Made by a program: the position numbers and the translations under genes. DNA of 58,430 bases, the filler included, from Circinaria calcarea (lineage: Eukaryota): assembly GCA_051942165.1 (NCBI GenBank). It is 8 parts of 8 records of this genome, joined end to end, with 100 filler letters (N's around TTAATTAATTAA, not from the genome) between each part and the next. Parts side by side here need not be neighbours in the genome. Positions count along the whole stretch, not along the records: positions 21,984 to 29,201 come from JAVECS010001383.1; 7 more parts are not named here. One strand, given 5' to 3'. This document shows, piece by piece, positions 1-58,430 of the stretch. Each line of letters opens with the position of its first letter. Positions within the stretch are counted from its first letter, which is position 1. The notes beneath the pieces are model-generated. The model ran no database searches, was not told the origin of the DNA, and saw nothing but the letters and a program-made list of their open reading frames with translations.

Positions 1-297
1 GGCCGGGGAGGGGTGCTGGTTTATAGGAATTGAATATTTCCCCGATGAGGGATGAGATGAGATGAAATTGGGAAAATTGGGATGGGTTTAGTTGGTTGGT
101 TGGTTTGGTTGGGTTGAAAGGATTAAAATGGATTGAAAATATACAATTATACAATTGTAGTTGATCACTGACTGGCTAATCACTTGAAACCTAACTCTAT
201 GCCCACGTTCACGTTTCACGTTTCACGCTCGATAGACGTTGAGCTAATCTAAATGCTCTCCTTCAAACGGCCCCTTACCGTACTTTATAAATTCCCA

Positions 298-2389
298 TCA
301 CGCCACCCATCCTTCTAGCACCCGCCTCGTCCCCATCCACATCCTCATCCTCCACCCCGTGAACCTTTCTCCTCCTCCTCCTCCTCCTTCCTCCTCCCGG
401 TTAGAAGAAACCGGCAGCCGCCTCACCCTCTCCACAGGCCTCTGATCCCGAATCTCCCCTTCCTCGAACCAGTTCCCATGCAAGCCGTACGGAACCCGCT
501 GCGGTAGATGCACTCGCGCCAGTACATCCTTCATGCCCTTTGCATCCATAATCCACAACTCGCTCTTTGCCTCCTCCACGCATTCCCCATCCGGACCCAG
601 CTGGCTTTCATCAAAGACGTAACTGAGGAGGTATCCGTCGTCTTCGCTGCTGCCATTGGCGCGGGGCACGAAGCGCGGTTCTTGTGCGTACCAGCCCGGC
701 GGCATCTTAAAGACTTGAATCGGATCGGTCGGGTCCTGACTCGCGAGGACTTGTGCCACGGTGCGGGTGTCGACGCAACCTTTAATTTGTTGGGGAGGGT
801 TACGGATTCCGCGCTGGATAAGGTATTCGACGTTGATTTTGACGAGGGAGTCAATTTTGACGGCTCTGCCGAGGGCGGCGCCAAAGGAGGAGTCGGAGAC
901 GGAGCAACCGTAGATGTATTTTGCAGCAGACATTGAGACGGAGTTTCGTAGGGTGGGGAATTCAAAAGGGATTGCAGAGAGAGCCCATTGGTGTGCAATG
1001 GCGTTTGTACCCTGGGATAGAGGGAACTGGTAGTAATAGAGTCTACACTGCTCCTCCTCCTGGTCGACGGACGGAATTGACTTTGTCGGGACTGGAGCAG
1101 CCAGATCTCCGGCACTGAATACAAGAGAAGCAGATGTAAGACGACACGCTAACATGTTTACTACTGAAACTTCCCGACCTGTGCTTGGGTCTTTGATGGT
1201 AGAATCCCAGGAGTTTGCAGTATGAAAGATACAGCAGGCTTTGGTTTCAAACCAACGAGGCTGGTCCGGCCGGTATCGAGGGAAAATTCCAAATCTCGAC
1301 GGGCGTGTGGGATCATACGATACCACCGGTTTATTCTTCGCAAGGTTGAGAGGATCAAGGGAAAGTGGGAGGTCCATTATAATGGTATGGAGTCTGGACA
1401 CACCAAAGTCATGCATCATTTTGGCCGATTTTATACCGGAGACAGGAGCTGTCAGGAGACGCCCCGGTTTTATCCCCGGTCCTTTTGCAGCTGGATGTTG
1501 CGTCGCAGGAATTATCGAGTAATGCACATGTGGAGGGGCAAAAGTAGAATGAAACGAAATCAAGTCGGATGTCAATGGATCAACTCGAGGCTAGGAATAT
1601 GTGAGCAACAGCTTCTGCGGGAGAGGAAACATCAAGAGACCTACGTGAGCCGTAGTCCACTCCTTCATGAAGCTAAGGAATCCATCTCCTCCAAATCCTG
1701 AGCCCTCCTCACCACCAGGCTCCCCTTCGGCTCGTTTGCCATTGAACCACCCTATCGTATCAAGACTGGGCAGTACGATCCGCATCGGTGGACCGCTCTC
1801 GCACGTTGCCAGTGCACGTCCATCATGATACAAGACGGCGGTATTGGCCACACTAATCTTCCTGATAGCCTGCTGGGAGCCCGGGAGATGGGACAGTATC
1901 ACCAACAAAATCGTCCGAAAGATGCGCAATGTTATCGTCACCAACGAACTCAGCGGATTGACGAGCGTGGCGATGCTGGGCAAAATCGGGGTCTGGAGTA
2001 AGGGCGAAGTCTTGGTTGAGATGTATAGATCGGTGAGGATGTATTGATTGACGAATTCCGGCTGCATGTCTGAGCCTTCCTGTCCGCCTCGTCGAAAGGA
2101 GACGCCGCTCAACATACCATCCCCGTCGAACCAGTGGGCATCTCTCGCCAGATCCTCGTTCGTCACCGGATTCCCACCATTGCGCACATACTCCCCTCCG
2201 GCGAGTTCGGGTGGTAGACGGCCGGTATACTGGCAAGGACTGAGCGGCTGTACCCGATGAATAGGAGCAAAGTTGCCGGAGAGATATCTGGACGAGTACG
2301 GTCAATTCGAAGAGTCAACATGACAGACGCCGGACCACATACGGATGAGCATGATTGCGCCTTCTCTGCCTCTCGCGGGCGCCAAACAT
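298..2389 (-). CDS. carX: Carotenoid cleavage oxygenase (RPE65/CCO family), CarX-like; spliced
   Basis: ATG at 2389 (MFGARERQRRRNHAHP), intron ~2342-2288, then YLSGNFAP...YVRNGGNP...HWFDGDGML. All four Fe-ligand His motifs are present (TTAH, MMHDFG, IFHTAN, YGLHGNW), plus EPRFVP and EDDGYLL. Divergent from carRA. Confidence 0.92.
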
Positions 2390-2508
2390 GATTGCTACGA
2401 ATGATGGGCGGTGGTTCGAATGTCCGGCTCCATCCCCAAGTATCTCCGTACACTTTGCTTCCCTATTCCTTCACGCGAGATGCTGCCATGGCAGACATTG
2501 TCACCCAA

Positions 2509-2534
2509 TCTGATCTGCTCTGATCTGATCTGAT
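2509..2534. promoter_or_regulatory. TCTGA/GATC tandem motif in the carX-carRA bidirectional promoter
   Basis: tctgatctgctctgatctgatctgat lies in the ~660 bp divergent intergenic region. Function is inferred only. Confidence 0.25.
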
Positions 2535-3049
2535 ATAATATGACGAAATTGATGATTTTCTTTCCCGCATGTGAATTATCAAACCTTCACCTCTTGCTCC
2601 GCAATCTGATGGACCGGATTAGCGGCATTGCCCTTTTCGTCGTCACCTACTCCATCCCTGTCGAATATCCTCGGAAGTGCCTCCTTAATCTCTTACCGTA
2701 GTTCCGTGACCGCGAGTGTAATAGTGACGTAATTGGCGATCAAACCAATTGTGCCGTCCCTGGGGCTCGGCCTTGTTTTCGCCCGCCGCCTTAAATCGAC
2801 TAGATGCGCTAAAGGGGGTCAAAGCTGGGGAAAGGCAGAGAGGAGGGGGGAGAGGAGACTGTTTATGCCATCATTGTGTGTTGTGTACTAACACTCGTTC
2901 CGAACAAACTTACCTTCACTCATTCCGCAGAGAGTGGCATCTGGTCACCTCGTCGTAAGTCGCGAACCACCGTCTCTCGTCGAATAATCCACACAGGCCG
3001 CAACGGAACATGAAACTGGGGAGCCGCCCGTTCTGCTGAACCACCAGAA

Positions 3050-5079
3050 ATGGGATATGACTATGCCTTGGTGTACGTACAACATACTCCAACCACCACG
3101 CTCGCACTGACGCGGTTCGCAACTTCTCCAGTCACTTACAGTACACGATACCGCCGGCGGTAGCTCTCACCCTCTTCTACCGCCCATTCTTCACCGGTCT
3201 AGATGTCTACAAGATCCTCTTCCTCGTACTGGTAAGGCTGTCAATGAGCTTGTGCATGGGCGGTCAATTGACGTTCTACAAACAGATTGCCATCTTTGCA
3301 ACTACCCCGTGGGACTCGTACTTGATACACAACCGTGTCTGGACATACCCTTCAAATGTCATTGTTGGTCCTACTCTCTTCAGGATCCCGGCCGAGGAAG
3401 TCTTTTTTTTCATCGTTCAGACATACAATACCTCCTTACTCTACCTAATTCTCAGCAAACCCACATTTCACGCAGTGTACCTCCAAACGGAACGGTCAAA
3501 AGAGGGCTGGCTATCTTTGCAGCATCGGAAATGGCTTGGTCAAGCATTTTTATTGATCGGGATTGTTGGTGGCGCAAAATTGGTTCACAACGGAAAGGAA
3601 GGACTGTACATGGGCTTAATCCTAATTTGGGCGGGTCCGTTCGTGCTGTTTCTATGGTATGAAACAAGTCGGCATTGTGTTGAAGCACAAATGCTAACTG
3701 GAGCAGGACTCTTGCATACCAATTTATAATTGGGCTGCCGCTGGGCAATACCGTTGTGCCAATCTTTCTACCTACCTTGTACCTCTGGGTTGTTGATACC
3801 CTAGCATTGAAACGGGGAACCTGGGTCATAGAGTCTGGCACGAAGCTAGGGTGGCATCTCTGGGACGGTCTTGAGATTGAGTCAGTAATTTGCATATAAT
3901 GCGGACCCGGTCGCTGACTGGATACAGAGAAGCTGTCTTCTTCCTCGTGACCAACGTCCTGATTGTTTTCGGCCTAGTTGCTTTTGACAATGCATTGGCT
4001 ATACTGCAAACCTTTCCTTCGATCTTTCCGGAGGTTCAAACTCTTCCCTCTCCTTTACAGCTTGTAAAAGCCTTGCTTGTCCCCGTAGGAACTTACGAGG
4101 AATACCGAATTGAAGGGATGCGAGAGGGCCTTGCTCGCTTGCGTAAGAAAAGTCGTAGCTTCTACCTTGCCAGCGGCGTGTTCCAAGGTAGATTGAGAAT
4201 TGATCTCATCTTGCTGTAAGTGCCCTAGTAGATTCGAGCGCGAATTATGCTAACTGATCCCGTAGGTACTCTTTTTGCCGTGTAGCGGATGATCTTGTGG
4301 ATGACGCCAAGTCTATTTCTGAAGCAAAGCACTGGATCACGCAGATGAGACACTATTTGAACATCGCTTACGGTTCCGGGCATCTTAAGGGCCAGGCAAC
4401 GACTGTCGAGTTTGTGAATGACACATTCCCCCCTTCCGCTCGAGCTGCTCTTATCCTCCTTCCAACATCTTACTTATCCCCTAAACCCTTATACGACCTT
4501 CTCAAAGGCTTCGAGACGGACCTCGACTTCTCCTCGGGTGGCGATACCTTTCCTATCGAGGACGAGGTCGCTCTGAAAACTTATGCATCTCGCGTGGCAG
4601 GTACAGTAGCAGAAGCATGTATCGAGCTTGTCTATCATCACACCACGAGTCCAACACCTGAACACCTCCGCCAGCAAATCATACGGGCAGGGGGTCTTAT
4701 GGGGATCGCGCTACAGTATGTCAATATCGCACGTGACATTGCAGTCGATGCGCGCATTGGCCGCGTCTATCTCCCTACTTTATGGCTTCAGGAAGAAGGA
4801 CTCAAACCCTCGGATGTCATCGGCGACCCCGACCACTGCAAGATTGAAGGCCTCAGGCAACGATTGTTGGACAACGCCATGAAAATCTATTTTGACGCTC
4901 GTGAAGCAATCGAGCAATTGCCACTGGAAGCACGAGGTCCGATGAGGGTAGCAGTGGAAAGCTACATGGAGATAGGCAGGGTACTTCGGAAATCAGGATA
5001 CAAAGTAAAAGCCGGCCGAGCAACTGTGCCTAAACTAAGGAGACTCCGGGTTGCATGGAGTGCCCTCGACAAAAAATAG
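3050..5079 (+). CDS. carRA: Bifunctional lycopene cyclase/phytoene synthase (CarRA/AL-2); spliced
   Basis: MGYDYALV / HLQYTIPP N-terminus. Cyclase motifs [19 protein letters not shown] and EAVFFLVTN. Synthase motifs [26 protein letters not shown] and GRVYLP. TAG at 5079. Confidence 0.95.
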
Positions 5080-5405
5080 TTGGATTTGGGTTGGGCTGTT
5101 TATAAGGGAGTTCCAAAACTCGGGTTTGAGTTAGATACCACTCTGTTCATAGTAATAATTGAAGTGTACATACTCTTAAAGTATTGGACGACCTTCTGTA
5201 AGATCGTTTCAATAAAATTTTAGTGATTGGTTGAGCCTCGGAAAAGCACATGTTAGAGTCTAAAACTCGTAAATAAGTCGATGCGGTCATGGCGGATAAT
5301 GAGTCCCTCTCTGCTTCAAAGGATTCGTAGAGATACAGTAGATTCTCCGATTGTTGTTATAGGATAAGGTGAGTACGGTGCTAACAGTTTCATTAAAGCG
5401 TGACG

Positions 5406-7236
5406 ATGAGCGAAAAGATGAAGCAAAAGTCTGCCATCGTTGTGGGTAGGTAGGTCCAAACTTTGCAGAGTTGGGGTTCTGGTCAACTGTTTATATGTAT
5501 AGGTGCCGGGATTGGAGGCGTTGCGACTGCAGCAAGACTTGCCAAGGCAGGCTTCAAGGTCACGGTTTTTGAGAAGAATGACTTTACGGGTGGACGGTGT
5601 TCTTTGATACATCGTGACGGATATGTGAGAAGCTCTTGCCATTCCCCCCCCCCTCCGGCTGGCCGCTAACCTCAATTCCAGCGCTTCGATCAAGGTCCTT
5701 CTCTCCTACTCCTCCCTGACCTGTTCCGAGAGGCATTCTATGACTTGGACACGTCTCTCGAGGCCGAGGGAATCACACTCCTAAAATGTGAGCCCAATTA
5801 CAATCTATGGTTCAGTGATGGCGAGTCCTTTGAGTTGTCGACCGATACGGCACGTATGAAACGGGAGGTGGAGAAATGGGAAGGCAAGGATGGGTTCGAG
5901 CGGTACTTGGGTTTCTTACAAGAAGCCCACCGGCATTACGAGCTCAGCGTGACGCATGTGCTTAAAAAGAACTTTACCTCCCTACTCTCGATGGCTCGCC
6001 CCTCATTCATCGGTCGTGTTCTCTCCCTACACCCGTTTGAAAGTATCTACTCCCGAGCTTCAAAGTACTTTTGGACGGAACGCCTCCGTCGAGTTTTCAC
6101 GTTCGGGAGTATGTACATGGGCATGTCTCCTTTTGACGCACCAGGTACCTATTCTTTACTACAGTACACGGAGCTTGCCGAGGGAATTTGGTATCCAAAA
6201 GGGGGCTTTCACAGTATCGTCTCTGGCCTCGTTCGGGTCGGTCAACGCTTAGGAGTCACTTACCGTCTCTCCACCTCCGTTGCCTCTGTAAATATTTCAA
6301 ACTCCCGGGCTACAGGAGTTACACTTTCCAACGGCGAATCCATCTCTGCCGACGTCGTCATCATAAACGCTGACCTGGTGTACGCTTACAATTACCTCTT
6401 CCCACCTTCTTCCGCCGCCAAATCTCTCTCCAAACGCGCCGCAAGTTGTTCATCCATAAACTTCTACTGGGCCCTTAACCGTAAAGTCCCCGAACTTACA
6501 GCCCACAACATCTTCCTGGCAGACCACTACCGAGAATCCTTTGACGACATTTTCAAAAAACAACTCATCCCCTCCCAACCCTCGTTTTATGTGAATGTCC
6601 CTTCCCGCGTCGACCCTTCCGCCTCTCCACCCAACACCGACGCCATCGTCGTCCTCGTCCCCGTCGGCCATCTTCTCGAAAACCATGCTTCTGCAGGTAT
6701 AGAAGCCCACAGCGCTCAAGACTGGAACAGAATGGTCTCCACCGCCCGCACCACCGTTCTCTCCACCATCTCCGCCCGAACCGGCGCACCCGATCTCGAC
6801 GATGCAATCATCCACGAAAGCGTCAATACGCCGCAAAGCTGGAAAGAAATTTTCAACCTCGACAAGGGCGCCATCCTCGGTCTCAGCCACAGTTTCTTCA
6901 ACGTACTGAGTTTTCGTCCCAAGACGCGGCATCCGAAATACAAGGGGTGCTATTTTGTCGGCGCGAGTACACATCCGGGGACCGGGGTGCCGATTTGTCT
7001 GGCTGGAAGTCGGATTACGACGGAGCAGGTGCTGGAGAATTTGGGCATGCGGATTCCGTGGGGTAGGGGTAAGGGGGTGGGGACCATGAAAGAAAAAGGA
7101 GGGGAAGTAAAGGAGATTGATCGGGTGCATGTGAGACCGGTGGTTTCGAATTTCCACATTGCGGTGCTGGTTTTGGGCCTATTGTTTCTTGGAGTATTAT
7201 TCGGAGTAGACTTTGACTTTTTGGAGGGATGGGGGG
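5406..7236 (+). CDS. carB: Phytoene desaturase (CarB/AL-1, CrtI type); spliced, stop codon lost at contig end
   Basis: SAIVV-GAGIGGVATAARLA FAD-binding motif, GGRCSLI, FDQGPSL, YMGMSPFDAPGTYSLLQY, YFVGASTHPGTGVP and a C-terminal hydrophobic helix. Confidence 0.95.
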
Positions 7237-7336
7237 NNNNNNNNNNNNNNNNNNNNNNNNNNNNNNNNNNNNNNNNNNNNTTAATTAATTAANNNNNNNN
7301 NNNNNNNNNNNNNNNNNNNNNNNNNNNNNNNNNNNN
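7237..7336. other. Artificial contig linker
   Basis: 44 N + TTAATTAATTAA (stops in all six frames) + 44 N. Confidence 0.98.
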
Positions 7337-8719
7337 GGAAGAATGATTTCTCATACCTTGGTTGGTATATTATTAATGTTATTACGAATCGGGCTGATAT
7401 GTGTAGAAGTCAGCTTTTCTAGGTCTTCCAGTACAGATTTGTCAGTTAAGTTTCTTCGTGCATCAACGTTTGCTGCACTCCCAAGTTTCAAGTTGCTAAG
7501 ATCTATATCATCCTGACGGATATTATCAAGTGCAAAGTTGATCAACTTAAAGAGATCATAACAAGTTGGAAAATCGGCGGTAAGGCGAAGAATACTATGA
7601 GATCGCGAGACATCAATCCTAGCATCGTACTGCTGGGCCAGACTCTTGAAAATGTCGGTTTCTGCAATCCTGATTAGTCCTGTACAATGACACAATTGAT
7701 CATAGGGCAAAGTCACTATGGCTCAAGAGCAAGCTCAGTCGATCTTGCTGCAGTCGGATGTCAATCTCACCATCCGATTGCCTCTCCTCCAGCGTTACTA
7801 CCTTCCACGAAAATCGAAGGATACGCTCCGTTAGGTGTTGCTTAACTGTCTGCTTTGTCCTACCCGCATCTGGTACCAATCCGATGATGTTCTTTTCCGT
7901 TTCATCGGACTTGGGATCTAGTCGCTTCAAGGCCTCGTTGGGGAAAGCAGAAACGCCCGCGAACCAGCGTGATCTCGCAAATGACTTGGTAGAGTATCCT
8001 TCGGTAAGGTCAAGAGCATCCTTTGCAAACGCTCGTTTCGTCTTTGTTAAATATGATTCGAGCTGGGGGGTAGTAAAACCGTCATGTAGCTGCTGAGCAA
8101 CCTCCCGACATTCTGACAGCGTTGGTGCGTCGACCACGTCCTCTGATTTGAGTAGCTTCTTTCGCAGCTGCTCGATGTTGTCCGAGATCGAGGATTCATC
8201 GATGACGCCTGTCTCCGTAGCGATGCCCTGTAGCAGATCCGCCGAATCAACGGTTCTCTGTGAATCGAGCTGTTCCGGCGGGGAAGTCCCACTGCTCCGG
8301 GCTGTGAATCGAACCCCTTGGTGTTTGTGCGAACGTTTCTCATGATCTAGTTGATCCCGCACTATTCTAATCTGTGCTGGCTTTCCCAGTGCATCGATAC
8401 CCAGCGTGACGGTCTTCCCTTGGGTTTGATCTCGCATGCGTTTAATGAAGGTTGGACGTCGTGTAGAGCGGTAAGGATATGATGGGAAAGTGATTTCGTC
8501 CTGTTGTAAGAGGAGGTCTTCACCTTCCACAGTATTAGGTCGCTCATCGCATGACTGGGTCTCGATCTGCCGATACCTCCGTCCGGAGGTGAGGGCGCGT
8601 GTAGAGATAGGATCTGGCAAATGTCCTCGATGTAATAAAAGAGTGCCAACGCTCGTAGAAGGGTTTCGACATCTCGAGCATAATGACACGTTTCTCACTG
8701 TAGGAGTGAGATTAAACAT
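7337..8719 (-). CDS. Probable mitochondrial inner-membrane regulator SLS1-like protein, 5' part (truncated by contig end)
   Basis: Presequence-like start MFNLTPTVRNVSLCSRCR. Blocks GKPAQIRIVRD, LHDGFTTPQLESYL, ILRFSWKV and GEIDIRLQ resemble filamentous-fungal Sls1 N-termini (recognition only). Confidence 0.6.
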
Positions 8720-9136
8720 GTATCGGGAGCTACCAGGAAGTAACTTTGGGCATTCTTCCTTAAAAAAACATTTCGATGTTGGAATAACTCCTTCGCTAAG
8801 CTGCTGCATGACATCGATTCAATTTTCAGCCCTACCGAAACAAATTTCCTCTAAAATACTCCATACATATCGACGAGATTATACTGGAGAGGAACTCTCG
8901 ATAAACTAAATGGTGCTTTTCTTGAAAACGAATCGAGAAACGATATTCTACAAAACTTGAAATCTCAAATCCTGACTAGTTTGCTCTCGAATCCATCAAT
9001 CATTTTTCACCGTGTCCTTTCACCCTCCTGGGACCTTTAATTCTCAACAGCATTTCCTAATAAATTTCATCTGGTTTTTAGTAACATTTCCTTCACAAAT
9101 CCTCCCCCGGCTCTCCTGCCTACCCGCCCTCTCAAA

Positions 9137-10379
9137 ATGACCGAACCAGCCCCTCCCATCCTCGGCTCCGCCCTCCTCTCCTCCACTATTCAAAACCAAT
9201 CCCGTGCACCCACACCCGCTCCCCTAAGTATAGGTCATGCCCAAATCGACATCGCCCTCCGCGGTGGATTCAGATATGGAGAAATCACTTCGATAGCAGG
9301 AGCGAGCGGCATGGGGAAGACACTCGTATTCCCTTTCCGCCAACCCATCCGACGGTAAGGGGCCCAGCTGAGATAAAACTCCAGATCGCGTTTCACGCCA
9401 TTGCTAGTCACCTGCTCGAGCATGATGGGAGCGAGGTTGCCCTCATCGATACGACGGGGTCGTTTTCCCCTTTGCGCCTGCGTGATGTTGTTTCTCTTCG
9501 TCTAAGCCAGCGGTCCGAGGGTGAGAGTGATCGGCATTCGGAACATGTTTATGAGAAGCTTTCAGTTCACTCGGGTATAGATCTAATGGATAAGGCCAAT
9601 CAAATGGCGTTGAAGATGCTTGATCGGGTCAAGGTAATGAGGGTCTTTGATTTTGCGGGCGTCGTGGAGGCGATCGGGGAAGTGGGAGAAATGTGGGAGA
9701 AGGTCGATATGGACGTTGATAGAACTAAGGCGGCATTCAGGCCCGGCGATGAAATCCCAAACAGTCAAGACTCGGACGACTCAGAGGAGTATGACGGCTC
9801 CGAGGACATGAGCAACAGACTTCCTACCGCCACCGCTCCAGGAATCGGCATGATCGTCCTCGACAATATCGCCAACCCAATCAGCTCAATAATGGCAAAG
9901 AGCCAACTCCAAGGTACGTAACTCCCTTCGGCCCTTCGGGGCCCTTTGATTCAACCCCTAACTCGACTTCCCCACCAACAGCCCAAGCTCTCTTAATCCC
10001 TTTCCTGCGCTCCCTCTACCACCTCACCGCCCAGCACCACCTCGGCACCCTCCTCCTAAACTCCGCTGTCAACCTCACCCCTTCCACCAATGCCAATTAC
10101 CAACGCTATTCCCAACCCGAAGACAACGCTTCCATCTTCGCTTCCACGTTAGGAAAACCGGCTCTAGGCAAGATCTACGCGAACCTGATTGATACTTCGA
10201 TCTTCATGTCCAGCATTCCCAAGACGAAAGAGGATGCGGAAGTGGCGTACGGGGGCGGTGCAAGGGATGGTGGGAGGTGGAAGAGTGTGTTTGTGTTGGA
10301 GGTGCTTAGAGATCGATATGAGGATCGGGAGGGGCGGTGGGCTGCGTTTGAGGTCATCAATGGAATAGGGATAAAATGA
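9137..10379 (+). CDS. RecA-fold RAD51 paralogue (RAD51D/XRCC2-like); spliced
   Basis: GHAQIDIALRGG, Walker A GASGMGKT, ALIDTTGSF, Walker B MIVLDN, KPALG, and C-terminal VLEVLRDRY. TGA at 10377-10379. Confidence 0.75.
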
Positions 10380-10403
10380 TAGTTTTGAACCTTTTCTGCG
10401 TGA

Positions 10404-11771
10404 TCAACTGGGCGTAGAAATCTCCCAACTCCTCAAATCTTCCCTCACATCAAACTCGTCAATCTCGTGGACCTTCCTGTAGCTCCTCCTCTTCTCCTCC
10501 GCACTGCTCGAATTTGTCTGTTGCTCAATGCTTCCTCTACCGCTGACACCACCGCTATCCCTGCTCGAGTCGTGCTCTTTGCTCCCAGTTCGGATATGGC
10601 TCCTCTGTTTGGTATTCGCGCGTCTCCCAAACCCTGATGAGTTCCTTCTATGCCCCTGTGCAGCCCTGAAGTCTCCATCGCTGTCGTCGCCATTAGTACT
10701 CTCTCCACCTCTTATACCTCCAGATACTTGTAACTGATCGCCCGCTTTCTGCTTGCCCCATCCGTCACCGCCTGCAAATATGTTCTCGATGCACTCGTCT
10801 GCCGGAAGCTCGCCGGCTTGGGCAGCCCAGGACGCCGCAAGCGTTCTTCGGTACATATCCTGCAGCTCACCAATTTCTCGGGTTTTGCTGGACATGGACG
10901 GCATATGACCGAGGTCGTCAGGCTCGCCTTGCTCGGCGTTCATGATACCGGCAATGCCGCCGAAGACGCGAGCAGTTTTGAGTGGTGGCCTAGTGTCATT
11001 AGCCAGAGGCATAATTTTCAGCAATGCGTTACAAACGCTATAAAGTTCCTATCGCCATCAATCTGCTTCATGGAGATTGAAATCTGATCGAGGTCAGCAG
11101 TGACTGCATACATACACTTTTTGAAGCCTTCACCTTCAAAGTACTATTGATCTTGCTCTCCTGCATCAAATACCTCCGTGTGATACCACCATCCGTATCA
11201 TCGCTACCTTCTACATATTCTGCAAGGTTCAACTTCACATTTCCCAAGAGTATCCTCTCACCCCTGGCACCGGACGAGTACTCCTGCAGCACCTCGAAGT
11301 GAATCTCGGAGTCTTGGAGATAAGCATTTCGATCAATGGTCAACCGGACGGGTATTGTCTTTTCGTAGTCCCAGTTCACCTTGTGATCCTTGATGCTAGC
11401 TTTTGGGGTACGACCCCGGTGTTCGGCGGAATTTGAGGAGGGTAGGTGCCATTTGATGTAGGATGTGCCGGCGACGAGGGGGATGTTGTTCAAATCAATT
11501 ATCTTTGGGTCATTAGCCAATGCATCCAGGTTGCTCTGTGACTGCAGTAGATTCGTCTTCACCTTAAGCCCAAGTTCGAATTTTGGCTGTATATGAGGTT
11601 TAGCGGAAATGCAAATTTGAGACACAGGAGAGAAGAACAAGTACCCTTCGTGTTTTCGGGACTGTGGTGTTCGAAATCAGTGAGCGAACCGCTGCGTGAA
11701 CAAAAGTCCCCGCCATACTGGGGAGTGCATGATAATACTCACAGGAAAGCACACTCACCGAACGCCTGCAT
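10404..11771 (-). CDS. NT-C2 domain protein (EEIG1/EHBP1 N-terminal C2 family); spliced with micro-exons
   Basis: Spliced start MQAF-VPKTRR-PKFELGLK-IIDLNNIPLVAGTSYIKW, then LGNVKLNLAEYV and RRYLMQESKINSTLK. Confidence 0.85.
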
Positions 11772-12017
11772 TTTTGCAATTGTATTCGAGTCTAAACAAT
11801 TGAATAATGACCGACTGGGAAAGCAGGACCTTTGTAGTTACGCCTTCAATGTCTGGAGATTATCTATATCGGGGAACTAGGTCCTTGATGTTGCGGGTCA
11901 TCTCGGCCCAGGGCTATCTATAATTGTCGGATTCTCTAGGTAATCAATTATAACTCTATATGAACTCGACACTCAATCAAACAATTATGTTTTAGAGCCA
12001 ACTATGAAGTTAATATC

Positions 12018-13430
12018 ATGCAATCAAGTCCAACCACAGCACCGGATAGTTCCCTTGAAGATAGAATCGCCGATATTGTGCTGGCCAGATTCAACGAACT
12101 GCCAGCCAAAAGTAAACCCGCAACTGACAATGAAGGCAACCGCAGCTGGGTGCCGCTGAGTGGCATTGTATTGAGTAAAGGTAAACAGCGGCTTCGTCTA
12201 CCTTACCAAACGAGATTGACAATCACTAAGCGAACCCTAATTGGTAGATGAAGAGGATATAACATGTGTATCGGTTGCGTAAGAGTATCGGGATTAATGA
12301 ACACAGAGATGGTTCTAATATCTACCAGTACTGGCATGAAATGTCTACCCTCTCATAAAGTCCCTCAAGCTCAAGGTTTTGTTCTTCATGATTGGCACGC
12401 CGAGATTCTTGCGATCCGCGGCTTCAACCACTACCTGCTTCAAGAGTGCCATCGCTTCGTTGAATCCAGCGAACACACGTCCCCGTTTATCCGGCGGCGG
12501 AATGAAGGCGAAGAATCCCTTTCCCGGGGTCTGCAGCCGTTCACGATCCAAGAGAGGGTGAAAATCTACATGTACTGTTCTGAAGCGCCGTGCGGTGATG
12601 CTAGCATGGAGCTTACCATGAGCAATCAAGAAGACGACACACCATGGGCGGTCCTTCCTAAAGTCACTGACACCGATCAGCCCGAGATGTTAAAGGGTCG
12701 TGGATATTTCTCCGAACTTGGGATCGTGAGGCGAAAACCATGTATGTTTTCGCCTTCAGCTTTCCCACACAGTACTAATACCATGCCAAAAGCGCGTCCT
12801 GATAGTCCCCCTAGCCTCTCAAAGTCTTGTTCGGATAAGCTCGCTCTGAAGCAGTGCACGTCCTTACTTTCCTCGCCTGCTTCCCTTCTATTCTCCCCAG
12901 AAAACGCTTATCTTCATAGCCTGATCTTGCCTTCATCTCAGTACGTTGATTCGGCTTGTGACAGAGCTTTCGGTAGAACCGGGCGAATGAAATCCGTACT
13001 CAATCAGCAGTGGAATGGTAGCTATGTGTTTCGGCCTTTTCAGGTAAAGACCACGGGCAGAGAGTTCAAATTTTCGCGGCGTTCTCTAGGCTCAGCAGCG
13101 CCAACACCAAAAAGCTCAAATATCTCTGCTCTCTGGACACCAGTTTTGCAGGAAACATTGATAAATGGTGTCCTACAAGGACGAAAGCAGACTGATCCCC
13201 GGGGCGGGAGTGCTGTTTGTAGACTGAGAATGGGTGGACTGGCCATGAATTTGCTGCGGGCACTGGCCATTCCTGCGTTTGCACACGCTGTGGCAAGCCC
13301 CAGATACAGTGACTTGAAAAAGACCCAGCCGCTGGAAAATCGTCGAATAGTCAAGGAAGACGCACGGAGAGAAGCTCTTAAAGGCTGGGTCCGGAACGTC
13401 GAAGACGATTTCGAATTGATACCAGTATAG
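12018..13430 (+). CDS. TAD1: tRNA-specific adenosine deaminase (Tad1/ADAT1); spliced
   Basis: WVPLSGIV, TGMKCLP, DWHAEIL, PCGDASM, RRKP, SKSCSDKL and NGVLQG. No dsRNA-binding domain. Confidence 0.92.
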
Positions 13431-13687
13431 ATCGCTTTATTGTTGCGACCAGCTTTTCGTGAGATCCGTGTAGACCGAGCGTAGGATAGACTTTCGTACC
13501 TGTAATAGGAGGTATGCGGATGAAGAGTTTTTGAACGCTCATTGAGAGGATCTTCAGTCTCAGACCAGCTTCCCTTCACGTAAGCGTCCTTACGCTTTGC
13601 TCCCGTCTGCTCTGTGTTTTCTCCTACTAGAGCAAGGGCTCGACGATTCTTTAAGTGAAGATATCCACATTACTGCATGTCCCAGTG

Positions 13688-14179
13688 TCAGGTCTCCCTC
13701 TCCTCCTTCACAACAGCGCTACCCCACTCCCCCTCACCATTACCATCACCATCACCCCCCTTCCTCTTCGTCTTTCTCTCAAACTCCCCCTTCATCTTCC
13801 AAAACAGCTTCCGTTCCAACTCCCTCTGATCCTTCAGCCTCTCCACCTCGCGATCAATCTCCTCGTTCTTTCTCCGGTCATCTTCGAGCACCGCCAGCAC
13901 CTTCTTAACAGTCTCTTCGTACGCGCTTTCGATTTGCTCGGCCGTCATGGTACGCAGGATGGTGGTTTTGCGCGCCTCGAAGGCGCGCCGTTGGGATTCG
14001 GTGCGGGGGAGGCCGGATATGTGGCCGTGGGGGTAGGTGGAGGAGAGGGAGGCTGGGAGACCGCGTTTGGGATGGGTGCGAAAGGGTATGTGGGTTTTGG
14101 TATCTGGCGGGGAGGTGTGGCTTGGAGAGTCCATTTTAGAATCATTTGGTTCTGGGACAGCCGTGGAGGTGGAATACAC
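13688..14179 (-). CDS. Hypothetical protein with coiled-coil C-terminal half
   Basis: 163-aa ATG ORF with an E/K/R-rich helical segment. Confidence 0.55.
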   Translation of the reverse strand: MYSTSTAVPEPNDSKMDSPSHTSPPDTKTHIPFRTHPKRGLPASLSSTYPHGHISGLPRTESQRRAFEARKTTILRTMTAEQIESAYEETVKKVLAVLEDDRRKNEEIDREVERLKDQRELERKLFWKMKGEFERKTKRKGGDGDGNGEGEWGSAVVKEERET

Positions 14180-14563
14180 TCTGTCAGTGGAGAGCGGCGT
14201 GAAGTCGATCGTAAAGGGTCCTCAATTGATGCATGTGAATCAAGTAAGATAGGCAATATATCCTACAGTGTAGAGTAAGCAAGTAAGATGCAAGAAGTCT
14301 CTCCTCTACAACTACCAGCTCAGCGACTTGCTTCCAGCTCCTATGGTTCCGAAGTGACGCTAGAGAAAAGTATCTAGAGAACCCCTTGTGCAGATCATTC
14401 TCAGCCCTACCAGCCCTACTCCCCATACCCATACCCATACCTATACCTTCCTTGCCTTAATCCTCTTCCCACTTCATCCACCACCTCCCAAAACCTTTTA
14501 TTCCCTTACAAACATGGTACGTCCTCTCCTCTTTCCACCTCCCCTTCCCTTCCCTTTCCCTTC

Positions 14564-14663
14564 NNNNNNNNNNNNNNNNNNNNNNNNNNNNNNNNNNNNN
14601 NNNNNNNTTAATTAATTAANNNNNNNNNNNNNNNNNNNNNNNNNNNNNNNNNNNNNNNNNNNN
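14564..14663. other. Artificial contig linker
   Basis: N44-TTAATTAATTAA-N44. Confidence 0.98.
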
Positions 14664-15682
14664 GGGGGAGGGGGAGGATAGTTAGCTGGCCGTGCTTGCT
14701 AATTTTTCTGGTTTTTGGTTGGAAGAATCCGGGTGTTGAGTTCCCAAGTCCCGACCCAGTTCCCAAGACTCAGATCTCGTGGACATAGTTCTGGAGCGTA
14801 GGAAGAGGGTAGTTTGTTCTATGGGGAAAGAAATGGGGGAAAGGGGAAAGGGGTACTTATACCTGTTCCGTGGCGCTCGGGGAAAAGTAGGAAAGTGGGA
14901 TACTCAACCGCCCGCTGCTATCTACTCTGTCTCCTCCCCCTACCACGCCCCTATCACGAATAAAAAAACCCACAAAATCACAAAGGAACAAACCCCACGG
15001 TATAAGTAGCCCGCCTTACTGGTACGAATCCCCCAAAAAGCGCCCGATTCGATTCGCCAGAAACAGAAACAGAAACAGAACCGAGACAAAAAGCCCTAGA
15101 TCTAGATAGATAGAGTACAGTATCCTCGGGGTTTCGTGTTCGGGTTCGGGTTTAGGTTTCAACGATATTAAAATAAAAAACACCGCAAACTCAAGAATTT
15201 CTCGGTATTGATGAATCGGATCTTCTCGAAATACCGTGCACCAACCTAACGTAACCAACCCAACTGATAGATGGGATAGATAGATGGATCGATGCACTGA
15301 ACTTCGAAAGTTCAGAGTACTGTAGCCGGCCTAATTTCCCAGCTGGGGAAAATTGAAGAAGAAGAAGAGATGGAGAATTTGTAGCATTTTGGGTCTAGTA
15401 TCTAGTGGAATTTACACATACATGTTTTGCTCTATAGGCTTTCACTGATATGGTATCGTGGGTATCTCCCAAAAAAAAGGTCAAAATCAAATGCGCTCCA
15501 TTCACAATGCAAGGGCCAGAAAGAAAGCGGCCTCCTAGGCCACGGGCCCGGAAAAAAACCCCCCCCAGTCATATTCTGACAGCAACAGTCATCTTGTACC
15601 CCCTTCATCCATTCACCTAGATGCTCACTCCTTCCATCCCTTCCACCAGCCCTGAACCGTTTATCCCATTTACCAAGCCATT

Positions 15683-17636
15683 TCACTTTATCCTCCCCAA
15701 AACCTCTTCCAAACACCCTGCACTCGCTGCCACAAAACCCAAGTAAGGTTTGCTGGGTTGGAGAACACGGCTGAGGTACTCGGGGTGGAATTGAACGCCA
15801 ACGAACCAAGGGTGATCCTTGAGCTCGATGATCTCCATCCGCTCTCCTTTGTCGTCTTTACCAATGAAAGAGAGGCCATGGGAAGCGAGGCGGTCAATAT
15901 ATGCAGGATTGACCTCGTAGCGATGACGATGACGTTCGAGGATGATGAGCTCGTCCTCAGCGGAGGAAGGAAAAGAAGAAGTAGAAGAGGAAGGCGAGTC
16001 TCCATTGGATACTCCGTTCGTGCTTGGTGATGCGGGAAGCAGTGACTTTTTGGAGCCGTAGAGTGCGCGGAGTTTACTCCATTCGCTCCCAGACTGGAAA
16101 TGGGTAGGCCGAATTCCCAAGCGCATTGTGCCACCCAGAGTAGTACGGTCAATTTCCGGCATAAAAATTACCACCGGATCAGGGGTTCGCTCATCAAGCT
16201 CAATGGATGCAGCTTTAGGAAGGTTGCAGACATTCCGAGCGAACTCAATGACAGCTATCTGCATGCCAAGGCAGATGCCCAGATACGGAGTCTTGTTCTT
16301 GCGCGCCCAGTTGGCAGCTGCTATCATTCCTTCGGTGCCTCTATGACCGAATCCACCGGGCACAAGGATCCCCTGAGCCGTACAGATCACATGCCAAGCT
16401 TTGTGATATTCGGCGGGGGAGGATGTACTAGTGACAGACTCGAGGTGCGAAGCATCAACCCACACAAGATCCAATTTGCGAGAGCATGCCATTGCGGCGT
16501 GTTCGAGGGATTTGATAACAGACAGATAAGAGTCATGAAGGTTTGTGTATTTTCCCACAAGTGCAATGGTGACCTTTTTGTATAGGTGGTCTAATGGGGC
16601 CGTGAGCGCATTCCAAGCCTTCCAGGTCTGCGCACCCTTTACCACCAAGCGATCCGATATTGTAAGGAGATCTAGACGCAGGATCTTCTGCAACAAGGGG
16701 ATAAGACCTTGTGATTCGAGGAGGAGGGGAACATGATATGTGGATGCAACGTCGTGCACAGCTACGACCTGTTCTGGCTCAACTTGGCAGAACATGGCGA
16801 TCTTATCGGTCGTAGTCTTTTCGAGTGCTTCTGAACAGCGGCAGGCGATCTTCATAGGGTCAACACAGAGCATACGTTTTTAGCAACCTTGAATCTTACC
16901 AGGTCTGGGTTCAAACCCGAACTCCGCACGTCTCTGATTGCTGCCTGCGTAGGTTTGGTCTTTTGTTCCTCGTTTATAACAGGGATGAGAGAGACGTGAA
17001 TTTGAAGAAAGTTGTCTTTCCCAGCCCTCCTCCTCAATTGCCTCATGGCCTCAATAAAAGGGGCGCTTTCAATATCGCCAACGGTCCCTCCGAGCTCAAT
17101 GATGCATACATCTGGCTGCTCGTTCGTGTCATCCACTGGTATCCGTGCAACCCGCTCTATCCAATCCTGGGTTGCATCTGTAAGATGAGGGACCACCTGA
17201 ACGGTCCGACCGAGATAATCTCCTCTTCGTTCACGTTCAATCACATGCTGGTAAATCTTTCCAGTGGTGATGTTGTTTTCACGAGTCAAGGTGATGTTGA
17301 GGTAGCGTTCGTAATTGCCGAGGTCGAGGTCAACCTCTCCTCCATCGTCCAAAACAAAGACCTCCCCGTGCTCTGTTGGCGCCATCGTGCCGGCGTCTAC
17401 ATTCATGTACGGATCGATCTTAATGGAAGACACTTTCAACCCAATTGTCTTCAACAGTAGACCGGTCGAGGAGGCTATGTCAGCGTTAGCAATTTTCCGA
17501 GAAGTGCAATTGGAGCAACACATACCAATTATGCCCTTGCCGATTCCGCTGATCACGCCTAAGAATTGGTTATTTGGCGTCTTTCAAGACCTGAAAGCAG
17601 CAGAATCTAACCTCCTGATACTAGAACGTACTTCAT
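15683..17636 (-). CDS. URA7: CTP synthase; spliced
   Basis: [56 protein letters not shown], glutaminase [18 protein letters not shown] and QFHPE. Confidence 0.97.
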
Positions 17637-17877
17637 GATGTCTGTTGGACTCGTAATGAAGTTACGAGTGCCTTTCCTGGCTAATGCCAGGGGGAAGGAG
17701 AGAAGTCGAAAACAGTTCGAGTCCGTGGGGGGGTTATATTTTTCGTGTCATATCGCGCGCCTAGCCCTGCGCGGATCATTTTAGCCCCTCCTCCGCCCTG
17801 TACCATAGGTGTGTTGAAGGAATGCAAGGAATGCAAGAAGCTCGGCTTCTCAGCAACACTTTCTTCCTATCATACTC

Positions 17878-18261
17878 TCAATCGCATCGCACCAACATGA
17901 ACGATGTCAGGAGGAACATCGCACAGATCGCATGTGCAACAGCATGCAACCAAGGTCCACCCATTCCACCCCTTGTCTGCGCTCGTCGAATCCTGGCGAT
18001 GGCTCGAAATAGCGGACCGGCGTGGTATACGGCCAATGCTCCTGCAATATGCCTGGACAGCTGATTTGATGGTCTCAATACAAACATCGCCGCTATAATG
18101 TTTGATGACACGAGTAGGAGGGCATATTGTCTGACCAGGCCGTGGGCCTCAGGCTGTGGAGCAGAGAGCGTCGCAGAGGGTTGGAGGAAGAACCTGATAG
18201 AAGCCGGTATCTCGACCATCAGGTGCAAGAAGAAGGCGATTTGGCACAGCGACAATGCCAT
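17878..18261 (-). CDS. Small hypothetical membrane protein (~4 hydrophobic segments)
   Basis: 127-aa ATG ORF with hydrophobic helices and motifs VEIPAS, RQYALLL and YHAGP. Confidence 0.7.
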   Translation of the reverse strand: MALSLCQIAFFLHLMVEIPASIRFFLQPSATLSAPQPEAHGLVRQYALLLVSSNIIAAMFVLRPSNQLSRHIAGALAVYHAGPLFRAIARIRRAQTRGGMGGPWLHAVAHAICAMFLLTSFMLVRCD

Positions 18262-18428
18262 TGCTCATTTATAGCTGGCCTCTAGAGAGAAAGGGTAGGT
18301 ATGTATGTAAATAAGCAATCAACCTAGCGCATCGCGTATGCGCGACCCCATGTTCTTTCTTGTTTGTCGTCATCATCTAGTAAATTCGTACATTCTGAAA
18401 GTTACAAGCAACCAGTTTTTCCGCAGAG

Positions 18429-19411
18429 ATGGTGCTTCTAACGCCGCGCATACATTTCTTTGAGATCAACGATCAACCGTGGTATGTTCCAATGCTTGTC
18501 ACCTGTCTGTCGATCCTACTAACATGACCAGGTTCCCAGCTTACCTACGATCCAAAGTTCAGGCGGGTCTGACTTTACTATGGACTTTGCGGCTTCCCTT
18601 AATACAGTGGACCTCGCCTGCAAGACTTGTTTCCACCACACTACAGGAGACACTTGGGGGAAAAGTGTCTGAGTATACTTACGTAGACTTTTGTGCTGGG
18701 GCTGGAGGTCCAACGCCATACATAGAACAGCATCTGAATAAACAACTTGAGCTGCTGAGCAATAACGAGAAAGCCTACAAAAGGGCTGTCGGGACATCCA
18801 ATGGACGGAGTGATGAAATGGATGCAGACCCAAGTGTCGATTTCGTTCTCACGGACATTGCTCCACATCTTGAAGCATGGGAAGTCGCAGCCAAAAAGAG
18901 TGATAACCTGCATTTCATTCCAACGTCGGTTGATGCGGCCAATGCACCTCCAAATCTTCTCAGGGCGCTGTCCAGAGGAGCGAAGAGCAACAAGAAAGTC
19001 TTTCGCCTCTTCAACCTTGCCTTCCACCATTTCGATGATCCGCTTGCGGAGAAGATACTGCGTAATACTCTTGCCACGAGTGATGGGTTCGGTATCTTCG
19101 AGTTGCAAGCCCGCACTTTGTCGTCTTTTCTTACGATTACTCTGATATGGCCATTGATGCTTTTGGTCTCACCATTCTACTTTTGGGATTCTCCTAGACA
19201 TCTCTTCTTTACTTACATCATACCGATCATACCCTTTGTCATGGTCTTTGACGGGTACGTTTCAAGTCTCAGGACTAGGAGTGCGGCCGAGGTTATGGCA
19301 ATGATCCGCAAAGTCGGTGGATCTGAAGGATGGGAGTTTAGGAGTGGAAGTGAATGCCATACTTATCCCACTGGAGAAATGACATGGTTCATAGGGGTTA
19401 AGAAGGCGTGA
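18429..19411 (+). CDS. Uncharacterised class I SAM-dependent methyltransferase-like protein; one intron
   Basis: MVLLTPRIHFFEINDQPW-FPAYLR, motif I-like VDFCAGAGGP, VLTDI, AFHHFDD and FDGYVSSLRTR. Confidence 0.7.
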
Positions 19412-19746
19412 GGAGATACCAAAAAAAAGACAAACTAGGTTTTTGGTCGAAGAGCTCAGATTGAATGACACATTGGCTTCTGTGTATATATCAATTATAA
19501 CGAGCACTGAGAATTCATTTTTCGCTTGAACCAATACACTGTAGAATCTCGTTATCTAATCATCATTTAACGTCACATTCCAGTCCCGGTGATATCCGTT
19601 GAGTACAAAACAGTAGAACAAAAATATAAAGTCCTTTCGCTACTTCATATACATACGAGGAGTAGAGCTGGGAGATCAGATATTACAGAATGAACTAAAG
19701 TACAGACGCTACTGGTACATCCTTTGCGCTGCAGTTGACAGTGGCT

Positions 19747-21225
19747 ATGCCTCCACAGGGCATTCGCCAGATCCTCCACCTTCCTCGATTCTCAATTCCG
19801 TCAGCTCCCAGTCGTCCCCTTCAATCAAATCTGTGTCGTCCACAAGTCCGCCATCAATCTCGATTCCCGTTCCCCAGTGGTCCGCGCAAACAATACCAAT
19901 ACAACCGCTTCAGCCGCGCCCAAACCATCAAATACCTATGGCAGACCAGCCCCGGCTTCCGCTATGGCACAGGTGGAGCAGGTGTCGGGCTAGCTACCTT
20001 TGTCGGCTATAACATTGAGACCGTACCGATATCAGGCAGACGGCGGTTCAATTGGGTGTCTGGTTCGTATGAGCAGGAGATGGGGGAACAGCAATACCAG
20101 CAGATCATCAATGAATTCAGAGGACGCATACTACCGGAATGGCATCCGCATGTAAAGTTGGTACGGAGGGTGTTGGAGAGACTGATACCGGCCAGTGGGT
20201 TGGAGGGACAGGAGTGGGAAGTGAATGTTATTGATGACAAGGCACAACTGAATGCTTTTGTTATTCCTGGGTAGGTTCTGCCATTTTCCTTTTGAGTATC
20301 CAAGAGCAGTGTGGGATTTTGGAGTAAAGGTCAGGGATGTGGCAAGCCTCTTGCTAATGCTGTGGCTAGTGGAAAGGTCTTTGTATTTAGTGGTCTCCTC
20401 CCAATATGCAATGGCGAAGATGGGCTGGCTACTGTTCTCGGCCACGAAATCGCTCATAACGTGGTCCATCATGCGGCGGAGAATTACAGTCGACTGTCTT
20501 TGATACTACCCATTGCTTGGCTTGGGTCTTTTATCTTCGATGTCTCCGGACAACTTTCTTTTGCCTTGCTGGATTATGCATATAATAGGCCAGGTTCCAG
20601 GAAACAGGAGGTATACTTCACTTTTGACATACCATAGGAGTAATCTGCTGATATTTCCCCTCCAGTCCGAAGCAGATTATATCGGTCTGAGTATGTCCTC
20701 CTTTCATTCTCTCTTTATTAATGTGCTCTACTAATTTTTTATAGTGATGATGGCTCAAAGCTGTTATGACCCCGAAGCAGCTGTAGAACTGTATGCTTTT
20801 ACTTTCCCTTCCTAATGCCAAGATTCTCCTAACATCCTCAGCTGGAGGCGAATGGAACAGGCAGAACAAATCGCCATCCCGCAGTTCCTATCAACCCATC
20901 CCTCGGTAAGACCTTCTCCTCCAATATTCTTACTTCAGCTGATCCGATCTAGAGCCACAATCGGGTGGCCAAGATCCAAGAGTGGTACGCACAAGTCCCC
21001 AAGACATCTTAGAGGGCAAGGAAAGTCCCATCTAAAAATTATCCGCAGGTTACCGCAAGCCCAAGGGAAACGCATTGAAAGCGAGTGTGGGACGACTTTA
21101 CGATACAGTGAGCATCTCTCCCTTCCTCCCCTTGAATATCCTCGAGGCAGTAAAGCTCTAACACGACTCTTGCAGCTAATGAGTTCCGGAAAGCATTTGG
21201 ACGGGGCGAGGATGGGTTCTGGTAG
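19747..21225 (+). CDS. OMA1: Mitochondrial metalloendopeptidase OMA1 (M48); multi-exon
   Basis: Presequence-like N-terminus, ETVPISGRRRF, NAFVIPG-GKVFVFSG, HEIAH zinc motif, SRKQE-SEADYIGL and FLSTHP. Confidence 0.92.
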
Positions 21226-21450
21226 CGCGGATACGTTTATCTACACTAAAAAGCACAGTCCGCCATCTATCATCAAAGCGTTATGAAAATTCTATTATCC
21301 CATGTTTGTTACCAGATAGGTGAAAGGTTGAAAAACGCCTGGCGAATTTTCGGGAATCTAAGTCTTAATCATGGCTCAAGTGTAACGAGGGTAATTTCGG
21401 AGTTTTATCGACAGGAATTACACACGTACCCCTTTATGACTGGGCTACAT

Positions 21451-21671
21451 CAGGGCTGCCAGTAGTCCGGACTGCGAACTGACAATCCACCTTAACAGTC
21501 CAAAACGTGTGTGGAAATTGCAGGCAAGTGGGCGTTAACTAGGGAACACATACGCACTTGCCAACATCGGTTACGTGCACGCAGATTTTTATTTATTCAC
21601 CTATCTTAAGTGGGATAATAAATGTAGATCCTAAACCGTCTCCTTAACAGTCTGGACTACTGGCGGCCGTG
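21451..21671. mobile_element. 221-bp MITE with hAT-like termini
   Basis: 24-bp imperfect TIRs: CAGGGCTGCCAGTAGTCCGGACTG (21451-21474) versus the reverse complement of 21648-21671, CACGGCCGCCAGTAGTCCAGACTG. Flanks ggctacat / (c)ggctgcat resemble a decayed 8-9 bp TSD. Confidence 0.75.
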
Positions 21672-21883
21672 CGGCTGCATGCCCTGTCCTTTCACTATTT
21701 CTCAAACTACTCGTGTAGCCTCTTTCACGTTTGGTAATTAACAACTCTCAGAAAAAAGGCAATACCCAAACCTTCCCTCCCTACCTCTCCACACGCACAC
21801 AAACAAACATATCAACTCCACTCCACCGTAAACCAGATGATCCCCCTTCGTTTTCCAAGGAGCCGATGCACCTTTCCTAGCTC

Positions 21884-21983
21884 NNNNNNNNNNNNNNNNN
21901 NNNNNNNNNNNNNNNNNNNNNNNNNNNTTAATTAATTAANNNNNNNNNNNNNNNNNNNNNNNNNNNNNNNNNNNNNNNNNNNN
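21884..21983. other. Artificial contig linker
   Basis: N44-TTAATTAATTAA-N44. Confidence 0.98.
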
Positions 21984-22959
21984 TGTGGAACGAGAAGGAC
22001 TATAGTCACGAAGGCTTGGGGAAGATACTGAAGACACTCAACGGGGATCATTTGACGAAGATCACGCGTCCGCCGGGAGATTTGTGATTCCAAAGTGAAG
22101 AGGATCGTGATGGGTATTGGGACAGGAGTAAGAAAGTTAGGCGCTTGGAAGTGTGTTGGGATGGATGAGGGCAGACATCGGGATCGGCGGCACGAGATTG
22201 CACTTTGCTACCGTTGTTGAATCTGCATATCGATAGCGCTTCGAGAATATTCCCATCGATACCCCCATTTGCAGCCAGATCTTTTTGAATAGTGTCAATT
22301 GGCCTAAGCAGGCATGCTTAGACACGTCGACGCTCGTACCACACGCTTCCCTGACCGCCAGTAGTGTTCGAATCGCCACGGCTCCCTTTCAGCCAATGAA
22401 AATGGAGGAGTTTCACAGCAAGGACAACAGCAGCGAGCCAGAGTCGTTCCGTTCACCCGCTTTCCATCTGTGCCATTATGCAAAGGGCAGTAAAGGATAT
22501 GCATGTAGAACCATGGATAGATGAGATTTGTAACCACAGTTAGAAGCGAAACGATAGCTCAGGGCACTGTTCCAGATTCTTCTCCTCCAGGGACGTCTTG
22601 GAAGTGGGTGAGGCGTGCAGATATGGAGTCGTGGGGATCTAACCTGAGGCAACCATTGAGGCATCAACCGCCCTGAGGCTGCAAGTTTCCCCGACGAGCA
22701 AGTAACACGTTAATTAAAGTACTCAAATCGAAATCGAGATATTATTTATAGCTGCGACACGGTGTGACCTGATTGGAGAGAAGCCGTCAAACCTGCGTTC
22801 TCGAGTAACTGGGACTACCGCAGGAGGCCGGATATTCTGTCCAACACTTGTGCTGCTCTCGCCAATCAGATCAGACACTACCGTGAATTGCAAGTGTTGC
22901 TGTGTGAATGACTAAGCGAGGCCTTGCCCAAATCACGGCCCAGTCATCCTGTCCCCTTA

Positions 22960-23395
22960 TCAAAGACGCGCCATCCCACTCACCATCCTTTTCTCCTTCC
23001 ACCTTCACCCTTCAACTTCGAATCCCCAGCGCGTAAAATCTGGAGAGACAAGCCTGACTTTGGCTACTGGATTCTACTTGCCAATCAATTGGTGCCGGCC
23101 GGTTTTCCTCAGGCATCCAATCCCACCTTCCCAATCTACCAAGACTTCCATCCGACAACACTGCACACAGCAACCATCACCGTCATCGTGCAGCGTCCAT
23201 CATCGCGCTGTCCCCCGTCCTTTGCCTCTACGATTGCTCCCGGCACTTGTGCATAGGCTCACCCCAGCAATTCACGCTTCGACACGCTGCTTCCACACGC
23301 TCGCCCGCCTGCAATAAGGGCAGCCTCAGTTAAATCGCGCGTGGAGAACGCGAATCCCTCTACGGTAATTGCTCCCCTTCCCTCTGCGCGCTTCC
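22960..23395. promoter_or_regulatory. Cluster of CGCG (MCB/SCB-like) elements upstream of the 23759 gene
   Basis: GACGCG (~22964), GCGCGTAAA (~23029), CGCGCGT (23336), AACGCGAA (23347) and TGCGCGC (23385). CCAAT boxes at 22862 and 23082. Confidence 0.4.
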
Positions 23396-23758
23396 TCTTT
23401 CGGTACTAGTGTTGAAGGGAGAAGGAGAGGGAAGGGAAGGGAGAGGGCATAATAATATACGCCGTTCAATCCCACTGCTTTTCTTTCTCGTGTCTACACT
23501 CTACTCCCGTCGACATCGCATCTATCGTTTACTTGTTTATTGTTTTTATTGATGTTGACCATCGCCACCCCCGAGGCTAATACCGACTCAGATATCCTGT
23601 GTTGATCTTGTGTTGACATTCCACGTAACACTGCTTCAAGAATCATCCACTGTCATTCGTAGGTGGTCGTCAGCATTTACGCATAATCAATTTACACCTG
23701 TCAACTGGATATCGAGTAAATTAAACATCAACATCAACGCATTCGATACACGAAGGTC

Positions 23759-25102
23759 ATGGCGACTCTTGGTATCTCGACGCCTGTACGACAACCATTC
23801 GCGTCTCTTGACGGAGCCAGACTCGAGGGATTGACGAGTCTGAAAAACCGCCAGAATGGTAAGTCCTGTCCGTTGAGTCCAGACATCTCCAATCATACAT
23901 TATGATCGTCTGGGTGGCGTTTCATACTAACGTCCCGCTCAGCTTTGCCAGTGGCAATGTCAACTCCTGTCAAGCGTCGTATGCCTACCGCATTCGATGA
24001 TGCCGACTCCGAGAACATTGATCCATCAGCCCTCCTATCTCACAAGAAGTTCAAAACAACAGATGGGAATCTAATCGTCAAGCCGGGCAAGACATCGCAG
24101 TTCGTGTTGACTAATGCGATTCTATCCTCTGCTCCTGCGTCGAGGCCAATCATCACCCCCAAACGCCTCGAGACGTCCCGCTCGACATTAACCACTAAAC
24201 CAAAGGTAGTACAGCCAGCTTCGGCTCCAGCAGCTGCTGGGAGATCCCAAAAGGCTAAGCGCATCGGCATCCTTTCTCGTCGACGTGTCTCGTCCTCACC
24301 CTTTACGCGAGTTGATCCCCCATCATTTGGTTCTTCCGCTCGTCTCCCGTTTTCCATCGATGCCGCCCTCTCTGGATCCGTGTCCACCTACAACCGAAAC
24401 TCTGTCCCGCAGGTCAAGACTTCGACCTCGAAGAAATCCCAGCATAGCTGGATGTTCGAGATTTATGAGGATACCCCCGAACAGGAATTCGATAATCTCA
24501 TCCAGCACTCCACTTGTACCCTTGATATCTCCGATGATGAAGGTCGTCCGAAGAATGATAGAGGCAAGGAGAATATCCCTCCGCTTGATTACGTCGTACC
24601 TGCAAATGCTCGCCAATCTGCCTCGAGGAACGACATGATGATTGACGAGCCTCGCACCCCACTTGGTGATCTTGAAGCCAGCCAATTCTATGCTGAAGGT
24701 TGTGATGAATCGTCCGCTTTTATCATTCCGGATGAGAAGCCTTGCGAAGATGCTCCTGTTGCCTCGGACGTCAACACCATCACGACCGAAATCGATACGA
24801 CCAAGGTTACCGTCCCTTGCCAGCCCCCCACCGATGTTAACGTGCTATCGGAAGACGGATGGAAAGATCTCATGGCACAATTCGAATGTTACAAGAAGTC
24901 CACCGCTGCTCTTGCACTCGGTGCTACTGCTAAAGCGGACCCAAATGAGGCCGAGATCGAGATCTGGGAAAGCGAGAGTGCCAAAGCCGAGGAAGAAACA
25001 TCATTGGGGTTCACTCCGGATGCTCTTCAAACAATCATGCCCGACACTTGCGCTGCTGGTGCCTCTGGCGATAATAACGCCACCGGATCTCTTTTGAGAT
25101 GA
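23759..25102 (+). CDS. Disordered protein with ABBA, KEN and D-box motifs (Acm1-like candidate); intron 23859-23942
   Basis: Exon 1 MATLGISTPVRQPFASLDGARLEGLTSLKNRQN ends at GTAAGT. Exon 2 contains RIGILSRRR, FSIDAAL, WMFEIYED, RGKENIPP and RTPLGDL. Confidence 0.85.
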
Positions 25103-27571
25103 TCCTTTACAACCAGCATGAAATTATGCAACATGGTCCGGTACGGTAGAAAGGGCTGATCGTTACCTCTCTATCCTGCGCGGCAACACAACGGATCATC
25201 ATGCATCACCAAGGACAGCTATCCAGAGTCACAGTCTTTACCGTTCTTTATCATCGCTTGCAACTTTATCCCAATCCGTCGATGTTTAACAGTATCTTAT
25301 CCAAAGTATCATTTACCCTGCATCAATTACATGTTGGACCCCAATGCTATCCTCAACTACCATGTCGCCTTACGCATCTTCGCCTCAGCGCCTTCATCCG
25401 CCACATTGAACGTCTTTCTGTCACCAACGCACTCAATTAACATCCTGACCACCTCGACATCACATTTCGAATCAACCCAACAAACCCAACTCAGGATTTG
25501 CTTTACCCATCTTCGCACTTACTAATTTCTATTTGTCATTTTCTCGCCGCCTCTCGATCGACTGTATGCTCCTGTTTGGCTAACTTCGGTATATGCCCAG
25601 GAAGCTGAGTTGAATCGCCTTCGGCGGTGGAATGGGACGAAAGGAGTGTGCTCTGGGGCTCTTCCTCTACGGTCGTTCACTCTTACCAGTTACTTCTTAC
25701 CTTCTCAATCTTATCGGCTGTGTGCTCCTCATGTTGACTGACCTCGGTGCATGTCCATGTGTGAGCTCGCTGATACTTGCAAAAAACTGAACTGGTGGTG
25801 TGGTCGATCTATACAATCCCTACTTGGGTTCTTTTGTGATGTTGACACGTGTTGAAGAGTGATGGATGGAGGGACTTGAATGACGATGGACCGGGGGGTC
25901 TGGTGGGAAGGGGTATTGGCCTGTGTTCCAGACGGGAACGCTCTTTCCTGTGCTTTGACCAGCGGGAGGAAAAGAGAAGGGGTCGGAGTCACAGAAAGGG
26001 GATGCAGGCTGGGTTACGCTCGAGATACCCACATGGCTTTCTTCTCATCATGGAAACAGCGGCAACGAGCAACCGCAGAAACGGCAATGGCGTCAGGAAC
26101 GGGTGTTTTGGGTTTTGTTTACTTTGAGTTTTTTTGACACGTCGTCTTGTAGCTTACATGGTCCTGTCCTTGGGCTTGCGTGCTTTATGAAATGGAAACT
26201 TGCAAAATCACCGCCTCGCGTATATCCAGACACGTGATGGTTTGTGTAGCTGCAGTCCAGACTCGTATGACTTGTCCAGATGTGAACTCGGTAGAGCAAC
26301 TCTTCGTGTAGGCTCGGCTTCATTGGAACGTTTTACATGGTAGATGGATCAGCAGTACCTACGAATCGAGGGCGGGGCGCATCTTCTTTTCCCGCGGCCC
26401 TTTTTGCCCGTTTCTTCCACCACGTTGTTGTTGATCACTCAACTTACGAATGGGTGCGCTCCTTTGCTTTACCCCGTAAGGTACCTAAGATCAAGGGAGA
26501 TTAGGTTTAAGCTCTGCATCATGCATGCACAGGAAAAACGTGGTCTGTTGTTCGCTTCGTGTTTTCATTGGACCGCCTTGTCGAAGCTTTCCTTTCTCCG
26601 GTTGATTCTAGACCTTCTACTTGATGCACTTTCGTCTAATGGGTCGCTTGAACCTCGTATTATGTACTCGGAAGGGTAATAATACATCGTCTACTCTTTC
26701 TACAAGCTTGCTGGAAGAACTAGTTTCTGGGAGTACTCCGTATTGATGCATCGTATGTTTGGACATTGATGTTGCACTGCATTTGCTTGGCATGTACGAT
26801 CTATCCTAGGTTACTCACCTGGAGCTTTCTCTCGAGGATGCATGCATTCAAACACATGGCGGACTGATGGTTATGGTTCCCGCATATCCGACATCTCGAA
26901 CATACTTTAAGCTACTGGAGCTTCCTTGGGATAGTATGCAAGGAGATGGCGGCAAGGGTAAACTCAACGGCAATAAAATTTCTTCGTGAAGCTCGTGGCT
27001 AGAAAACTTCGCCTATTGACAGAAGACGATTGGACCATCTCCCGACCACACTAGTGGCCGAAGGTACATCGAAGGACAGAGACTTTGGGACTGGGCGGAC
27101 GAGTCGGTGTGCAACAAAGGACAAGAGAAGCTTTGATCGAGTAGTACGGAGTACCGACTCGGCTGTTTCTGCCCCAGCTGGCTTAGTCCACGGCGTTGCC
27201 ATCTATATCGAGTGCAGGAGACTGATGCAACAATTTCAGAGTTCTACAAAAAGGCCAGACTTGAGACGAGACGCAAGGGTGAGGTCCGTCTATGCGTTGT
27301 AGGAATGCCTGCCACTCTTGGTCGATACACTGAGATGAAGAGGTAGGTCTAAGAATCTGGAGTACACTGGATTCTAGGATTCGTATTCCGGCTATTGCTG
27401 TTACTGGCGATGCATACTTCCGGTGGTCCAGATGCACCAGGTCGAACGAACTACAGGTTATGCTCCGCGCCGTCAGGAGGTCTAGATTACTGAACATGTA
27501 TGCAAAAGGGGGTAGTCTTCAGATCTTGGAAGCCCTTGGGTAATGAAGATGAGAGGAGCCGGCAGAAACAA

Positions 27572-27580
27572 GTATAAAGA
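27572..27580 (+). promoter_or_regulatory. TATA box of the Cys-rich secreted protein gene
   Basis: GTATAAAGA followed by a CT-rich tract, ~130 bp upstream of ATG 27707. Confidence 0.55.
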
Positions 27581-27706
27581 CGAGCCACATTCCTCTCTAT
27601 TCTCTCTCCTTCAAGCTCTTGCTCTAGAATCATCCCGAACAGCACACTCTTGACACATCCCAATCATACCTTTGAACAAATCAAGCTTAGCTCCATCAGC
27701 CACATC

Positions 27707-28794
27707 ATGAAGACTGCAACTCATGGACTGGGACTCGTAGTCTTGACGTTTTGGATATTTGCCAATGGTAAGTCAAGTTGTTTGCTTGATATTCAACATA
27801 TTCGATATTCGTACCTGTGATCAATATTCTAACTTCATATCTTTCCACAGTAGCCAATGCATGTTTAGATTTCTGGTCTGGAACTGCACCATTTTGCAAG
27901 GGAGGCCCTTGTCCCGCGGGATACCATCAAACAGCAACGTCCAGTAGAGGCGATGGCGCCAGGTGCTGGACCGGCCAAAAGGTCTACTGTCAATGTAACA
28001 CCCCAGTAAACACATGCCGCGATTACTGGAGTGGAACCGCCCCTCTCTGTAAAGGAGATACCTGCCTACCTGGATGGGACGCCAAATATACTTCCAATGC
28101 CGGTGACGGTGGAGTTTGCTGGAGCGGACACAAAACTTATTGCCAATGCACCGCCAATACAGGCGGACCGCTTCCCAAGTGTGTCCCGGGTCCAGTCAAG
28201 TCTTCCTGCTACTTTTACCAAAAGATTTGCAACAACGGCTGTAATCTTTTCCATTGCGGTTTCTGCACTTCGATCTTTGGCAAACGCTCCATCGCCCCTT
28301 GTAAGTCAAGTTTGATTTCTCCTCGACACACCTTTATAATTCATCATGTATACTTTTCTTTCCGCGTTCCTTCATAACAAACTATATTCAATGACCCCTT
28401 TCTACCTTTCTCAAAACTCACCCTTCTTCCCCCCCTCCTAGCATACGACCCCTCCGTCGACACAAACGACGACCTCTACAACACCCTCCTCACGACCAAA
28501 AACCCCAACCTCCGCTCCGCCCTCGTCAGCCAGAACCTCCTCTCCGCGGAGAGTGTCGCTGGCATGTCCAACGACGCCGTCGTCCAGTACGGCATCAATG
28601 TCATCGACCAGGAACTCACCGAATTCAAGAATGTGAATGCGGTGGCGAGCTATACAAGCTGGGAGAACCCGAGCACGTGGGTGTATACGAATGTGACGGT
28701 ACCGGAGCCGTACCCGCCGCCACCGCCCGAGTGCCCACCAACAAGAAGAGGTTTAGGGACAAGGAGTGCGAGGGAGCTGCCTTGTCCGCTTTGA
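27707..28794 (+). CDS. Secreted Cys-rich precursor with two W-x-GTAP-[FL]-C repeats; two introns
   Basis: Signal peptide MKTATHGLGLVVLTFWIFANVANA (spliced), three 6-Cys modules, GKR site, intron 28301-28441, and a C-terminal domain ending ELPCPL-stop. Confidence 0.85.
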
Positions 28795-29201
28795 GATTTG
28801 ATTTCTTTTAGGGAGGGGAAGAGGGGTTCCAGATGGGCGGGGGAGTGAGTGCCTGTTTGCGAGAGAAGGTTCCGGCGAGAGTCGTGGAAAGGGACTCCTC
28901 TTATCTTATCCTTAGTATCCAAGTATTCGCGTCACAACCAATTGAAATTTTCTTTTCAACATCTGACTGGGTGCATTTTTTTTGCAAAAAATCCATCCCA
29001 TCTCATTCTCTTCAGCCTCGTTGGTCAACTTGTGAAAAGAATAAAATAAAATAAAATAAAAACAACCTTCTACCTTATCCATTCCTATCTTCCCACCTTT
29101 TCCCCTTCGCATTTCCCTTTCGGATTTCCCATCCTGATCCTCAATCCTCATCCTCATCCTAGAACACTTCCCTCGCCTTTTTTTGGGGGGGGGTTTATGG
29201 G

Positions 29202-29301
29202 NNNNNNNNNNNNNNNNNNNNNNNNNNNNNNNNNNNNNNNNNNNNTTAATTAATTAANNNNNNNNNNNNNNNNNNNNNNNNNNNNNNNNNNNNNNNNNNN
29301 N
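29202..29301. other. Artificial contig linker
   Basis: N44-TTAATTAATTAA-N44. Confidence 0.98.
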
Positions 29302-29374
29302 GGCAACGTGACTCGCGCTCTCTGATAAAGGCGGGGGAAGGAGAAAAATGATGACTCTAAGAGAGATTGCTTAC

Positions 29375-29392
29375 CTGGGCGTCGGCCGCCAT
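29375..29392 (-). CDS. Possible first micro-exon (MAADAQ) of a gene divergent from VPS52, running off the contig
   Basis: ATC-ATG-GCG start context followed by a CAG|GTAAGC donor, with a pyrimidine-rich leader. Confidence 0.35.
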
Positions 29393-29719
29393 GATGAGTA
29401 TCAAGCTGGAATCGAAGGAAAGGAGCGAATAGTGTAGATAACGATGCGCGAGGTGGTCTGTCGGGGGAAATGAAGCAGAGTTGTAGAACTTTAAAGATCT
29501 GGAAAGTTGAAGGAAACAAAGTGGATGTGGAGGGGGCGGTCGGGCCGCTAGCCATCCGGCCAATTAGATAGCGATCGTCGTGAACTTTGAAAGTCCGCCC
29601 ATTGAAAGGTTCGCGGCCGATTGACTCACCATCAGCAGGCAGTCATGGCTACTATGAGGCACGAAAATCGGTCAGTTTGCTGAGAATAAGCAGCTCAGTG
29701 CCACCTGGAGCACGCCACC

Positions 29720-31982
29720 ATGTGGCTTGATCGGTTCTCAACCCACTCCACCCCCAGTGGATCACCACCTCCACCTCAAAACAGGCCATTCTCTCCAGCC
29801 CCAAGGCGCCCAAACCATTTGGCTCCCCCGGGACCTGTGACGCGACCAAGCTTCACCCCTCGATCTTCGTCCCTGTCGTTAATATCCAAGGCAAACTCCT
29901 CATCAACTTCACTAGCTGGTACTGCAAGAATACCTAATGGCTCTACGTTGAAGCGAGAGATTAGCCCTCCGATTGACGCGGTTGACCCTCTCGATGTCCT
30001 CCAAACTATCATTGGATTGCAGATACCTAGGGATGATACTCCTGTTAACAACCATGAGGGGTCTAGTTCGGAAGAGAAGCCTGAGGCACTTGTCGAAGAG
30101 ATCGACTTCAATGGCCTCAGCTTACAAGTTTTCATGGAGAGCGAGGCTGGGTTGAAGGAGTTGGACAATTTGCCCTATCCGCGGATTGAGGAATGTGAGT
30201 ATGTATGCCTCACCATTGGCGGTGCGTGCATATTTCTAAGCCCGAGATATAACAGTCGAAAGAGAAAACGAGAAATTTGACGAGCTACATCGTTCAATTA
30301 CAGTAAGGAATGTGGTCTACTTCAACAGATTCAGCCATTGATCGTCGCATAGGCCTGTGATGATGTTCTTAAGTCTGTGGAGATATCCTTGACGAGTTTT
30401 CAGAAGGACTTAGGTCTCGTTTCCGCAGAGATCGAGACGCTTCAGTCTCGATCAGCGGCCATCAACACGAGGTTAGAGAATCGTAAGAGGGTCGAAAAGC
30501 TCCTGGGGCCTGTCGTGGAGGAGATATCCATCTCTCCAGCGGTGATAAGGACAATCTCCGAGGAACCTATTGATGAGAAGTGGCTGAAGGCCGTGTCTAA
30601 ATTGGAGCACAAGTCGGATGTCGTCAACGACAAGCTTAAAGGACCAACCACTATTAGGGCTGTAGCGGATATCAAACCACTTTTGGATGATCTGACAGAT
30701 AAGGTAAATTACTGGTTGCTTGTGACTATGATTGAATTGAGAGATGAAGGCTAAAAGTTTACCAGGCAATAGAAAGGATTAGAGACTTTCTTGTCTCCCA
30801 GGTTAAAGCACTACGGTCACCCAACATCAATGCCCAGATCATTCAACAGCAAACGTTATTAGAACACAAAGACTTGTACGGGTTTCTTACCAATAAGCAT
30901 CCAAAGCTGGCCGAAGAAATTGGACAGGCGTACATCAATACAATGCGATGGTACTACTTGAATCAATTTTCACGCTACCGGCAAGCTTTGAACAGAATGT
31001 CCCTTTACCATGTTGACAGGCATGACGCTCTTGGTGGTGATCAATCAAATCAGAAAAGTAGGCTCTACCTCACACTAGCTTTTTGGGATATATTTGATAT
31101 TTGATAGGTGCTAGAGCAACTGGATCGAGAGCAACGCAAGTATCTCATGATGCAATTAACATTGGTAGACGAATGGACATTCTTAAAACGTCAAACCAGT
31201 CTGCCATCTCAAGTTACCTTATAGAGGAGGACAAATCCGTACACTATGTCGAAACCCCTTTCCGAAACTTCAACCTTGCTTTGATCGATAATGTTTCATT
31301 CGAGTATTCATTCCTAACCGAGTTCTTCTCCACCATCACCTTCCACCAAATGTCCCGCAGGTTTGCTGAAATCTTCGAGCCGACATTTGCATTAGGTCAA
31401 TCACTAACCAAGGAGCTTATTGAAAACAACTACGATTGCCTTGGTATACTCCTCTGTGTACGATTAAACCAGCACTCAGCCTTTGAGTTACAGCGGCGGA
31501 AAGTGCCTGTGGCGGAGAATTATGTCAATGGTACAAATATCATACTATGGCCTAGGTTTCAGGTCGTCATGGATTTTCACTGTGAATCCGTTCGACAGCT
31601 TGCTGCCAACGTCTCCGGCCGGAACGCCGTATCTAAATTAACATTCACCGGCACCTCGTCTGATGCAACGAAGCAGTCTACGGCCCCCCACCACCTGACC
31701 CAGCGATTTGGCCAGTTCTTGTACGGTATCCTAGCAATCAGCTACGAAGCCGGCGATGACGAACCTGTATCTAGTAGCCTGGGAAGGGTGAGAAACGAAT
31801 ACGAGGCCTTCCTGCTCAAGGCGTCCAAGGGGGCAGGAAATGATGCGGCAAAGCGAGCGAGGTTCCTGGGGAACAATTACGCCCTAATCCTGACCATTAT
31901 CGCGGATGCCGAAGGGAGGCTTGCGCAGGAACAGAAGAAACATTTTGAGGATCTCAGGCAGGCGCTTGAAGATCAGCAGTAG
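29720..31982 (+). CDS. VPS52: GARP complex subunit Vps52; spliced
   Basis: LTSFQKDLGLVSAEIETLQSRS, RLENRK, RIRDFLVSQVKALRSPNINAQIIQQ, YINTMRWYY, LIDNVSFEY and LWPRFQ. Confidence 0.95.
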
Positions 31983-32333
31983 TATTTGGTAAGGGTGGTC
32001 ATGGCAATGTAACGGGTTATTGGTGTGTTATACAAGAGGCTTTATCTTGCTTCCGAGTGAGTGCAATTGTCGCAGTAACCACAAACGTTTCAGGTTGAGC
32101 TCTTTTTCCACTGACGGTGCAAGTGTGGTGACAGGCGCTCGTTTTGTGCGACACGATATAATTACAATAGAACCCTTTTGCAACCGTCCTCACCATAATG
32201 TCATGCGCATCATTATTGTTGAATTTGGCATATGTCAGCCGGCGGTTTCGGCTAGCCACGTTCCGCGTCAGGTAAGCTCCCGATGCAGCCCTTCCGAGAA
32301 TCCTTGTGGCAAGAGCTGTCGGAAGTCAGTCAT

Positions 32334-33333
32334 CGCGTGCACCGTCATAACAATATAGATCCAAAGCCTTGAGAGAGATACCGTGTACACTTGAAGATAC
32401 TTTGGAAGGATTCGGTCGCGTGAGCTTCCTTTTACCCTGCCCAGGACCGTCAGCCAAGCCTAGGATGAAGCTGCCAACAATCCGACCTCACTCTCACGCT
32501 ACTACGCCTTTTAATAGGAGGGGGCCGCCTCATCGAAGGATTTTCGGAGATATAATATACAGGTACAATCACGTGCACTATCATAACAATATAGATCCAA
32601 AGCCTTAAAAGAGATACCGTGTACGCTTGAAGATACTTTGGAAGGATTTGGTAACATAAGCTTCCTTTTGCCCTGCCCAGGGCCGCCGGCCAAGCCTAGG
32701 ATGGAGCTGTCTCGTATATAAACAATCCAACCTTATTCTCACGCCACTACGCCTCCATTCCTTTTGATAGGGGGAGGGGCCGCCTCATCGAAGGATTTTC
32801 GGAGATATAATATGCAGGTACAATTACGTGCGCTGTCATAACAACATAGACCCAAAGCTTGAAAGAGAGACCGTGTACGCTTGAAGATACTTTGGAAGGA
32901 TTTAATCGCGTGAGCTTCCTTTTGTCCTGCCCAAGGCCGTCAGCCAAGCCTAGGATGAAGCTGTCTCCGTACCTGAATAATCCAACCTTATTCTCATGCT
33001 ACTACGCCTCCTCTCCTTTTAATAGGGAGGGGGCCGCCTCATCGAAGGATTTTTGGATTCATAATATACAGGTGCGACCACGTGCGCTATCATAACAATA
33101 TAGACTCAAAGCTTGAAAGAGAGACCGTGTACGCTTGAAGATACTTTGGAAGGATTTAATTGCGTGAGTTTCCTTTTGCCCTGCCCAGGCCCGCCAGCCA
33201 AGCTTAGGATGCAACCGTCTCCGTACCTGGATAGTCTGACCTCGCTCTCACGCTACTACGTTTCCTCTCCTCTTGGAAAGGGGGGGGGGCCGCTTCATCG
33301 AAGGGTCTTCGGAGATATAATATGCAGGTACAA
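32334..33333. repeat. Tandem array of four ~250-bp units
   Basis: Units start at ~32334, 32570, 32825 and 33079. Shared blocks include TCATAACAAYATAGAYYCAAAGC, ACCGTGTACRCTTGAAGATACTTTGGAAGGATT, GCCAAGCYTAGGATG and GGGGCCGCYTCATCGAAGG. Confidence 0.95.
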
Positions 33334-33464
33334 AAGCGATCAACCACCCCTTTGGATTTCGGTATATCATTCGTGAACTCCATTTGAAAAGGTTTTCTCT
33401 ACTTCCTTGACTGTTTATATCTTCCTTTACGTTGAGCACTATTCTATCCCTTCATAAAGTAACC

Positions 33465-34398
33465 ATGATCTCCCAAATCCCTATTCTCGTTTCTTCACTC
33501 CTCCCCCTCCTCTCCCTCCTCACCTCCGTCTCCGCCTCTTGCATCCACGGCACCCATCTCTTTCCCCGCCAATCAGAAACCGTCCCCATTTCCACCTTCG
33601 GCTACAGCGGCGCCATTGGCCCGCTCAACTGGGCCTGCCTCAACGAAACCGCCAACGGCCTCTGCTCCCTCGGGCAATTCCAATCTCCCATCAACATTGA
33701 CGCCTCCATCGAGCTGGACAACGGGGCGTCGAGCACGCTCAGCATCCCGAACGTGGAAGCGGCCGAGTTTCAGAATCTGGGCACAACGGTGGAGGTGGAG
33801 GTGAATGGGACGCTCGTGGATCGAGGCAAGGAATATGCGCTAGAGCAGTTTCATTTCCATACGCCGAGCGAGCATCGCATTTTTGAGGATTATCAGGTCA
33901 TGGAGGCGCATTTTGTTTTTGAGGCGGAGGGTGAGTCGTCCCCTGCAATTTTGGACATCTTCCTCCCTCGCACTCCCCGTTCCAACATCCTTCTCTAACC
34001 CGATGCTCCCTCCTTTACCAGACTCCACTATCCTCGTCCTCGCTTTCCTCATCCGCGTTTCCGCCCAGTCCGAACTCGACCCCCTCCTTCGCTCCGTCTT
34101 CGCCGCCCTGCCGGCCATCCGCAACCCGGGATCCGTCACCACCACGGGCCCGCTCTCCTTCGGCAACCTGCAGAATCACTTCGACACGCACTCTTTCTAC
34201 CGCTACCAGGGCTCGCTGACGACGCCGCCGTGCTCGGAGGGCGTCGAGTGGTTGGTCGTGGATGGGCCGTTGCTGGTGGATGTGCGGACGCTGGAGGAGG
34301 TGAAGAGCGTGGTCGCGTTTAACAGCCGCTATACGCAGACGCCGTTGGGGGAGAGGAATCGGTTGAACTGTTTTGGATCTCCTTCCTGTTCTATATGA
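33465..34398 (+). CDS. Secreted alpha-class carbonic anhydrase; intron ~33931-34022
   Basis: Signal peptide, GPLNW, QSPINI, zinc ligands QFHFHTPSEH and MEAHFV, and YRYQGSLTTPPCSEGVEW. Confidence 0.93.
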
Positions 34399-34976
34399 GA
34401 GACTGTGAAGTTGGAGGGGAGGAGGACACGGTTTTTTGGGGGAAATTTAAGGCAACGAGATGTTAAGGGTGCGGGATGTTTTTAAATGTTGCGTGTTTAA
34501 CATTGTGGTGGAGACAGAAGAATGCTAAACTGAGAAACATGGGTTTTGGAATGGTTTTGACGCAAGTATAGGAAGGACTTGGGGGATTTTTCATCACGTA
34601 CACACAGAACATACATGGAATAGCCAGTTCAACAGTGGCAGCAAGCAGTATGTATTGTATTCAGCTAGTACAATGACCATTGATATGCAGCAGTGCACTG
34701 TAGCAGTCAGGTCCATGCCATGTACCCCTCTGGATTCTTTCCACGTTCAGGGAACCACCCCAAAGCTCATTTCTCGACAAAGCTTCTTTGCCTATCTATA
34801 CCCGAGGAGCACGGCGGAGCAGAGCATCCTATTCCCTTCACGATATACGTCATCGATCTGGTTTACTGTCCTATTTGATAGGATGGAGATGAGGGGTTGA
34901 GTTGATTCTGTCGATGCGGGAATGATGATGTGGTGACCTAGAGCGTATAGACGATGTCGCTTGCGAGTTTTCTGTT

Positions 34977-36512
34977 TCAGGATGCCTCGGACCGAAGCGA
35001 GCTCGATTGGCTCGAGGCTGCAGGAGTCGTAGGACGATTCACCGGTTGTATAGAGCGGCCCTGCTTGGCGGAGACTTTGGTTCCGTGTGCCAGCCGTTCC
35101 GGTATCGAATTTGCAACAACACGGCCGATGCGGACTGAGCTCAGGCAAAAACAAAACTCCTCCCGGTTCTCCCGGTCGCTTCTCTGGGCCAGCTTGCAGG
35201 CGTCGTAGTTGATGCCGATGATGATGAAGGCGAAGACTCCTTGCAGGACGGCGCCTCCGGCGATCCCGGAGAAATAGACTTTCCAGGTCTCGGCTTTGAC
35301 AATCTGACCGAGGTCGAGGTCGACGTAAGCGTTCGCGGCACCGCCAGGACCGAAGTAGGCTGACCAGGACTTGCAGCTGTTGTACCAACCTAATGGAGGG
35401 AGTTTAGTAGACTCGTCTTGGTTCAGATGTCGCGGCTACAAGACTCACCGATGAATGGTAATAAGAAGAAGAGGATCACGAGGAAAGAAATCAGGGTATC
35501 TTTTGCCCATATCCAGTGGAAAAGCCTTTTTCGATTCTGGATGCGACCGGTCATACACTCCTCAAGCACGAAATTGGTTATCCAGACAACGAGATAGGCA
35601 ATCTCGGCGATGCACCGGCCACCGAGACCGACGGTTGGGGTATTCCACGACATCAGAAAGGAAATGCTGAATGCTATCAGAACGGACAAAAAGGCCAAAG
35701 CCAAAAGGAGTTTGTGGCGACCGCTCTCGTATCCGGAGGAGAACTTGTGCTTTTGGTTGATGCGCCGACCAGATCGACGCCATAGAAGCATCTTCTGCGG
35801 CCTATAAGAATATATGCCACCGTTCCAGGGCTCAATCTCTTTCCGCCCCAAGCTTTGCCAGCCAAATCGTGGATCATACCGATGCAGCTCAGCGCCCAGT
35901 GCGTGAAAGGGACTCTGGGGTGTCCACTGATGTGGCCAGCCTTCTGCTGTAGCGCTCAAAATTATTTCTAGAAGGAGAAAATAATACAACTCCCTCAGGG
36001 CTATCGTATGTGGCTGCGCGAATCCTAGCCTACTGGTACTGCTTGTTTTGAGTAGAGCCGTGAATGCTGCGCCCACGTACACGAGTACAGCAACGGTCGT
36101 ACGGAGGATATTTCTAACTCGGGCGAGCGCTAGATCGCGACTTGCATGTTTGATAGTACGAAGGATGTCGGTTCCATAAGGGCTTTGGAGGAGCTCAAAT
36201 ATCCTGTTGACCCGTTTCTCGAATGTATTATGCCCAAAGTCCTCCAAACAGTAGCAGACGTTCGCTATATCGCGCTTTGCGTTGGCCAGCTCATCTCCCT
36301 TTAAGTGGAGAACCCCAAGTTCAAGCGTACCGCAATGCTTCCTCAGTCGCCTTCCGAGATCCAATTTGCTCGCCAAACTGAAAATCGTGTCGATGGGGTT
36401 TGCGAACTGGTGAGCGAAGACGAACAATTTACCTCCAAAGGGCAACCGTAACAAGGTCGTCTCAGTGAAGTTCATGTTCGCAGCGAGTGCCAGGAACGGG
36501 ATCACCCATGTG
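34977..36512 (-). CDS. Hypothetical multi-pass membrane protein (5'-truncated by contig end); one intron near 35390-35448
   Basis: 360-aa frame with hydrophobic helices (WNTPTVGLGGR), spliced to GWYNSCKSWS... and ending at TGA 34977. Confidence 0.7.
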
Positions 36513-36612
36513 NNNNNNNNNNNNNNNNNNNNNNNNNNNNNNNNNNNNNNNNNNNNTTAATTAATTAANNNNNNNNNNNNNNNNNNNNNNNNNNNNNNNN
36601 NNNNNNNNNNNN
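36513..36612. other. Artificial contig linker
   Basis: N44-TTAATTAATTAA-N44. Confidence 0.98.
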
Positions 36613-38618
36613 ACCATAGTCGCTCGCGTAAAAAGGACCCCTAAGTTTGTGGTGAAGCCCCGAGCTAAGGGGGTTTCTAGGCCTGTTGTTAGTGGGGCAT
36701 TTACGGTCGGCAAGTAAATGGGTTATGTCCGAACTTTTTTGTCACCCGCGTGCCGGATAATTAGGTGGGAAGAAGCGTGTGATTGATTGACCTGGGGTTC
36801 CTTAGGTATGCAAACAAGGCCCACAGTCAGTTGAGTGTGGATGCATGAACCTAGTACGACTTTTGGACGCTTCCAGCTTGACATACGGATAAGCTCTGAC
36901 CAGGTGGAGAGATTGTAACACATCACTTGCCGCCCTCCCCAGCGGTTGTCTAAGAAAGTGAATCTGCAGGTTACGACGGTAACTCCCAAAGCCAATCTGG
37001 GGCCATAAAACTTGGTCATGGTTGTGGGCACAAGGGCTTGCAATTCGGAGTTCGGATGTTAGGGATCATCGTCCTGCATTATTTGCCCCTCGGCTCCAAT
37101 AATCGCATCGGAGAATTTTCGACGAATCCAAATGAGAAGTCGGAGTAGCAGCGGTGCCAAGGACCCAAGGCCACCCATCAACCCAACCGACGCACTTTGA
37201 ACCACCATAGCATAATTCGAGCCGAGCGCACGCACTCTCCAACGGCCTAAAGCGGGCATCCGGGGTTCTCGGTATTCTCACTCGTTTGCCTGGGCCCGGA
37301 AAGCGACGTCTGAGACATGCATAGCTCCGAGTCGAAGGACTTTCATGTCTGCTCGCTTGCGGCAATTGCTCGGCTGCAAAGAATCTTCGACGCTGTACGA
37401 AGCCATGATACCCTAATCGGGTCACGAGAAATGGAACTAGAGGGCTCCTCCTTCACATCCTTTGTATCCGCTTGTCTAGCGCTGCAGTGTTATCTTGCCC
37501 ATCAAGTTACTGTAGTTTCAGTGAGTGGTATTGGACACGTATTTACATAACGTGACTCGGAAGCGCGCAGGTGACAGTTGCGCTTTGACCATTTCCTACT
37601 GCAACATTATTTCTCAAAGCACACCCCAAGTCGATTTCCCACAGCTATACACTGTGGGGGTCCTCGAGAATTGGGTCATCCTGGTGTTTTGAGCCCCTGT
37701 TGTCTCGTTTCTGGGCAAACGACTGTCTCTGTTGAGTCGGCGCTCCAACCTCGTCTTCGACATTATCATTATTAAGCCGGCGAGGACGACACTACGAGAG
37801 TCTCGATCTGAAAGCAGCTGATTTAATGTATTCGCCGTGGCGACGCCAAGTACTTTATGAGACCGTTAATCTGAATTTGTTTCTATCAGGGACATCATCG
37901 TCTCTTATCTTCATTTCCACTGCTTGAAGTTGAACATCTTTGCTGATCGGCTCATCTAAGTGACCCAAGTTCTCCAAACAACGTAGTGCTTCTTATGACC
38001 TCGATCTGGTTGTGGGCAATTCACGCCTGCAAACGTATTGGATAAATTCGGAATGATCCAGAGCTCTTGCTGATCGGCCACTTGATTGAACCCTTAGCTA
38101 CGGAGAATCATATTGTACCGTATATGCTGCAGGTGTTACAACCTGATTATTACTCAACTTTGTATGGCTGACCTATGGGTGTGAAACTACCGGCATAGAT
38201 ACTACGACCTTCACAGAATCAAGACCTGAGATACGCACCGTGCATATCGGAGCTGACCCTTCTCAACGTATTGCCTGAGTATACTATATAGAAAATGGAC
38301 GATGCGGCAACCGCAGGCCAGAAGAAAGAATTTTCGGTGCTTTGATTTTTGTGCTTTGGAACGAACCCTACTTTGAGTGCGCAACAGGACAGTCATTTGA
38401 AAGCGGCGACTGAGATTCGCACTTTCCATTTATGGTTCTTGCTATGATTGACCCGAAGCTATCGCCACTGACGTTTACCGAATCTCTCAGAAGTAACGGA
38501 GGTGTTCCTGCAACAGCTGCATATCTGACCTTTTCTCGACATCCATCTATTCTAGGGAAAAGGGGGCAATCATACGCAACATTCGTGTTATAGAAAACAT
38601 TACTTTGCAAGAAAGCAG

Positions 38619-39935
38619 ATGTATCCGCGCAATGACTCGACGAAGCGACAGAACATAGCTCGATACATTCGACTTATATGGCTCGACTTGCTCTTCATCA
38701 CTTTCGCGTGTGTCCTAGCCTACGTTATATCTTTGGGGAAACCTTTTCGAATGTACACACGCGTCTTTCCCATGTGGTTTAACGACTCGACTGGACTTTG
38801 GGAAGGAGAACTCAGATACTCATATCCCCACATTCCATACGTCCTCGGTATTGTCAAAAGCGGGCTTCTCATTGGTACCGTCCCAATTGGCACAGTGATA
38901 CTGATGCAGATATGGGTACGGAGTCTACTGGACTTGAACGCAGCGATTTGGGGACTGCTGAAAGCCTTGACTTTGATGTTCGTACTGAGTTGTTCCGCCG
39001 ATTGGTCAATCATGAGGTGTATAGACAGAGGGATGAATATGTTTACTAAAACTGTCAGGGTACTCTTCCAATTCATCCTCAAGCAATACATTGGTGGCTT
39101 CCGGCCCTACTTCCTAACATTGTGCAATCCTGATACCGGGAACCTAAACCGATACCTCGAACACATACGATCCACCTACGCGACCACAGCCAACCCGTCA
39201 AAGTATACAGCTGCGGAAAGGATGACAGCCTACAATCGCGTCTTTGCTACACCAGCGGATTGCCAGGCTATAGGCGACAGAAGTGCCTTGATCCATGCCA
39301 TGCAGAGCTTCCCAAGCGGGCATTCGGGAATGGCATTCGCTGTCGGGGTCTTTTTAAGTTTGTATCTGAACGCCAAACTCAAGTCTTTTGCAGACTACCA
39401 GACGAGGTTTTGGAAAGTCTTGCTTGTGTTATTGCCCCTCATTGGTGCGATGACGGTAGCAGGTGGACTGATGGTAGATAAGGTAAGATGAGGGCATTCT
39501 ATTGGCTTCTCTCTCCCCCTCTCTCTCTCTAAACCGGCACACTAATCTCCCTTACAGAACCACCACCCAACCGACATAATCTTCGGATCCATTCTTGGCG
39601 CCCTCCTCTCCCTCCTCGCCTACCGTTCCCACTACACCTCAATCTTTTCTTATCGTACAAATCATATTCCTCTGCCGTACAGCAGGAGCCTGCACTCCGC
39701 CAATCTTCCTCTGCACCAAATCCATGAGGCCCCGGATTTCCATAGTCTGAACCAAGAACCGAGGCACACGGGGTTTTGGCGGATATTGAACAATTGGAAC
39801 GAGAGAGAGGTTGCAGTTGATTGGCCCAGGGAGGAGAAGCCGAAGGGAGGCAGGATGGGAATTGGTGGAGACGGTGGGGAGGAGTTAGGAATAGATGGCG
39901 GAGAAGGGGCGCAGGGGAGAGATGGAAGGTCTTAG
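38619..39935 (+). CDS. PAP2-superfamily lipid phosphate phosphatase; spliced
   Basis: C1 motif KQYIGGFRP, C2 SFPSGH and C3-like DK-NHHPTD, with multiple TM helices. Confidence 0.85.
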
Positions 39936-40626
39936 GGAGAGCCTTGGGGATATAAGGTTGAGGTTGGATGAGGACAGGGGGCGTTTAAGTGTTTGGAGAG
40001 GGGGTGTGAGACTCTGGTTTGGATCACCTGGTCATTGGCGCAGTTGAGACTAAGAACAGTGTTTATGAATAGAGCAGGGTACTTGTTACCTACCACCTTT
40101 TTGAGGTGAAAGCATTCTGGAGGAGTATGAATTACAACATGATCATTTGGATAGTCAATGAATACAAGAGTTGATTGCTTAAAATCTCTTGGCTTGGGGG
40201 CTTGCTTTCTTGTGTAATCTAGCTATTCTCGTCTTCTAGTGATGTAAGCTGATAGGAGCTATGCGTGCCAATATATAGGAACGATCGCCTGGTTACTCCG
40301 TATGGTCTATTTGTCTTCGTTTGCAGCAGGGAGGAGGTTGCGCTGCGGTGCCTTAACCTAGTCACTTTTTACTGTCTTGCTCCTCTACCATAGGCGGTAT
40401 TGGATATGCACCGTTCATCCTCAGAACTGCGCATAGACCTGGTCAGTATAGTAGGGTTACTTGTCCACGAACCTCCAAACTAGTCGTGCACGCAACAAGA
40501 GCTTCCTTGTGAATACCCAGCAAGGGAGCCTCACTGTTTATGATATCCTGTTATCCTTGATTGAAAAGTCGAGAGCCACACCTTGTTGCCAAGTAAAGAC
40601 CCCAATGAGCGGAATACAACAGAGCA

Positions 40627-41449
40627 ATGGCTTCACGACTCGTCTTAGTACTCGGTGACCTCTTCATCCCTGATCGAGCACCTGTCTGCCCTGTCCTGGG
40701 TCCCACTAAAAATAAACAAGGAGCTGATGAAGTGTAGGACATTCCCACAAAGGTTCGCCCCGTTTGCCCCCTTCGTCCCTCGAGAATTCACAGAACCAAC
40801 TAAACCACCTCCCCCCTTTTCACCCCTCGCAGTTCAAGAAACTCCTCACCCCCGGCAAAATCGGCCAGATCCTCTGTCTGGGAAACCTGACCTCCCCGCT
40901 GACGTACGACTACCTCCGCGCCATCGCGCCCGACCTCCAAATCGTCAAAGGCGATTTCGACGTCGAGGCGCCCAACCTTCCCCTCTCGAAAGTAGTTACC
41001 CACGGTAGCTTACGCATCGGGTTTACACATGGACATACGATTATTCCGCCCGGGGACTCGGATAGCTTGTTGATCGCGGCACGGCATATGGATGTGGATG
41101 TTTTACTATGGGGAGGCACCCACCGGTTTGAAGCGTACGAGCTCGAAGGGAAGTTTTTTGTGAATCCGGGCAGCGCGACGGGGGCAATGGGAATGGGGTG
41201 GTGGGGGGAGGAGGAGGAGGTTGTGCCGAGTTTTTGTTTGATGGATGTAGGTTCCCAGGGATATTGTTCCGATGAAGTGTCAGTGAGCGGTTCAGGTTGC
41301 TAACGAGTGGGTCTCCCTATCCATAGGTCCAAGGAGATGTCCTTGTTCTCTACGTGTACCAATTGAAGACGGACGCCAACGGCGTGGAGAATGTGGCTGT
41401 GGAAAAGGTATCGTTTCGGAAGAATGCCGGACTCACGACAGCCTCATAG
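40627..41449 (+). CDS. VPS29: Retromer subunit Vps29; spliced
   Basis: [63 protein letters not shown]...YVYQL. Confidence 0.96.
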
Positions 41450-42199
41450 AAGAATATAATCTGGTTATCGCCGTTTCTACCACTCTTGTATTAATCTCCT
41501 CGTCTGATATATTCTTGACATCCTGCCATATAGTCACCCGACCTTTCTCATATCTCGTGTCGAAGTCACGTAGTGCTGACCCAACGTTCACATCCGCCTA
41601 GATAAGGAGCTGGAAGGAGAGGGACAGAAAGTCTTCGTGGAGGAAGAGGTCGGAAAGGGGTCGGGTGGGGTTGGGGTTAAGGTGTGAGGGAAACGTGGGA
41701 TGTACATGGAGGGACATTCGGTGTTATAGATCTTTTAGATTAGGGCTTTTGGATATGATGGACCGTGAAAGTCCAGTTTCTGGAAAACTGCCAACTTAAG
41801 CGGGGAAAGCGTTTCGCTTAGAGTCATGGAAAACAGCCCTGTGGGATAAATCGTGAGATGAATCGTGGAGCTCTCTCCATCTCAACAGTTACAAACTCCA
41901 ACATGGATTTGGTTACACTCGAGTCATTGGCTTGGGAATTTCCTTGTCGTCTTCAGGTGCTTCCCCGTGCTGTCTGCACTCTATGGCACTATCGCTACGA
42001 TGCTGGATGAAGTTCGGCCTTCTCATCGGCCGATCCTAAAAGGCGAAGAGGCATTCCGTCATACTGACAGAATACCGCCCTCTCAAGTTTCTTCTGATTC
42101 GAAGAACCCCATAAAGCGTGTCGGAGGGTCCGTTGTCTTACTTTGTTTGACCACTTGTGAAAGCGTTGCGGTTGTGAAGTCGGCACTGGACTCGTGAAG

Positions 42200-43812
42200 A
42201 TGGCCTTTATGGATATTGTACACCGAATTCTGGATTACTTCCTGGGCTTTTGCAGATTGGTACGATACCAGGATACGGCCAAGGGGCGCAGGTTTAGATG
42301 CACGAGTGTACTGAAGTGTTTTTGGATAGGTGCAAAACAGGGAGGTGGGATGGAAGACTGTGAACCGCAAAGTATACCATCTCTCGTTGTGATTGGGGTC
42401 GGGATAGAGTTGGAAGCAGCTGCTGACAGAAAACCGTCAAACAGACCGGGCGGGAGATGAGGGAACAGCAGCCGTTGATGAAGAAACTCAAGATGATTGT
42501 CCTTTTCAATCCATTAACTGAGTGGAGTATGTCTTGTTCTCTCCATTCTCATTCTAGCAATTGTCGATGTCGATTCTACTGTATCGTCGACCTGTAGAGG
42601 GGCATATTCCCTCGGTTGGGGTCAGAGGATACTAGTAAAGGGGCCCTTCTTAGAACACAGACGTTATTCAATCGCTTTAACTAGGGATCCTGCTAATCTT
42701 GGGTTGATAGTCGACAACACGCACGCAATGCGGCTCTGGTTACACAAGGAAAACGTTAGTCAAGGTAAGGCGTATGCGTGTGCCTTCAGTTTCTGCTGGA
42801 TACTGATGCGTTGAGCTTAGGAGGCAAGGAAGCTACACCCAGGTCAAAGAAGCAGATTAAGCCTTTTGTCGACTTTTACCATATCAACATGAATGATTTC
42901 GAGCCTTCGGATATCAATGCCTACAATGTAAGTCTCCACAACGTGTCCATGACCTGAGAACGCCATCCTTGTCAGATTTCTACCGAACATTTGATTTCTT
43001 GCAGTAAGCTAACTTTACAGCAAAGAACTTTGAGGAATTCTTCGTTCGTCATCACACCAAAGCATCCCGGCCAATCTTTGCCCCCGATGATGCCGTACGT
43101 TGAGAACCACTCAGGTCCACTGGAACTCCACCCCCCCCCCCTGCTAACTCCACATCAAAAGACAATAGCCGTCGTCGTCGCAGACTCCCGCCTCGTCGTC
43201 TACCCTACCGTGACCGAACTCCACGCTATCTGGGTCAAGGGCAAGCACTTCACCATGGCCAACCTCCTCGCCGACAACGAATTCGCCCAAAGATTCGCCG
43301 ACGGCGCCGTGGCCAGCTTTCGTCTCTCGCCGCAAGACTACCACCGCTACCACTCTCCCGTTTCCGGGACCGTCGTGGGCTGGAAGCAAATCGACGGAGA
43401 CTATTACCAAGTCGATCCGATTGCCTTGCGTTCCGACGTCGACATCTTGACTCGGAATGCGAGATGCTGGATTTGTATCCGGAGTGAGGAGTTTGGAGAT
43501 GTAGTGTTTGTCGCCATCGGAGCGACGGATGTCGGTACGGTTGAGTAAGTCTCCACCTTTATCCCCCCCTCCCCCCCAACCAACTAATTTACCTCCCCCT
43601 ATAGAATCAACCCGAAATGGCAGCAACCAGGCCACCGGATCCACAAAGGCGACGAGGTCGGCATCTTCCAATTCGGCGGCTCCAGCATCGTCGTGGCGTT
43701 TGAGAAAGGTCGAATCGAATTCGATGAGGACCTGTTGAGTGTCAGCAAGCATGCCGTTGCCATGGATGTGGAGGTGGGCATGAGGATGGGGCGGGCGACG
43801 AAGTCGGGTTAG
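42200..43812 (+). CDS. Phosphatidylserine decarboxylase proenzyme (short Psd2-like, no C2 domain); ~7 introns
   Basis: FEEFFVR, VVADSR, FRLSPQDYHRYHSP, IGATDVG and the autocleavage motif FQFGGSS. TAG at 43810-43812. Confidence 0.9.
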
Positions 43813-43823
43813 GGGGTTAGAGG

Positions 43824-43923
43824 NNNNNNNNNNNNNNNNNNNNNNNNNNNNNNNNNNNNNNNNNNNNTTAATTAATTAANNNNNNNNNNNNNNNNNNNNN
43901 NNNNNNNNNNNNNNNNNNNNNNN
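43824..43923. other. Artificial contig linker
   Basis: N44-TTAATTAATTAA-N44. Confidence 0.98.
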
Positions 43924-43941
43924 GAGTTTGAACCTTTGACC

Positions 43942-44433
43942 ATGCCCACCTCTACTGCCTCCCTCGTCCCTGACCGACCGGCAACCGTGTACCTCCACAC
44001 TGGCATCGGCGGTGCGGGGAACTACCACAAGTTCCACCGTACACACGACTCCGAGCTCACTGCCAGCTCTTCTCGTTCTCGCCATCACCACCGTACCCTC
44101 TTCCCGCGTGCCTGGCAGTCCATCTTCGGTAGTGGCAAGGGCGGTGCGAGCAATGGACATGCCATCACCGCAACTCCAAGTCCCGGCATCGAGGAAGAGT
44201 TGACCAGAGTGAGGTCTCGAGAACAAAACTTCCCGTCCACGTGGTTTGTTGGCATTGGGGGGATCGGGAATCTCATTCGACCGAGGCAGGTGTCGAGGAA
44301 GGAAGCCTTCGACGAGGATGAAGAGGAATCAGCGTCGGAGTACAGCGAGAAGGCTTCACCCCTGGGGGCGGCGGAAACGCTGAAGAGGAAGATGAGGGGA
44401 AAGCTCATGGGAATGGCGAGGAAGGAATCGTAA
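43942..44433 (+). CDS. DUF3602-like (GRGGAGN-repeat) disordered protein
   Basis: Three G-x-GG-x-[GS]-N motifs: TGIGGAGN, SGKGGASN and VGIGGIGN. Confidence 0.7.
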   Translation: MPTSTASLVPDRPATVYLHTGIGGAGNYHKFHRTHDSELTASSSRSRHHHRTLFPRAWQSIFGSGKGGASNGHAITATPSPGIEEELTRVRSREQNFPSTWFVGIGGIGNLIRPRQVSRKEAFDEDEEESASEYSEKASPLGAAETLKRKMRGKLMGMARKES

Positions 44434-46358
44434 CGGAGCAACCATGTTAAAACGGTGTTGGGAAGATGTGCAAAGGACCAAACGTGCATGATGGAGTCAT
44501 GAGTTGGAGGGGTCAAAACTGATAGGACCAGGCTTGGTAAGGGGGTTGTTTTTTGCTGTGTCCTGGAGCATCTGCGGATATCTTGTCTCCGCTCGGTCTC
44601 GGTCTCACGGGGTCTTATGGTTTGCTGGGCTTTTTTCGCGATGAGAGAACTGATGGCTTGGCACTCATTTGAGCCGTCTACATTGCCAGCTCCAAGGCGG
44701 CAGAATGCAAGTATGACGATTGATCTCGGAGGCGGATTCGTTAGACAGAGGTCTAAATGTACGAACGCTCAATTCCTGATTGGCTTCATTAGAGATCATT
44801 GCAATAGTTGTGTAAAGATGAAAGGATCGAGTAATGTCGAATGTAACAGTCGTCCAAGACGAACGTCGCTTTAAGCTACCTGTCACAAACGTCCCCATGC
44901 ACGCTGAAGACAATATCCACACTCGATCAACGTCCATGGGTATGTGTCTTTCTCTCTCTTCCACCTAAAGCTAAACCTCCCCTTGGAACCCGTACCTGGA
45001 TGGATTGATCCAACGGGGATCCTGGCCCCAGACGGGCCCTGCTCGATTTGGTTGGTTAGTATTCCTTCTCCTGCATGACCATGGCGGAATCAATCCTCCG
45101 ATGCTAAGAATAGGGGGGCGGGGGCACCAAGCACAAAATCCCCGATAGATAAGGGGCTTCTCTTAAAACTCGAAACTGTTGCAACAAAAAGCACTTGGCT
45201 GACTGGCCACGCGGCGGGACCTGAAAGGACTAGGGCTGATAGAAAACCCCTGGTCTTAGGCAGCCCGGGGATTCAAAATCATACGCAAGGGCTTGAAAGC
45301 CCCAACGAGTGCGATGGCTTAATCTCGTTTCTTTTGGGAGCGGGATACCATTGAGCATTTTTGATAATTACATGCGCACAATACTACCGCACAACTTGTA
45401 TATGAGATACACAATTGATATCTGATGTCTGGTCCGGCGTTGAGAAAAGAGGCCATGTCTACTGAGTTCGACATGGGTAGCCCGACCGAAAGGGCTACCA
45501 GTATGTACCAATTCAAATCTGACCTCGTCAGGCCCGATACTTTCCAAATCAGAAAGGGTCACGGTAACCTTGTAAGCTGACAAGAAATCATCCAAACCGA
45601 AGAGCATGCAACAAAATTATCGTCTCAGGTACAGATTAGATTCTCAGGGTCCCCTTTGGGATATCACAAGTGAGGAGCGCAAGTTTCGCGGCTGGTCGCC
45701 GGTGAGGAAAAGTCGTGACTTAGCAACCATAGGAAAGGGGCAAGGTAAAATTTATACAAGCTTGCCCAAGTAAAGCCCCTGATATTTCCGCTTGCGGGTT
45801 TGGTGGATACGCAGTTGGCATGGGAACTCCAACGGTGGGCTTGCAGAAGCAATGTACGACGAAGAGCTTACGACCCGTAGTGCGGGGAGGGAAAGCGTGA
45901 CATGGTGTAAATAAATATGGATCTATAAATATGAATCCTCAAGTTCGGGGAGTCTGCGTCCCTTTTGATTGGCCGCTTCGTATAAGATGCGTAACCCTTT
46001 TGCTTTGCGTTGGCGTCTAATTCGTTAGCGAAATCAACGGCCATCCTGATTCATCCTACCCGAGCCTTGCGGGATTTGCGTCGACGACTTTACGACGGCT
46101 GAGGCTTATCACACCTCACGGAATGTTGAAACACCGACATGACTGTATTTCTAGGTCTATGTAGAGGGATGGCTGCCTCTTATATAAGTATCTCATGGGA
46201 CCCACCGTCGATAAGTACCTCTCCCTTGGCCTTCTTGACTCGTGTACCACTGCTTCCGACCTTGAGATTTCCACAAGTGTTTTGTCCTGTACGGCTTCAA
46301 CTATTTCAGTGCTTAACAAGTCCTTCCTTGCTGCGTCTTGGCCTGCTGTTCCTGCACC

Positions 46359-47436
46359 ATGTCTCTCTATAATGGACCCCCGACCTCTATAAACCCCGAA
46401 CTTTGCACGTTGCAGACCTGCTCCCTAGATCAAGCCAACTATGACTATATCCCAACTCTTGCCGGTAACAGTCTCTTTACTGCCATATTCGGCATATTGG
46501 TCCTCGCCCAAGTCTTCTTCGGCATTCGATATCGGACATGGGGCTTTCTGGTGGGCATGTTCTGTGGTATAACGCTGGAGATCATCGGATACATTGGACG
46601 AATCCAATCACATTTCAACCCATTCCCTCAGGATCCGTTCCTCCTGTATGTTCTTCTCCCTTCATCGTGACCGGGACTTCAAAAGCTTCAGGGAGCACGG
46701 CTAACAAGCGAAACAGATACCTGATCTGTCTGACCATCGGTCCCGCGTTCCTTAGCGGTGCCATCTATCTTTGTCTCGCTCGCATCGTTGTCGTGTATGG
46801 CGAAGGCATTTCGCGAATCCGGCCGAGGACCTACACTATTACCTTTATGACTTTTGACTTTCTCTCCCTTCTCTTACAGGCCATCGGGGGAGCTATTGCG
46901 TCGACTGCAGAGACGGAGTCGGACATCGATATAGGCATCGACATCATGATCGCCGGTCTTTCGTGGCAGGTCGTATCATTGGTGCTGTTCATCGCTCTCT
47001 GCTCAGAATTTGCTTGGAGGGTCTACAAGCGTACCGGAGGCTTAGAGCCGGCGTTCGAGTCTTTGAGGCGGACCCGGGGTTTCAAGGCATTTTTATTGGG
47101 TAAGCTTAGCTGTTCCACCTCTACTTGATGGACACGCTGACATTTTTGTCTTCGATAGCCCTAGGACTTGCCACTATCTTCGTTCTCATCCGGTCCTCTT
47201 TCCGTGTAGCAGAACTTAGCCAAGGCTTCGACGGCGAATTAGCCAATAATGAAGTTAGCTTCATGATACTCGAAGGCACCATGATCATCCTTGCCTGCAC
47301 TGCCTTGACCGTCTTCCATCCCGGACCCTCATTTGCAGGTATGTGGGGACAGGCGAATTTCAGGTTAGGGCCAAAGAAGAGCAAAGGTATATCAGTAGAT
47401 GGTTCGATAGAGGAGGCTCACCAACAAGAAAAGTAG
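46359..47436 (+). CDS. RTA1/RSB1-like lipid-translocating exporter; two introns
   Basis: CTLQTC...[53 protein letters not shown] and FHPG. Confidence 0.92.
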
Positions 47437-48119
47437 TGGCAACAGGGTTAGGAGAGTGCTTGACAGTGCGGTCGAAAGTATGCTTCGAAGCGGGAGAATA
47501 TTATCATTTGGGATTCTTTGGGCGAATTTGATTATTTTTTAACATTCATAGTAGCTCTCCGGGAATCCGTGGTGCATTTCAGACGGGGTAGAGAAACCTT
47601 ACCGTATATAACGGAATGAATAGAAGATCTTATCCTTTGCTAAGCATTCCTATGCATTATCGACAAACCAGTCATATTACATTAGTCCAACTCGGTGAAT
47701 TCTCATTTTGATCATCCGCCAAAAACCAGATGGACACCCTGGACGTTCAGCCAAACTTGAAGGTGTGCGATTTCGTTCGAGTATATCGATTCGACAGTGA
47801 CACTGGAGATAGCCGTGACTGCATTATATAAGGCAGGAAAGTTGGAAAAATATCCCCCCTGGTGACAGATGCGGGGAGTATATCGAAAAATTTCCTAATC
47901 GAGGGCTTTCATCGTTGCATGTCAACCAAGAGCCAATGGGTACGAGGCTCGGACTTTTATCGGGGAGATAACGTCATGCGGAATCCAGCGCGTCGATAAA
48001 CAATCGCGTCGTTCCGATGCGTCTGTTTATTTATCCGAGCTCCGACAATTACTCTGTAGATACAATCACAACCTCAGTCAATCTCGAAGACGAAGCCACA
48101 GCTTGTTCATACATACACT

Positions 48120-50249
48120 ATGCCAGTCGTAGCCCACAACTCCAAGCGCTCCCTTGCGGAAGCAGATCCCAACGCGGAGAAGGCTCCTCAGAAGAGAACT
48201 TCCGCACGCGTGAGCGCAAAGACTCGTGGAAAAGAAAACGCCGCGACAGAAATTGCGGAGTCAAAAGGAAAGGAAAATGGGAAGACTACGACTGCCGCGA
48301 AACCGAAGCCGAAGCCGAAATCCGAGGGGAGAAAGAAACCTCCGATGCTCATCGCAAAGAGTGGTGCTGACGCGTATAACATTCTGAAGCAGGCAAAAGA
48401 AAAAGAGAAGGCCGAAAAAGCCGAAATCAAAGAGAGAGAGAAGGTCGAGAAGGCTGAGCGTAAGGAGAAGGAGAAAGTTGAAAAGGCAGAACAAAAGCAG
48501 AGAGAGAAAGTCGAAATCAAAGAGAGAGAGAAAGTCGAGAAGGCCGAGCGTAAGGAGAAGGAAAAAGTTGAAAAGGCAGAACAGAAGGAGAGAGAGAAAG
48601 CCGAAAAGGCTGAGGCGAAGAAAAGGGAGAAGACGGACAAGGCAAAGTCCAATGGGACGGTGACTGCATCGAGTGCCGATAGCGCGCATCAAGCTCCTAT
48701 AAAGGCCAAGAAAGTCACAGCAAAGCCCAAGACTGGCAAGCCGGCTGCAAGCGAGATCAGAGAGAAAATGACTCCGCTGAGTGCAGAGTTGACCGCTGAG
48801 ATTCAAAAACAAATTGCAGCGGTTGCCGGCCAGGAGACAAACGAGGGGGAATATCCGGCGAAAGGAACAAATAAGAGGCCGGCTGCTAACAAGCAAGACG
48901 CTTCCAAAGAATCAGGAGAACTGCCAGTTGCGAAGGAAGGTGGAAAAAACACTCAATCAGGGAACAAGGAGGGAGTTGAATGTTCAGTAGGCTTATGTAC
49001 CGACTTGTTTGCTTCAATAACCGCTAACAATGGTAGAATGCAAACTGTAGTAACCTAGTATCAGGCTCTACTACCGGAGCATCTAAGACTTCCAAGCACT
49101 CCAATAAAGCTCAAGGTTCAATTCAATGGGTTTGTGGATGCCGCCCGATCTTCGACGTCGAAGCCCAATACGAAGATAGTGAAGATGAAGAAGCTGCAGA
49201 GCAAGCAGATACATGCGGCAGTAAGAGATGTATATGCGATCAAGCTGCCGACGACCACCCCGGCCATACATGGGTTTTCACAAAGGCGGGCAAGGCAGCG
49301 TTCGCAAAGTGGTTTGAAGAGCAAATGAAGAGAGACCAGGACGAGCATGGCTTGTACATTTACAACGATTTCAGTGGGTACGGTGCCACGGAGGTAATGG
49401 AAAATCAGGTACGTAGGCCGCCGCCTTTGTTGAGGAACTCGCAACTAACGGCAACCGCTAGCTGGTGGAATTCGATAAAGAGTTCAAGAAGAAGACCAAG
49501 TCTGCGATCACACTGTGGTCGCAAATGGAAGGCATCTCGCTTTTCTTGAATGGTGACATGCAAGCCTGGTGTAGTAAGTACCAACGCTTGCTGGGTATCC
49601 AATCATTATGACTAACGCATCGACCAAGTGTGTGATGATTCTGAGCGTAACACTAAAGTCGCGGCGTTAATCGGAACCGCTCTACTCAGCACTATCAATA
49701 CACTGATCCAGGAAGACCTCTTCAAAGAAGGCAGCACCATCAGAAATCTTGGGCTCATTCTATCCCTGTTCATCAAGTTCGCCGAAGAAACTTGTAGCGA
49801 TCTGTGCGAGAAGGGTGAAAGTGACTGGACGAAGCGAGTCGTACTGATGGCTCAGGATCACGGAGTGGAGATCAAGGGACCGTATGGGATAGAAGAGCAA
49901 TTGCAGAACATCAGAAAAAAGATTACAGGCGACCAGGACGATGGAGAGGACACGGAAGACGAATGGGAAGACATAGAAGAATCAGATGGCGAAGATGGAC
50001 ATTGTAAATGGGGCAAATGGAATTGGAAGAAAGAGGTAAGTCTCCTTGTCTAAAGTCTCTACGGCATGTTGCTAACATGTGTCTCAGTTCGCTGCCTACT
50101 CTCGAGAGTATGCTGACAGGTTAACTGGAAAAATCGGCGGTAAGCATTACGATATCACAAAGATGTCAAAGCAGGTGCAGAAGATGTCAAAGCAGGCGCA
50201 GAAGATGTCAAAGCAGGTGCAGAAGAAACACAAGCTTGGTAAGAGGTGA
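48120..50249 (+). CDS. Hypothetical protein with K/E-rich repeat N-terminus, Cys/His cluster and globular C-terminal region; spliced
   Basis: Exons linked by GT-AG introns. Blocks WVCGCRP...CGSKRCICD...HPGHTW, KRDQDEHGLYIYNDFSGYG and IGGKHYDITKMS. Confidence 0.75.
48423..48602 (+). repeat. In-frame 90-bp (30-aa) tandem duplication
   Basis: EIKEREKVEKAERKEKEKVEKAEQK[Q/E]REK[V/A] twice. Confidence 0.9.
50160..50225 (+). repeat. In-frame 21-bp tandem repeat x3
   Basis: AAGATGTCAAAGCAGG[T/C]GCAG three times (KMSKQ[V/A]Q). Confidence 0.9.
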
Positions 50250-50877
50250 GGAAAAGACCGAACCATTTCCAAGGTGCGGTCCTTGGATAGAGATGTGAAC
50301 TAGGGCCTTGGTTGACGAAAACGAATTTCCTCCTCCGCCAATCCTCCACTCAATAATGCCGCAATTCCTTCTATGACTGTAGATACCACTGTTGAGGTTG
50401 TGCAAGATGGGAGTGGTACGCATAATATAACATAGTGCCAGTTGTCTGAAGCTATGCAACTTGAAAGGACTTCATACCAAGTTCTTCGAAATTGCTGAAG
50501 CTTGCCCACGAACCTGTAGCTCCACTTTAACGCTGATGCTTGAACAGCTCTGAATGATAGATATTGTGTCAAAACGTAATACTATCCAATCTCACAAGGG
50601 ACGTGGATACCGACCGTACGCAATTCCAGGACCGAAGTGGATGCCTCATTTAAGGTACGGTAGGAATCAACTTATGGCATGTGGGCCCCCCAGCCCTATA
50701 CGTATTGAAGAGCCGACCTTATGCCAATCGATTTTGACCCTCTGCCAACAAACACCAACCAGCCTTTCACACACCCGCAACCTCCTCCGACCCCAAATCT
50801 CCATTTCACCCCCATCGTCCACCCACCAACCCTCACAAACCACCTCCACCAAAAAGCTTCGTCCTTCCCACACACCC

Positions 50878-51133
50878 ATGACCTCCCGTCCCCCACCCTC
50901 TCACGCCCTCTTCCATAGCACCCTCAGCCGCCGCCCCGACGTCAACCGTACCGCTAGCCTCTCGACCTCGACCTCTGCTACGACCTTATACGACGGCAGG
51001 CCCCTGTCGCCCGCGGAGAATGACACGTCGGCGAACGCCGAGATTGTGGTCAGGGACCGGGATGGCAATTATAGTGTGGGATTTGAGATTCCTCCGCTTG
51101 GGGGCAAGGACGTGAAGGGGGATGGGGAAGATG
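50878..51133 (+). CDS. Hypothetical protein, 5' fragment truncated by contig end
   Basis: ATG in ACCCATG context after a C-rich leader; frame is open to the linker (MTSRPPPSHALFHSTLSRRP...EIVVRDRDGNY). Confidence 0.55.
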
Positions 51134-51233
51134 NNNNNNNNNNNNNNNNNNNNNNNNNNNNNNNNNNNNNNNNNNNNTTAATTAATTAANNNNNNNNNNN
51201 NNNNNNNNNNNNNNNNNNNNNNNNNNNNNNNNN
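51134..51233. other. Artificial contig linker
   Basis: N44-TTAATTAATTAA-N44. Confidence 0.98.
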
Positions 51234-51560
51234 TTATAAATATTTATAATTTACGGCCTATATTTCCCGCGAGAATAACGTATTTAATAAATAATTATAT
51301 TATATTAAAAATATATTTTATAATTCACGAAATTATAAAAATAAAAAATTTATTTAAATTTTTTTTAAAAACTCGCGAATTTTTTATTACGGCGGATATC
51401 GCAGAATAAATAATTTTAAAATAAATTTAAATATAAAATAAATTTTTATTATCGATTAAAAAACTTTATTTTATATTTAAAAAAAATTAGATTTTTTAAA
51501 AACTTTCGCGGGCAACGCGGAAAAAATAATAATAAAAATTTTATCTTTGGAATTAATCGT
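51234..51560. repeat. AT-rich, heavily RIP-mutated repeat relic
   Basis: Extremely AT-rich and TpA-rich, with CpA/TpG nearly absent while CpG/CGCG islets survive. Confidence 0.8.
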
Positions 51561-52059
51561 CCAGAGGGTTTAATAGTGCATCAGAGTTCTTTTTATGCTA
51601 TGGGCTTATTTATTACGATGCTAAATCTCCGATCATTTCCTCCCCCTTTAAAAATCGAACGCCAAAAGTATGAATCTCGGGAAGGGTTTGGATTTTCTCG
51701 GTTATGAGCTCAATGGTGTGAAATATCAGCAATGCTTGTGCCGTTGAATTCGCGAATGAAGTTCTTACTCGCCTCGACCGCCATGACCGCCTATAGGACA
51801 GAAGAACAGGCCGCCGGAGTATTCTGTAGAGATAAGAATGTTTATTGGAATCTTTTCCGAAATCAGACTCAAATTCCTCGCTCCTGTCGCAGCAACCCCT
51901 CAATATTCTGATGTAGATCATGGAGTCAAAAGCCTTTATCACAGTCTCGGAACAAAGACCTAGCTGGAAATGTCCGAGGCCGGGTCAAAGGAAATCGATG
52001 GCCACTTCTATTCCGAAGAAAATCCTTCCCTTCATCGGTTCAGTAGAAAGAATACGCTA

Positions 52060-52906
52060 TCAACTCGACGTGAACCGAGACTTGGGTCGGGTTCGATGTC
52101 TGACTTCAAGAACAAGTAGAAACTCATGGCCATCGTGTAAATCACCAAGAGGCCAGTCTACCATATCTCGCACCCATGCCAGGGCTTCAAGCGGTTCGGT
52201 ATGATCGACCCAAAAGCCAGTATCAACACTTGACACAAGCCCGCTGGCATTCTCTGGGTCAAAGAGACTGCCGCGGAGTTTAGCATCTTTAATATAGCGT
52301 ATTAGGGACGCTTTCATGATCCCTTTCGCATATTCTTCAATAAAGTCAAGTCGAATAGTGTCGATAGAGCCTGTAATATTCAGTGTTGGATTCACAACTG
52401 AAATTCTTATACACTTACTTCCAAATGCTTTGACAGCAGCCACGCAGGCGGCCGGATGAGAGCTCATAAGGCCCTAAATATCATCGCCATCATGCCTGAG
52501 CTGATTCAAGAGACCCATTGCAAGTCTTCGCTCTCGATGGTCTTGATGTACTACGAGTTGAGTAACCCAACATACGATTTTGTTGTTGTATGCCCAGCGG
52601 CAAGCGAACGCGTTACCGGCAAGGTGGCCGTCGACTGTGACCCTCACATATGAGCATTCGGTGTCATCGGGTAGGTATTCCGCTCGAAGTCTTCTCTTGT
52701 TGAGTCGTACATAACTACCTTGTATATTTCAGCAGGCAAACAATATCGATAGGAGCTAACTTACCAGCCTTTGCAAACTCGCCTACCAATTGGGCAGCGT
52801 GCTCTCCCCAAACGCCGTAGTGCTCACTGAAAAGCTGTGAGGCTTCCTGAAGCATGCTCCCCGTAACCTGACTTCCATCCCATCTTTCAAATACTTGCTT
52901 CTCCAT
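52060..52906 (-). pseudogene. GNAT-fold acetyltransferase-like gene with an in-frame TAG
   Basis: MEKQVF...ASQLFSEHYGVW, intron, ...CWVTQLVVHQDHRERRLA...DDI*GLMSSHPAAC...VDTGFWVDHTEP...WPLGDLHDGHEF. TAG at 52476-52474. Confidence 0.75.
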
Positions 52907-53107
52907 GTTCAAGTGCCCATTTCGTGCGCGTCTTCAGCCAACAGTGTATCAGGTCGTGTAGAGAATGCGGCGAATCCGGATAGAAGAAGAATTATTTAAT
53001 CGTGATACACGCTAACAGTTTGAGGGCAATTTTAGCGTAGCGATCAGGAGATTAACGCATTGAGGTGTGTGGTTGTATCAGGATATCGCTTCTCGACCGA
53101 CAGTGGC

Positions 53108-54412
53108 TGGCGGCGCGAAAAAAAAGTGATCCCGCAACAGCCCCGCACCCACCCTCCCGCCCACACGAAACGTTCAAGCCCACACAAAACGATTACAATT
53201 GCAATGCCTCGGGCGCCCAAAACTCCTCCGCCAAAGGAGCCTCATAAGCATTATGATACAGTCAAGCGAGCAAGCATAATAGCAGTGAAAAAGGCCTTTA
53301 ATGATCACGGAATCCCATACCCAATCAAAGATCTTCTCGCAGATCACGGAGTCAAAGAAGCACCTGGAAAGAGAATTCTTCGGAGTAGCCGCGCACGTAC
53401 ATTTCACAATGATCCTGATCATGAAGAGACTCGAGGACGAAAGAAAGCAATCCCAAACAAAACAGCAAAGGCAATGGAGGATTACATTGAGGAGGCTGAA
53501 TATGCCGAGGATCGGGCCTTATCGAATCAAGAGATTGAAAAAGACTTTGGTTTTGTTGGACAAGATCATGTTCATTGGCAAACTATTCGCACAGCTCTAC
53601 GAGGACAAAATGAGTTCAAATGTATTGCTTGTCAAGCAGGATATCTACCTCCAGCCAATTATGAAAGAAGAGTTGTTTTTGCTCGAGAAATGATATTTAT
53701 CAGGCCCTGGAAGCGAGACTGGGAGATTATTCGATTTAGTAATGAGGTTCACTTTGGAGCAGGTCCTCATAAGAAATTAATAATCTTTCGGAAACCTAGA
53801 ACACGCACGGATCCTTCATATATTAATTATAAGAAAGCTCCCAAACCATCAGATAAGAAACGTTTTCATGCTTGGGCTATAGTTGGTTGGAACTATAAGT
53901 CAGAGCTTGTGCTCTATGAGATTCCAGGCAATAAGAATGGGAAAATGTCACAAGATGTTTATATTCAGAAGATCTTGGAGCCTGTCATTAAACTATTATT
54001 TGATGAGGATTCTCAGCTTATTCTGGAGGAAGATGGTGACAGTGGACATGGCTCTCAGTCAGTCAACAGCAGGGCAGTAAAATGGAAGCGAGATCACAGT
54101 GTTAAACATTACTTCAATCGTCCAAAATCACCAGATCTTGCAATTATTGAGAATTGTTGGCAACCGGTAAAGAGCTGGATTGATAAGAGCGACCATTGGG
54201 ACGATGACACGCTCCTGGACCGGATCAAGGAAGGCTGGAGGGACCATGTGCCTCAAGGTTGGATTAATTATCTTGTTTATACTATGCCTGACCGTCTTCA
54301 CGACGTGATTGATTTAAAAGGCCAAATGACAGCGTAGTAATAAGGCATTATCTATTGTGTTGTGTGCGGGGCCGTAGTTGGGGTTGCGGATCCACTTTTT
54401 TTCGCGCCGCGA
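53108..54412 (+). mobile_element. IS630-Tc1-mariner superfamily DNA transposon (~1.3 kb)
   Basis: Imperfect TIRs T[G/C]GCGGCGCGAAAAAAA(A)GTG..CCGCAAC..GCCCCGCAC at both ends. TA lies outside the right end only. Single transposase ORF. Confidence 0.85.
53204..54337 (+). CDS. Tc1-like DDE transposase, first catalytic Asp replaced by Asn
   Basis: RGRKK, RFSNEVHF (normally FSDE), LEEDGDSGHG, SPDLAIIENCW and MPDRL. Confidence 0.88.
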   Translation: MPRAPKTPPPKEPHKHYDTVKRASIIAVKKAFNDHGIPYPIKDLLADHGVKEAPGKRILRSSRARTFHNDPDHEETRGRKKAIPNKTAKAMEDYIEEAEYAEDRALSNQEIEKDFGFVGQDHVHWQTIRTALRGQNEFKCIACQAGYLPPANYERRVVFAREMIFIRPWKRDWEIIRFSNEVHFGAGPHKKLIIFRKPRTRTDPSYINYKKAPKPSDKKRFHAWAIVGWNYKSELVLYEIPGNKNGKMSQDVYIQKILEPVIKLLFDEDSQLILEEDGDSGHGSQSVNSRAVKWKRDHSVKHYFNRPKSPDLAIIENCWQPVKSWIDKSDHWDDDTLLDRIKEGWRDHVPQGWINYLVYTMPDRLHDVIDLKGQMTA

Positions 54413-54853
54413 TAGTGGGAGGATTGCAGATCGCGGGCACTAATAAGTTAAGCATATAATATCAAATGAGGCTGAACATGAGGGCTACAGTACAGAATGA
54501 TAAGGAAACGTCTTCAAGCTCAACACCTTTTGATATTGAGATGATACTACCTCCAGCATTTCGCTCCAAGACTTTAAATCATGAATTTGTGAAATACAGA
54601 GCCCAATATAGCGGAATACGACCGAGGAGACAATAAGAACTTCAATCGGAGACTCGGCAAATGACCCGTGGCGCCAGACTCTAAATCCTCCCACTCGTGA
54701 CTCGAATATCATCGGTCGAGGTATCATTAGCGTGGATCAGGACTAGATAATTGTTTAAGAATCCCCGAAGTTTTGAATTTCAGGTTCAACACGCGCTTAA
54801 ACTACCTTTAAATTTTTAGGTACGAGGACTTTTTCGTTCAACCTCGTGCCTCC

Positions 54854-55154
54854 GCTCTTCGGCGAAGAAATACTATCCGTAGAGTATTCTACGTAAGAGG
54901 CCGAATTTGACCCGTCCCGTAACACCATCACGATAATCAACTCTACTCTTCCTATATCAACTAATACTCAGTCATTTCAATGATGGAAGAGGGATATAAC
55001 TAATGCCCAGCACGACGTCGTGCACGTTCTATACGCTTTATCATGGCCATAATTAAGGCATAGCGACGTAGGCGGTAGGGTGTTGATTATCGTGACGGTA
55101 TTGTGGTGTTGCGGGGCGGGTCAAATTCGGCCTCTTATTTCTTCGCCGAAGAGC
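54854..55154. mobile_element. ~300-bp foldback/MITE-like inverted repeat
   Basis: Arm GCTCTTCGGCGAAGAAATA..AGAGGCCGAATTTGACCCG..TCACGATAATCAAC (54854-54941) has an inverted copy at 55082-55154. TCC flanks both ends, and the central palindrome is GCACGACGTCGTGC. Confidence 0.8.
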
Positions 55155-55459
55155 TCCGTACGCTGAAGGATCCCGATCGCATCATCGCACATAAAGTAGT
55201 ATCCCGCAGGAAAGCAGTTTATAGGATTTATATATGGGTTTGGGGAGTTGTATTAAAAATGCGCAATCCGGAGGTCCATGGCTCTATTTACCAAAGGGAG
55301 ACGCCCTCGACCTTTCTCTATGTTGTACATACAAGCTCTAGACCCGACACGTGACTAGTGTAGTCCTGATTGTAGCACATGCGTAAATGCACTGTATGTC
55401 TCACCCTTGCCAATTGGCTGCAGAGGCGGTAGGTACTTCTCGTAATGAACTTAGTTGCC

Positions 55460-58426
55460 TTAATTCGGGCCTTCGATCTTTATATTTCCCGGCAATACCC
55501 AACCTGCCGTTGACTCTATTTTGAACCGCACAGAATCGAACAAATATGTGCCAACGCCAGGTATTAGAAACTACGGCATTTTACCATTAATTATTTCCAT
55601 AACATGATCAAAGGCTGCTCTGCTCCCATTCAAATTTCTAAGTTGGAAACGTATGAAGCAAATAAACAGATAAACCAGACCGCAAGTGAAAACCTCCTCT
55701 TCGCGAGGATTATACATCCTATTCCAAAACAAGGCGTCGCTCCAGCAGTCTTCAGCTTGAGATAATGGGGAGATCCGTGCCCGGGCGATGAGTGCACGTA
55801 TATGACCTAGTTTGTCGACGATATCGGGTTCGGTTAATCTGCTGTAGATACCCAAAATTTCCGTGATCAGAATGCCTGCGATGTCCAATCGATATTGTTT
55901 GATTTTGATCTCAATTAAGGCAAGAAGCAAGCGTCGGAACCCCTTTGTTTGCTGGCCACACGCTTTCAGGCGCTCAATTTCCGGCTTTATCATCTTTTCG
56001 GCGTTGTCTAGAAATGGAATCTCCTTTATTACGCATGCGTTTGAGTTGTTGGAGTTGGATCTTTTGTATTGCAAGTAGTCTAGCTCGCTGAAAAGATCCG
56101 CAAGATTAGCCTTCATAAGAACTCGCTTAGATTCACGGAGTTCATTCGTTGCGAGACATCTTTCAAAATATTGCTTTGCTTTGTTGAAATAGCCTTGTCC
56201 TTTGAACGTCCGGCCTGCGACGTATACTTGATCCCAAACCACATCCATATCTCTCTGCGTATGGTTCGCGGGTGGCTTCCATTTCTGTGCTTCGTTGTGT
56301 GCTTGGCAGAATTCGAAGTTGTAGGCATGATTGGTAGCCTGAGAAAGGTGCAGGAGTCCCAACACAGAGTGTGATCTTAAGTCCGGCTCAGCGCTTGAAC
56401 GGCTGAGGATTCCTTGAATTTGACGTTTTGAACTACAGATATCACCTCTCAGGCGTAGCAAAACACTCTGGCGGTGAACGATCTCAGCCTGCAGAGATAT
56501 GTTTCTTGAATCTCTCATCGCCGTGGAGGCCATTGAGAGTAAACGTTGTCTCTTTCCTAGCGTCCCAAATCTTGAGGCTGCTAGCAAGGTTTCCACAACA
56601 TCGTTGCCATAAGGCATCTCCAGGCCTGTTTCTGAGTATTCTCGCAGAATATATTCAAGAAGGGCTAGCAGCTTCTTTTCCTTTGTTTCAGGTCTTAAAC
56701 AAGAGGTAAGTGATGTGGTCAGTGGAAGGGACGGCAGTAAAACCCACAGTGAATGTTCTATTTGGCTGCGGTTGGAAGCGTAGCAAAGCAATTCAAAGGC
56801 TTAATGGATCCAGTATGATTTGTTCTGAGCGTACAACAATTGGGCTGACTCCCATCCACATACATAGATTTCCATACCATCCAATTCTACCATACCAATT
56901 ACCGAAAGTGAAATGAGTTGATCGATGGCTGGCAACAATCTCTTCCCGTCCGAGAGAAAATCTTTGACTTGCGCGTGGAGACTAACATTTTGTGGTATGG
57001 TTTCGTATATAACGCCAAGTCCATTCCAACGCTGTTGAGAAATTGCCCGCTCAAGCATGAACTTTGGGATGCGACCACCCATGGCGTAGAGTAGCGGTGT
57101 TATGAATCTTTCCGGTGATACAGTCGTGGTTCTGTGTTCGCTCTCTTGAGTGCACAAGGGGCTCGGGTTTAACGCCTTAGTCGTGGGATAGGAATTGGAT
57201 GCTAGAGTCAGGTATTAGGCACAACTTTAATGAAGACTGATTGATTTCACCTGAAGTCGGAGGCCCACCACTGCTTAGGAAGGAGCTTGGCGTCGAGACC
57301 ACGATATTTAGAGGGGTATGCTCGGAAGCGGCATGAACTTTATATATACTTTCGGCTGACGTTGGCACATGACCTGGGGTGTAATTAAGGGCAGCGCATA
57401 TTTCATCAATTCTAGCTCGTCAGCATTGCCTTTGTCAACGAACCGGAATCCATACGTAGGTTTGTTGGCCGATATGCTACACTCATCAAGCAGAGATTGG
57501 ATAAGACCAGGAATGGTGTATTCAGATCTTAAAGAGTCGCTGTAATCATGTCTTACAAAATCGTCTGTTTTGAGATGTTCAAGAATTGATTGTGACTGTT
57601 CATTGTTGTGGATGTATTTAAGGTAGGTGAGAGATAGCGGTTCTGTGAAAGATATGAGTTCAACTACGCAAATCAGGAGCTGGGAGAAAAAACCAATGAA
57701 AAAAAGTTCTGTGGCCCGATGAACCGTCCAACCGTGGCTGACCAGGCCAGCAATAACGCCATTCACCCACGCGGCACTGTTAAGTAGCCTTCTACGGTCA
57801 ATCTCCCGGCCCTCGATAGGTTGGATTATCCGATCAACAGTTTCGTAACATACGCCCCTTTTCCTGAGAATTTCGCAGTATGACAGCAAGATGATGGTTC
57901 GGAAAGTGGCGAACGATCTCTGGAGTTTAGCGTTTGTAAGGGAACATTTCGTGGGCAACGTAAATCTTTCCGCCAAATCGACGAGTTCGTTCTCTGAATG
58001 TCTATCTCCTTGCAATGGCTTTCTTTCAGATACGGCGTTGGTGCGACCAGTCAAAGCTCTGATGACCTCCTCGTACTACTCTACAGTATTCAATCCAAGC
58101 CCGATCTGTCTCTTGCGCCACTCAATAGCCTTTGGAGCATTCCGCAGAAACCAATCCGCGGCCTCGTCCTTTCGTAACACTCCTTTAAGTGCTTTACACT
58201 AAGAAACATTCGATGGTCGGAATAGGGCTTGTGATCTAAGGTTCCGTGATAGTTGTAACAACTGCTATCGTTCAGGCTGCTGCCGTTCGCGTTTGGGTTG
58301 CTGTGACGAGCGCGATAAGTTTTGCAATTGCTTGCGGATAGTGAAATCAGGGTAACATTCGCAGTGCTGGTGTAGACATTTGAACAGACTTTCCGAGACG
58401 ATCACGAACTCATCGTCTCCCTCCAT
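55460..58426 (-). pseudogene. Large helical/TPR-like protein gene with several premature stops
   Basis: Frames continue across stops TVE*YEE (58078-58076), WIH*AFE (56803-56801) and KMP*FLIPGVGTY (55573-55571). TPR-like helices (AGRTFKGQGYFNKAKQYFERCL). GT-AG introns. Confidence 0.7.
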
Positions 58427-58430
58427 TCAA

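Follow-up and report, generated by a model that had tools for sequence, protein, structure and literature searches.

A gene of Circinaria calcarea, lying in the 58,430-nt stretch of DNA analysed here (the window), encodes a protein of 419 aa in which the motifs ABBA (FEIYED), KEN and D-box (RTPLGDL) form a cassette that is real and conserved and that is a probable docking element for an APC/C co-activator. The protein is a member of a large, uncharacterised family that extends over the Pezizomycotina and includes NCU07771 of N. crassa. Our leading interpretation, a tentative one drawn from sequence features, is that it acts on the APC/C as an inhibitor or modulator of the pseudosubstrate type, that is, as a functional analogue of Acm1 without detectable homology to it.

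The gene consists of two exons on the + strand, and splicing yields 1260 nt of in-frame coding sequence (Table 1). Exon 1 and the intron are backed by the orthologues, whose N-termini read MAT..RQPF..KNRQNA; the first 34 residues were examined through these orthologues and the other protein analyses were carried out on the product of exon 2. On the spliced model, the three motifs were located exactly where the preliminary description had placed them, the distances between motif starts being 37 residues from ABBA to KEN and 29 residues from KEN to D-box. The protein had also been described as otherwise disordered. This agrees with a Pfam search, in which no family was matched at E ≤ 10 except for a non-significant ribosomal match, and with an AlphaFold2 model built from a 150-sequence alignment (mean pLDDT 55, pTM 0.24), in which only short helices were formed, so that the protein is predicted to be mostly disordered and a folded enzyme domain is ruled out. 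It is probably a nuclear, intrinsically disordered protein of the cell-cycle type. The neighbouring genes, encoding CTP synthase, a fragment of an M48 peptidase, Vps52 and carbonic anhydrase, offer no hint as to function.

Table 1. Features of the gene, its product and its upstream region, with positions counted along the window
Feature	Positions	Strand	Residues	Remarks
Pair of MCB-like cores (CGCGT / ACGCG)	23338..23352	.		about 410–420 bp upstream of the ATG
Exon 1	23759..23858	+	codons 1–33 and first base of codon 34	ATG at 23759
TPVR, full CDK consensus	23780..23791	+	8	in some Lecanoromycetes; absent in Sordariomycetes
RQPFASL, D-box-like (R-x-P-F-x-x-L), followed by conserved RL..L...KNRQN	23789..23809	+		orthologue N-termini
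Intron	23859..23942	+		GTAAGT...CAG, 84 nt; splicing brings back the reading frame and yields the KNRQNA junction conserved in orthologues
Exon 2	23943..25102	+		includes stop TGA at 25100–25102
TPVKRRM, CDK consensus overlapping basic KRR	23963..23983	+	TPVK 41; KRR 44–46	sequence
SENIDP, conserved xEN..P motif	24008..24025	+		E, N and P each 92–93% conserved in 150 sequences
KKFK, NLS-like basic patch	24044..24055	+	68–71	first Lys at least 90% conserved
TPKR, full CDK consensus	24155..24166	+	105	minimal [ST]P at the aligned place in 83/150
GRSQKAKRIGILSRRR, conserved basic island	24239..24286	+		family consensus GRSP.., here SQ; SP in 131/150
FTRVDPPSF island	24302..24328	+		conserved in 150 sequences
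PFSIDAALSGSV island	24347..24382	+		mean column identity 0.80
W-x-FEIYED and adjoining predicted α-helix	24449..24517 (ABBA 24455–24472)	+	ABBA 205–210	conservation, AlphaFold2
LDISDDE, acidic island between ABBA and KEN	24521..24541	+		conserved in 150 sequences
DRGKENIPP, KEN box then two prolines	24557..24583 (KEN 24566–24574)	+	KEN 242–244	K, E, N and second Pro invariant in 150
D-box RTPLGDL with conserved extension ..A.(Q)FYAEGCD	24653..24706 (D-box 24653–24673)	+	D-box 271–277	conservation in 150
EIEIWESESAK near the C-terminus	24953..24985	+		[ILVF].[ILV]WE[ST] in 182/232

Chance can be excluded as the source of the cassette, since, when the protein was shuffled 200,000 times, ABBA followed by KEN and D-box within about 66 residues arose only twice and the analytic expectation for this arrangement is about 4e-6 per protein. 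Database searches gave 749 and 1252 relatives and 505 representative clusters, with Lecanoro-, Sordario-, Leotio- and Eurotiomycetes represented among those matches for which an organism is named. The family is present throughout the Pezizomycotina, which include Aspergillus, Neurospora, Fusarium, Magnaporthe and the lichen fungi, and it is nameless, its members being labelled in UniRef as 'hypothetical' or, wrongly, as 'thymidylate kinase'. An identity as thymidylate kinase or other P-loop protein was rejected, as none of 17 members has a Pfam domain and the AlphaFold2 model is disordered; precomputed Pfam annotation was likewise empty for 120/120 and 120/120 relatives among the matches listed.

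Alignment of 150 diverse orthologues, a check proposed in the preliminary description for the three motifs and the CDK sites, upheld the former and not the latter. Invariance is confined to K, E and N of the KEN box, the second of the two prolines that follow it and the Arg of the D-box; prolines after KEN have been reported, in the accessible part of the literature, as typical. Conservation in the ABBA motif is 0.99 for F, 0.95 for I, 0.90 for E and 0.91 for D. Among the 382 members with a length of 320 aa or more, 376 have ABBA, KEN and D-box in that order, a count that includes close relatives and hence members that are not independent; the ABBA–KEN spacing is 35–48 residues and the interquartile range of the KEN–D-box spacing is 31–36. 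The segment directly following ABBA is modelled as a helix (residues 178–191 of the exon-2 protein; block pLDDT 88–89), and the D-box block has a pLDDT of 88–91.

The D-box core is conserved (R in 150/150 members, P3 in 129, L4 in 149, G5 in 114, D/E6 in 124 and L/M7 in 146), and at P1–P7 it agrees with the substrate consensus RLPLGDISN, in which, according to the excerpts available, Pro3 is optimal; a core of this form, RxPLG[DE][LM], is near-optimal for the co-activator. The canonical Asn at P9, given in the same kind of partial source as one of three key D-box residues, with the D-box tail contacting Apc10, is found in none of the 150 members. The family has instead an extension of the pattern [DE][FY]YAEGCD (F/Y at P12 in 146, Y at P13 in 127, G at P16 in 139 and D at P18 in 123).

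All three full CDK sites and the basic KRR...KKFK noted earlier are present in the protein, and KKFK may mediate nuclear import. However, the CDK sites are weakly conserved, with [ST]P.[KR] found in 44/150 sequences at the place aligned with TPVK and the full consensus in 42/150 at that aligned with TPKR. The best-conserved CDK-type site of the family is GRSP, which reads SQ in the C. calcarea protein and, together with the poor conservation of the other CDK sites, counts against an inhibitor. Proline-directed sites also occur inside the D-box ([ST]P in 95/150) and directly after ABBA (77/150), and an R-x-x-S-x-P-like stretch, RRRVSSSP, which may be set beside the CDK-dependent 14-3-3-binding site that stabilises Acm1, has [ST]P at its place in 72/150.

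In its design the protein is similar to Acm1, both being disordered and both carrying ABBA, KEN and D-box in the same order. If the KEN box of Acm1 lies at residues 98–100, as we assume, its distances are about 37 residues from the A motif to KEN and about 21 from KEN to DB3, the former matching the ABBA–KEN distance of about 37 found here. Acm1, which we take to be 209 aa long, is half the length of the present protein, and it also differs in that two features of the protein studied here, the conserved islands in an N-terminal half of 200 residues and the C-terminal IWES motif, are undescribed for it, and in that it is not reported from the Pezizomycotina. In the available portions of the description of the Acm1–Cdh1 structure (4BH6), the A motif (ABBA) begins at residue 61 and is adjoined by a helix, the KEN box falls between NEN (90–92) and S102/P103, DB3 begins at R119, and the three motifs, in this order, can all bind one Cdh1. 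The Acm1-like order recognised at the outset agrees with this description, including the helix beside ABBA.

Four other likenesses to the portions of the Acm1 literature at hand are worth noting: 1) Position 5 of ABBA is Glu here, and the corresponding Glu65 of Acm1 contacts a Lys specific to Cdh1. 2) Both proteins have a second xEN motif, and since the NEN sequence fills the KEN site of a second Cdh1 in the Acm1 crystal, SENIDP is by analogy a possible second ligand of the KEN receptor. 3) An extra D-box-like motif is present at the N-terminus (53 of 150 gene models, many of which are without exon 1, have R.PF..[LIVM] within their first 70 aa), and RQPFASL may act as a degron by analogy with DB1 of Acm1. 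4) The D-box has a conserved C-terminal extension in place of the canonical tail, which in its layout recalls the D-box extension of Acm1; the latter is reported to disturb Apc10/Doc1, making Acm1 an inhibitor.

Homology to Acm1 was not supported. When all PDB chains were searched at E ≤ 10 with a profile built from 17 members of the family, no Acm1 chain was found and one spurious match was obtained (a ubiquitin variant, E 0.089). A search with the 125-aa cassette among proteins of 68–219 aa returned 45 candidates, all 45 nameless, and the 16 of these examined (mostly the weakest), none of which was labelled Acm1, were truncated gene models of the same family. The designation 'Acm1-type' in the preliminary description can thus be kept for the design of the cassette (order, spacing and disorder) and not for membership, because the family profile detected no Acm1 chain in PDB; the protein is Acm1-like in design without being, judged by sequence, a member of the Acm1 family.

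Other APC/C regulators share parts of this plan. Mes1 of S. pombe and OSD1/UVI4 of plants have, as pseudosubstrates, KEN (or GxEN) and D-box about 20–30 residues apart, but in the partial descriptions by which they are set apart here they are not credited with an ABBA motif. Mad3/BubR1 has a conserved ABBA-KEN-ABBA cassette of co-activator-binding short motifs (PMC5179498, in part), and the present family resembles it in having such motifs in fixed order; in contrast, the order itself differs and the Mad3_BUB1_I/TPR domain was not matched in the protein or in the 17 family members by Pfam search.

What has been observed directly is the motifs with their conservation, order and spacing, the disorder and the lack of a known domain; from these and from the comparisons above we infer a model for binding, choice of co-activator, inhibition over degradation, and regulation. 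The central cassette of 90 residues, comprising ABBA with its helix, the acidic patch, KEN with its two prolines and the D-box with its extension, would fill the three degron pockets on the WD40 propeller of a single co-activator simultaneously. Cdh1 would be the preferred partner, somewhat more likely than Cdc20, because position 5 of ABBA is Glu as in Acm1. Asn9 and the tail, which normally engage Apc10, have given way to the conserved extension, and it is this replacement, in combination with a near-optimal core, that points to an inhibitor or modulator as the most likely role. Timing and localisation of the protein, and its eventual destruction, would be governed by the D-box-like and xEN motifs at the N-terminus together with the basic patches and the proline-directed sites.

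A conserved cassette is no proof of inhibition, because ABBA, KEN and D-box are also described, in the source text available, for substrates, e.g. cyclin A and Clb5. It stays about as likely, and is quite possible, that the APC/C treats the protein as an ordinary substrate under tight timing, with the cassette acting as a strong composite degron in which ABBA, as it does in cyclin A and Clb5, makes recognition early or resistant to the checkpoint. The protein's real job would then reside in GRSP-KR-GILSRRR, FTRVDPP, PFSIDAALSGT and the C-terminal IWES, which would bind some mitotic or S-phase partner. Eight islands outside the cassette equal it in conservation, indicating a further function beyond what an inhibitor would need, the D-box core is that of the substrate consensus, and the [ST]P sites in the D-box and after ABBA fit phospho-tuned degradation. 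Pulling the other way, though not decisively, are the absence of Asn9 in 150/150 members in favour of a conserved extension, and the fixed motif order with narrow ABBA–KEN spacing, a pattern expected rather of proteins that bind stoichiometrically, as do Acm1 and Mad3. The extra islands might also be localisation modules of a recruiter or scaffold resembling Bub1 or BubR1, in which ABBA and KEN (with the N-terminal xEN) would hold one or two Cdc20/Cdh1 molecules, keeping them at a particular place or feeding them into a checkpoint-like complex. Two KEN-type motifs, SENxDP and the invariant KEN, and the occupation of a second Cdh1 by the NEN of Acm1 are consistent with this, but a Mad3/Bub1 TPR or other domain is missing and nothing in the protein indicates a location, so that this pure inference seems improbable.

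The KEN box, the RxPLG-type D-box and the Glu-containing acidic patch that follows them, all in a disordered protein, are also the plan of securins (Pds1, Cut2 and PTTG1) as far as their accessible descriptions go, and the protein could be a securin of the Pezizomycotina or a securin-like separase regulator with [IF]-x-[ILV]-W-E-S as separase pseudosubstrate. EIEIWE resembles EIEKFFP of human securin, which also contains PPWESN (paper supplement; both sources in part), yet EIEIWESESAK is only loosely like a separase site or securin pseudosubstrate. The best named look-alike in a protein-language-model atlas was an Ascomycota cluster with PF04856 (Securin) in 55% of its members (score 0.78), but with family agreement of 5/10 the atlas itself grades this score as 'lead only, probably wrong'. 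Neither PF04856 in any of the 17 family members nor a solved securin (yeast, human or worm) in the profile search of PDB chains was matched at E ≤ 10. To our knowledge, ABBA is not a described feature of securins. The candidate P4 Glu is variable, since 76 of the 205 instances of the motif that were counted have something else there (40 have Q, 23 have D and 13 have others, including K, H and N), and of the 45 Phe-type examples listed all but one, a 549-aa model, have the IWES-type motif 0–34 residues from the C-terminus; in contrast, securins have, by the descriptions at hand, a near-invariant Glu in the pseudosubstrate patch and a long separase-interaction segment after it. Moreover, a securin of the Pezizomycotina has already been reported (C. 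thermophilum; C. globosum, XP_001225358.1), its KEN and D-box being placed 'in the N-terminal' by the text available, and compared by description this does not fit the family, since its degrons are central, with KEN at 58% of the length. We therefore consider a securin quite unlikely. Four further patterns were misfits and were dropped: PP1-binding SILK/RVxF at GILSRRR and RVDPP, the B56 motif LxxIxE, a Mad2-interaction motif at KRIGILSRRR, and the FGF motif and C-terminal domain of Sororin.

Between G1/S and mitosis APC/C-Cdh1 has to be kept in check, and lineage-specific inhibitors do so: Emi1/Rca1 in animals, Acm1 in budding yeast and OSD1/UVI4 in plants. The remark in the preliminary description that no such inhibitor is known in Pezizomycotina agrees with our literature searches, which found none described. 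Taking the pseudosubstrate interpretation further, we conjecture, while holding it to be rather doubtful, that filamentous ascomycetes own an independently arisen, stoichiometric APC/C-Cdh1 inhibitor built as an ABBA-KEN-D-box clamp, with the Asn9 tail swapped for a blocking extension and with other modules (the N-terminal islands and IWES) that may couple it to a second target, e.g. separase or a phosphatase. If true, the role of Emi1 and Acm1 would be filled in these fungi by a natural example of a composite degron cassette re-invented, perhaps a degron turned inhibitor through its changed D-box tail. If the protein is a substrate instead, the family still marks a new, strongly conserved mitotic or S-phase regulator. 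In either case, NCU07771 of N. crassa, accession XP_958692.1, is a concrete and easily tested candidate for a cell-cycle brake or a tightly timed APC/C target.

Upstream of the gene, two MCB-like cores lie close together. The window contains 60 such cores, with 7 close pairs, 5 of which are the palindrome ACGCGT counted twice; the upstream pair, one of only 2 non-palindromic close pairs, might possibly serve as a G1/S promoter element.

The candidate APC/C-docking gene consists of two exons with a spliced frame of 1260 nt, encoding a protein of 419 aa. The exon-2 translation (P0001, 385 aa) was the query in all database work, and the first 34 residues were judged via the orthologues; since these have the same N-terminus, MAT..RQPF..L....RL..L...KNRQNA, exon 1 and the intron are supported. 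FEIYED, KEN and RTPLGDL lie in the translation exactly where the preliminary description had placed them, with start-to-start distances of 37 (FEIYED to KEN) and 29 (KEN to RTPLGDL) residues, and the TPVR, TPVK, TPKR, KRR and KKFK that it had listed are all present. Among the other genes in the window, the division of the CTP synthase domains between ORF pieces indicates at least one intron.

Features of the candidate gene and other genes in the window
Feature	Window position	Strand	Residues	Remarks
Exon 1	23759-23858	+		Reading frame; N-terminus kept in orthologues
Intron	23859-23942	+		GTAAGT and CAG ends
Exon 2	23943-25102	+		Terminates in TGA
FEIYED (ABBA)	24455-24472	+	205-210	Translation
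KEN	from 24566	+	242-244	Translation
RTPLGDL (D-box)	from 24653	+	271-277	Translation
GRSQ instead of GRSP	24239-24250	+		CAA where others have Pro codon
Two MCB-like cores (CGCGT, ACGCG), 10 bp apart	23338-23352			~415 bp upstream of start codon
CTP synthase	15432-17583	-		CTP_synth_N and GATase domains, split over two ORF pieces
M48 peptidase fragment	19699-20274
Vps52 (GARP complex)	30353-31982	+		Coiled-coil domain on one ORF piece, C-terminal domain on another
Carbonic anhydrase fragment	33411-33998

The window protein has 749 relatives at E ≤ 0.001, the Neurospora member used as query has 1252, and the family comprises 505 clusters of 50%-identity representatives. All relatives with an organism on record are Pezizomycotina (Lecanoromycetes, Sordariomycetes, Leotiomycetes and Eurotiomycetes), the closest of them being the lichen fungi Xylographa and Trapelia (~50% identity); the top match overall is 74% identical. 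These relationships place the source of the window among the lichen-forming Lecanoromycetes. From 154 sequences chosen for low 4-mer overlap, 150 were aligned and 4 left out. Only five columns show no variation: all three of KEN, the second Pro that follows and the D-box Arg. The ABBA residues F, I, E and D are conserved at 99%, 95%, 90% and 91%. ABBA, KEN-P and D-box occur in this order in 376 of 382 proteins of at least 320 aa (413 less 31 shorter ones), a count that reflects consistency and not 376 independent events, because close relatives are included; ABBA and KEN are 35–48 residues apart, and the KEN to D-box spacing has an interquartile range of 31–36. The ordered trio fell within ~66 residues in 2 of 200,000 shuffles of the protein, and conservation is the stronger argument against chance. 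The cassette formed by the three motifs is a real, deeply conserved feature. The preliminary description had proposed checking orthologues for conservation of these motifs and of the CDK sites; the motifs are conserved, and the CDK sites only weakly so, the full consensus being at the aligned place in 44/150 and 42/150 sequences for the two exon-2 sites.

At E ≤ 10 neither the window protein nor any of 17 diverse members gave a Pfam domain, and the precomputed Pfam column is blank for all relatives among the matches listed. The AlphaFold2 model based on the 150-sequence alignment has a mean pLDDT of 55 and a pTM of 0.24, with short helices only; the confident stretches are a predicted helix beginning two residues past the ABBA motif (block pLDDT 88–89) and the D-box tail (88–91). 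By the empty Pfam search and this model the region is not part of a folded enzyme domain, a finding that the preliminary description had named as evidence against its proposal. For the same reasons 'Thymidylate kinase', the UniRef name of many members, is a misnomer, and within the family, to which N. crassa NCU07771 (XP_958692.1) belongs, it is a propagated mis-annotation. Three members, P0161 (577 aa), P0184 (549 aa) and P0357 (662 aa), are far longer than the usual 360–450 aa; merging with a neighbour in the gene model may account for their length, and they are perhaps the source of the label.

According to the accessible text of He et al. 2013 and the Alfieri/Barford review, Acm1 carries a Cdc20-specific D-box at the N-terminus, an A (ABBA) motif (residues 61–70) with an adjacent helix up to residue 80, an NEN (residues 90–92) able to occupy a KEN receptor, a KEN followed by S102-P103 (bracketed between residues 92 and 102 in He et al. 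2013) and an inhibitory D-box starting at R119. Glu65, at P5 of the ABBA motif, contacts a Cdh1-specific lysine, and the three motifs can all sit on a single Cdh1 propeller. The family has an N-terminal R-x-P-F-x-x-L where Acm1 has its N-terminal D-box, an ABBA motif that, as in Acm1, has Glu at P5 and a helix beside it, an xEN..P (E, N and P each 92–93% conserved) comparable to NEN, and a KEN-PP followed, like the Acm1 KEN, by a D-box. The ABBA-KEN distance is also of similar size, being 37 in Acm1 if its KEN occupies, as we assume, residues 98–100. The window protein is thus Acm1-like in design. At E ≤ 10 the family profile matched no Acm1 chain among all PDB sequences. A 125-aa cassette query gave 45 matches among proteins of 68–219 aa, none with a name; the 16 that were read, mostly the weakest, all start inside the family sequence, indicating truncated gene models, and none is labelled Acm1. 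With these results the protein cannot be assigned as an Acm1 homologue, so that the proposed 'Acm1-type' holds for the layout and not for sequence homology.

The protein very probably docks on an APC/C co-activator. That it is mainly an inhibitor is our best guess, held tentatively; that it is mainly a substrate is somewhat less likely, and a role as recruiter is much less likely. The family D-box core (R in 150 of 150 sequences, P3 in 129, L4 in 149 or 99%, G5 in 114, D/E6 in 124 and L/M7 in 146) agrees with RLPLGDISN, the consensus for substrate D-boxes, also at the Pro reported to be optimal for co-activator binding in the accessible text of Eapen et al. 2025. The tail bears on the choice between inhibitor and substrate. 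Asn9, described there as one of three key D-box residues and located in the Apc10-contacting tail, is absent at P9 from all 150 aligned sequences, and its place is taken by a conserved extension (P11 D/E in 124, P12 F/Y in 146, P13 Y in 127, P16 G in 139, P17 C in 100 and P18 D in 123). In Acm1 a 'D-box extension' is reported to disturb Apc10, making it an inhibitor instead of a substrate (Eapen et al. 2025, citing Qin et al. 2019, in the accessible text). The parallel supports a pseudosubstrate without proving it.

There is a small probability that the protein is a securin-like separase regulator. Its C-terminal EIEIWES resembles the securin pseudosubstrate EIEKFFP in the accessible descriptions, and the best named look-alike in a language-model atlas is an Ascomycota cluster, 55% with PF04856 Securin (score 0.78, graded by the atlas itself as a lead, probably wrong). 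However, PF04856 matched neither the window protein nor the 17 diverse members, and a search of all PDB sequences with the family profile brought up no securin (both E ≤ 10). The would-be P4 glutamate is Q, D or other in 76 of 205 motif instances, W-E-S alone being constant. Among the 45 listed examples, 44 have the motif 0–34 residues from the C-terminus, whereas securins, as described in the accessible sources, have a long separase-binding segment after the pseudosubstrate. [DE][ILV]E..P is absent from all 8 Sordariales members examined, 6 of them Chaetomiaceae, and the published Pezizomycotina securin (C. thermophilum; C. globosum XP_001225358.1), compared by its description in the accessible text, has KEN and D-box 'in the N-terminal'. 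The separase-binding tail of human securin contains PPWESN (PMC6858450 supplement), and Chaetomiaceae family members end in LWESNS; the shared tripeptide is probably a coincidence.

In the open-access main texts that were searched, no description of the NCU07771 family or of a filamentous-ascomycete APC/C pseudosubstrate inhibitor was found, in line with the preliminary description, which knew of none in Pezizomycotina. The family is directly testable in Neurospora or Aspergillus.

Docking on the APC/C leaves unexplained eight further islands that match the cassette in conservation in the 150-sequence alignment, including GRSP-K.KR-GILSRRR, FTRVDPP.F, PFSIDAALSGT, LDISDDE and the C-terminal IWES.SAK. 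GRSP is the family's best proline-directed site (SP in 131/150) and is retained in the closest relative (74% identity); the GRSQ of the window protein is either a lineage-specific phosphosite loss or a base error. [ST]P within the D-box (95/150) and directly after ABBA (77/150) is more conserved than the CDK sites first listed, and could tune docking by phosphorylation. The MCB-like pair upstream, which shares its non-palindromic form with just one other close pair in the 58-kb window, is a weak hint of G1/S transcription and may be an MBF-type promoter element.
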